Source of the DNA: Mayamaea pseudoterrestris
Taxonomy: Eukaryota
Length of the DNA stretch: 64,000 bases
NCBI GenBank assembly: GCA_027923505.1
Contig: BROI01000035.1
Span: forward strand, 1-64,000
Direction: 5' to 3'
In this document: positions 1 to 64,000 of the stretch, one piece after another
How the letters are laid out: each line of letters starts with the position of its first letter
How positions within the stretch are numbered: position 1 is the first letter of the stretch
Made by a program: the position numbers and the translations under genes
Notes under the pieces: model-generated
Databases searched by the model: none
Told to the model about the DNA's origin: nothing
Seen by the model: only the letters and a program-made list of their open reading frames with translations

Positions 1-433
1 TCAGGCCCTGCCAGTGTCCGTTTGTTTCGGTTGATCCTCATGGCTGGATATCTGTTAATATCCAGTATCTGTGAATACTCAAGTTACTTAAGCTACAGAA
101 GCAAGCCGACGTTACAAACACGTCGGCAACGGTCCCCTTAAAGTAGCGGTAACAACTAAATCAAATCATTCTATTGCAAAGTACACGCAATCGTCTCGTT
201 CCCCTCTTCTTACCAAGCTAGTAGACTGATCATCTCCTACTTGACCAAGTCCTCAAGGTAACTCGACACAAGTTGCATTGATACGTCGCAGTGGTAATTT
301 CAGTTGATCGCTTGCCACACGTGACGTCCATCAAAAATGGCGTGCGATTCGAGCAATTGACAATTATTGCGTCTCACTCACAGCCAGTCCAGTAACTGAG
401 CATAAACACAGTATTTACACAATTTAAGATAGC

Positions 434-955
434 ATGGTGTTTTATGAGTGTGTCGTGACGACGAAAAACACCGCTCGTAAGTTGTTGGCGAGGATGCCGG
501 ATGTGACTCTGTGACACAAACAACTCATGGCGGAATGTCGAATTATCTCACGCGCTTCTATCCTACATGACTCAGACTTTTATTCTTTAACAAACTTGAT
601 GAAGAAGGTTTGTCATGAGATTGTTGGTGGCAATGGCATAGTTCGCTCTATTCAAAATCAAGGCATTCGCGATTTACCTCACCGCTTCCAGGCGCGGTAT
701 GCCGACAAGCAGGGCAATCGTTACTACGAAAAGGGCCGCTTTGTGTCGATTTACTATGACTCCAATCCAGCCACGATGCGGCAAGTCGAGCAAATTTTGA
801 CCTTGAATGAGGACGTTCTCCGGCATACGCATCTCAAAACGCGATCGATTTTAGATTTTGTCAACACGGAGCAAGAGCATAAAAATCTATACATCAAGCA
901 GGTTTTGATGGAAGATCGGCAGCAACGACAAGAGCAGCTGTCAAAAGATGTTTAA
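434..955 (+). CDS. Organellar (probably mitochondrial) ribosomal protein bS6; exons 434-476, 576-955
   Basis: ATG 434 gives MVFYECVVTTKNTA. A GT-AG intron (477-575) restores the frame into ...GGNGIVRSIQNQGIRDLPHRF...GRFVSIYYDSNP...LNEDVLRH, an S6 signature. Confidence 0.8.
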
Positions 956-1175
956 TGATCTTGTTGGACGACGTTAATTCGTTTGATTATGCTGATAAAG
1001 TGATTATGAAGTATCGTGCCCCTTTTCCAACTTGACGCGCCCGGCGTTCTAGACTTTAAATAGAGTATCGCTGCCTAGAATGTAGCCTCTATGTTCGCAA
1101 AATAGGCATACTGTTATTGACTTGACTTACGTTGCTTTACGATGACACGAAGCGCAACTTCCTCGTCTGCATGCA

Positions 1176-2201
1176 TCAATGCGACTTTACCGGTGTCCTC
1201 CACGACAGTTTGGTAGTCATCCACACCAGCCCACACAATGCGCTCAGTATAAGACATCTCGTTGATTCACCTGACCAATACTCATCACTGCCGAAGGCGG
1301 TACGAGCTTCCTGTTGGTTGCCAAGTAAAAGGAAGCATCCACTGTCAATTGCATACACGAATGCCAATAGAAGCGCTGTCGTCGCTTGCTGTGATCGCTG
1401 ATGCTCGTACCATGCGAAGAAGTACAAGGAGATTTCTGTGAATCGATCAATGAGCAAAAACGACGTCATAGTCAACGCTGGCGTCGCCAACCCCGCCTTG
1501 ATGTTGTCGCCATTTGCCAGCAAGTCGCTGCAAGTCGTCATGATGGCTTGCCCTTTGACAAATATCAGTACCATCAATACCAAACTTGGCAGTCGTGATC
1601 CTTGAGTTATCTTGCTACTGCGTCGACCATGTAGAAACGGCACGTAGAGATACTCCGTTGGTGCCGCCAGGAGCATCAATAAAGTGACAATCATAACGTT
1701 GGACGTTTTCGTGGCTGGCGCGAGCGCATGCAGAAAGCTCAGAGCCGAAACAATCAGTAGAAGAGGCGCCACGACGAAAAGTGAATTTAATCGAAGTAAT
1801 TGTTGAGGTGACGACCAGATAGGAAGAATGATTGCAACAGCCACAGCCAATACGACGAGCGCCGAATGGTATTTGAGAGAAAGAAGCGACTGGACGGATA
1901 CATCGCGACAGGCTTCTTCTCCCAAGTGCGCAACACAACCATCATACTGGGCTATGTCCTCACTATCATTCGTTAATCCACTTCGAGCGCCTCCTATTTG
2001 GAGGATCCGTGAGACGGTAAAGGCCAGAAGAATGAGCGTGTTGAGCTGGCCCTTGGTGAGAATTGGAGAAACATTTGACGTTGCAGTCAAAGCCGATCGG
2101 TACTGAATGCTTTCTTCTGACTTGGAAGAAGTACCGGAATTGTCAGCTACAGCCGCAGACACAGCAGTCTTGGACGTCTTGCTTCGTTTGGCATTGCCCA
2201 T
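1176..2201 (-). CDS. Multi-pass membrane protein of unknown function
   Basis: 341-aa ATG ORF with several hydrophobic segments; no motif recognised. Confidence 0.6.
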   Translation of the reverse strand: MGNAKRSKTSKTAVSAAVADNSGTSSKSEESIQYRSALTATSNVSPILTKGQLNTLILLAFTVSRILQIGGARSGLTNDSEDIAQYDGCVAHLGEEACRDVSVQSLLSLKYHSALVVLAVAVAIILPIWSSPQQLLRLNSLFVVAPLLLIVSALSFLHALAPATKTSNVMIVTLLMLLAAPTEYLYVPFLHGRRSSKITQGSRLPSLVLMVLIFVKGQAIMTTCSDLLANGDNIKAGLATPALTMTSFLLIDRFTEISLYFFAWYEHQRSQQATTALLLAFVYAIDSGCFLLLGNQQEARTAFGSDEYWSGESTRCLILSALCGLVWMTTKLSWRTPVKSH

Positions 2202-2485
2202 GGTGTGATTTTGTTGTCATCATGGACGCGACGCAAAGGCCGGCAATTATTTCGAGTCGCATCGTTGTTGGCCGGCTGGCGCGCACTTGCGTAACGCAAC
2301 GGTTGCACTTGCCTCCACCGCAACTCGACCATGGCATCAAGCATCAAGTAGTTGCATCCGCCTTCGTTCAGCCAATGCATTGCTTGAATGAAACGCATAT
2401 ATTAAACGCTTCTTACTGTTAATTTTACGTATTCCGAGAATCAACAAAAAGTCAGCAACTGGATAATCACCATTACGTGGTGAAC

Positions 2486-5400
2486 ATGACGGCGACAAGC
2501 AACACCACGAGCGTGATGGCTATCGCTACAGCACCGGAGTGGATGCATCGGCTCATGGACTTTCGACAGCGACTCTTTCTTCGAACAGTCGAACCAATTA
2601 TTGTTTCCCTACTTGGTCCTGTCGAGGAGGAACATTTATACACAAACCACGAAGCCTACTTGTATTCAAGTCAAGCATCATATTCATATCTAGATGCATC
2701 CCATCGTCGCCTTTCCTTTACGATTCCAACCTACATGAAGAACGTAAAGGCTTACAATGAAACCTCCATGAGTTTCGCGACGCTCGCCATGCTCTTCGTC
2801 ACGTTATCCTGCGTCTTTTTGATTTTTCTTTCCTGCTTTTACCACAATCAAAAGACGTCGCCATTATTCATTTCACCACGTCGGCATCGATTACCAAAGC
2901 TAGTGCCGCCGCCATTGCCGGTCGACGGCTATTTCAGCTGGGTCAAGATTTGCTTGTTTATCAGTGACGAGGAAATTATTCAACGAATTGGATATGATGC
3001 GCTCATCTTTTTACGCTTTCATCGACTCGCCTTGAGATGCATTGTCAAGATGAGCGTCTTCTCCTGCATTGTGTTGCTTCCACTCAACTTTACGGGCGGC
3101 GAGCACGATAATGCACAAGGTCTCAAGGAATATGTTGGGGCTTTGTTTTTCACCGACTTTTTGCGCTTTACCATGGCCAATATCAAACGGAGCTCGCCGA
3201 GACTATGGGTGCACTGCTTTGCCGCCTACTTGCTCACCGCCATTGTTTGTTACGAGCTTGTCAAGGAGTATGAACTGTTCAACAGCATAAGACATCGCTA
3301 CTTGCTGTCAAGAGAACCGCATTTACGAACAGTCTTGGTGACAAATATTCCAAGGCATTTACGTTCGGCAAGCAAACTGAGCAGCTACTTCCGCCACGTC
3401 TATACAAATGCTGTCAAGGATGTTTTTGTTTGTCAAAACTGTTTGTTACTGGAAGAATATATTGCGAGAAGAACAGTTGTTTTGTCACGAATGGAAAAGG
3501 AACTGCTGGTTCTTTGTCGGACAGAGAAGAAGAAGCTATACCAGCAGCGATTTTGGAAGCAGCTTTTGTCGATTAAAACGAAAATGGAAGATTGCGGCGT
3601 CATGGAGGCGTCGCAGGAACGAATGGCAAAGTCTTACGCCGAGCTTGAAGTCTTAAATGAGTGCGTCGAGCAGGAGCAACGACGGAGACGGAGGGTTATG
3701 AAAATGCTTGATCGTATTGAGGCTGGCGAGGGCGCGGACGATATTGACTACGTGTTGGCCTCGCCTTTTGTCATGGACAGTGATCCCATGCAGCGGAGAA
3801 TTCTTGGCTTGGAGCCATCGCAAAATGAGTATGCACCACCAAAGGCCGGGACTGAAGCGAGTCAGCTGGAGTCCTTACCGGAATGCAACGAAGAGGAAGT
3901 GTCTGGCGACCGCCTCTCAACTGACATTCCTCATTGGCGTCTTGAAGAAACACAGCTTCGGTCGAGAAGCCCCGCACAGCCTAAAGTGGCGACGCAAAGC
4001 ACGATACAAGGGGATGGCCTTATGCGAGGTGGTACTTATAATGGCAGCCATAGGCGCCGGCTAAAACCGTTCGCCAAGGCGCGACATGTCCTTCGAAACT
4101 ATGCTCGTCTCAATCCAGAAAATTCGTTTTTACGTCGGCCGCTGCAGCAACCAGCAACGGATGCCAACGGGGATCGCATTGAGGAGCACATTAATGAAGT
4201 CACTGATAAGGCATTTGTCGTCATGCGTACATTTACGGCAGCTACAATTGCGATTCAGTCGATGCACTCGTCGAAACCCGGCGCCATGCAGGTGGCGACT
4301 GCACCTGAACCAAGAGACGTTTTGTGGAAAAACATTTACATATCAAAGGGTGCTCACCGGACCAGAACGATTTTGGGAGAAACGTTAGTTTTGCTCTTGA
4401 TTGGTCTGTACATGTTCCCAGTCGGATTGGTGTGCTTTCTGCTCAGCGAAAATGCTCTAATTGCTTCTTCTCCGAGACTAGCTCAACTTGACCAAGCTTC
4501 GGCCTTCTTCTCGGCTATTATCGCGCTGATCCAGCCACTGTGCATTGTCGGATTACAACAATTATTGCCTCCGCTCTTTATGATGATTGGCACAGCGGAA
4601 GGAATGCTTTCTTTCAGTGAGGTTCAGATGCGAGCCTTTTCACGGTACTTTATGTTTCAAGTGGTCAATGTGTTTCTTGCGACGACGATTTATGGCTCCA
4701 TGTTTGATACGATTGCGATCATCATTGAGAGTCCTGAAATGGCTTTTGAAATGCTCGGCAATTCACTTCCTCGCATGTCATCATTTTTCATTTCATTTGT
4801 TACTGTAAAGACGTTTCTCGCGCTAGGCTTTGAGCTGGTGAGGACAATGTCGCTGTTCCAAGCAACGATGAGGTACATAATGGTTCCCAACCCGACGCTT
4901 CGTCAGCTTAGAACTGTTTTTCTGGGCATGCGAGCCATCGACGATCCTGGATGGTTTCCCTTTCATAAGATTCTGGCCCAAGACATGCTGGTGGTAGTGA
5001 TCAGTGTCGTCTTTGCGGTTGTGGCTCCGCTCGTCTTGTTTCCATGCGCTTTGTTTTGCTTCTTTTCACGCATCATGTGGACGCACCATCATTTGTATGT
5101 ATACGAAGGCGTTTTCGAATCGGGTGGCCAATTTTGGCCCAAGATCTTCCGTCGCTTTGTTTTTGGCTTAGTGATCGCGCAGATGACTATTACCGGCCAA
5201 TTCATTTTGAAGGGAGCGCGCCACGAAGCCTACGCGACGATTGCCCTCATGTTTCTTACGTATTTCTTTTTGCGATCAACCCGAGCGCGGTATGACCCAA
5301 CGAGTTCCACGCTGCCTTTGGAGGTGGCTACCATTATGGATATTGCCTTGCAGGAGGAGGAGCAAGAGGCTGCACGCCGTGGACAATCTATTCACGACCC

Positions 5401-5869
5401 TGGTTCTCGCATTGGGGAGTTTGATCCGTTCCATAAAGCTTACCTGCAGCCTGCCCTACGAGCCAACCCAAGGGCAAGACCGGAGCAACCCTTTCCAGCA
5501 GCGCAACTGGGACGGGAGGATGGAGTTGGTATTCTTCCACGCGACGAGGCGATACGGAGAGTGGATCAGGAGAGTACAACTGATGACGATGATGGCGGTT
5601 GGCAGGATGCCAGTGCAACGGTCCATTTGAAGGGTTTGAACCAGCAGGATCGTCGGTTGATCAATCGTTGGTGGCAGGATCAGCTTCAGTGCGCTGGTCC
5701 GCAGGATCTGTTGTCTGTTTTGACGGGTGAGCGGTGCGGAACGTTGAAGATTCGTGGCGCGCATGATGTGGGCGCTTACAATAACACGACGAATGAGTAT
5801 GAATTCGGACGCGGCGACAGCCTGGACGGGTTGAGCGATTCAGTGACGGGAACGACGGGGTTGGTCTAG
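2486..5869 (+). CDS. OSCA/CSC1/TMEM63 (ERD4-like) Ca2+-permeable stress-gated channel
   Basis: About 1127 aa, intronless. Motifs IGYDALIFLRF, TMANI..S.RLWVH, RTVLVTNIP, KAFVVM, APEPRDVLWKNI, FESGGQFWP. Exact start uncertain (first ATG 2486). Confidence 0.9.
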   Translation: MTATSNTTSVMAIATAPEWMHRLMDFRQRLFLRTVEPIIVSLLGPVEEEHLYTNHEAYLYSSQASYSYLDASHRRLSFTIPTYMKNVKAYNETSMSFATLAMLFVTLSCVFLIFLSCFYHNQKTSPLFISPRRHRLPKLVPPPLPVDGYFSWVKICLFISDEEIIQRIGYDALIFLRFHRLALRCIVKMSVFSCIVLLPLNFTGGEHDNAQGLKEYVGALFFTDFLRFTMANIKRSSPRLWVHCFAAYLLTAIVCYELVKEYELFNSIRHRYLLSREPHLRTVLVTNIPRHLRSASKLSSYFRHVYTNAVKDVFVCQNCLLLEEYIARRTVVLSRMEKELLVLCRTEKKKLYQQRFWKQLLSIKTKMEDCGVMEASQERMAKSYAELEVLNECVEQEQRRRRRVMKMLDRIEAGEGADDIDYVLASPFVMDSDPMQRRILGLEPSQNEYAPPKAGTEASQLESLPECNEEEVSGDRLSTDIPHWRLEETQLRSRSPAQPKVATQSTIQGDGLMRGGTYNGSHRRRLKPFAKARHVLRNYARLNPENSFLRRPLQQPATDANGDRIEEHINEVTDKAFVVMRTFTAATIAIQSMHSSKPGAMQVATAPEPRDVLWKNIYISKGAHRTRTILGETLVLLLIGLYMFPVGLVCFLLSENALIASSPRLAQLDQASAFFSAIIALIQPLCIVGLQQLLPPLFMMIGTAEGMLSFSEVQMRAFSRYFMFQVVNVFLATTIYGSMFDTIAIIIESPEMAFEMLGNSLPRMSSFFISFVTVKTFLALGFELVRTMSLFQATMRYIMVPNPTLRQLRTVFLGMRAIDDPGWFPFHKILAQDMLVVVISVVFAVVAPLVLFPCALFCFFSRIMWTHHHLYVYEGVFESGGQFWPKIFRRFVFGLVIAQMTITGQFILKGARHEAYATIALMFLTYFFLRSTRARYDPTSSTLPLEVATIMDIALQEEEQEAARRGQSIHDPGSRIGEFDPFHKAYLQPALRANPRARPEQPFPAAQLGREDGVGILPRDEAIRRVDQESTTDDDDGGWQDASATVHLKGLNQQDRRLINRWWQDQLQCAGPQDLLSVLTGERCGTLKIRGAHDVGAYNNTTNEYEFGRGDSLDGLSDSVTGTTGLV

Positions 5870-6051
5870 TCGCATCAATTTTTAGATTGTACACAGATTG
5901 ATTAAGTATCGCTACCATTATTATCTATCAATGATATGTATAAACAGTTAAGACGTAACTTATATTTGCACATTTAAAAGGATAGCATATTAAGAGCGAA
6001 AACAACCGCATCAGATCATGTATGCATGCCTGCAGGACCACCAGGGCATGT

Positions 6052-7104
6052 TTAAAAAATGAGTAAGCAGAGAATGACAAAGGATCCAAGCATGAGCAAG
6101 AGTCGTGACAAGACATCAGTTTCGTCCAAGTCGTCCGCATGTGCATTGCTCCCAGTCCCTGCAGCGGCATTTCCAGCCGACTGCACCAACGTCGTCCGAA
6201 AGTTGCCATGTTGGTCCATTAACCGCTGCAGGGGTGGGACAAGTGGTTGTTGTCGCGCGTCGGAAGATGATGGCGCTGCAAGTGGATTCGACAGTAACAA
6301 TTGTTGCTGCTGCTGCTGAATCATGAGCGCCATGCCGCGCGTGAGGGAACCCAAGTACACAGAGGATGGCGATCGATTTGGGCTCTCGCGTTGATGAACT
6401 AGATAATGCTGTTGCTGGTGATGCACTGGCGTTCTGTGATGATTGGTGTTGCTTCCGTCGGAACGATTTCGTTGCGGCGAGTTTGCCATCGGTCGAGCTG
6501 GCACTGGAGCGCCGCTGTTACCGGGGTCGGAACCTTCAATTGCTAAATCACCCGCAGTAGAAACAAAGCGCCGTCGAATCGCCTGCGGCGGAGTCATTGG
6601 TGCGGTTGGTATTGATGTTTCTGCGAGGACTCCTTGTTCAAACAGATGACTGTGAACTCTGGTATTCACTGGAACTGGAACACTTTGAACGTCTTCAGTT
6701 TCATTTCGCACGTAGATTGGAACGAGACCAGTTACACAGCAATTCGCCTTGCAGACGGGGCATACTCGACGTGATTCCGTGCTTGCATTAGTCGAAATCC
6801 AAGTGTTCATATTGGTACTAGCAGTCAATCCCAAGCTGATGCGCTCGTCGTTGCGCATGCCAGGCTCGAGCCACCTATACATACATGGCCAGCAGTATAA
6901 ATGTCCGCACTGCGTCACGACGGGTTCTGAAACTGCTTCGAAGCAGATATTACAGCTAAAGCGCGAGTCTGCTGCCGTGGGCGAATCATTTGCAGTTGCG
7001 AGTAACGCCGGCTCCGTCATGGAAGGCTTGCGAGTTTCTGTAAAAGAATTTTCGTCGCTGCTTGATGGCATGGAAATAAAATCCGCAATTCTATACAGTA
7101 TCAA
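6052..7104 (-). CDS. C3HC4 RING E3 ubiquitin ligase, RNF5/RNF185/RMA1-like, with C-terminal TM anchor
   Basis: FSCNICFEAVSEPVVTQCGHLYCWPCMYRWL...CPVCK...VPIY, a P-RP motif, and a C-terminal LSRLLLMLGSFVILCLLIF anchor. The true start may be a downstream ATG. Confidence 0.85.
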   Translation of the reverse strand: MILYRIADFISMPSSSDENSFTETRKPSMTEPALLATANDSPTAADSRFSCNICFEAVSEPVVTQCGHLYCWPCMYRWLEPGMRNDERISLGLTASTNMNTWISTNASTESRRVCPVCKANCCVTGLVPIYVRNETEDVQSVPVPVNTRVHSHLFEQGVLAETSIPTAPMTPPQAIRRRFVSTAGDLAIEGSDPGNSGAPVPARPMANSPQRNRSDGSNTNHHRTPVHHQQQHYLVHQRESPNRSPSSVYLGSLTRGMALMIQQQQQQLLLSNPLAAPSSSDARQQPLVPPLQRLMDQHGNFRTTLVQSAGNAAAGTGSNAHADDLDETDVLSRLLLMLGSFVILCLLIF

Positions 7105-7240
7105 TCAATCAAATTCAAGACGCTGGAGAAGAAGCAGCCTATAAAGATGTATCAAATGATGTTGACAGTAGTGGAGGCGGCCTTGTTGTTTCGTCGTTCC
7201 AAGCGGACGTTTTCCGGGGTCTGTGTCGACCGCTTTGTAC

Positions 7241-7440
7241 TACGAAACGAGTGCCAGTGAAAACTGCGTTAAGAGGCAATAGTATGAAACGAGTGCCAGT
7301 GAAAACGGCGTCATGAGACACTTATACAAAACGAGTGCCAGTGAAAACAGCGTCACAAGGCAATTGTACGAAACGAGTGCCAGTGAAAACTGCGTCACAA
7401 GGCAATTGTACGAAACGAGTGCCAGTGAAAACTGCGTCAT
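7241..7440 (+). repeat. 42-bp tandem array (about 4.8 units) in the divergent RING-E3/thiolase promoter
   Basis: Units start at 7241, 7283, 7325, 7367 and 7409; consensus TACGAAACGAGTGCCAGTGAAAACTGCGTCACAAGGCAATTG. Confidence 0.95.
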
Positions 7441-7600
7441 GTATACATAAGCCTTGGTGTGCGAGTTCGACGGTTCATTTGCCAAGAAGTGCCCCTGGGC
7501 GGCGGAAGCCTTTTTCCTCTCTCCGACACCATCCATTCACAAGCATTTGCGACGCAGGTTGATTCGACTGCTGCTATAATTTAGATTCATTACAATAATA

Positions 7601-8977
7601 ATGCTTTCGTCACTTCGCCGCTCAGCTCTCTCGACCGCGAGAAGTCGGCAGCTTTCAATTCAAAGTGCTCGTGCATTTGCCACCGCTCACCCAGTCCACC
7701 CGTCCGACCCGGTCGTGATTGTAAGCGGCGTACGTCTCCCTTTTGCGCAAGTTTCCACTATTTATGAAAAGGAACTTGCAGTTGATCTCCAGCGCCTCGC
7801 CATTACAGGTTTGTTGACCCAGACGGCGCTGGACCCCAAGGAGATTGACTACGTCGTTTGCGGCAATGTCATTCAAGAGGTTCGCACCTCCAACTTGGCG
7901 CGCGAAGCCTCGCTCAATGCTGGACTTCCGTTGACGATTGGCGCGCATACCGTGGCGCAGGCTTGCATTAGTGCCAATGCGGCCATTGCCACGGGCGCTG
8001 AAAAGATTCTTTCGGGCCGCGCCAGTGTTGTCATTTGCGGAGGTGCCGAAACATTTTCGGATGTTCCGATTCGACTCAAGCGACCGATTCGACAAAAGCT
8101 TATTACCATGAACAAGGCCATGAAGAAGGGAGGAACACTTGGTGCAATTAGACATTTAATGAAGGGTCTTAAAATTAAAGATATCGGAATTGAGACGCCT
8201 GCCATTGCCAATTACACGACGGGGGAGGTCATGGGAGTTTCGTCGGATCGCTTGAGTGCCAAGTTTGGCGTTTCGAGAAAGGATCAGGATGAGTTCACTG
8301 TTCGATCGCATAATCTTGCAGCCAAGGCTCATGCTGATGGATTCTACGAGAATGAAGTCATTCCATACAATGGAACGACCAAGGAGAATGGCATCAAGGG
8401 AGACTCGACTTACGAAAGTGTCGCTAAACTCAAGCCTGCGTTTGTTAAGCCTCATGGAACGCACACGGCTGCGAATTCATCCTTCTTGACGGATGGTGCT
8501 GCCGCTACCTTGATCATGAGTGAAAGCAAGGCCAAGGAATTGGGATACCAGCCTCTCGCATACCTGCGCGATTGGTCGTTCAAAGCGTGCGATCCGTTTG
8601 AAGAGCTTTTGCTTGGGCCGACCTACTGCTCGCAAGAGATCTTAACGCGAAACAATCTGCAAATGACCGATGTTGGTGTCTTTGAGATTCACGAAGCCTT
8701 TGCTGGTCAAATTTTGAGCAACTTAGTGGCCATGAACTCGCAGGAGTTTGCCGACAAGACTTTTGGAGGCAAAAAGGTTGGTGCAGTTGACATGGACAAG
8801 ATGAACACCAAGGGAGGTAGTTTATCGATTGGACATCCCTTTGGAGCGACTGGATCGCGACTGGTTACAACTGCCTCGCGTCGCTTGCAGCAAGAGCAGG
8901 AACGATTTGCGCTCTTGGCAGCTTGTGCGGATGGAGGCATGGGAACAGCCATGTTATTGGAGCGGTATGATAATTAA
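7601..8977 (+). CDS. HADHB: Mitochondrial 3-ketoacyl-CoA thiolase (trifunctional enzyme beta subunit/HADHB-FadI type)
   Basis: Arg/Ser-rich presequence; thiolase motifs AQACISAN, DGAAA, EIHEAFA, GHPFGATG, ACADGG. Confidence 0.9.
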   Translation: MLSSLRRSALSTARSRQLSIQSARAFATAHPVHPSDPVVIVSGVRLPFAQVSTIYEKELAVDLQRLAITGLLTQTALDPKEIDYVVCGNVIQEVRTSNLAREASLNAGLPLTIGAHTVAQACISANAAIATGAEKILSGRASVVICGGAETFSDVPIRLKRPIRQKLITMNKAMKKGGTLGAIRHLMKGLKIKDIGIETPAIANYTTGEVMGVSSDRLSAKFGVSRKDQDEFTVRSHNLAAKAHADGFYENEVIPYNGTTKENGIKGDSTYESVAKLKPAFVKPHGTHTAANSSFLTDGAAATLIMSESKAKELGYQPLAYLRDWSFKACDPFEELLLGPTYCSQEILTRNNLQMTDVGVFEIHEAFAGQILSNLVAMNSQEFADKTFGGKKVGAVDMDKMNTKGGSLSIGHPFGATGSRLVTTASRRLQQEQERFALLAACADGGMGTAMLLERYDN

Positions 8978-9233
8978 CTTAATCAAGTAGTTGGATGGTA
9001 GATTGCTATGTCATTTGTATCGAGCTTTTGCTTGTGCTTCCATTATTGGTTCGATACTAGCGGACGTTGTTTTCGCGAGCGTGACTCGCAGTGCCGCTAA
9101 GACACCAATGGCCGTGTTGGTTCGTCGATTGGCAAAAATGATCGAAGCGACACAATCATCGGCACGGCTCGCAAGGTACATCACATTGACTTCTGCTGCG
9201 AGAATAGGCTTACATCCGCTAAATTGTCCCGCT

Positions 9234-12200
9234 ATGAAAGAGTTTACTCTGCAGCAGCAATGTCCACCGGCTGATGTGGCGCTGAAACGAGCTGAAGCCT
9301 CTCTGCAAGAATTTGACGAACGCTCGTCCTCCCTGTCACAACCATGTTCTTTGGACCACGCGTCGTGTCGCTGCCCCCATTTACTTGAATATCTGCCACA
9401 CGAGTTGGATTTAAGCTTTGCCAAATCGGAAACAAGGGGTTGGATTCTTCAGAATCCTGTTCACGCCATGCATTTAGCGTCGCAGCTGGATCCCACATGG
9501 CTTCAGTCTCTTGAGGAATCTCCGTTGCTTTATGGCGACGAGCAGGAACGGTTACTGGCCAGTACGACGGAAGGCATTCCGAAAACGTGGCATCCGTCGA
9601 TTATGAATCGACAGGCGCTGCAGCGAGGCGCCACGTTTGACAATGGGATGTTCACGGAGCTCGCCAACCGTCCTGCCCCTGATGCAACCATGGATACGCC
9701 AATACTGACCAAAACGCCTGCCCAAGAGCCGACTGCGACGCCTGATGACGCAGCAACGTCATCTGTTGTGATAGAAAAACAACCTGAACAGACCTTGAGC
9801 TCTTCTGACGAACGTTTCAAGGCCATCCTTGCCAACGAAGAACACATCCGTGGCATTCAGAGTACGCTCTTGGCCAGCCGAGCGCTCAAGAATCCCCATG
9901 GAACGCGCAACGGACATTGCAAAAAGGGAGGAGAATCGGTGGGCGCGAGAGAAACAGACTTGTCTACTTTGCCTGACACAATAAATCCAGTCAAACCGTC
10001 AAATTCGCTGGGCGAGTTTGCTGCTAATGATCAGCAAGCGACTCAGTTCATAGACGACAATTTGCTAAACCAGTTGTGGACTCCACCAGGTCGTCTATTT
10101 ACTCAAAATGACGAGCGGGCCTGGAATACCAAGCTACTGCAAGCTCAGACGAAAGTGGCTGTTTGGCTCGAGCATTACAAGGGGGCGCGCCAAGGTTACT
10201 ATCGCAATGTATGCGTTCAGGAACAGAACCGCGCCGCCGCGCAAAATAAAAGTTTTTTTCACCTTGACATTGACGCAGGTGATAATGCGAAGCAGTCAAA
10301 CTGCCATCAATGTCAAAGATACTGTGGCGACGACTTGATGCATTGTTTGGATTGCGCCTTTGTCGGGTGCTACGTGTCAGTAGACGATAAAGTGGTGTCG
10401 GAGCATATGATGGAACACATGGTCGTGGAGAATCACAACTTTGGTAGGCGTTTGTATCTTTGTGCCTCATAATCATAATAGGGAAGTACAACGTTAAAAT
10501 CCTGCTGACACCACACTATCGATTCTTTGCCTGCAGCGGTCACTGGTGGTTCTTGCGCCAAGATCTTCTGCTTCAAATGCGGCGACTTTGTCACTCATCC
10601 TGTCTTTACACAAGAAAGAGAAAGGATTGACTTAATTAACAACTTTCCTTGGATGGGTTGGAAAGACCACCATCTTCAACGGTCGTTCGATGCCTTGAGA
10701 TTTATGCATGTTTCCGAGCATAGAATTGTATGGAGAGGCATGGCCGCCACTTATCCTCAACTTGTTCCTCTGGAACACATTGAATCGGCACGTCTTTGTC
10801 GATGGCGGCAATGTTTGTTCCATGGTGTAGCAGTGGGGACATTTGGTGCTGCTAATAATAAAGTATTGGCGTTTGCGCGCCATCAGAGGGACAAGGGTTA
10901 GTACAAAATACATGACATGGACGATAGTGAAGGCATCGGGCAATTCTGACATTCTTTCTCCTCACAATAGATTTATTGCACCGGTGCAAGCTCCCTGCGC
11001 CAGTGGGCATGTGGAATTTGGGGAACTCTTGCTACATGACAGCTATTTTGCAGTGCCTGTTGCACTCGAGTCCACTGCAGAGATATTTCCTCGAAGATGT
11101 TGGCCACCATCACCTTTCCTGCATAATGTATCGAAAATTGTTGGAAAAGAAAGCTATAAAGAGCTCATGTCTTGCTTGCGAATTGGATAAATTATTCCTC
11201 GCTTATTTTGAAAATTCAAACGGCGTCGAAGCCCGCTCCTTACTACAGGCAGAGCAACTACAACCGCATGAGGTGACACCACTGGTCTCTGGCTTTCAAG
11301 CGAAGGATTTTGAAAGAGTCAAAGGCGAACCACTTATAACTTCGGATTTGCTCACTGTGGCATGGAAATGTATGACCCACATCGCCGGGTACGAACAACG
11401 CGACGCGCATGAGTTTCTTCACAGCTTCCTCGAATGTCTTGGCAAACACATGCGACTTTATAGGGTCCGCGTTCACAACACTATCAATATGCCTCAGCCT
11501 AATAATGCATCCGTTTCGCCGTTTGTCGCCGCTAACCAAGGTGAGATCTTTGTTTGCCGGTGTTTGACCGTACCAGCTTCAATTTTGATGCCGACTAACA
11601 GTTTTACGCACATCATTCCATGTCTAACAGATTACATGAAAAATCTGTTCGAAGGAAATCTCCGCGCTGTACTTGTTTGTCAAAAATGCGGCAATAAACG
11701 AATTCAGACGGAACCTTTTATGAGCCTATCTCTGCCTTTATCCAAAGAGATCCACAAGGGCTCCTACGGGGAGTTGAATGCGAGCGGCAGCCACGGCATA
11801 TCAGTCGAACAGTGTTTAAAGCACTTTACATTGCCGGAATCTCTTGCTGATCCTGTTGACTGTCCTTCCTGTGGTGCCCAAACGCCTACAACCCGGCAGC
11901 ATGTAGTATCCAGGCTACCAAAAATTCTCGTTTTGCACTTGAAGCGTTTCGACTTTGCCGAAAATCGAAAGATTGAAGAATATGTTTCTTTTCCAGCTCA
12001 CGGACTTAACATGGGACCATACCTTCCACACTGGTGTGAGATTCCCCGCGTTCCTGAGCTGGAAAGTGACGATCATTTTTCAATTGCCGATGCTGGATTG
12101 GAACCTCGCATTATCTACAACTTACAGAGTACGGTCAACCACTTTGGAAATCTTCAAAGCGGGCACTACTATGCAAACGTCAAGGTGAATGAGACGTGGT

Positions 12201-12301
12201 ACCATTGCAACGATGCGCATGTTTCCCTTGCATCAGAATCTGAAGTTGTCGCCCAACCCGCTTACATGCTATTTTATGCGCTTGACATGTTAAAAATTTA
12301 A
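9234..12301 (+). CDS. Ubiquitin C-terminal hydrolase USP22/UBP8-like (ZnF-UBP + USP); introns 10444-10536, 10897-10970, 11541-11630
   Basis: ZnF-UBP (CHQC...CLDCAFVGC...H...H...IFCFKCGD), Cys box GMWNLGNSCYM, QRDAHEF, LHLKRF, His box HFGNLQSGHY, NDAHV. Three GT-AG introns join the ORFs in frame. Start uncertain. Confidence 0.85.
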
Positions 12302-12506
12302 ACTTATGGTTACTTTATGTACATATTGTTGTAAAACTTTTGCAATACTTCATCAAAAGGCTGTTGCCTCTCCTGCAGATGCTAAATTGGAGAAATGCCA
12401 CGGATAGCCTCTCGATACCAATGCGACGTTCATTGGCTTGCAAAAGGTGATCATTTTTTTGGCCACCGGCTTTACATGCATCAAACCTACATTTGGATTC
12501 GACACC

Positions 12507-15274
<2,768 letters not shown>

Positions 15275-15321
15275 TTTTAACACACTGCTTACAGTCAGGC
15301 AATATATTTACTGCTAGTAAG

Positions 15322-16014
15322 CTAAAGACCAAACCGGTCAAGAAGCAACATTTTCTTGCGTTCCAGCATGGCCTCGTCAATTACTTCTATGGAAGGCACG
15401 GCAAGATAGTCCTCGTCGTCGTCGTCGTCATTATCTGACTGCACACCTGTTCGTTTAACTCCCCTTTTCCGATCAGCTATGGCTTCAAGTTCTAGCAATA
15501 CTCCATCCTCTTCGTCGCCCCCTCCAAAGTAATCGGGCGTCAAATTTTTGTGCAAATCCATTGGTTTCTGTAGATTCCGCTTGGCTTCTTCCTTGGCAAG
15601 GAGCTCCTTGACACCAGGAAGGTCCTTGGCCGCTCCAAAATAACGATAACCTCCAAGCTGCAAATCTCCTTCTTCTACTTGTCGCTTCCGTTCAATCGTA
15701 TTGTAATCCAAACCTCCAAGTTCCTTGATGCGTCGATTCCAGTGCCATTTTTCTCTTATCAAATGATTGATTTCATCGTTTAACTCTCGAATCGCATGCT
15801 CCCCCAAGCCTGGATTTTGGATCTTGCTGACTCCGTCCGCGATTTCTCGAACTATTTGATTGCGAAAGCGCTCAGCGTCAACTAAATGTTCGCAGTCTGA
15901 CGCCAAGTGTGGCCGCTTGCGGTTCGTCGACGACGAAAAAGACTTGGAGCCTTGCTCGCGGAGTTTCACCCATTTGTTCATCATGGCGCGAGCCTTTTCT
16001 GCGGGACGAGCCAT
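15322..16014 (-). CDS. ISY1: Pre-mRNA splicing factor ISY1
   Basis: MARPAEKARAMMNKW, IRELNDEINHLIREKWHW...ELGG, GYRYFGAAKDLPGVKEL. Confidence 0.92.
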   Translation of the reverse strand: MARPAEKARAMMNKWVKLREQGSKSFSSSTNRKRPHLASDCEHLVDAERFRNQIVREIADGVSKIQNPGLGEHAIRELNDEINHLIREKWHWNRRIKELGGLDYNTIERKRQVEEGDLQLGGYRYFGAAKDLPGVKELLAKEEAKRNLQKPMDLHKNLTPDYFGGGDEEDGVLLELEAIADRKRGVKRTGVQSDNDDDDDEDYLAVPSIEVIDEAMLERKKMLLLDRFGL

Positions 16015-16273
16015 GATTAATATTGCTATATTGAGGGTAGTGGGCTCGATGGATCAATGGGAGATGAAAGTCAACATGCGAGGAAGGACAAGCGAATGTC
16101 GACCAAGGAATTATTATTACTGCGGCGAACGAAAGGCTCCTTGTCTCAGCGCGACTGCCATGCATAGCTATGTGCTCGCTGCGGCGAATAGCAGAAGGTA
16201 GGTTTGATGCGCGGCGGCATTTTTTTGTAGAAATAAATTGTCACAAACAGTTAAGCCTTAACCAAAACTCCTA

Positions 16274-19200
16274 CTACGCAATGAGCTTTCCTATTCGATC
16301 GTCAGCGAAATCATCCAGCATGTTCTTGTTGTGCACTGAAGCAAAAGCGTCCGATCCGTCCTTTCCTGCTAGTTCAAGAATCGAAAGTGGTCCAGCAGGA
16401 TGCTCTTTATAGTTCGTAAGGTGTGGAATATTGTCGTCAGAAAGATGCAAGCAAATGTACAAGCGATAACAACGACTCCTATTGTCTTCTTACCTTCCGC
16501 AAATTCCGTCAAATCATAAACGTCACCATGTATTGCGACCCAGCAGTCGTCTGGAGTACAATGCTGTTCGAGCTCTGACAGAGGCACATTCCGAGTTGCT
16601 TGTTTGGAAGCTGTCCTATCGGGCTGGATGAATGATGTAGGTAAAATCGTCGACGACCTTACAGGTAGCTTCGTCCCGACGATTGTTCCAAATACTGTGC
16701 ATTCCAGCAACGAATTCCCTCCAAGACGATTGACGCCATGAACGCCACCGGTGACTTCGCCAACGGCATGTAGCCCTGGTATTGAATCGCCGTTTCCCTT
16801 GAGTACGTTGCCATCTCTGTCAATTGTTATTCCTCCCATACAATAGTGAAGGACGGGCGTCACTCGACCGACATAAAATGTCTCCTTGTCAAGATCATCA
16901 GACGGTGCTCCTCGAAAAGAAACTTTCCCGAAAGAATCGTTGCCTTGTTTTGCATCAGCCTGGTATGCTTTCAGCGTGCTGAGTATGGTGCTTTTTGATA
17001 GCCCAGTGTGGTTAGCTAGTTCGCCAACCCCGGTAACTCGTGTCAACAAGCCTTTATGAGTATATAAATCAACATGCTTTTTGCCGTCCAGTGCGGCCGA
17101 AGATGACAATACAAGGAAAAATGTGGGAACCGTGGCTTCGGGATCCCACTTGCCACTTTGGGCAAAGTTTGCATTGTGCGCGAGCATCTGTTTAGTTATA
17201 TACGACCGAGTTCCGAGTTCATTGCAAAAACGACTTCCGTACTCGTTTAAAAGTATCCCACCAACACCTCGCATAAGTTCGGCGGCGAGAACTTTTGTCG
17301 TTGCATTAGGATTGGCCGGATCCACCCATCCAGTCGGGTGTACTTGAATTTTATCCATATCGACTACAGCCGCACCCAAGCTGGCGGCAAGGGATATACC
17401 ATCGCCGGTGGAAAAGTCGCCCGCCGTCGTCGGCATTCGCAGCAGTTCTGGACGGTATTTCTCGAGAAAAGAACCGGCCGAGCGATCCGCCGCGAAACCG
17501 CCTGTTGCCAGCACAACGTTAGCTGCGCGTAGCTCTCGAGCCATCTCGTTCGACCGCATAGAAGCAACCTTAACGCCAGACACTCTCCCGTTGTCGTTCA
17601 CCACAATCCCCGTCACCTTGGTGTCAAGCAGGATATTCAAATTTCCTGACTTTTCATACTCTTTAATTGCCTTTTGTAAGCCGTATATTATCTCCGCTCC
17701 GGCCATGCCATTCGATGGTCGATGCGTTCGTTTGGCGGAATGACCTCCTAATTGCGCAACGAGCGACAAATCAACACCGACCCGTTCCTTGAGCCACGTG
17801 ACAGCCGTTTCACTGTTGTTTATGAGCACCTCAATCAGATCGGGGTGAGCTGATGATCCAGCAGACTTTAAAGTATCATTCCAGAAAGCCTCACGTGTAT
17901 CAACTGCTGTGTCAGTATCGTTGTTAGGACAGCAGGCGTTAATGCCAGAACTGGCTTTGTTCGAGTTGCCGCCCAACAGATGCTCCTTTTCAATCACAAC
18001 GACCCGACCGCCACGATCCAATACGTTCAAAGCAACTGTCAATCCGGCCAGTCCGCTTCCTATGACGATAACATCAGGCTCATCATCCTTGCTACTGCCA
18101 TTGACATCGTTGAGAATGTCTGTTTGTACAAGCATGTGAATGAACTTATCAGGGTCCTGTCCATAGTGCTTGCATAAAATCATCAAAGCCGTGTTGCGCT
18201 GCAAGGCATGCTGCACCAATTGTGTTTCTTGATCAAGCACTAATAGTCCTTGCCTTCCTAATTCCGCTACTAACCCGACGACCTGGTCGACTGCCTCCAA
18301 CTCTGACATCGCTGACGAGGACAAGATTGTATTGGTAGCATTCAATGCTCGTCCAGGAGCGGCACCCGACCGGAGAGTCGGACCCACGGTCACATCGGCA
18401 CCGCTATCATTCTTTACGTACAATCTCGTCAAAGTCCTTACGTCTCGAATAGCCTCGCTGACTTTGGCAATCGTATTGATCAATGCCACGATTTCGTTGC
18501 GAGTCAACCATTCGGTCACCTCGCCAGTCAATGATGTTGACGTAGATCGCATCAACTCTTTGCTAAAAAGTAACTTAAGCGCCGTACCATACCCCATCAT
18601 ATGTAGCTTGCCATGAAGTTTGCATTGCTGACATTGAACGCAGTCGAGGATGGACGAAATGTTGTGGAAAACGCCTTTAAAGGTTCGTTGCAGCTCGGGT
18701 GCGTCCGTCTTGTCTTGAAACATGATGCTTTCGTCGAAAGCTGCAAACACGGAATTGCAAGATTCCAAAATGGAAGAATCAAGCAGTCGATGCAGTAGAA
18801 CAGTTGCCGTTTCATCTTGAACAATATTACCAGTTCGAATTAAATCTGGCTGCCTCAACAGAGGCGCCGCCTTATGCAAGGCTCGAAGCAAAACAACATA
18901 CGTAAAGTGCAAGTTGCGGATATAGTCTGGCGAGTCCTTGAAATTCTGCATAAAAAACTCTGGATTTGCTTCCCAATCAGTACGCTGCTTACGCTTGGAA
19001 GGGGGATAGTAGTGCATGGCAATGGAAATGGTAGTGGCCGAATGCATGGCGCTGAGTAGCTTGTACAGGACTCGCTGCTCGATGCAGGTGGATGAATCAA
19101 CGCTTTCGCGAGAGCCAGATCCATTCATTATGGCTAAGCTGTCCGCCATGCAATTTTCTTCGTAAATAGCCCTCCAAATGTGCGTTCCATTATAACCAGT

Positions 19201-19935
19201 GTTGCGCTCGGGGTTAAGCGTGAGGTCGATTGTGGTGGGTGAATCGTCCTCGTGCTGGTGACACATATCTAGCCAAAAGTCGTCTGGAAGACCTTCACAA
19301 GACGAGTCGTCAGTAGGATCATCAAAAGTAGATTGTGGAACATGCTTGGTGAGGAGTGGTACCGTATGATGTGGCGTGTCAACCTTCTTCTTGACAACTG
19401 TGTCGCTATGCTTCTGCCAGGAGAATGTATCCTTCTGCTGCTGACTGTCGAAGCCGGCCCTTGAAAGCGAGTAAAGAGCATTTGACTCAAGAGATTGCTG
19501 CGACGTGAAAGTTCCTCCTCCTCCGCCAAATGGATTGCTATCATCAGGGGTCACGGTACATAATGGCTCGGCGTCGATGTCGAGCTCCTCAGCACCTCCG
19601 GAGCATTCAAATTCGTCGTCCGCTTCATCGGCGTCATCACCGTGTTTCGTCTCAGGAGCCCAGCTCGCCAGCGGACATTTGCGATTCAAATCAACTTGAA
19701 ATGTTTTGAAATAGTTCGTCTTGGTAATATCGCGCAAGATGGAGTAGAGCTGTGAGTCGTTGGCTTCCTCCAAATCTTCCACGTTGCACTGCGCATCTTC
19801 AATCGGTCCCAAACTCAGAAAAAACGGTGATGGTGATGCGTAAATGGACTCGAATCGACTGCAACAAAGGCAAAGAAGAGTCCCCAAACGTCTGAAGCGG
19901 CGTCGAGAGCGAGGAGATTGGTATGTTTTGCTCAT
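16274..19935 (-). CDS. Fusion protein: Ero1 ER oxidoreductin + FAD fumarate reductase (Osm1/Fcc3 type) + cytochrome b5; intron 16405-16493
   Basis: Ero1 motifs: YFKTFQVDL..KCP, DLTLNPERNTGY, IWRAIYEENC, SAMHSA, NISSILDCVQCQQCKLHGKL. Reductase motifs: VIGSGLAGL, GGNSNKASSGIN, QVHPT, HYCMGG, NRLGGNSLLEC. Cyt b5 motifs: DCWVAIHGDVYDLTEFAE|EHPAG...AGKDGSDAFASVH. Start is 19935 or 20019. Confidence 0.9.
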
Positions 19936-20242
19936 TATTTTATCTTTCGATTGTGTGATGTATGTTCGCCCATGGTCGTTTTTTCGAACGCCAAAGAACA
20001 CGTGGAATGTGTCCGGCATGTCGCTCCGTTTCCGTTTTAGCTATTGGTACACTACTCGAAATACCATATTGTGCCGCTCTACAATCATCGATACACTACT
20101 ATCAAAGTATTAGCACATGAGGGCATATGTTTCAAAGGTTTTGATTGTTTATATTCCTCGCTAGTTAGCGTAATTATAGAGGCTGTTATTTATGTTGATT
20201 TGCGAAAGGTCAAGTTGCTCAACGAGCGAAAACTCACTTCAT

Positions 20243-20989
20243 TTACGATGAAGCAAAGTGCTCAAAGATTCCCTTACCGTCTGTCAACTCTTGCGCCATG
20301 AAGCCAGCGGCGGCGAGCATGCCCAAGCGTCCATTCTGGAGCTCCTTGGTCTGCATGATCTTCAAGGATTCAGGGTCCTTTGGCTTCAATCCGAGTGGGT
20401 CGAAGCCAAGATCACCAGGCACGTACTCGGCGCGGAGCAAGCCTGGCTTGTCAACTGGGCACTCCTTGGGAGGCACCCATCCAACACGGGCGCGGTCAGT
20501 CTCGAGGCGCGCAATGGCAGCAGCAAGGACGGCCCAGAATGGAACAGGCACCTGGGGGAGGTGGTTGATGGCGGGTCCGTGAATGGACGCATCAAAGAGG
20601 AAACTGGAGCCTTCGACCTTTTCGCCGACAAGGAATCCAACAGCTGCAAGCATGCCGACGCGTCCGTGCGTGATTTCGGCCTCGCGGTATCGCTTGAGGG
20701 TGTTCTCGTCAGCCTTGCCAGCAAGGTTGAGCGGGTCGAAAACATTAGGGAAGGGAGCAAGGGCTCCAGGAATCGTATCAACAGTGAAAGGAGTCGACCT
20801 GATGGTATGAATATGTGTGAGGGACGAAGATTTTGTGTTAGTGTTTGGGCGTTGTGTGGAGCCGCAGACACGCAGACACAGCAACAAGCACACTTACAAT
20901 TTCTCGGCACCCTTCGACTTTCCAAACGAGAAGGGTGTGTTGAAGGCAGACGCCGAGGCGAGGAGGGCAAGGGAGCAAGCAATCTTCAT
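20243..20989 (-). CDS. LHCX: Lhcx (LI818/LHCSR-like) photoprotective fucoxanthin-chlorophyll protein; intron 20799-20897
   Basis: Presequence MKIACSLALLASASA-F; LKRYREAEITHGRVGMLA, EGSSFLFDASI.GPAI.HL.QVP, PGDLGFDPLGLKP, KELQNGRLGMLAAAG. Confidence 0.92.
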
Positions 20990-21251
20990 TGTAAATTGGG
21001 TGGTGGTCAACTTGTTATTCAGAATTGAAATTGTGAGCACATGATATGTTTGTTCGACGGGCAAACCGTGCGTGAGCTGTCGACCAGTCAGCACACTGTT
21101 GGATGACGAGCCTCCGTAGAGTCAGTCGCTGCTGCATTATTTTTGTACAAATTCCAGGCAGCACCATTCGATTCTTGTCCGAGTGAGTCGATGGAGGCAC
21201 GCACTTGGTCGCGCCATGTCGATGAGTTGCCAACGAAGAGAGGGCGATGAA

Positions 21252-21292
21252 TGAGTCAGTTCGTGAGTCAGACTGAGTATTGCATGACGTCA
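21252..21292. promoter_or_regulatory. Cluster of bZIP-type sites (2x TGAGTCA, 1x TGACGTCA) in the Lhcx/HdeD divergent promoter
   Basis: TGAGTCA at 21252 and 21264; palindromic TGACGTCA at 21285-21292. Function is inferred. Confidence 0.45.
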
Positions 21293-21443
21293 GCAAATGT
21301 TCCGTGAATCTTGCGAAGCCATGGATGGGATGGACGATGAACGAACTTCGATTTACTGGTTGACACATCCCTTTGCTGCCGCCCATCAAGACAAAACAGA
21401 AGCCACTGCGCATCACTGGCGTTACAGAATATCCACAATTACC

Positions 21444-22112
21444 ATGGCTTTTCCCGTCAACCCTTCGACGCCCCTCATTGCAAACGATGCCGAGTTCGCT
21501 TTTGCGGCGCAGTTTATTGAAACGCAGGAAGAGATTGCCTCGCACTGGAAAGTAATTCTCTTTACGGGCATTGTGAATATTGCGACTGGCATTGCATGTC
21601 TCTGTGCTCCTGTAATTGCAACGCAAGTGGTCGAAATCTTTTTGGTTTCGCTGATCTTTGTGTCGGGAATCTTCAACGTCGTCGGTGCACTGTTTTTTAG
21701 CGAACGCCGACATGGCCACCAGTTCTTTTGGATGGGACTTTTGCAAATTCTTATTGCGGTGGTCATGTATATGCATCCTTTTGGTACTTTGGCATTCTTG
21801 ACATTTTTCATCAGCTTTGTGTTCATGATGTTTGGGTCGTTCCAAATGGCCATCGCAATGCAGAATGCTCGCATGGGCGCACGAGGTGTCATGTTCTTGT
21901 CGGGGGCCTTGACAGTCATTTTATCGGTCATCATTCTAATGAGCATGCCCATGTCCGCGTGGATCACCATTGGGGTACTAGTTGGAGCCAACCTAGTGAA
22001 CATTGGTCTAGCGCGCATCGGTGTAGCTTGCTACGGGCGAAGCATGTCGGGACAGGCGACGTTGATGACGGACGAAAGCTGGAGACGTTATGTCGATTAC
22101 GGATTCATTTGA
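21444..22112 (+). CDS. HdeD/DUF308-like six-TM membrane protein
   Basis: HWKVILFTGIVNIATGIACLCAP..., LFFSG/G.F pattern, WITIGVLVGANLVNIG; the repeated helical-hairpin layout of the HdeD family. Intronless. Confidence 0.7.
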   Translation: MAFPVNPSTPLIANDAEFAFAAQFIETQEEIASHWKVILFTGIVNIATGIACLCAPVIATQVVEIFLVSLIFVSGIFNVVGALFFSERRHGHQFFWMGLLQILIAVVMYMHPFGTLAFLTFFISFVFMMFGSFQMAIAMQNARMGARGVMFLSGALTVILSVIILMSMPMSAWITIGVLVGANLVNIGLARIGVACYGRSMSGQATLMTDESWRRYVDYGFI

Positions 22113-22810
22113 GTTTCAACTGCACTGCGGACAGAATGTTTTTAAATGCTGCAACTTAATGCTCCGTCGGAGCTTCCGGTGTGGATAAATTCGTTTACAT
22201 TTACAACACCGCCATTCCCTCGGCTGCATACACTCTATTATACTCTATGGAAAGATAGCAGCAACTTTTGGACAGAAAGTATTACATATTTTGTGTTGGC
22301 ATCTACAATAAGGGTTGAACCGCGTTTCAATGCAACAAGAACAGGTGGACCATACAGCTTTCGTTGCTTGCTCGTTTGTTTGAACTACGTCTCGCCAAGG
22401 CCAAGAATCTTGACTACCACCATCAACCACGAGCAATAGACTCTCGGGGTCATTCGTCGATCCAAATGCAGCTTTGCATAAGACGATGTCGTGCAGTCGT
22501 AATGCCACTTCGCGCAATTTTTACCGACCAAAATCTACATGCAGATTCTTCTACCGTATTCCATGTATAGTTTTCTATATTTGTATGAAAACTCATTTTT
22601 AGCTAAAACTAGTCATGAGGGCTTATACGCTTAATGAAAACTCAAGGGCATTAATATCTCTCGGAGAGCATACTGGTAGAGCCATCTCGTCATCCAACTT
22701 CATCCTTTCGACCTTGACGCAAAGTTGTTGCATTTCATTGCAACGACGTACAAATTTGCGAAAGAGTACTTTTTACAATCGATAATTAATTGAATTCAGT
22801 AGATACAAAT

Positions 22811-23791
22811 ATGGAAGAAACTTTAAACGAAAAGCATCATGCTGCGCTGCTGCAGCCTCCTGTCGAATCAACCATTGGATCACGAGTCTACCCCGCTTCG
22901 TCGTCTGCTTGCGTTCTGATAGTCGCTAGACACGGCGAGCGGCTCGACGCTGTGACAAAGGAAAATGGTGGAAATTGGTTGGTTGGCCAGGAGCGACCCT
23001 TTGACACGCCACTCACGGAACATGGGCTTGTACAGGCAAGAAAGCTCGGCGAGGAACTGGCGGACAAGATCGAATTGTTAAAATTGCCTCCGATATCCGC
23101 AGTGTACTCATCACCTTTTCTTCGGTGTCGTCAAACTGCTACCGCTGCGAGAAGAGCCATTATCGACGCTATGGATTCAAGAGCCATCAAAGGCGCAGAC
23201 GCCGCAGCAGCACTTCCGTTGATTCGAGTAGAGAGTGGACTTTCGGAGAGTATTAATGAGAGCTGGTACCAGTCATGGTCACTCCCTGGATCTGACGGAT
23301 CATGGGGTTTTGGTAGTGGACGCGGTAGTAGCCAGGAGATTGACCCGGCAAGCTTACATTCCTTGGCTAAGCGCCCAGTGCAGCAATTGCTTGTTGTTAA
23401 CAGACAGCAAGACATTGATGACACGGACATTGACCTAGACTATAATTCAAAAACTTCCATTGATGTTCCATTTTGCTTCCATCCGAGGTTGTTGGAGTCG
23501 AAGCAAGACCAGCGCGATCGAATGCGAGAAACAGTCGCGACGCTAATTGAACCGAGTCGAACCATTTTATTCGTATCTCATGGCGGCCCTGTGACGCACT
23601 TGTATGAAGACTTGACTGGTAACAATTGGCAAGTGCATGGCGGGAGTTCCTACTGCTGCTATACCATCTACCGTCAAGTGCCACACACGACGGCATCCGA
23701 TGGGGACGATAATGCTAATCGTTGGGAGGCACTCGTCGTCAACGAATCCAGGTTTTTACATGAATCACTTGCAAAGGAAGAACATGTATAG
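22811..23791 (+). CDS. Histidine phosphatase / phosphoglycerate mutase family protein
   Basis: ARHGERLD, DTPLT..G..QA, YSSPFLRCRQTA, ESGLSE, VSHGG. Confidence 0.85.
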   Translation: MEETLNEKHHAALLQPPVESTIGSRVYPASSSACVLIVARHGERLDAVTKENGGNWLVGQERPFDTPLTEHGLVQARKLGEELADKIELLKLPPISAVYSSPFLRCRQTATAARRAIIDAMDSRAIKGADAAAALPLIRVESGLSESINESWYQSWSLPGSDGSWGFGSGRGSSQEIDPASLHSLAKRPVQQLLVVNRQQDIDDTDIDLDYNSKTSIDVPFCFHPRLLESKQDQRDRMRETVATLIEPSRTILFVSHGGPVTHLYEDLTGNNWQVHGGSSYCCYTIYRQVPHTTASDGDDNANRWEALVVNESRFLHESLAKEEHV

Positions 23792-23833
23792 GTTCAAATA
23801 AAGGTTTTAAATTATAAAGGTCTCCTGACCTCA

Positions 23834-24172
23834 TTACATTGGCATGATCGTGTAGGTTTGCGTTTCGACTTGCGAAACACCGACAATCGCTTTCAACTTC
23901 TCCAGATAAGCTGGCTCGGGCTCGAACTTCGACGCTTCCCAAGCTTCAAACTGGTCAGCCGATACACTTGTAATGACTTTGAAATCCATGCAGCTGCCAC
24001 AGACAATGCGCTGAACTTGTTTAAATCCGTCAACCTTCTTCACATCGGTCAAGACCGACTCTAACAAGGCTTGCGACTCCTGCAACGACTTCTTGTCGTT
24101 GTCCTGCGACCACTTGCAGCGCCATTCACGAGCAATAGTGTCAAACTCAACTCCTTCCGTAACTGATTTCAT
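23834..24172 (-). CDS. Small conserved protein (112 aa) with AREWRCKW and CxxC; no targeting peptide
   Basis: ATG ORF colinear with its paralogue at 25868-26445. Confidence 0.8.
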   Translation of the reverse strand: MKSVTEGVEFDTIAREWRCKWSQDNDKKSLQESQALLESVLTDVKKVDGFKQVQRIVCGSCMDFKVITSVSADQFEAWEASKFEPEPAYLEKLKAIVGVSQVETQTYTIMPM

Positions 24173-24930
24173 TGTTCTGTGTCAAATAAATGCCAAAAGA
24201 ATATGTGAACGGCGAGTTGTGCGGTTGTGCTTGCAAGTGCACGCGACAGCGATTGCAGTGGACGTCAAACAAGCATGCTCTTCCTGCACAAGATTACAAC
24301 ATATGAATTGCGACGTGTTCGACAGCTGCGAATCCATGCTTCGACGGAAACAACCTAGCACAGGCGACGTACGATGTTGTCGTATTGTCTGGTTTTTTCG
24401 ACGCCGGGTCAGGTTCCTTTTCGTCGTCCACACGATCACGTTTCTTTTCACTCATATTCTCCTGTCAACGTTAAATTGCGTAAAATAAAAGCAGTAGTTA
24501 CCTATGGTATGCTTTCGCGTTATGTTGGTGAATAGAAAGATCGTCGATGGAAGATCGAAGATCCATTTTTAAGCCCATCCGTGAATCACGATCTGTGTCG
24601 CTGCGGTTTCAATTTAACTTACAGTACCGGTACGAGTACATAGAACTTGAGGTTGGAGCAAACGTTGGCCTTGTATTCTTGCCATTCTGTTCCAGTGCCG
24701 TATCATACCGATACGTTTGTGCCGGTAATGTACATCAGCATACAATTCAGCCATGTCAGGTATGCAATGCATGTGACAGGATGGGCAAATAAACTTGAAT
24801 GATTTAGATAAACCAGTGTGTCCATGCACCTTGGTTTTTGTCACAGAAATAGATGATAAAGACTACTCAGCTAATGACATATACTTGTATGTCGGTAGTG
24901 TAGGCAGCAGCTCGGAATGCCGTAGCCGCA

Positions 24931-25623
24931 CTACAAGCTCTTTGATAAGATTTCGTAATCCTTGTGCTTTGGGCTGTCGCAGTCAACAACATACCCCAAA
25001 GCTAACTTATAAAAGTCCATGGCAATCGCATTCTGTTTGAATACAGTCAGCATAATCTTTTCCATTGTATTTGCTCTTCCAATCTGCTCTAAATAGCCCA
25101 TTAGTTTCTTGCCGAGTCCTTGCTTGCGAAAGGCAGATGCAATCTGTACTTCGTACACGTACAAGACGACGCAATCAGGTCTTTCTTCGTCATCCAACTC
25201 AAACCGAAAGTGCGCAAAAGCAACTAAATCATTGGTGATGCTGTCTTGTGGTTGTCGTCGCACAATCAAATAACGTGCTTTTCGGTGTCCCAGCTCCGCT
25301 CGCTTGGCCACCATGTCGAGTCCCCATGAACTATTGCGATACATGTCGCCCATGTTGGTTTCAAAGAGGAGTAGAGCCTGCTCCAACAGATTATTGCAAA
25401 GTTGATGTGGAGAAGAGACAGTCTCTATAATGAGCTTTATCTGGCGCTTCGTCATATCGTCGTTGTCAATTTGTCCTTCCATCATGGTTGAGACACCACC
25501 ATCGTCGACTTGGACCGTGAAGGGCTGCAAGCATTTATCGCCAGCACACTCCAGTAGATTCTTCACCTTGTCAGCCTTGTCGATCGTTTTGCGAAGCTGC
25601 TTGAGGATCTTCGCTTTAACCAT
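24931..25623 (-). CDS. NAA40: N-alpha-acetyltransferase 40 (NatD, histone H4/H2A N-terminal acetyltransferase)
   Basis: NMGDMY..SSWG, ARYLIV, VAFAHFRF, VLYVYEVQI...RKQGLGKKLM, MLTVFKQN..A..FY, YEILSK. Confidence 0.88.
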   Translation of the reverse strand: MVKAKILKQLRKTIDKADKVKNLLECAGDKCLQPFTVQVDDGGVSTMMEGQIDNDDMTKRQIKLIIETVSSPHQLCNNLLEQALLLFETNMGDMYRNSSWGLDMVAKRAELGHRKARYLIVRRQPQDSITNDLVAFAHFRFELDDEERPDCVVLYVYEVQIASAFRKQGLGKKLMGYLEQIGRANTMEKIMLTVFKQNAIAMDFYKLALGYVVDCDSPKHKDYEILSKSL

Positions 25624-25867
25624 ATTATTTCAAGACATAAATTTGATGAGGCGCATTTTTGTGTGGGCAGTTTTTTTGTCGCCTTCCAGTAAGTACCGGT
25701 ACGTGTCGCACCAGCAATTACGCATCCAATTCTTACGTCATCGCTCGAAATCATTCATGCCGATGGATCCAGAAGATCCATTCTGTTGTCCTGCTGGTGC
25801 TGCCATCAATCAATCTCACCATTACTTCTCGTCCTTTGCAATCTAAGAATTGAACTCGCACGCTATA

Positions 25868-26445
25868 ATGAAGGTTGTTACCGCTCTGTCTCTTCTTTTG
25901 ACTTCCACCAAGGTAAGTCGGTTATAAACATGAATGCCACATGACACATGACACGGAACCAATCCAATAATTTGTGCAGCTTGAGGCGACTTGTCGGATA
26001 TTCAAAATGATCTCGCATCGTAAGACTCAAGCTTTCTTTCATTGTACAGGCATTCACGACGGGGCCTGCCTTTGCTTCAAGGGCAGCTCGTGCAGCCTCG
26101 TCGCTTTCCGTGACGATTGCCGACGGAGTCGAGTTTGACAAGATTGCACGCGAGTGGCGCTGCAAATGGAGCGGAGACAACGACAAGTCAAGCCTCGTCG
26201 AAGCTCAAAAGGCTCTCGAAGCCGTTCTGCCATCAATCAAGCAAGTTGACGGCCTCATCGAAGTGGAACGTGTCGTCTGTGGCGGCTGCCTTGACTTTAA
26301 AGTTGTTTCGACTCTTTCGGCCGAAAAGTTTGGAGACTGGGAAGCCAAAGAGTTTGCACCAGAATCTGATTTCTTGAAGAAGTTGGAAGGAATTAATGGA
26401 ATCTCCGTGGTTGAGACCCAAACTTATACGAAGATGCCAATGTAA
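25868..26445 (+). CDS. Plastid-targeted paralogue of the 112-aa CxxC protein; intron 25913-26049
   Basis: Exon 1 (MKVVTALSLLLTSTK) splices in frame to AFTTGPAFASRAARAASSLS, giving a signal peptide with F at +1 plus a transit peptide. Mature part continues GVEFDKIAREWRCKW...VCGGCLDFKV. Confidence 0.8.
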
Positions 26446-27700
26446 GGCAGCAGATAAGATATTAGCCTACGTAGGGCGTAGTAATGTCGACTGCTGTCTC
26501 GTTTATAGTACTTGCACGCGGAGCAATAGACTATATATACTTATAGTTACAGTGCGCGCTTTTTTATTCAGATGCAAATGAAACGTAGCAATAGCAACTG
26601 CTGCGGCCTTGGTATGACGCACTGCTTTCAAATACGGCATTCTACTCAAACATGATCTCATGATTGGTCGGCGGGTTGTCGCTTGCACCACATCGTGATT
26701 TGCCATTGCCCTTGTAGCTTCTCATGTGTTCGTTGAAACAGCCATCTAATCTCCTAGCCTACGCTTTCGGCTGACTCCGATCGACTTGGAACGCGACGAA
26801 GCGACGAAGATGCTCACATTCTTTATCCATTTCCTCACGTAGCAATTCGTGAAAGTTCAGATCCCACGACGAGTGCTGTCCCAACCTCCAAGTCTTGGCC
26901 CTCATCGTTCACAGTATCCTCGTTCAGCCAATCCAACCATGTGTGATGTTGCCTCGCCGTGAGTTTGACCTAAAGGTTCTCAGCTCGGACATGGGCAGGC
27001 CTGTACCGGCAGAATGAATTCATACACGCAATACTCACATGCCACCAGCCAGATATGCAAACCCCAAGTAGTTTTGAAGTAAGCAACGATTGGAAAGGCT
27101 AAAGGCTCAACGTGAGCGTCAGGCGTCAGGTGGCTTCTTGACGACTTTCGGCAAGCACAAAGCCGGTGGCATTAAATTGCTTGAGCTTGTTCGAGTTGTC
27201 GTACACGGGATAACTTCAAGCTATTCCATTTGTTGTAAGCCTCTGTAAAGTCGTTAGACGGTGACAGACCTAGCTCTTTGGCCTTCTCTACCGCAAGTGT
27301 GTTCACTCGCCCAACTTTTCGCGCTTATTGGTGCGAAAGATTCTCCGCGTCGTCGCGAGTCAAATTGGCTACCGGTACGACAACGAACTGCTGAACCGAC
27401 TGACGTCAGTGTGGTTGACGCCGAGGCCAAAATCGTCTCGACGAAAACCATGATCTGCTTTTTCCTTGCCCCATCTCGCGAGCCAAGTAACGGCAGAGCA
27501 TCGCACCTCAACAATAGTATACTAATCGACTACATCCTAGAGACTTTTATTAGTAACAAAAAGTGATTAACGCGCGACAGTAAGATTGAAACCCAGTTGC
27601 CATTTCTCGTGAGAGCATTTAAACGGGCGTCAACTGAAGATTGAACACTAGCCAGTACGTTGCCTTCGACATGTCGTCACAATGGCCGTACCGCTTCGCA

Positions 27701-30313
27701 TCGAGGATGCGACATCATTGGAGATACTCAGCACCAAGTTTCAAGGCGTCTGTGCTGGTTGGTGTTGGGTCTATCGTTGGCACTCAAATACATTGCAATG
27801 GCAACGACGACAATCAACCGATAAAGAAGGAAATGGACGATGGGTATCTCGGTCGACTTCTTCAAACGTACGTGCCACAAACGGTTTTACCGAAATTATC
27901 AAAGTTGCGATCCTCGGCGAATCATACTGCGTGTGAAAGCAGCAGTTTCTCTGCAAGCGTCATGACCCGCTTGTCGAACATTCGAAAACGTCGGAATACA
28001 TTCAAAACTATGCAAGATCAGGCCGAAAGAGAGACTCTTGAATCAAGATACGTCATTGACTGGAGCAATCCGATTGGAGAAGGAAGTTTTGGATCCGTTT
28101 ATTCGGCAGTTGATCGCAAAACGAGCGAAAAAGTTGCTGTGAAGAAAATTTCCAAGCGCGCGACGGACGACGTATCCTTCCAGCGAGAAATGGATGCACT
28201 CATGCATATTCGGGAACACGGAGGACATCCACATATATGTGGTTTGCGAGCAAACTATGATCAGGGCGACTATTATTACCTCGTTTTGGATTTGGTCAGC
28301 GGAGGTGAAATGTTCGATCATTTGTGTACGCATGGAGCCTACTCCGAGGCGGATGCAGCACGACTAATACGTGAAGTTGCTTCAGCGCTAGCTTTTCTGC
28401 ATGGCCTTCAAACGGTCCATGGCGATTTAAAACCAGGTACGAATAGAGCTAGAATCAAGCAAACACAGGCTATACTTTTGCATGTGACTAACGCAGTTGT
28501 CTCCTTCTTAATATAGAAAATCGTAAATATACTTTTCATGCCTCAAGTGGCGCTGTGTGATGGATGATACTGTCTAAACTGACACTTCACTCCTTTGTTT
28601 CTGACAACAGTCATGCTATCAAGTGAGAAAGCAGGGAGCGCCGCCGTCAAGCTCGTCGACTTTGGTAGCGCTCAGGTTTCAATAGCAGACGACACTGATG
28701 AAACGTTTGAACTGTCAGTCGCCCGCCCTACCGCCTCAACGCCGGCGTATAGTCCTCCAGAATTTCTTGAGAATAAAGATGTATCTCACATTGATCCGTC
28801 ATTTGACATGTGGGCGCTGGGTGTTATTCTCTACATTATGCTGAGTGGGGTTCATCCTTTCGACCTATATGGTGACGCCACTGACGAGGAGATTGAGCAC
28901 GAAATTCGTTCCGGGCACCGGCCTCCAACACGCAACTCCCCTTTGACCGCCCACTTATCGCCGCACGCCATCAAACTCATAGAGCGCCTTCTCGAATGGG
29001 ATCCGTCAAAGCGAATGACGGCGCTTGAACTCCTCGAAGACCCATGGGTGCGAGGGGAGACGGCTCGTCGCAAGAAAATGGCTGACTCTGACAAGCGTCT
29101 TTCAGCCTATCGCACGTTCAAGACCAAGTTAGAAGCGCAACTATTTAAAAGTATGATATCATGGAGTGAAGAGGCCGAGGAAAAGGACAATGAGAGCGTC
29201 TCAAAACGAACTTCATTGATTGAACGAGCCTTTCGAGCGCTGGATCCCGATGATCGAGGATACGTGACAGCGCGAGAGCTAAAGAGCATGACCGAGTCTG
29301 GCGACGACGTGGTTGAAGGATCAGATCACCAGCTGTCCTTGTCTGGCTTCTCAGATTTACTGTCAGAGAACATGAAGAATCGGCACTTCCCCAAGGGCCA
29401 CCTCATTTACAAGGAGGGTGATATCGGCAACGCCATGTATTTTATCAACTCTGGCAGCATTGAAGTATACACGCACGACGGCTCCCGGCAAGTCCGGCAC
29501 ACTGGTGACTTTTTTGGTGAAGGCGCCCTTATGCATCCCAAGCGCATCCGTTCAGCTTCAGTTCGCTGCATGACTCCGCTACATGCGATTGAAATATCTC
29601 GCGAATACTTTGAAAAGTATTTAGCGTCGGACGAAAACATCAAACTCAATCTGCGCGAAAAGGACAAGGGTCGCAAGCGACAACGCGCCAAAATCATGTT
29701 GCAGCTCCAACAGAATATGAAGCAAAAGACGCTGAGAAAAGGTGACTTTGTTTTTAAGGTTGGCGAGGAAGGAAGGGAGCTTTATGTTCTTGAGGATGGC
29801 GAAATTGATTTGCAAATTGAGGGTAATAGTATATCGGCCGTCAATAAGGGCGAGATGACTGGTGAACATTCACTCATTTTCGGCAAGCCCCGTAATGTTG
29901 ACGCCATCTGCGTCAGCGACACTTGCACGTTAGAAACTCTCAAGGCTGGAGACTTTTACAAGCTTCTCGACTCTCACCCAACACTAAAGGAAGGAATCCA
30001 AGACATCTGTCTAAGACGAGAATTTATGAAAGCCTTGTGTTACTATTTGAACCGCTCTTTCCCTAAAAATGATGAGGAGCTTAAGGAAGCGTTTGATGCC
30101 GTGGATGAGAAAAGGACTGGCGCCTTGGAGCTGGAGCAGGTCAGCATGATGGTCAAGAAGTTTAATCCTACCTATACTGAGAATGACGTTCGGGCCATCA
30201 TCAACTCGTTGGCGCTGCATGAGGCGAACCGCGTGACATGGCCGGAGTTCCTCCACATATTCGGTCACAGCAACAAGGAACGAACAGTGGGTTTGCTAAA
30301 TTCATCCGACTAA
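27701..30313 (+). CDS. CAMK-group Ser/Thr kinase with EF-hands and two cyclic-nucleotide-binding domains; exons to 28436, 28517-28522 (microexon), 28611-30313
   Basis: Kinase: GEGSFG, VAVK, HGDLKP-EN-LML, DFG, SPPE, DMWALG. EF-hand DPDDRGYVTARE. cNMP domains: EGDIGNAMYFI...GDFFGEGAL...RSASV and GEEGRELYVL...GEMTGEHSL..KPR. C-terminal EF-hand pair. Start uncertain. Confidence 0.88.
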
Positions 30314-30522
30314 ATTTGCTATGTAAACGATCGTAATATGATGGAGGAGTATTGGTACACCCTAAAGATGGATTAGCTAAAGCGGGTGTGGAATGTCGCT
30401 CCGCGTTATGAAAAACACGTTTCACGGATTTTTTCAACACCACTCGATCTGCACTTTTGAGTCTCCACCATGGCTGATTAAAGGATTCAAGGCGGCAAAT
30501 CTAGGATGCTTTGCCTAGCGAA

Positions 30523-32019
30523 ATGAATTTGTCAAACGCTCTGATAATGAGTGGCATCTCATTGATAAATGTGTTTTGTCGCGTCAATGGCTTTTCGCCG
30601 TGCCGTCGTGCGTTCCAGCATGGTCAGCGATCATTTTCGTTGTTAGAGCAGCATGCACATAGGAGAAAGGTGGCAGTAATTGGTGGAGGATTAGCTGGAC
30701 TAGCAACTGTTTTTCATTTGACCGAAAAGGAGTCTCAGATTGAGATTACGATCTTTGACAAGAATGCTGCTGGAACGGGAGGAGCTTCCTCTGTCGCAGG
30801 TGGGTGAGTGATATGCACGTTATAATGATTGATCAAGCACTATTTCGACCATGTTGAGTCGACTCGTCCATGATTATTATACAATATTTGCTACTCTTTA
30901 GAGAGTCTTGCGACTCGTGAAGAATTATTTTCACCAAGATCTCTGAGACGAGAACTTCCATGACTGATTGCATGATTCGCTGCGTATTGATGAATCCCAA
31001 CCTTTGACGCCTGCTCCTTTTCTTTCTTCTTCCTGACTAATAGACTCCTCCATCCGCTATCGCCTCGTGGAAAGCTTGTTCATTGCGGCATGGAGGGACT
31101 CGAGGCGTCGAATCGCTTGATTGACGCAGCGCGGAAATATGACGGCAAGGTGCAAATGCGAGACGAGCTCTTTCGGGTGGCCATGAATCCGAAACAAGCC
31201 GACGACTTGAAAGCGACGGCAGAGCTATATCCAAATTTTTCCGAATGGATATCGAGCAGCGATCTGGGTTCACAAGGAATCCTTCATCATACCGCAGAGG
31301 GCAAGATTATGGGTGCGTTGCGATTGCACAATGGATGCCAAGTATTGCATGTTCCATCCTATTTGCAGGCTCTGTGGAGACATTTTCAGGCCAAAAACTT
31401 TTGGGTCGACTGGAAGCTGGTTGGCGCCGAAAATTCATCAGCGTGGTGGCAAGAGCAACTCGCAGAATTTGACGCTTTGGTTCTTAGCTGTGGAGATGGT
31501 TTGTTCTCATCTTTCTTTCCGGCCGATCATCTACCCATCCAATTGGTCCATGGACAATCCATCGAAATGCGTGTGCCCAAACGGATCAGCCCTTTCCAAC
31601 ATGGTCTATTGAGTGGCAAATACATTTCGCCCTTGCCAGACGAATCACTGGTTTTGGTTGGTGCGTCTCACGAATTTCAAATTGACCCTTTGACTCGCGA
31701 CGACCTTATGGTTGAGCTCCAAACTCGTACGCATGATATGGCGCCCTATGTTTGGAGTGAAGGTGTGCTGGAGCGTGTTACGCGAGGGACGCGGGTTCAG
31801 AGTCAGCGGGGAAAGCATGGGCGATTGCCGATTATCGGTCGAGTTGATCACGACGCCCATCCGAACGTGTGGCTGTTTACGGGCTTGAGTAGCAGAGGAC
31901 TGTTATATCACGCGCTTTACGGTGAGATGCTAGCCGAGGCCATTCTTGCCGACTCGGAGGGTGCTTTGCGGAAGAGCCATAGCGATATATTTTGGTGGCG
32001 GCGCAGGGGAAACGATTAA
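30523..32019 (+). CDS. FAD-dependent oxidoreductase (DAO/glycine-oxidase-like), probably plastid-targeted; intron 30804-31043
   Basis: VAVIGGGLAG, GGASSVAGG|LLHPLSPRGK, RLPIIG, FTGLSSRGLLYH; N-terminal VNG-F motif. Confidence 0.82.
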
Positions 32020-32305
32020 TGACGGACGATTTGGAATGAAGGTCGATCTTTGCCGTGGAAAGCAACACATGGCATCAAATGAATGGAACATGCCAAAGCC
32101 ACCAGCCTAGTTTGTGCTTGTTGCCCGCTCATTTCTTGCTCGAACAACAGTACACTTCCTGTCAAGATCAAGTGCCGTTAGCGGTAGTGAGTGTTCCAGC
32201 AGAGTGCGACACTACTTAACACTTGTAGTGTCGAGTAATAAGGCGCTTCCCGATAAAATTTGATAAATGACAGATTTGAAATGTACAATATGTAATTAAG
32301 TTGTA

Positions 32306-33484
32306 CTATTGCTTATCAATAAATGACAAGTCATCTGGATTCTTCCATTCGTCATCATCTATTATAACCGCACTACCATTACTAAGTGGCACAAACGCCT
32401 TGACCCAATCATCTTGCTGCATCTCCGACATGGCAGCGTAATACTTGCTCATGCGATGCGAGTTGAGTGCACCTGGCAGCCACATGTATGGCATGGCGTA
32501 CCATCCAAATGGCACGCCCGCTAAGTTTAAGGAAGAGTCGCCGTAGTGCCGATAGTATGCCACCGGTGCAGTGCTACTGTTTGATGGCCACCAATAGGAG
32601 CTCCAGGTATCATTTTTGACCGTTTCGTACAACTGAATGGTATGTCCAGCGTGGTAGTAAAGCTCAGGCAGTCGCGCCACCAAATCCCAGCCCAAGACGA
32701 CGCGCCAGATAGATAGTGACCGTATGAGGGGATTATTGTGAATGTAATCCTTGTAAGCGGCATTTCCAATTCGTGGACATCCAAAGTTGATGGATGTGAT
32801 AGTGTTTGGAAAGTACTGACTGGAATGCAAGGTGAGCGCTACAGCCGTCAAGGCGCTGTTAGCGGCGCCCAGCGAATGTCCGGTCACGTAAAGCTTCTTC
32901 TTTGTCCGTCTCATCCAAGTTGCTTGCGACTCGTATAACTGCTCAAGTTTGCAACAAACGGCATCGTAAAGTCCGTCACTAAAGACTGCTTGATTGAAGC
33001 CAGCATGAACTTTAACATCGGCATGGTTCGGCAGCGTGTGATTCGTGTCACCAAATGGTGTTTGTAATAAATGGACATCCGTCAGCGAGGATTCTAAATC
33101 GTCCGTTCCAGCAAAGACAACGGCAACGTAGGTCTTGGATGAAACAATCATGACTTGCGTCGATGATTCCGTCGCGCTAGCGTTGCCGCCTCTGTGCGAA
33201 TACCAGTGACACTCAACTCCATAGGCGGAATAGTCGGCGTTGATCATGGGACACACCAAGTCGTCATCGACGAATCTGTGAAATTTGTAGATAAGAGACG
33301 ATAGCCTGGCCATTTCCGTCGTTTCTCGGAGTGAAGGAAAGGAATTGGACAAGGAGATGGTTGAAGATGATTGGTGTCGAAGTGGCTGGAGCGTTGGAAC
33401 AACTTGAATTTGCTGACACCTGCCATGGTAAACGAAACCATTTGCTAGTAACAAAATGTAGCACACCCACGACCGCCTTTTCAT
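32306..33484 (-). CDS. Secreted class 3 lipase
   Basis: Signal peptide; VVFAGTD, VHAGF, VTGHSLGAA (GxSxG), NFGCPRIGN, DLVARLP, HAG. Confidence 0.88.
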   Translation of the reverse strand: MKRRSWVCYILLLANGFVYHGRCQQIQVVPTLQPLRHQSSSTISLSNSFPSLRETTEMARLSSLIYKFHRFVDDDLVCPMINADYSAYGVECHWYSHRGGNASATESSTQVMIVSSKTYVAVVFAGTDDLESSLTDVHLLQTPFGDTNHTLPNHADVKVHAGFNQAVFSDGLYDAVCCKLEQLYESQATWMRRTKKKLYVTGHSLGAANSALTAVALTLHSSQYFPNTITSINFGCPRIGNAAYKDYIHNNPLIRSLSIWRVVLGWDLVARLPELYYHAGHTIQLYETVKNDTWSSYWWPSNSSTAPVAYYRHYGDSSLNLAGVPFGWYAMPYMWLPGALNSHRMSKYYAAMSEMQQDDWVKAFVPLSNGSAVIIDDDEWKNPDDLSFIDKQ

Positions 33485-33911
33485 ATTTGATGCTCAGAAC
33501 CGAAGTAGCTGCCGAGGTGATGATAGTTGCTAGTTGTAAGTAGAGTGTGAAGGTGTGGAGTATTGCTTTCCGCAAGCGCTCGACGAAAGCTTCATGGAAG
33601 GCATCATGAACAGGGAAAACTAGTATCGATTTAAGTGTACGCAAATGGGCGTGACCATGACGCTTTTTCATGAGCGCATACGTAGCTTTCAGTATTCACA
33701 GTCACAACAAAAAACGGCACTTGGAAACTGTCAAACTGTCCCGCTAAGACATGTCACGCATCTCGTAGCGTCCCCAACAACAAAATCGGACCATCACGAT
33801 GGTTGCGACTGCATAAATTCCCTTGTGCTCTGAATCATATTGACGCAACTGCTCCAGACTGCTCTTGCTTTGTCTAAAAGAGAAAAATTAACACGATAAC
33901 AAAGCCGCGCT

Positions 33912-36011
33912 ATGGAACTTCCATTTGCAGTTGATTACTCTGCCGCGTCAACACCATTGAAACCTACTCCTTCGCAGCCAGCTTTAGCTTCCAAATCCCA
34001 TGCGACGGCAGAATCATTCTCTACAGATGACGACGATTCTCTCGTCATTGCGTCCTCGCAAGGAAGTTTGATGCCGTCTGAAGCTACTTTTGATTACAAA
34101 CCGGGTCTTTCAAAGAACACTGAATCAACCTCGCCGTTTTCTGTAGACTCGCAAATTATCAGATTGAATGCGCCACATCAAATCTACAACCAAAATGATC
34201 ATGACGAGGATGGATTTAATCAACTGTTGTCACAATTTGGTGTTGCTGGTCCGTCGCAAGCGGAGGAAGCTGAGTTTACCTATGTGACAGTAGGCCAAGC
34301 GGAGGACGATGACATGGTGTTGGCTGGAGACGATGATGGTTTGGAGAGAGACGATGAAAATTTGTCCAAGGCGCCATGTCGGAAAGAAAGCGAAGGCGTA
34401 CTAGCATTGTTATTGACTGGTCCAGTGAATCGAGAGGCAGATGCGCTTTTAAACGTGACCGAGCAAGCGAGTCGAGCCGTAGAAGAAGCTGCTGAAGCGA
34501 AGAAGCAAGGCAACTTGCAGCACGCCCTCGACGCTCATACATTGGCGGCGAATTTGTTCAAACAAGCTGCCACTGCTGTCAAGGATAAAGATGGTACGTA
34601 ATCACGATGGATTTTTTACTGTGATGCCGTAACGAGAAATTGGCGGATGGTTGAGGATACACAACAACATACGCCTCACCCTGCTCCTTGTTGAAATACA
34701 GTCGCCTTGGCACATTCACTTCTACTTTTGAGTCAAACGCATGCAAAGGCTGGCTTGGCACTTAAGCGAATTGTCAAACTGCATCCCAGCAACATTGTAA
34801 GAGACATGCGAGATCAATGGCTGCCAACCACGACAATTTCTGACAATACGCAAAAGGACAGACTACGGGCGACAGTCCGTGGTGCTCTCGACAATCGACC
34901 ACATCAAGCGGACATTAGCAACTCGACGTTTCTAGGATGGGCACCTGCGAAAGAATTAGAGACTGATCCCCCTACCGCATCATCCCTTCCAGTGAAAGGC
35001 CAGGAACAACATCAAGATTCGACTACTAGTACGAACCCTGTGGATGAAATGATGCAACTTGAAAAAGAGCTTAACTCGATGGACATGGCCTTATCCATGT
35101 GCAACTCGATTGCTTCGCTAGATGTCCGGACTCAGAGTCGCTTGAAACATTCCATGATAGACGGGTCCTTCATGGTGGTGCAGCCCGATTCAAACGCGAA
35201 CGTGTGCAGCACCTCGCACCAAACCACACCGCCACGCGAGACGTACGGCGCAACTACTGGGACTACCAATGCTCGGGCTAGAGCAAATCGAGTGCAAACT
35301 ATACTTGATGCGACGACAACGGCAGCACGCCCATTAGTTGCTCCGGCACCGTTGCAGCAATCAGCGACTGGTAGATCGATGCAGTTAAACAATCAAAACG
35401 GCAGTGGTCTTGAAAGCAGCTGGTTGGGCTCGAACGCGTCACACATGCTCGCGTCGTCCATAATTTCAATGGGAACATCTGTCGGCGGACGAAACCACAT
35501 ATCTTCCCCTGGGTCGGCTAATAGCAAGCAGCTACTTCGCCTCATGGACTCTTTGAAGACTCTTGGTGACGAGAATGCAGCGCTTTTGAGGGAAGTTCAA
35601 GATGCCGAGAAGGCGAGAAAGGAAGCATATGCCGCTAAGGAACAAATGAGACGGTTTAAGAATGAGTACGCGAAGAAATTTGGGGCATTAAAGGAGGCGC
35701 TAGAGAATGTCAGAAAGAATCATGCTGCCAACGCCGACGCTTCCAATCCAGTGCTTGACAGCGAGTTTATAAGGACTTCAGGATACGTACAAGAGCAAGA
35801 GCAGCGTATCAGGAAGCTCACAGACGAACTTGCCAAAGAGAAGGACGATAATAAGAAGAAAGATGCTACGCTGCGCAAGTACGAAACTTTTTATCGAGAA
35901 GTGAAAATGAGGAGCGCTCAGAAGGCGGCGCAGCGGCAAAAAGAGACTGCTCAGCAACAAAGACAGCTTCCACCGGCCTATCGACCTGTCAGGAAAGAGA
36001 TGCATAAATAG
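33912..36011 (+). CDS. MIT-like + coiled-coil protein of unknown function; intron 34594-34701
   Basis: Two ORFs joined in frame by a GT-AG intron; three-helix segment (A..A...G....A..H..AA..F) and a long C-terminal coiled coil. Confidence 0.65.
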
Positions 36012-36186
36012 ACTTGTCTGCGGTTAAGGTATAACGAGTAGAGTAACAGTCACTACACTATGTGCTATATTCTTCATTGCTGAGGCAACATTGGTGAATT
36101 ATGTCGCCTTCTCCAATCACGGATTAGTTATGAAATTATACTTTTTGCACTAAATATGGCGCCCTTAGAATTGTCAAGCCCATGAC

Positions 36187-38461
36187 TCACATGAATGAAT
36201 CAAACTCATCATCTTCGTCGTCCACAATCTCTTCCATCTGCTCGATTGACTTCCTTGCTCGTTTCTTTTTCAGAAGAACGTGCACAAGGCCGGTATTTAT
36301 AGCGTCTAGCAATGTATCACACTGAATCCACTCAACGCCACTCATAATCGATGATTTAATACCCTTCTTGGGCCATTTTCGAAAGTTGCCATCCTTGGGG
36401 GTTACCACGCGAGAAAATCCCATTCGGCGAGCTTCTTCCACACGCTTCTCGAGTGACCCGACAGCGCGAAGCTCACCCAAAAGTCCAATCTCGCCTACAA
36501 ATGCAGTGTCCGATCGTACAGCAATGTTTGACAGACTGCTTACGATAGCGACGGCAACCGCCAAATCAGCGGCATTTCCCTCTCCTCGATCGAGCCGCAT
36601 TCGTCCAACGACGTTGATGTAAACATCTTGTCGGGACATGAAGATGCCGCATCGCTTTTGTAAAACTCCTAGTAACAGTAATAATCTCGATGTTGCTACC
36701 CCATCGCAGGTTCTCCTGCCAAAGCCACTTCCCCCGCTGGCGGCCGTGACCAGCGCCTGCACTTCGATGGCAATGGCTATCATGCGATAACGCAAACGTT
36801 GGGAACAGTGAATGGTGGTCAACAAGAAACTAACTGGCCACATCCATTATTTAACTTACCGCGTCGCCCTTCCAATGCAATCGCCGTGGCAGATCCGTCC
36901 ATGTCTTCCTGCGTTGCACGATGCGCCAGAAAGAGTGACGAGGGATCGGACACTGGTAAAAGTCGCCCTCTTGTCATTTCGTAAACACCAATTTCGTCCG
37001 AGCTTCCAAAGCGATTCTTGGAGGCTCGCAAGATTCGAACGGTGCTCATGGGACCGCCATTAGAAGGTCCTTCTAAGTACAAAACGCAATCAACCATGTG
37101 CTCGACAGTTCGTGGACCGGCAACACCACCTGACTTTGTCACATGACCGACTAACACAATGGGAACCATGCAAGATTTGGCCAGCCGGAGAAACAGACTT
37201 ACACATTCCCGCACTTGCGTAATACCTCCCGCTGCTGATGCGCCACCGGCGTTGCATACCATGGTTTGAATTGAGTCAATCACGAGTAGCGAAGGTGGTC
37301 GCTGTCTTTGTAAAATCTCCGCATCAAGCTGCTGCAATTTATTTAAATCGTTTCCAGCGGCACATGCTTGATAGACCATGTGACAAAGTGAATCTGCGTG
37401 AGTTTCACTCAGCAAGTAAAGCTCTGGAGCCTCAATTCCCAATCGCATTGCCCGTGAGGCAATCTGTGGACCGAATGGACGATGATGTGAGAGATGAGTA
37501 CGACTTGACACGTGCAAGGCGGATTATGCAGTATGCTTACCTGATCCTGCGTCTCTTCTCCACTGATATACCACACTGGGCCTGGCCCTTGTGTCGTCTG
37601 TGCTGCAGTGATTGGTCCCATGCCAATTCCTGGCAAAGGTGCACACTCGGCGGCAATACTACCAGCCAGTTGCAAGAGGAGCGTACTCTTGCCCACACCA
37701 GGTTCTCCTCCCATGAGTGTCAAACTTGCCGGCATGATGCCTCCGCCGAGCACATTGTTGAGTTCCTGGTCGTCTGGTACCTGAAGCTGCTCACGCGACT
37801 TAGTATTTGCGCTGGAATGAATAACATTCAAAAGTCGCGTCGGCACATTCAAGCCAGCTCCTGGCGTCCCATCCAACCAAGAGTTTCCATTGTTCGATGA
37901 TCGTCCAAACGATCCATTCATTGGTGATGTGGCAGGCCGACCGCTCATGGCACCTAATTGCATCATTCCGTCCGCTTGCCTAGAAACAAATTGCTCCTCC
38001 AGTGTATTCCACTCCTTGCAAGTTGGACAGCGTCCCATCCACTTGACATATTCGCTCGCACAATTGCTGCATACGTGGATACTTGCCGTCCCAGAAGAAG
38101 ATCTGCCCATGGCCTTGCGCTGGGAAGGACTGGATCGACCAGAATTTAAACCATACGCCATGGTGGATGCCTTAAAGTTGGCAACATCAACATTTGGTAT
38201 TTCGTCGTATCCATCATCAGCGTCATCATCATCCTCTTCGTCTTCGTCATCTTCGTTACTTCGTGCACGGAGTTTCAAAGTTTGTAATTGTCTGGAACAA
38301 TCAAGGGGAGCCGTGGAGAATGAATTCCTCGAATGATGAGTTTTGGTGTTCAAAGCGAAGTCGAACGATGACGACGGCCTCGCATGAGACGTCACCCATG
38401 CCGAAACTACTATTGCATTGAATGGTAAAGTCACGAACGCAGCAGTGGTCAATGTTACCAT
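36187..38461 (-). CDS. radA: DNA repair protein RadA/Sms, probably plastid-targeted; introns 37464-37540, 36777-36859
   Basis: Zn finger CSNC...WMGRCPTCKEWN, Walker A GGEPGVGKSTLLLQ, YISGEE, IDSIQT, GHVTK.G.VAGP..VEHMVD, KNRFG, GEIGLLGELR; presequence VVSA-W. Confidence 0.9.
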
Positions 38462-38630
38462 GGGATACTTGAATTGTTGCCAATTCTTTCGAAAATCCGA
38501 GACAGTTTTGATCTGTGAAGATTTGTCATACTGCGCGTAGCTTATTGCACAAGGACCAAATGAGTATATTATAGATAAGGGTTTTCTCGGAAGTTTGTTG
38601 CAGTTAGTGCACACTATCACGAAAGTGCTA

Positions 38631-38805
38631 AATGTCAATTAATGTCAATTACGTCACAAGGCAATAGTGCGAAACGAGTGCCAGTGTCAATTACGTCATA
38701 AGGCTTTATTACGAAACGAGTGCCAGTGTCAATTACGTCATATAAGACTGCAGTACGAAACGAGTGCCATTGTCAATTACGTCACAAGGGGCAATAGTTC
38801 GAAAC
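38631..38805 (+). repeat. 42-44-bp tandem array (about 4 units), related to the 7241-7440 array
   Basis: TGTCAATTACGTCA at 38643, 38685, 38727 and 38771, alternating with CGAAACGAGTGCCA. Confidence 0.95.
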
Positions 38806-38965
38806 ATGATCAGGGCACCCTTTCAAAAGAATTGGTTCATCGGTTCATTATCGTCGTCCTTTGGGACAGTTCCGTCCTGTCAAGCTGCAAGTAGATCCGG
38901 CAGACGAGGTTGATATTTAAGTAGCGTTCAGGCTTTTTGGACGCTATCGCTTGTTGGTTGCCCGG

Positions 38966-39005
38966 TCGTTCGTTCGTTCGTTCGCTCGCTCGTTCGCTCG
39001 TTCGT
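38966..39005 (+). repeat. (TTCG/CTCG)n microsatellite just upstream of the APH gene
   Basis: tcgttcgttcgttcgttcgctcgctcgttcgctcgttcgt. Confidence 0.85.
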
Positions 39006-39028
39006 TACGACCATCACCATCATCCATC

Positions 39029-40318
39029 ATGACAACGCACGTGCCAATGGCGAAACAGCAAGGTCAAGGTACAACTCCTGTGAGGGAAATCATTCGAATT
39101 GATACATTGGCTTCCTGGATGTCGAATCAGCCAGAGCTGCGACTCATTTTCTTATTCAATAATCTCGCAACCGATGACATTGAGCTTCGACAGTTTGGTT
39201 TTGGTCAATCGAATCCAACCTATTTGGTCTCCGTTCGTCGACTTGATCACAAGATGGAGGAGCCTCATTACATCAATCTTGTACTACGCAAGAAGCCTAG
39301 ACATGTCGCCCACAGAACAGCTCACCAACTTGACCGAGAGTTCAAAGTTCTGTCGGCTCTAACCAATCACAACAAATCACACCCAAACCGCACCGTTCCA
39401 ATCCCTCAAGTCTACGCATACTGCAACGACTTGAACGTTATTGGAACAGAGTTTTACGTTATGGAGTATATGCATGGACGAATATTTACCAATCCGGCCT
39501 TGCCAAACGTCCAAGATGCAAGTCACCGCCACGCGTGCTATCAAGACGCTGTTCGAGTGCTTGCGAATTTACATTCTGTCAATTACACGGCTGTTGGACT
39601 GGAGAATTACGGAAGACCATCTCGCTATGTTGAGCGTCAGCTGCAGCGACTGCTTGCAGTGAGTCAAAGGCAGGCAGAGCTGCTCGCGGAGAACAACGGC
39701 CGTGGTAGCGACGACAGACAGAACAACTACCAAATATTGCAAGCACGCATTGAACAACTGGCTCATCAATTGTCTGCCTTGGCGCCATTTTGTCCCGACT
39801 CGACGACTCTTGTTCACGGCGACTACAAGATGGATAATCTTGTCTTTCATCCGACGGAACCAAAAGTTATCGCCGTCCTAGACTGGGAACTGAGTACACT
39901 TGGTGATCCGCTTTGCGATGTCGCTAATTTAAGCATGATGTATTTTATTTCGCATCGGTCGGTCGTAGGAATTACAGGAATACAAGGTCTCGCGAGTCCG
40001 GAACGTAGGGGCATTTTAAAGCGCGGCGAGCTACTCGAATTGTACATGCAACAACGCCATGGCATCGGCAGTAGCAGCATCACACTGGACGTTGCTCAAG
40101 ACTGGGCGGGTTACTACTTGGCCGTTCTTTTCTTCAAAAACGCTGTCATCGTTCAAGGGGTGGCCCAACGATCCAAGCTTGGAGTAGCGACGAGCGCTGC
40201 GGCTGCAAAAGTAGCAGAGCTCCTGCCCATGACGTTGACGACGGGTCGAGAGTTGTTACAACGGTTTCCTCCGCTTGCTGCATCAAAAGGAGGCAGGCTG
40301 ACTCTAAGTCGACTTTAA
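39029..40318 (+). CDS. Stand-alone ACAD10/11-type phosphotransferase (APH family) with peroxisomal PTS1
   Basis: QFGFGQSNPTY, VLRKKP...AHQLDREF, GTEFYVMEY..GRIF, VHGDYKMDNL, VLDWELSTLGDP; C-terminus -SRL. Confidence 0.88.
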   Translation: MTTHVPMAKQQGQGTTPVREIIRIDTLASWMSNQPELRLIFLFNNLATDDIELRQFGFGQSNPTYLVSVRRLDHKMEEPHYINLVLRKKPRHVAHRTAHQLDREFKVLSALTNHNKSHPNRTVPIPQVYAYCNDLNVIGTEFYVMEYMHGRIFTNPALPNVQDASHRHACYQDAVRVLANLHSVNYTAVGLENYGRPSRYVERQLQRLLAVSQRQAELLAENNGRGSDDRQNNYQILQARIEQLAHQLSALAPFCPDSTTLVHGDYKMDNLVFHPTEPKVIAVLDWELSTLGDPLCDVANLSMMYFISHRSVVGITGIQGLASPERRGILKRGELLELYMQQRHGIGSSSITLDVAQDWAGYYLAVLFFKNAVIVQGVAQRSKLGVATSAAAAKVAELLPMTLTTGRELLQRFPPLAASKGGRLTLSRL

Positions 40319-40430
40319 TAGTACAGCAACAAGGAGTACGGAGTACGGAATACGGTAGATGTTTATGATGCTGCAATAGCCGACCGATACGGTGTGGTCA
40401 TATTGCCCATACTAAAAAACCATTGCTTGA

Positions 40431-41429
40431 CTACGCAAACACAATATGTGGCCACTCCTTGTGTAATATTATGACATTTTCTGGCGTCAAGTCGCTTCGA
40501 AACCATTGGAGCGACATACTCGAGCGACGTACAAAGTGCATGAGTGCAGCCTGCGGAATAGGTTGGACTCGCCTATGGTGTCTACCGGTAGAACCGACTG
40601 AGTCTGGCATCAAGACGCAATACCGACAATTCTTTACGGAGACTCGTTGCAGCTTGTCGCCGAATCGCTGCAACATGTGCATGGGAGCAGTACTGTCTTC
40701 ATCATTGTCACCGTTCTGACAACACATTCGATCGACAAGGCCCTGTCGATGCGCGTGAAACATAGAATGGTCCATGTGAATTTCAGTCAAATCAGGTGAA
40801 TGCGGAAGCAATAATCCCAGCAAAGGTACTGACATGCGTTGATGCGTCCACTGCAGCACTTTCAAATTGCAGCAGCAATTGGATAGAGTCACAGGTGGCG
40901 GTTGACAGTGGGATAAATTCAAACTTTCTAGGTCGGGAAGGCACGCCAGGAGAGTCTCCAATACTCCAGTTTCAATGTAGATTGTCGTACAGTTAGCTTT
41001 CGCTGGTGACATGTCGAGATGTCTGACATTTTTGACGCTCATAGCGCTGGTATCAATACGAATGTTGTCGTACTCGAGGTGATTGCCATTGCACCTGACC
41101 GTGATTTCGGATAGTCGATCCGGTTGCTGGATCACGAGTCGATGAAGCTTCCGAAACAACCCTTGCTCATTCAAATTGTTTATGCAGGTTAACATGCTCT
41201 CTATCGACCCAGATACGCATCTAATGTATGCAGATCGAAGCTGAGAAAGCGAGGAATGTTGGCAGTCATCTCGCAGCATTTGACAAACAGGAGCAACGTC
41301 GGCAAGATCATCAATGTCCAAATGGCTGAATATTAGTATGCGAAGCTCTTCTGGGAGGTTCATATTGTCTCGCTCGATGTGGCCTGGTCTTTGGAAGCAG
41401 TAGTGTGGAGGTGCATGCACTTGGCTCAT
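40431..41429 (-). CDS. F-box protein with LRR-like C-terminus
   Basis: LPEELRILIFSHLDIDDLADVAPVC (F-box); LPDLESLNLSHC and LTEIHMD repeats. Confidence 0.7.
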   Translation of the reverse strand: MSQVHAPPHYCFQRPGHIERDNMNLPEELRILIFSHLDIDDLADVAPVCQMLRDDCQHSSLSQLRSAYIRCVSGSIESMLTCINNLNEQGLFRKLHRLVIQQPDRLSEITVRCNGNHLEYDNIRIDTSAMSVKNVRHLDMSPAKANCTTIYIETGVLETLLACLPDLESLNLSHCQPPPVTLSNCCCNLKVLQWTHQRMSVPLLGLLLPHSPDLTEIHMDHSMFHAHRQGLVDRMCCQNGDNDEDSTAPMHMLQRFGDKLQRVSVKNCRYCVLMPDSVGSTGRHHRRVQPIPQAALMHFVRRSSMSLQWFRSDLTPENVIILHKEWPHIVFA

Positions 41430-41629
41430 GGTAAAGATTCCAATTTGAAACGACAACGGATTTTAATTAACCGCTGCGACACGTGTGACTCGCGGTCACT
41501 GACGCATGATGACCACATCCATGCCCTCGCGCATTTTTTCTTCTCTTTCTTCATCAACCTGCCTCTGGTATTTATATTAAACAAACAGCAGGCGGCCGTT
41601 GCAGCATAGAAAGTATCCATTTCACTGCA

Positions 41630-42484
41630 ATGTTATCACTTTTGGCAAAGCGAGTCGCTACTTTGCGGGAAAGCAATGATGGTCATCCGCTAGCCACCAG
41701 CGTGTCCGACCTTTACCTGGCCTTTCCGTATGATCGCTTGCCATCCGACAACTCCCTCATTGCATTTGTCATGCGGCCAGAGGTGATGCTTCTTCTTATT
41801 GGCGTGTATATACTGTCAGAGAAGCCACTCAATAGACTTCGACGGACTCAATGGGGCACCACCTTTTGTAAAGGCCCGGTCTTTCGGATGCTCGTGGCCT
41901 TCCACAATCTGCAACTCGCAATATTTTCCTTTGCATGCGTATTCAACGTGTTGCCGCTCGTCTACAAGCATTATAGGCAATATGGTTTTATGGCAATATA
42001 TTGCGACAGAGATGGACTGCTTTGGCGCAGTGGATTTGGGGCATGGAGCATTCTCTTTTACCTATCAAAGTACTGGGAGTTTGTCGATACGTGGATACTT
42101 GTTCTCAAGGGCAAGGGCGCCAACTTTCTGCAAGTCTACCATCATTCGGGCATTGTCTTTGTCATGCATGGAGCGGTTGCCAGTCAAAGTTCCTGGCTGC
42201 TCATAGTTGTGCTGCTAAACGCAGCAATCCATACACTCATGTACACGTACTTTTGCATAAAGACAATTGCACCAAAACTAGAAATCAAGGCCGCCAAGTA
42301 CTTGACCATGGCGCAAATTGGGCAGTTCCTGCTTGGCATGGCGAGTACATACGGGGTATTATTCATGGGCAATTCTTGCGGCTCGATTAGTAGTCGATTC
42401 AGCTTGACCTGTCTACATGTGTATGGAATCGGATTAATCGCTCTGTTTGTTTCCTTTGCCAAACGAAAATACAAACAACAATAA
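41630..42484 (+). CDS. ELO/GNS1-family fatty acid elongase (QxxHH variant)
   Basis: HN, FYLSKYWEFVDT, FLQVYHH, NAAIHTLMYTYF, TMAQIGQF; Lys-rich C-terminus. Confidence 0.9.
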   Translation: MLSLLAKRVATLRESNDGHPLATSVSDLYLAFPYDRLPSDNSLIAFVMRPEVMLLLIGVYILSEKPLNRLRRTQWGTTFCKGPVFRMLVAFHNLQLAIFSFACVFNVLPLVYKHYRQYGFMAIYCDRDGLLWRSGFGAWSILFYLSKYWEFVDTWILVLKGKGANFLQVYHHSGIVFVMHGAVASQSSWLLIVVLLNAAIHTLMYTYFCIKTIAPKLEIKAAKYLTMAQIGQFLLGMASTYGVLFMGNSCGSISSRFSLTCLHVYGIGLIALFVSFAKRKYKQQ

Positions 42485-42541
42485 CAGTACAGTAGTAATC
42501 GTATGTGTTGTCCAAAATTATTCAGACTTGTGTTAGTCGCT

Positions 42542-44596
42542 TTAGTGACCACTTCGCGCCACCTTGAGTGCGTGCTTCAGCAAACTCCTGACGTAACCAA
42601 GACCAGCATCAAGCCCTTGTTCCGGAACGTAAATAACGAGTGATCCACGTCCATCAGGTATATATCCTATCACAAATTCGAAAAAAGCGGTATTCGGGTC
42701 TTGCGAAGCAGCGCCAATGCGAGCTTGCAGGGCAAGGGCATCAGCAACTTTTGTTAATCGGGTTCTCAGGCGGTTCGCCAATGCGAGGTGGGTGAGTAAA
42801 TGCGGCCCCGTAAAGCGAAAAGTGACGACCACATGAATGTCGGCGGCGTCGCAATTATTTTTCAAAAAGTCGTAAATTGAGTCCGCTGTTTCAAATTGTA
42901 TTTGACGCGACATGTGCACGTCACGAGATCCACTTTTTGATTCAGACAACGCGGCTGCAACGCGATCCTCAATTGTCGACGATGCATCAGTAGTGCATTT
43001 GTCAACAACTTGTACTACGCCAACGCGAAGGATACGATCAAGCGGTTTGGGCTTGCTCATGTGCTTGGCGTTTTCCACTCGTATCCGGTGAAAAAACGAC
43101 TTAGAGTCGCGAAGAAGCAAGACCGTGTAAATTTCACCGGCGATCGCCTTTGATTTCTCGTTTGATCCTTTAGGAAGCACCAAGAGTCCATCAGCATCTC
43201 GCATGCTCAGCAGTCGACTGGATTGTTGACTCCCAGTGGACGTGACAGAGAATGTGGTCATGCCACCATCCTGAGAAGCTGAGTCAACGATGACTCTGTG
43301 ATATTCGGGTCTTGTTGAATCGAGTGTAATATCATGGGTCAATCTCGCTTGTATTTCGGGATGCACCAACGCGCGATTTACCATATCACGAATGCGCTCC
43401 TCAGTGTTGCAACGGCCGTCTGGTCCTACGCCAACATCTCCACCACTGACATGCATCATATCCAGGCACGGCCGAACCAGTAAATGCGCACACACAATCG
43501 CGCTGACTGGATTTCCTGGCAGACAAAAGACTAGACGATCACCAAATTTAGTTGAAACAGTGCAAAAGGTGGTTGGTTTGCCAGGTTTCATGTTAAGTCG
43601 ACCAAAGTGTAGCTTGCCCCCTAGTCTGTCAATTATCACATGCTTGACAATGTCGGATTCGCCCATTGAGACGCCTCCTGTCGTGACAATGATTTCGCAT
43701 CGTTCAAGTTGCGACTCTAACACTCTAGTCATGTTGTCAAGGTCATCGTCCCGAGCAACGCCAAGGTCAATGCACTGGCAGTTTCCAAATTCTTGCAAAA
43801 GTGCGACCAAGACTGGTCGGTTTACGTCTGGAATCAAGCCATGTTGTTGTTCATCACTAACAGTTGCAGACGATTCCAATAGTTCATTTCCCGTCGACAA
43901 GACGCCAACTGTAACGTTTTTTCGAATAACAACATTTTGACAATTCGATTGTAGTAACAATCCTAAGGCACTGGCGTCTAGCATGCGATTTTGCGGCAAA
44001 ACAGTGGTATCTTCCGGTATGTCGGATCCCACGGAGCGAATCCACTTGTTGATAGCAATTGTAGCAGTTGGCGAAATGGCCAATAGTCGATTGTCGTCGA
44101 AATTCGTCACACGACAGTCCTCCACGGGGACGACGCAGTCAAAGGATTCTGGAACGACGGCTCCAGTCGTGACATAGTACGCAGCAAATACAGCTTCTCC
44201 CTCTATAAAATCTTGTTGTTTCGGTGCGTCGCCGGCGAAAATCTTGTCATTGACAACGTGCGAGTACCGGTGGTTCGACGATGCGGCCGTCGGATCATTG
44301 TCGGCGTGATCTTGCTTCTTTGAGAATGAGGCCTCGTAATCAGCTACTCGAATCGCATATCCATCCATAATTGACGCCCGATAGGGAGGATAGCCTGGCG
44401 CTGCCATGACAACTGCTTCAGCAAGTCTGGCATTGTGTAAATTGGGATCGTTCGGTGCGAGGCGCAGGCAAGGTCGAGGCTGGATGAGCAAAAGCCGAGC
44501 TGTTTCGTGCAAAACGATGCGAATTGCATCTGGTACATTTATCATGGAATGAGGGCTGCTATTTTCTGCGTTCGAGGGCGACATAGTTGGAGGCAT
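42542..44596 (-). CDS. CNX1: Molybdopterin molybdotransferase Cnx1/gephyrin (MoeA E-domain plus degenerate C-terminal G-like domain)
   Basis: PPYRASIMDGYA, TTGA.VP, STGNEL, TTGGVSMG, KPGKP, LPGNPVS, RPEYHR, GSQQSSRLLSM. Start uncertain. Confidence 0.85.
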   Translation of the reverse strand: MPPTMSPSNAENSSPHSMINVPDAIRIVLHETARLLLIQPRPCLRLAPNDPNLHNARLAEAVVMAAPGYPPYRASIMDGYAIRVADYEASFSKKQDHADNDPTAASSNHRYSHVVNDKIFAGDAPKQQDFIEGEAVFAAYYVTTGAVVPESFDCVVPVEDCRVTNFDDNRLLAISPTATIAINKWIRSVGSDIPEDTTVLPQNRMLDASALGLLLQSNCQNVVIRKNVTVGVLSTGNELLESSATVSDEQQHGLIPDVNRPVLVALLQEFGNCQCIDLGVARDDDLDNMTRVLESQLERCEIIVTTGGVSMGESDIVKHVIIDRLGGKLHFGRLNMKPGKPTTFCTVSTKFGDRLVFCLPGNPVSAIVCAHLLVRPCLDMMHVSGGDVGVGPDGRCNTEERIRDMVNRALVHPEIQARLTHDITLDSTRPEYHRVIVDSASQDGGMTTFSVTSTGSQQSSRLLSMRDADGLLVLPKGSNEKSKAIAGEIYTVLLLRDSKSFFHRIRVENAKHMSKPKPLDRILRVGVVQVVDKCTTDASSTIEDRVAAALSESKSGSRDVHMSRQIQFETADSIYDFLKNNCDAADIHVVVTFRFTGPHLLTHLALANRLRTRLTKVADALALQARIGAASQDPNTAFFEFVIGYIPDGRGSLVIYVPEQGLDAGLGYVRSLLKHALKVARSGH

Positions 44597-45038
44597 TCCT
44601 AGTTGTAGTGCAGCGAGTCGCTTGCTAAACATCCAAGTGTTATACCGGTACGCGTAACCGCGAAGATCCGTCGCTGCGAAGCAAAGTGACATCGTAGCGT
44701 ATCGCAACGCCACTAAGGAACGTACTTTATGAAGGACAGTCAATTCATCCAAGTTGTCGTTGAGCTCAAACCTTAACTATCTTCCGATTGCGGAAACGGA
44801 TCGCCGCGTCGACACGTCAACCATGATGTGGCAACAAGCGTCAAGAACAAGAGCATACGAAGCATCTTTCTGCGTCCGCAACTCGTCGAGGACAGCTCTG
44901 CATACACTACAGTACACCACTGTTGTAGCATAGCGAAGCTACTGACCGAGTGACTTTTTACAGTGATCAAGGGCCAGGGACACACTGTCAGCACGATAAT
45001 TCCGATCGCTTGCAGTTTCATACACCACATACCACATC

Positions 45039-45564
45039 ATGCTGTCACGAACCTTGACTTTCTTGTTATCCTCGCTGCTGTTGTTGCTTGCAGCAAGCAG
45101 CAATGTCTCTGCCTTTGTCGTGAAACAACCATCAGGCGCCGCCAAGAAACTGATCTCATCGCCATCGTCACCAACGATCGATTCTACGGCTCGTTTCATC
45201 TTCAACCGTAACAAAAAGGATGATGACGAAGACTTGAGCTTTCTTGAGACAAGAGACATGACCCGTCGAGAAATGGAGGCATACAATCAGAGGAGCGAAC
45301 AAATCATGAATGCGGAACTTTGGGGTATGACATTTTTCAGGTACGTGAGTGAACGAACTTCATCGATTGCAGCGACGCAGCGAAACATGTTTCCAAAATG
45401 TTCAAGCCAATGTCTAAACATGGGCTCATTATCTTATTTGACTGTCGCGCCTGTTCCCGTTGCATTACAGCTTGGTTCTTTCCATTCCTATGCTTTATCT
45501 TGTCTATGTCGGATTCTTTGCTGACACGGCGGGAATTGATGAGTCGCTCGATATTACGTACTAA
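45039..45564 (+). CDS. Small plastid-targeted single-TM protein of unknown function; intron 45341-45470
   Basis: Signal peptide ending NVSA-F. Splicing gives ELWGMTFFSLVLSIPMLYLVYVGFFADTAGIDESLDITY*. Confidence 0.7.
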
Positions 45565-45943
45565 GGTAATTCAATTGGTACCGCAATGGGCAGCTGGTGG
45601 GCCAAAACGTAATATGGTATAATACTAGATAGAGTGATACCGGTAGCTCTCGCCGCGGCGTGTGTAAAACAACGATCGTTAGAGCTCGAGATAAGACTAC
45701 ATGGCTGCGAGAACGTAGTCCTATAAAAATCTGGCAAATGCCAGGTCAATGAAGAAATCGTCTCCCTATAAGAGGCACCAAGCAACGACTGTAGCTCGTT
45801 ACGCTGGAGCTCAACCCGCATGCAGCGTTTTCGGACCTTTTCAATGCGCCCGTGAGCTGTGTCAAGGAAGACTCATAGGCAGATATCAATGAATTCATCC
45901 ACCGTCCATCGTAAATCCTTATCCTGATGCACGACATACATCA

Positions 45944-46703
45944 TAATTGTGGTAGGATATATCCGGACATGCTTCACGAGATTAATGGTGTCTGACACTG
46001 CGACACAGATGACGTCAAGCCTGTGGCGCAAGCAATGACCCCTCACAATGACCGTGTTAGCTATTCCCAAATACATTGCTTTACCTGCTCTCAAAAAGCC
46101 ATTGACTACCACTTAATTACTGTAATCTCTAACCTCTCCTTTTGTTCCATATAGACATGAATTGTTGGCATCAACCCATCAAATGGTTGCTTTGAAGGCC
46201 AGTGTCTACTGTTTGGCAGTATTTGTGCGCGCGGAGCGCGCAAAAGTCTTTGCAGGCTTTGTAAAACCATTGATCCTACCACCTCCCCGCCCAGCGAATG
46301 TGTTTAAGGGCTAATTGTGGTAGGATATATCCGGACATGCTTCACGAGATTAATTGTGTGATACTGCCGCTGCGACCGCATGACGTTTCGCTTTGAGCGC
46401 CCGCAATGACCATTCACAATGACCGTGTTAGCTATCCCAAGTAGCATTGCTTTACTTTAGGAGTAGGCTCTCAAAGAGTCATTGATTACTGTTTGATCTA
46501 TGCAATCTCTAGTCTTTCCTTTTGTACAAGATTATTGGCATCTACCCATCTAGATTTTGGCTACAAATAAGCAAATTGATGTGAGGCCAGTATTATTTTA
46601 CTTTTGTCTGCGGTTTGGCAGTGTTTGCGCGCGCGAAGCGCGCGAATGCCACTGCTCCCTAAAAAGCATTGATCCTACCACCTCCCCGCTCCGCGAATGT
46701 GTT
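45944..46703. mobile_element. Two tandem diverged copies (about 360 and 390 bp) of a non-coding element with subterminal inverted repeats and hairpins; putative non-autonomous Helentron/HINE-like element
   Basis: Both copies begin TAATTGTGGTAGGATATATCCGGACATGCTTCACGAGATTAAT. The 10-bp IR GTGGTAGGAT/ATCCTACCAC lies at 45949/46273 and 46317/46672. The duplication is certain; the element class is inferred. Confidence 0.55.
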
Positions 46704-47087
46704 ATATTATTGTGGAACGGGGTAGATAACGCGCACGATGGCAGTCCTCGCGCGTTATTCGATCGTGCCAATTCATTGCCGCTTGATTTGAACCAACGAG
46801 AACCTCTGCGACTTAAGATGCGTCCAATGCGAGTTTCGCTCGCGGCCATGGAAAGGATGATGTTTGTGTTCACCTGCTGTACATTTTTAAGCGGCCAGGA
46901 ACGTCTGCGGTTGAAGACCTTGACGGTTTAGACTAATTCACTAGTAGAAGCATTGCAATAAACTAGCAGCGGCTGCTTGAACATCAAAAGCAACCAACTC
47001 TGCGTCATAAACAAGAGTTTTTGTGCCCGAGGTCCGAGAGTATTCTTGCTTCTTGCACTGCTGTCACCTTTCCATCCGGCAAAATTA

Positions 47088-53919
<6,832 letters not shown>

Positions 53920-54230
53920 ACTTGATTTGGCTGCTATTTTCAATATAGTGTGACTAATCTGTGACATATACGGTTTGCTAGTTCCACGTATAGTCCGTTT
54001 AATGCATACCCGGTACGTAGTTTGAAGCAATTTTTTGTCCGTAAGGCAGTTAAATAATAATCACGTCCGTAGTCAGCAGACCTATTTATGTCGTATCGGT
54101 AGTGATAATCATCGTTTGCGACATGTCAGATTTCTCGATTGACCATGGCGAATGAGTCAGGAGTTGATTGACTGTGAATCAGTCATGGCACGAAGACGTC
54201 CGTGGCTAATCTTCGCACAATAAGCTGATC

Positions 54231-55558
54231 ATGCTGGTACGATTCTTGAAAATCATTTTGCTTCAAGCGTTAATCGTCGCTGCTTGGGGATGGGTCTCTC
54301 AACACCGACGATTGCTCAGCACTCTTTCGATGAGGAAACGATCACGATCATGTCCAGCTTCTCGCTCCAGATATAAAGCATATTCACCGGAAGTCTCTAT
54401 GAATTTTGAATCGTCTAGTCCTGCCGTCTTTTCTGAAAATGCTTACACCCGCCGCAATGTAACGAGCAATATGACCGACATCAATAATTCTTCAACGTCA
54501 TATTTTCAACCAATCTTTGATTTCACAACCTTATCCACCATTGATAAGCTGGAACGCTTGGATGACGCAATCATGGGAGGAATCTCTACTTCAAGCGTTC
54601 GCAATGGCGCAGGCTGCGCGCGGTGGACGGGAGTTTGTCGGACAGACGGTGGCGGATTCTGCGGGTTCCGGACCAATCCGTTCACCAAGCCTCTCATGGC
54701 TGGCAGCGCCGACGGCTTTTACACCATGATACGACTTGCCAGCGACAATGAAGCAAAGAGACGTGTTTGGAAGTTTTCGACACGGGTTAAACCCGATCGA
54801 GGCGAGCAACTGTATCAAGCACCCGTAATTTTTGATCAAGCCACACCAGAGGAATGGTCCTTGATTAAAATTCCGTTTGATGCGTTTCGACTCGTTCGAG
54901 GACCAAAATTTGTCTCCGAGGGACCTGCTTTGAATACGACCGGAGGGTTGTATCAAATTGGCATGACCATGAGCCAATTTGAATTTGGTGGAGATTTGAA
55001 AGCGATGGACAACTTTCGAGATGGATTCTTTGAACTACACATTAAAGAGATTGGTCTCTACAAGGACGATGCACAGGTGGCCTCCCTGTTTGACGTTTCT
55101 TCGCCTCAAGTATTGGCTAAAGAGGAAGCCGCAAAGAAGCGTCCTCTATTGTTGAAAGTGTTCAAGCCTGTGTCGAAGATTTTCTTTTCCGAATCTAGGT
55201 ACGTGAACTCGCGGATTTGACGATGTTAACCTACAAAACGCGCCATTTACTCATTTGCTCCTTATTGTCTTTTATTTGCAGCCAACGCCGTAAACAAGCA
55301 ATGAAGATATTAACGAAACGAGGATTGACACGAACAGGAGCCATGCGATTTGGCTTACAATCTCGTGCGGCGGGCATGGGTTGGCCGAAATCAATCGCCA
55401 AGCTTTTTTATGTTCTCATGGCTGACTTGTTTCGTACGAGTCTCCAGTTGACACTAAAAGTGAGCCTACTGTATCCTTTTCGGATAGTGAAGAGAAGTAT
55501 GTGGAGTATGATTTCAGTGCTAAGAAGCAAACCTTCACGGCCGCAGCCAAAACATTGA
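54231..55558 (+). CDS. CIA30 (NDUFAF1-like) domain protein, likely plastid-targeted; intron 55199-55281
   Basis: LDDAIMGGISTS, GVCRTDGGGFCGFRT, IKIPFDAF..VRG, FELHIKEI; signal peptide ending AWG-W. Confidence 0.75.
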
Positions 55559-55635
55559 CTAGTTGTTTGAATGATGCGAGCATAAAGTTCCATATAATGA
55601 CAAAACTACTAAATCATACTATTGCACAGAGCCTA

Positions 55636-58071
55636 TCATTTTACTTTTACGCCAACCGTTGCATTACATCGCCATGATAGGGGCAAATTTTCACACCGTA
55701 AAGCATTAGGAAGCGCTCCCTTCCATCGCAAGCCTGCACCAATGCAGCCGAGCTTTCCGTCTCGCACCTGAACGACACCGCTGGCGTACTGGTGACTCAC
55801 GCCAAACAGAGCTTGCAGCGAATCTGCTGATGCAATTTCAACTACCTCCCAAATCATGTCTTGCGACAGCATACCTGCGCCGCAGCATTCCCGAAACAAA
55901 CCTTCGACAAGTTCTCGATGCCCCTCATCCAAATCTCGAACTTGTCTCTTCACAGCTTGTGCCATTAGGACAAACGTGCGCGCATTCCGCTTGGAGCGGC
56001 GAAAGGTTTTAACAGCGAGCGTGTAGGCTTCTTGCCGTTGCTCTACCAAGTTAAACATTCGACCGCAACCCTCTAATACCCAGTTGCAAGGATATGCAGG
56101 TAGAAGCTCATCCCTTTGCATTGCGTAATATTTATCCAGCAACACACCTAGTCGCTCTATAGGATTCACATTGCTGCCCTCCTTAACCCGTTGTATCGCC
56201 CAAGCGCGGAGTGCCATTGCATATAAGCCAGCTGCACTTTTGTCAAACCAGTCCGTCCCCAGATGTATTTGTAAAAGTGCTTCAATATGTTCGGCTGGAT
56301 ACTTCAATCCACGACGGGACTCGTACTTCCGGCCAGTCCTACAACGACCTAGCCATGCCGTAAAGAGCAGCCTCAAATGTTGTTCTCGTGGCTTGTAGTA
56401 ACGATCGCTACTCTCCAAGTATATATCCACCATGGTTTGCAGTATTAATTCGGCTCGGTTTGGAGCCTCGTCAGACGTACAACGAAGCCAGGCCTTGATG
56501 GCGATCAAAAACGATTGCCCAGTGGGCTTGGCCTTGGAACGATACCTCCGTTCCATTGCGTGCGCTAAAATAAGCTCCACAACCTTTGGTGCGAAGTTGA
56601 ACTTAGATTCTATCCATTCTTCCATAGTTTCGTTCAAATCGTAGGAGCGATGGTGCGGCGCTTCAATGGCAATGTCAATTAGTTCGTCGACCATTTTCTT
56701 TTCATCAAGCACCTCAAGTCTTTGCCACGACCGAACCATCTTTATCAAAACTGCGTGTCGCGGCCAAACGTCGCTTTCAAGCGGCAGAGGTAGTTGTAAT
56801 GATTCTGGAGGGGACATGGATCGTCCAGCCAGTCCCAAAATGTACTCGTGTGCCTTGGCCACGTGAACATCACGAGGGTGCGTCTTGAGAAGTGCCTCCA
56901 CTATCACGCCGTAAACCCACGCTCGATCGACAAGAATGGCGAGCTCATCAATGCGGCCCTCCTCGTGCAAGCGGTTTATAACGGAAACAATCTCGTTCAA
57001 TACCTGGTCTGTCGAAAGGGTCGGCACGTAGGCAACGTAGCGACTGTAGGCGCGAAGGATAGAGTGGTAGCTGTGTCCGTCCAACTTATACTCTGGATTG
57101 CTTGTAAGCAGATACAGCTGGTCCATGCGGGCAACAATAGACTTAATGCGATTTAAAGCATGGGTATCGTCACCTGTGTGCGCCTTAGCATAGGACGCCA
57201 TGACGCTATTGTAGACCATACGATCGGGAGGGTCAATTTGATATGAATGACTGGCTACATGTTGTCCTTCCTCGCGTTGCAGTAACGTTGAAACACCACT
57301 AAATCTTTCCATTTCCTCAAGTAGTTGATAAGCGCGCTCGGTTCCATGACTAACGGTATGTTTGGCTCCGCTTGCATTGCTTGACCGAGCGACTGCCCAA
57401 GCGCGTAGTGTCGACTTATAGCATCTTCGATCCGGAGCCGCCGATCGTTTAGGATCGTTCTTGTACTCTGATATCATGAGCTGCAATATTATTTCAGCGC
57501 GTTCTGCGCCTTGCAAAGTTTTCGTGTTACCCCAAGCGATAAGGGCGCGATTGTATAGCGTGGCGTCAGGATAGGGAGAATCTTCGTTTCGAGCGTCGAT
57601 CGATGACGGTAGCTGCTTTAAACAAGCAAACAGAATGCGCTCCGTCAAAAGGGCAGCCTTATAAGGCGATGCTTGATCGTTTGGTAGTCCCGATGTCATA
57701 CGGGATAGAGGAATCAACAGTGGGCCCACATCGGCCGCTGACAATATAGGTACTTGCTCGAGCTGAACAATCAGACCTTCAAGTTCCCTTGCACTTTTCT
57801 TGCTTCGAATCTGAAAGGCATCCATTTCTAACAAACTATTCCCATAGCTATATACTCGTTTAGTGTCATTTGAGCTGCCAGTTTCAATTACAGTCTGATC
57901 TTGATCCGCAATTTCCGCATGATTGAATGGAATTGAAAGTATCGACAGATGAGCGGGACGTGCCCGCAGATGTGACAGCCGTGAACTTGAAAGACTTTGA
58001 TTCCTTGTCAATAAGTTATATGTCAAGCACAGAGATCTTTTTAACGGTTGTAGCAGAAAAGAGGATGCCAT
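55636..58071 (-). CDS. PPR-like helical-repeat organellar RNA-binding protein
   Basis: Repeats PDATLYNRALIAW, PDRRCYKSTLRAW, PDRMVYNSVMASY, PTGQSFLIAIKAW, each followed by A.RAE.IL..M. Confidence 0.75.
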   Translation of the reverse strand: MASSFLLQPLKRSLCLTYNLLTRNQSLSSSRLSHLRARPAHLSILSIPFNHAEIADQDQTVIETGSSNDTKRVYSYGNSLLEMDAFQIRSKKSARELEGLIVQLEQVPILSAADVGPLLIPLSRMTSGLPNDQASPYKAALLTERILFACLKQLPSSIDARNEDSPYPDATLYNRALIAWGNTKTLQGAERAEIILQLMISEYKNDPKRSAAPDRRCYKSTLRAWAVARSSNASGAKHTVSHGTERAYQLLEEMERFSGVSTLLQREEGQHVASHSYQIDPPDRMVYNSVMASYAKAHTGDDTHALNRIKSIVARMDQLYLLTSNPEYKLDGHSYHSILRAYSRYVAYVPTLSTDQVLNEIVSVINRLHEEGRIDELAILVDRAWVYGVIVEALLKTHPRDVHVAKAHEYILGLAGRSMSPPESLQLPLPLESDVWPRHAVLIKMVRSWQRLEVLDEKKMVDELIDIAIEAPHHRSYDLNETMEEWIESKFNFAPKVVELILAHAMERRYRSKAKPTGQSFLIAIKAWLRCTSDEAPNRAELILQTMVDIYLESSDRYYKPREQHLRLLFTAWLGRCRTGRKYESRRGLKYPAEHIEALLQIHLGTDWFDKSAAGLYAMALRAWAIQRVKEGSNVNPIERLGVLLDKYYAMQRDELLPAYPCNWVLEGCGRMFNLVEQRQEAYTLAVKTFRRSKRNARTFVLMAQAVKRQVRDLDEGHRELVEGLFRECCGAGMLSQDMIWEVVEIASADSLQALFGVSHQYASGVVQVRDGKLGCIGAGLRWKGALPNALRCENLPLSWRCNATVGVKVK

Positions 58072-58381
58072 GATAACCTACGGTAGTCTCCATGGTGAAA
58101 CGCAAAGAATTTTTGTTTGTGGTCGCATGTCGTTCCGAAAATGAACGTCGTACCGGTACTGCCAGACTGGACGATTATACATCGGTAGATATAGCAGTGT
58201 CTCTCATACTCTAAGATATACCTAAACAGAGCAAAGATCGTTGATTTAGAAGGGTGTATTGTCAATTAAATGATTTGCAGGATTTATAATACTCGACGAC
58301 ATTTCTGTCTTGTGGGAGAAGCGCTCGCCACATTTCACAAGGCCTGACACTGCAGCTACAGAATAGCGGTTCAATGCATAC

Positions 58382-59086
58382 TCAAGAGGATAATCCACGT
58401 ACCTGAAAGACGCTATCGGACATAATGGCGGCCATCTTTTCCATGGCTTCCTCATTCTTTATGTCTCGAAGCTCTTTCTTTGTCCAGAACACATCAGATT
58501 TTTCGCTCTTGCGTACGGGAGAGTAGAAGAACTCATCTGGCACACCGTCATCAAAGGAAACGCTCCGATTAATGTTTCTTTTGGCGGCGGCTGATGTTAA
58601 ATCCAATAGTCGTGCAGGCGGGGGAACGGCTGCTGCTGCTGCGTCGTCGTTCTCTATAACTATCAGCCCCGAATCAATGCTCATCTCTCTTGTATTCTCT
58701 GTGTCAAAGTCAGTTTCGGCGTCGGATGACTCCGTTTCATATTCTGATGACGAAGATTCGCTGCTTTCTTCATCGCTGTCGTATTCGCTCTCGTCTCCTT
58801 CTGACTGAAAAGAATCGCTATCACTTTCGTCGTCAGCTTCATCGTCTCCGGCGTTGAATGCTTGTTCAGCAACCCACACCCAATGTCCCTGTAATAAATT
58901 TGATGATGGTACTGTCACCATATCATTAGTACCATGCTTTTTGCAAAGTTCCTTGCGGAGCGATTCTTCGAAAATATTCGCCGTCTCGTAGAACTGCTGC
59001 TCCTTAAGCCATTGCACAACGCCAGCAGTCTGGTGCGACAAGAGATCCCTGTTGCTAGAACTATTTCCGTCTTTAGTCGTAGTCAT
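58382..59086 (-). CDS. Acidic protein of unknown function (LisH-like N-terminus, RSVSF motif)
   Basis: 234-aa ATG ORF; VVQWLKEQQFYETANIFEE, a D/E/S-rich linker, and RSVSFDD...DVFWTKKEL. Confidence 0.6.
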   Translation of the reverse strand: MTTTKDGNSSSNRDLLSHQTAGVVQWLKEQQFYETANIFEESLRKELCKKHGTNDMVTVPSSNLLQGHWVWVAEQAFNAGDDEADDESDSDSFQSEGDESEYDSDEESSESSSSEYETESSDAETDFDTENTREMSIDSGLIVIENDDAAAAAVPPPARLLDLTSAAAKRNINRSVSFDDGVPDEFFYSPVRKSEKSDVFWTKKELRDIKNEEAMEKMAAIMSDSVFQVRGLSS

Positions 59087-59418
59087 CCTTTATTACGATC
59101 ATGGGATGAACACAGGATGGAAGATCGTGTTACTCCTACTCCTCGGTTTTGTTGGTCCATCGTCGGATTCGTCTTGTGTTGGGCGCGATGACAGGAAGCG
59201 ACCACTATTGCCTGACACTTTAGCTGTTTCACAATCTTCTTGTCCGACCGGTCATTACTGCCGTGCATGACCGAATCGAGTTTTCATGATTGCCCGTTTT
59301 TCGCAAAACGGTCGTGCCTTAGGATGACCTTGGCCTCCCTTCCGATGGTTGAACCCGACTCTCTCAACCGACGCGAGCTTCCGTCAATCCCTATACAGTT
59401 CCTGCTCTTTGCCGTAAA

Positions 59419-61258
59419 ATGGAGCTTCCTCAAGTGTTTCATAATGCAGTCAGCAATCAAATCAATAATCTTCATGACAGAACAAGACGGGCGTTGAATG
59501 GTCCTGCTGACAAGAAAACCGACAAGGATCACGAGACTCAACTTATGATATCTCCAATCATACATCATGGGAATAGCGGTCGAGAGCGATCGACTGGCTC
59601 ATCAGCAGCGACAGCTTTAGTATGTGAAGTAGCATCAGCAAGCATTACGAATAAACCGAAGCGAAAGATTGTTATGCCGTCACTCAGCAAGTCGACTGCA
59701 GGGACAAAACTTGTCCCCAACGACGAAACCAACAATAATGAATCGAACGACCAATATTGCGATACAGACTCTGATCGCCATGACAAGAATGTCACCTACT
59801 TTTCTCTGCTTCGTTCTAATCGCAATTTTCGATTATTCTTGATGAGCTACATTGTTGCACACTTGGGCGAATGGCTCACATACTTGGCTAGCATTTCCGC
59901 CATTGAAGAGATACAGAGTGAACACATTATAGCTAGCGGAGGCTCACAAGATGGCATCAGCAGCAGTCGCATGGCGGTTAGTCTCTTGATTGTGATACGA
60001 CTCTTACCGAATGTTATACTGAGTCCCTTTGGCGGCGCCCTCGCAGATGGCTGGGACAGACGACATATTATGATGGGCCTTGATGTATGCGGAAGCCTTG
60101 TTGCCTGGCTATTTGTCTATGCATTACACAAACGGTCTATTCCCTTGATATATATAGCGACGCTTCTACAAGAGTGCGTCGCTGGCTTGTACGAACCCAG
60201 TCGGTCGGCAATAATACCACTCATGTGTCCGGGCAACGAGGAGATGAAAAAGGCGACAACACTAGCTGGAGTAGCTTGGAGCGTCATTGCAGCATTTGGG
60301 TCTGCGGCGGGTGGGTTTCTGGTCACTCTCGTGGGTATTCATGGATGCTACAGTGAGTGATAAATGAAGAATGGGCGTTTTTGTTCAGGAAGCATTTGTT
60401 TTAAACCTCATGCTTTCTCTCCTTTAAACAGAGATTGACGTTATTACGTACTTGTTCAGCGCCGCGCTCATGTACGCAATTGGCGGAAGCTGGACTGTCG
60501 AACGGAAGAAGGCAACAGACTTTGCATCTGAGCAAAACATGATTGTTCAAGGCATTTCGTATGTACGCAACTCATTCTTCGGTGGTCTTGTCTTTTTGAA
60601 AGCGGCTGCCTTTATAATATGTGGCGCAAATGATGTGTTAAACGTGTCTTTTTCGGAGCGCGGTGGGTCCGCAGAACACCGTGCATCCCGCCTCGGTTTG
60701 CTGTTTGGGAGCGTTGGTGTCGGATGTTTCATTGGACCTCTATTTAGCGACAAATACAACGACATGAACAATCCTAGAGTGATACAAACAATATGCCTTA
60801 TTGGCTTTGCTGTTATGACTGTTGGCTGCATCATGATGGGCACCGCTAAAGAGTTTTCCATGGTTTTGTTTTCAAGTGCGTTTCGCTCCATGGGATGCAG
60901 TGTGGTATGGATCAACTCATCTTTGTTACTGCAAAAATTTTGCGTGCCGGACATGTTAGGCCGAGTAGCTTCCATTGAGTATTCGGCGGCTCTACTAGCG
61001 GAAGGTGCTTCAGCGGTAATGGCTGGTTTGCTGCAGGATAAATACCTGCTCTCCGCCGAAGAAGTTTCCCTACTGCAAGGTTTGGGCTGTGCGCTGCTTC
61101 TGATAGTGTGGTCGTCCTACCATTACAACGGCGGAGGAGCTGCATCATATGAAATTTTGGATAAGGACGATTCATCGACCGTATCATCAACGGACATTGA
61201 AGCCGATTTGCCAGAGACGGTTTCATTCCTCATGACTCCTCTCCATATAGAATCGTGA
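59419..61258 (+). CDS. Major facilitator superfamily transporter; intron 60353-60431
   Basis: NRNFRLF...GEWLTYLA, SPFGGALADGWDRRHIM (motif A), YEPSRSAIIP, LLQKF.P..LGRV.S. Start uncertain. Confidence 0.85.
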
Positions 61259-61327
61259 GGAGACGGCTAAATACACACAATTGTAAAGTCTTTGAGTAAC
61301 GCAAATTTTCCTCTGTAATTGCCGCTC

Positions 61328-61419
61328 ATGCATTAAGGCAAATCCGTTATTTCTATAGTCCTGTTGCTGCAATGCATTAAGGCAAATCCGTTATTTCTAT
61401 AGTCCTGTTGCTGCAATGC
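61328..61419. repeat. Perfect 44-bp direct tandem duplication spanning the carrier gene's stop codon
   Basis: ATGCATTAAGGCAAATCCGTTATTTCTATAGTCCTGTTGCTGCA at 61328 and 61372. Confidence 0.95.
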
Positions 61420-62623
61420 CGCAAATTCGCTTAATAAAATCATACATTAGTAGCTGCAGCGTGACAATAACGCCGACGTGTAAAAATCGTGTCTGCATCC
61501 CTACAAAGAAGCCTTTCACTCCCTTATCAGATTTCAATATAGTTCTGAAAGCATGTCGCGTTCCAGTGTGGCTGCCGTGAGCGTTGACGGCGCTCAGTAG
61601 CATGTCGCCGGGCTGACTGCTGACGCATGACAAGATACTGGCACAAGCGGCGGCAAAAAGTGGCACGCAGAACTTGACAGCAGGAGTCAGCGGAACGCCG
61701 ACTTGGATTAATGTTGCGTAGAAACGCATGGCGAAAAAATCAAAAGATACATTCTTGGTCATTGTATAGGGCACTTGCTTCAAAATCATGGCCGCCAGTC
61801 CCTTGCCCAAGAAGCCAGTGCCTTCCTTGTTTACCATGCGGCGAGTACCATCAACCCATCCGTTGTTGGCGTACTCTCGCTCGGAAACGATGCGTATCCG
61901 AATAGCCTCCATAGGGCAAAGAACAATTGACGCCGCGAATCCTGCGGCAAGTCCACAAAGCAAGTAAGCGGTCCACGGACTGTTAAACCGCGAATGATTC
62001 GCAAGGAAGCCACCAATGATTGGCTTGAGTACCTCGTAGCAACCAAACTTGATGCTGCCCTCAAACATGTATCCAAAAGTTGTCGGACCAAGTCCGTCCA
62101 ATAAGACATGCCAACCGTCATGCTGTATAATCTTTCGAAAGGCTTCCGACAAGGAAGCGTCGTCAAGAAGAGGATCGACTTGTTTCCTGGTTTTCAAGAC
62201 GTCTAATGGAAGTGGAACCGTATGTGAAATAGCGGCGCACAATCCTCCTGCTATATAATATCTCCAAGCACCTGCTCCTGAAATGCTGTAGAGCTTGATC
62301 AGCATGAAAACGCTCGAGCATGTGATGAAGGCGAGCTTGAGCTTGTCCGACGACGCAACTACCGGTAGAGGAGACTCCTGTTGCAGCAAATAGCTATTCT
62401 TGTAGTTCAGCTCCTCCGTACCCTCAATTGACTGCTTTATGTAGTCATCGTTGCCGTTCGATAAGATTCTGCTTGTCAAGAGTTGTTTCCGTATCCGCAT
62501 ATCGCGCCGCGGCAGTGTCGATCGAGGAATGAACGCATCAGATAGCTGCAAGTGGAGCAAAGTCAAGACAAACAATGATTTAAAAGAAGACTCAATCCTA
62601 AGTCCTCGTGTCCTTCTGACCAT
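61397..62623 (-). CDS. Mitochondrial-carrier-family phosphate carrier (PiC/Mir1-like) with a bipartite plastid-type presequence
   Basis: PLDVLKTRKQ, GLGPT.FGY.FEGSIKFG.YE, LCPMEAIRIR, KQVPYTMTK, SQPGD; N-terminus ...LHLQLSDA-FIPRS. Confidence 0.85.
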   Translation of the reverse strand: MVRRTRGLRIESSFKSLFVLTLLHLQLSDAFIPRSTLPRRDMRIRKQLLTSRILSNGNDDYIKQSIEGTEELNYKNSYLLQQESPLPVVASSDKLKLAFITCSSVFMLIKLYSISGAGAWRYYIAGGLCAAISHTVPLPLDVLKTRKQVDPLLDDASLSEAFRKIIQHDGWHVLLDGLGPTTFGYMFEGSIKFGCYEVLKPIIGGFLANHSRFNSPWTAYLLCGLAAGFAASIVLCPMEAIRIRIVSEREYANNGWVDGTRRMVNKEGTGFLGKGLAAMILKQVPYTMTKNVSFDFFAMRFYATLIQVGVPLTPAVKFCVPLFAAACASILSCVSSQPGDMLLSAVNAHGSHTGTRHAFRTILKSDKGVKGFFVGMQTRFLHVGVIVTLQLLMYDFIKRICGIAATGL

Positions 62624-63031
62624 ACTGAACTCACTGTCAGTCAACAGCGTTAAAAGGCAGTGAGAATGGCCATCATGGTCGTCCGCTCTCCGCTCATCAC
62701 TCGTATAACGTTGTGACAAAAAAGGTCATTTTGCGTGACGGAAGCATGACCAATCATAATTCGTCCGGGCTTGCTTTCGCGGAGGCGCAATGAGCAGCAA
62801 CTTTGCCTTCCTTCAATTGTTGTCTCCTTCATCCATGGGTCAAAAATTGTTCACAAAGTGCCATGCAATCATTATAGACGCAACTGAATAGCCAAATAAT
62901 TAGTCAAGAGTTTTTTCGATTACGCCTAGAGTCGACAGCCAAACTGCCCCTTTCGACGAGACGATTTCGTTTCGATATCGACCCGCCCGTCGTCACTCTA
63001 CAATCGACATTGCTGTTCCATTACAGCCATC

Positions 63032-63205
63032 ATGTCTCAACATGACTCAACAATCACATTGAAGCAATTGGAGGAGGAAATTGCAGCAACCCAAGTAGCC
63101 ATTCTAGCGCTGCAGGAGCAACCAGCACGAAAGAAGAGCTTGAAGCGTCGATCCGTTCGAAAACGCACAAGTCGAAAAGGACAAGCAATAGAAACGAATT
63201 TGAAT

Positions 63206-63245
<40 letters not shown>

Positions 63246-64000
63246 AAGATGAAGTTATAGCAAATGCAGTCGAAGCGCAGCATATCGATTATGGCTACGG
63301 AGACAATCAGTCTAAACCAGTCAGCAACAGCACGACAAGTTGCATTCTGCCACACACTCGCATGAACAGGCGAGCCTCCTACGCGGCCAATCCAGACTTG
63401 GATGTTACAGAGTTTCATCGGCAACAGAGGCAGCTTGAGATACAAGAAATGCATCGATTGCATCAGGAGCAGCGACAAAAGCATCTGCAAAGGGCGGCGA
63501 GTGCAGACGACGTTAAGCGTGAATCCATGACGATGTCCGAAATAAAAGATACGCCAATGCAAGCAATGAAGCAATTGGTCCAAAAAGAGGACGATCCAAT
63601 CAAGAATCTGGAAACCGAAATTGCGAAATTGGAGGCTGCACTTGCTGCTGCGCAGCAACAATCATCTACTGCGAATGCGACTAGAAGCAACAAACCATTT
63701 CATTCAAGTCAGCGGCGGCGGAAGTCGCTTCCGCCTCCTCCACCCACGCAGCCTCGACCAGTAAGCAACAATAATAGTCTCAGCATGAGCCTGCATCGCG
63801 AGCAACTCGAGCAGCAGATTCAAAGTATGCAGACAATTAACCGACGCAAGTCGTCCTTTTCCAAACCAAAAACATCACTCAATAGTGCATCACAAATGCC
63901 ACCTCTTGCATCGCCAAAGCCAAGCTACGCCAATGTTTTGCTGCACAATGCACTCACGTCGGCCGTCAAGCAGCGAGATAAGCGACTACGGCAACAAAAG
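63032..64000 (+). CDS. Partial low-complexity/coiled-coil protein running off the window (absent from the ORF track)
   Basis: Frame open from ATG 63032 (MSQHDSTITLKQLEEEIAA...) to the window end; poly-Ala (GCA)12 at 63206-63241 and a Pro-rich stretch. Confidence 0.65.

Follow-up and report, generated by a model that had tools for sequence, protein, structure and literature searches.

Can a single diatom gene encode both an enzyme that makes disulfides and the acceptor that relieves it of its electrons? The question is raised by a locus of Mayamaea pseudoterrestris lying within the 64,000-nucleotide stretch of DNA analysed here (the window), where an earlier note had read one frame passing from Ero1 through a fumarate reductase and, beyond an 89-nt intron, into a cytochrome b5. 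The listing of open reading frames places a minus-strand frame without a stop at 16369..20040. With the start ATG at 19935..19933, the first exon contains 1147 codons without interruption and ends at 16494, the intron (89 nt, GT..AG, phase 1) occupies 16405..16493 inside the cytochrome b5 domain, and the second exon (16404..16274, minus strand) closes with a TAG stop at 16276..16274. Read in this manner, the whole coding region (16274..19935, minus strand) comprises two exons and 1190 codons plus the stop, and the spliced 1190-aa product is letter-identical to the NCBI entry ‘hypothetical protein MPSEU_001065700 [Mayamaea pseudoterrestris]’ (P0003). From N- to C-terminus the protein presents a signal-like segment, an ERO1 domain (residues 62-498), a helical tail, a fumarate reductase (621-1076) and a cytochrome b5 (1119-1190). 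Frame, splice, Pfam matches and contigs agree with the architecture that the note had described; the profiles it had suggested for verification (ERO1, FAD_binding_2 and Cyt-b5) all match the fusion, and every motif it had quoted (CVQCQQC, HPTG, E..RG, ELGTR, HYCMGG, NRLGGNS, EHPAG and SVH) is present.

An arrangement of this kind might also be produced by an assembly chimera, or by chance read-through of two neighbouring genes. Four public sequencing runs, all of one study and of unrecorded library type, bear upon this. The interval 16405..16493 is skipped exactly in contigs of three of them (X2, X3 and X4), for which we infer an RNA origin from the spliced contigs alone; in the fourth (X1) the intron is retained. 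Unbroken single contigs connect reductase, linker and Ero1 in X3 (17242-19905), X4 (17495-19904) and X2 (17417-18947), and those carrying the intron splice also bridge the Ero1-reductase junction, which contradicts the assembly chimera that the earlier note had considered fatal to its reading. The intron-keeping run X1 separately covers 16000 to 20300 by means of two long contigs and two short variant contigs that join them. Given, in addition, a 1147-codon exon free of stops and more than 100 homologues with an identical domain order, some of them from transcriptomes, we regard the probability of an artefact as negligible. The genes on either side, which encode MCM5, Isy1 and a chlorophyll-binding protein, are of a usual kind for a diatom nucleus, and the locus is an expressed nuclear diatom gene.

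The same domain order, which the note had proposed be sought in relatives, is present in more than 100 diatom proteins and in other protists. All 120 matches listed in the full-length search, MMETSP transcripts marked complete among them, contain ERO1 and FAD_binding_2, and all but one fragment contain Cyt-b5 as well. When the Ero1 domain only was searched, 28 of 30 long representatives possessed ERO1 and FAD_binding_2, and 21 of these 28 also Cyt-b5. The fusion of the haptophyte Prymnesium parvum is 1132 aa long, and other members occur in a cluster that includes a partial protein from Ostreococcus lucimarinus and in the diplonemid transcriptomes of Namystynia and Diplonema. Conservation was followed in two sets, one of 82 full-length homologues and one of 27 fusions each drawn from a separate cluster at 50% identity (hereafter the distant fusions). 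In the latter, C432, C435, C438, H866, E886, R889, R910 and H1030 are kept in 27/27 and R1070 in 25/27, the exceptions at R1070 and at the haem histidines being two models with unusual C-termini. The triple fusion is real and widely conserved, with the catalytic residues kept in each of its three domains. A quick tree built from 41 Ero1 domains, among whose tips those labelled ‘solo’ may be fragments, favours neither a single nor several origins of the fusion, nor gene transfer. No Ero1-fumarate reductase fusion was found described in open-access full-text main articles, including PMC6242907, PMC9516139, PMC6836876, PMC3660698, PMC10407231 and PMC8611851, and the architecture seems not to have been studied previously.

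The N-terminal segment (residues ~1-33; 19837..19935, minus strand) is signal-like, with a hydrophobic core LGTLLCLCC (best 10-residue Kyte-Doolittle score 2.08, at residue 17), and a comparable segment is seen in 66 of the 82 aligned homologues, the remainder of which mostly start within the Ero1 domain. No KDEL-type C-terminus was seen on the fusion protein. The fusion would be a protein of the secretory pathway, most likely residing in the ER lumen.

The ERO1 domain that follows (residues 62-498; 18442..19752, minus strand; Pfam PF04137, E 1.5e-81) scores 274.8 bits against a curated cut-off of 27 over profile positions 1-353 of 354, and its best solved relatives are human Ero1-alpha (3AHQ/3AHR, E ~8e-49) and yeast Ero1p (1RP4, E 3e-32). 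With these canonical enzymes it shares the full-length ERO1 match and the CxxCxxC inner active site, C432-V-Q-C435-Q-Q-C438 (18622..18642, minus strand), which the alignment places opposite CVGCFKC of human Ero1-alpha and whose three cysteines are invariant in 82/82 full-length homologues. The alignment further supplies counterparts of C85-C391 and C208-C241 of human Ero1-alpha. The outer pair is constructed differently, however. The shuttle cysteines of human and yeast Ero1 form a CxxxxC motif, as do those of one fungal and one copepod Ero1, whereas the candidate pair of the fusion is C111-x14-C126 (19558..19605, minus strand), set in an acidic loop predicted to be disordered (AlphaFold2 pLDDT <50). 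The spacing of 14 residues varies among algal relatives; C111 and C126 themselves are invariant across the 82 full-length fusion proteins, and would presumably perform the shuttle role. Canonical Ero1 has O2 as its known acceptor and produces H2O2, and a fused acceptor module distinguishes the fusion from it.

Between Ero1 and the reductase, AlphaFold2 predicts a disordered stretch (residues 514-543) and then a small helical domain (residues 545-611; 18103..18303, minus strand), for which the pLDDT of 10-residue blocks is mostly 86-94, falling to 71-73 at both ends. This domain is partly conserved, D550, E570 and Y591 being invariant in the 82 homologues, and the alignment of single-domain Ero1 proteins from Pavlovales and Cladocopium extends into it. 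The full-length model has a pTM of 0.55 and gives no confident picture of how the domains pack together. A predicted complex of Ero1 (40-500) and b5 (1105-1190) with FAD and haem, run without controls or a homologue alignment, returned a score of 0.00, which speaks neither for nor against binding.

The second enzyme is a soluble fumarate reductase flavoprotein of the Osm1/Fcc3 type (residues 621-1076; 16708..18075, minus strand), matched by PF00890 (FAD_binding_2) at E 1.8e-81 over profile positions 1-414 of 414. Its alignment with yeast Osm1 (5GLG; E 2.3e-89) spans chain residues 6-463 of 471, and it also aligns with Shewanella Fcc3 (1QJD) at E 2.7e-61. According to the main text of the yeast study, mutagenesis of Osm1 indicates that H281, E301, R304, R326, H435 and R477 are all needed (PMC6242907). 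These align, respectively, to H866, E886, R889, R910, H1030 and R1070 of the fusion, which accordingly conserves the six catalytic residues of Osm1 and does so in 82/82 full-length homologues. The second, free-flavin pocket of Osm1 is, in contrast, mostly not kept. When the 5GLG alignment was mapped onto the pocket residues given in the main text of PMC6242907, 4 of 9 were found in the fusion, and of the 5 direct hydrophobic contacts only 1 is kept; the changes from Osm1 to the fusion are W295T, F297V, F362L and N359H, and P162 falls in a gap. Since the pocket is poorly kept, haem rather than free flavin is favoured as the point of electron entry.

The haem in question would be that of the C-terminal cytochrome b5 (residues 1119-1190; 16277..16581, intron included, minus strand), whose PF00173 match is divided by the intron: the last part of exon 1 covers profile positions 2-29 (E 6e-8), and exon 2 covers positions 32-73 of 74 (E 1.1e-5). 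The haem ligands H1149 (EHPAG) and H1172 (SVH) are invariant in 82/82 full-length homologues and each is present in 25/27 distant fusions. The histidines are lacking in 2/27, one of which (P0450) carries the whole reductase but lacks a b5, so that the b5 may not be obligatory, unless the gene models are truncated. Typical cytochrome b5 potentials lie above those of Fcc3-type FAD, and transfer from haem to FAD would therefore be uphill unless the b5 of the fusion is tuned. Elsewhere a b5 is coupled to each of the two partners. Fungal ESM Atlas clusters contain PF00890 together with PF00173, and these reductase-b5 proteins, automatically named ‘fumarate reductase (NADH)’ or ‘Osmotic growth protein’, have the same order as the fusion but are without Ero1. 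In diatoms, the paralogues P0288, P0303 and P0305 are 50-52% identical to the fusion over reductase and b5, and differ from it in having an N-terminal membrane anchor, two b5 domains and no Ero1. An Ero1-linker-b5 protein without a reductase has one example, P0173, known from one 2170-nt metagenome contig and without the outer cysteine pair.

What, then, might this polypeptide do? The earlier note had looked to the yeast Ero1-Osm1 partnership, and the comparison is apt, as the enzyme families and the proposed chemistry are the same (PMC6242907, main text). There, yeast Ero1 and Osm1 with fumarate formed disulfides without O2 (Kim et al. 2018, PMC6242907); their binding was reported to be weak (Kd 150-200 uM), Osm1 oxidised free FAD, FMN and riboflavin, and anaerobic thiol oxidation persisted with a chimera that had lost its binding to Ero1. 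In the same article the authors allowed that a mediator might be missing, and left the electron path open. Like the yeast system, the fusion would oxidise thiols through Ero1 and, as proposed, deliver the electrons finally to fumarate by way of a reductase with non-covalent FAD; whereas yeast employs two separate proteins, of which the reductase Osm1 is found in ER and mitochondria, and no haem, Mayamaea has one polypeptide that includes a b5. Shewanella Fcc3 supplies the other precedent, as a soluble fumarate reductase and a haem domain in one polypeptide with a flavoprotein part homologous to that of the fusion, and in Fcc3 the FAD is fed by the haem domain. That domain, however, is an N-terminal tetrahaem one of the c-type in a periplasmic, respiratory protein, while the fusion has a single C-terminal haem of the b5 type and Ero1 upstream.

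On balance, we think it probable, with appreciable reservation, that the locus encodes a secretory disulfide-generating protein (most likely ER-luminal) equipped with its own terminal electron sink, namely fumarate reached through the fused reductase. A plausible route for the electrons would lead from thiol to Ero1-FAD, to b5, to reductase-FAD and to fumarate. The Ero1 module would take electrons from PDI-type dithiols via the outer pair C111/C126 and pass them through the inner C435-C438 to its FAD; from there they would proceed to the fused Osm1/Fcc3-type reductase, replacing or competing with O2 (and the attendant H2O2), and the reductase would convert fumarate to succinate. The C-terminal b5 would most likely be where electrons enter the reductase one by one, a role corresponding to that of the tetrahaem domain of Fcc3 and to that of the mediator which, as the main text of PMC6242907 has it, may be missing in yeast Ero1-Osm1. 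Location, electron path and acceptor alike we infer.

Other readings of the same architecture deserve consideration. The domains might be fused simply so that both are produced and kept in one place, the reductase-b5 half acting as a general luminal sink for free reduced flavin or other donors, with no intramolecular transfer and with Ero1 mostly using O2. The oxidation of free flavins by Osm1 and the anaerobic activity of the non-binding chimera, both as given in the main text of PMC6242907, accord with such an arrangement, as do the pTM of 0.55 and the disordered linker stretch of the predicted model, and the anchored diatom reductase-b5-b5 proteins without Ero1 indicate an independent role for the module. 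Yet the pocket through which Osm1 deals with free flavin is precisely what the fusion has poorly kept, and the retention of order and catalytic residues across diatoms, haptophytes, the Ostreococcus-containing cluster and diplonemids exceeds what co-expression would need. We consider mere co-location unlikely, though it deserves to be taken seriously.

The Ero1-less reductase-b5 proteins, being widespread in fungi and diatoms, must have another donor, and this lends some credence to a second reading, in which the b5 of the fusion is fed externally by a membrane cytochrome or reductase and the reductase-b5 half disposes of unrelated reducing equivalents or regulates Ero1. Within the fusion, however, no possible donor lies closer than the Ero1 flavin; in yeast, Ero1 and Osm1 are functionally tied (PMC6242907), and the Ero1-linker-b5 protein that lacks a reductase suggests that Ero1 and b5 are connected, so that we hold external feeding to be distinctly improbable. 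The flavoprotein might, lastly, act on urocanate or another enoate in place of fumarate, the FAD_binding_2 family being broad and urocanate reductase (6T85) being among the solved relatives of the domain at E 1.5e-55. The match to Osm1 is nonetheless far better, and there is no variation in the six residues by which Osm1 and Fcc3 bind and protonate fumarate, which makes another substrate very improbable. The reading in which Ero1 delivers its electrons to fumarate through the fused reductase is the one that we retain.

Whether the fusion is an accessory to a conventional Ero1 depends upon what else diatoms possess. The Ero1 search scored the 8000 candidates sharing most words, and about a quarter of its matches carry names. 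Among the aligned diatom-like ‘Ero1-only’ matches no separate single-domain Ero1 was found in diatoms; each of these sequences ends no later than the beginning of the reductase, in some cases within the linker or before it. P0155 is identical at 492 of 493 positions to the N-terminus of a Thalassiosira rotula fusion and stops before CxxCxxC, and P0125 shares a 90%-identity cluster with a 1177-aa fusion of Nitzschia inconspicua. P0126, P0131 and P0137 extend no further than the linker or the first reductase residues, the match of P0129 extends to the reductase start, and P0139, from short contigs, ends shortly past the Ero1 domain; none of these speaks for a separate Ero1 gene. As all the aligned matches stop by the start of the reductase, the fusion may be the only Ero1 of diatoms, which would suggest a constitutive rather than a backup role. 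The earlier note had supposed an adaptation to hypoxic niches, a rationale weakened both by this result and by the occurrence of the fusion in open-water diatoms, haptophytes and the Ostreococcus-containing cluster.

What is new here is the union of Ero1, fumarate reductase and b5 in one polypeptide; yeast Ero1-Osm1, as separate proteins, was known already. Two questions in oxidative folding are addressed by it, namely how Ero1 may be reoxidised without O2 and how the H2O2 made by Ero1 may be limited, and for these the sole worked example is the yeast pair, which depends upon a weak interaction. A conserved natural fusion that adds a haem domain constitutes independent comparative support for that partnership, and a single polypeptide offers a system in which the electron path could be measured. 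We advance more tentatively, as a doubtful though real possibility, that the only Ero1 of diatoms (and perhaps of haptophytes, Mamiellophyceae and diplonemids) is wired to a fumarate reductase by way of a b5 haem, such that ER disulfides are normally fumarate-driven, without H2O2 and independently of O2. If this is true, the folding of secretory proteins would be tied to C4-dicarboxylate metabolism, and fumarate and succinate would have to be exchanged across the ER membrane. Diatoms and haptophytes are major marine primary producers, and if the fusion is their sole Ero1, the textbook scheme in which Ero1 passes its electrons to O2 would miss a large share of marine eukaryotes.

The gene is read on the minus strand in a frame that runs without a stop from 20040 to 16369, with the annotated start ATG at 19935..19933. 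Exon 1 ends at 16494, directly after ...EFAE, and is followed by an 89-nt GT..AG intron (16493..16405) and by exon 2 (16404..16274), which has a TAG at its end. The spliced product of 1190 aa matches at every position P0003, a protein of the diatom Mayamaea pseudoterrestris that NCBI lists as "hypothetical protein". An earlier note had claimed an Ero1-fumarate reductase-cytochrome b5 fusion in a single frame, and Pfam analysis of the spliced product bears out that order: ERO1 at residues 62-498 (E 1.5e-81), FAD_binding_2 at residues 621-1076 (E 1.8e-81), and Cyt-b5, divided between the end of exon 1 (residues 1119-1146, E 6e-8) and exon 2 (profile positions 32-73, E 1.1e-5). The motifs quoted in that note are all found in the fusion. 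By their predicted products (ubiquitin hydrolase, MCM5, Isy1, a chlorophyll-binding antenna protein, DUF308, histidine-phosphatase and GNAT proteins), the flanking genes are ordinary diatom nuclear genes. MCM5, with at least two exons, lies at 12684-15274 on the plus strand and the splicing factor Isy1 at 15322-16053 on the minus strand, while a chlorophyll a/b-binding (fucoxanthin-type) antenna protein (20243-20893, minus strand) adjoins the fusion gene just upstream on the same strand.

The alternatives of two separate mRNAs or an assembly chimera are addressed by four public sequencing runs (X1-X4, from one study with library type unrecorded), whose assembled contigs were aligned to 16000-20300. 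The contigs of X2, X3 and X4 omit exactly 16405..16493, in agreement with the intron that had been placed inside b5, and we infer their RNA origin from this exact splice, which is its sole basis. Unbroken single contigs of the same three runs (17242-19905 in X3, 17495-19904 in X4 and 17417-18947 in X2) pass from the reductase interior through the linker and into or across Ero1. The X1 contigs retain the intron, and two long ones extend past both ends of the aligned region, as DNA would. Taking the splice as the mark of RNA, this is one gene, expressed as a single unit, and the gene and its architecture are almost certainly real. A second in-frame ATG, at 20019 on the minus strand, precedes the annotated start by 28 codons. 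With spliced-type contigs that stop at about 19904-19943, and with zero depth at 20032-20175 in X2 and X4, this ATG is probably outside the transcript; together with the other contig ends, near 16213-16251, these data fit a transcript of ~3.7 kb that starts near the annotated ATG and not at 20019. The run sequences vary at many sites, a four-site bubble at 17365-17416 splits contigs (near 17240-17417, where the contigs break, there are short alternative contigs different at 4 positions), and in X1 an extra 9 nt follow 19961, on the upstream side of the ATG; we regard these as differences between alleles or strains.

The same domain order is widespread in relatives. A full-length protein search returned 310 proteins with E <= 0.001 among 8000 scored candidates; ERO1 and FAD_binding_2 were present in 120 of the 120 matches listed, and on our reading of the match table Cyt-b5 was also present in all of these except one 931-aa fragment. 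Named members include pennate and centric diatoms (Epithemia, Cylindrotheca, Nitzschia, Stephanodiscus, Mediolabrus, Thalassiosira, Skeletonema, Cyclotella, Asterionellopsis and Detonula), and some relatives are MMETSP transcripts flagged complete. An exhaustive search that used just the Ero1 domain gave 325 cluster representatives with E <= 1e-30; among the best 150 of these, 30 were at least 998 aa long, of which 28 carried ERO1 with FAD_binding_2, and 21 of those 28 Cyt-b5 as well. Outside diatoms, all three domains were confirmed in a 1132-aa Prymnesium parvum fusion, Emiliania was among the names recovered, and a Chrysochromulina tobinii fragment bears its annotators' name "ero1-like protein precursor fumarate reductase". 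The 134-member 90%-identity cluster of the database protein P0430 contains triple fusions of 1153-1293 aa together with an Ostreococcus lucimarinus "predicted protein, partial" (561 aa), and the fusion is also present in transcriptomes of two diplonemids, Namystynia karyoxenos and Diplonema ambulator, with contamination possible. By these domain assignments, the architecture is present in databases across several eukaryotic supergroups under uninformative or automatic names.

Among 82 full-length fusions, the invariant residues include C87, C111, C126, C225, C262, C284, C393, C432, C435 and C438 of Ero1, H866, E886, R889, R910, H1030 and R1070 of the reductase, and H1149 and H1172 of b5. The reductase residues are, by alignment (chain numbering plus 30), the counterparts of H281, E301, R304, R326, H435 and R477 of the yeast fumarate reductase Osm1, all six of which are required by mutagenesis according to PMC6242907. 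In 27 fusions each drawn from a different 50%-identity cluster, C432, C435, C438 and the reductase residues other than R1070 were retained in 27/27, and R1070 and each haem histidine in 25/27; the exceptions, P0450 and P0447, have C-termini that appear truncated or aberrant. P0450 (1102 aa) has complete ERO1 and fumarate reductase domains and ends 21 residues past the reductase without b5; it is a natural variant that lacks this domain, or else its gene model is truncated.

An AlphaFold2 model built on the 82-row alignment (mean pLDDT 73.4) is confident for the Ero1 core, reductase and b5, and falls below pLDDT 50 at residues 1-50, most of 93-228, 514-543 and 1101-1108; with a pTM of 0.55, the model is not a reliable guide to how the domains are placed relative to one another. 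In the linker it shows a long helix at the C-terminal end of Ero1 (479-515), then a disordered segment, then a small domain of helices (545-611; pLDDT blocks mostly 86-94, ends 71-73). The alignments of single-domain Ero1 proteins from Pavlovales and Cladocopium extend into this part of the sequence, which therefore resembles the tail of an Ero1 and not a mere spacer. The candidate outer pair, C111 and C126 (19558-19605, minus strand), lies in an acidic loop predicted to be disordered, and its shuttle role is presumed. The spacing is 14 residues in the fusion, 11 in Prymnesium and longer in other algal or protist Ero1s; this clade thus has a loop of variable length, whereas Ero1 of one fungus and one copepod has CxxxxC. 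In the Thalassiosira rotula fusion, the first C-x14-C motif is preceded by another that resembles it.

Ero1 oxidises PDI, transferring the electrons via its FAD to O2. In yeast, as reported in PMC6242907, Osm1 and fumarate permit Ero1-dependent thiol oxidation without O2, and the binding between Ero1 and Osm1 is weak (Kd 150-200 uM). What are two proteins in yeast are in many protists one polypeptide with an added b5 and all catalytic residues conserved. Electrons from the Ero1 flavin would pass to the reductase flavin and on to fumarate, and such fumarate-linked reoxidation of Ero1 is, in our estimate, rather probable. The b5 haem would serve as the entry port for electrons into the reductase; that it is an obligatory relay between the two flavins we propose only tentatively. 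Free flavin could be the carrier instead, but the second flavin pocket of Osm1 is mostly lost (4 of 9 residues retained); of its five direct hydrophobic contacts, Y363 alone remains. For this reason, and as b5 recurs with each partner separately, we favour haem over free flavin as the route. The reductase-b5 combination is found in fungi and diatoms, and Ero1-linker-b5 in one protein, P0173 (646 aa, Ero1-helical tail-cytochrome b5 without fumarate reductase), from a single short metagenome contig of 2170 nt. The Ero1 domain of P0173 groups with that of the dinoflagellate Cladocopium (SH-aLRT 100) and is without the outer cysteine pair.

Diatoms have two further reductase classes: proteins of ~700-830 aa that combine a membrane anchor at the N-terminus with the reductase and two b5 domains, and proteins of ~480-530 aa with reductase alone. 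Examples of the former (P0288, Nitzschia inconspicua, 804 aa; P0303, Seminavis robusta, 761 aa; P0305, Cylindrotheca closterium, 782 aa) have an N-terminus that is basic, a single hydrophobic anchor segment, fumarate reductase and a tandem b5 pair, and share 50-52% identity with the fusion across reductase and b5. No convincing single-domain Ero1 from a named diatom was found among 122 matches of 261-832 aa to the Ero1 domain. A 565-aa Nitzschia inconspicua protein clusters at 90% identity with the same species' 1177-aa fusion, and a 496-aa Thalassiosira rotula ORF is identical to the fusion at 492/493 positions and ends before the active site. Among the unnamed diatom-like proteins aligned, P0126, P0131 and P0137 stop in the linker or first reductase residues, the match of P0129 extends to the start of the reductase, and P0139 stops shortly after the Ero1 domain. 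As none of these aligned candidates is convincing, the fusion may be the only Ero1 of diatoms, which the data suggest and do not prove.

No description of an Ero1-fumarate reductase fusion was found in full-text searches of the main text of mostly open-access papers. The component enzymes and their functional partnership are already known; the covalent three-domain form, its haem, the unusual outer cysteine loop and the wide distribution appear not to be described. The concept already exists for yeast, and the function proposed here is a prediction. The earlier note had suggested a role in hypoxia or in avoiding peroxide release. The fusion is, however, present in diatoms of the plankton, in haptophytes and in an Ostreococcus-containing cluster, which together with the possible lack of any other Ero1 in diatoms would argue against a specialised anaerobic backup role. 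We speculatively favour a constitutive system, the benefit of which is perhaps peroxide-free disulfide formation, or function through dark or low-oxygen periods. The fusion provides independent support for, and a tractable model of, the proposed electron path from Ero1 to the reductase, and its interest is increased by its occurrence in ecologically dominant organisms.
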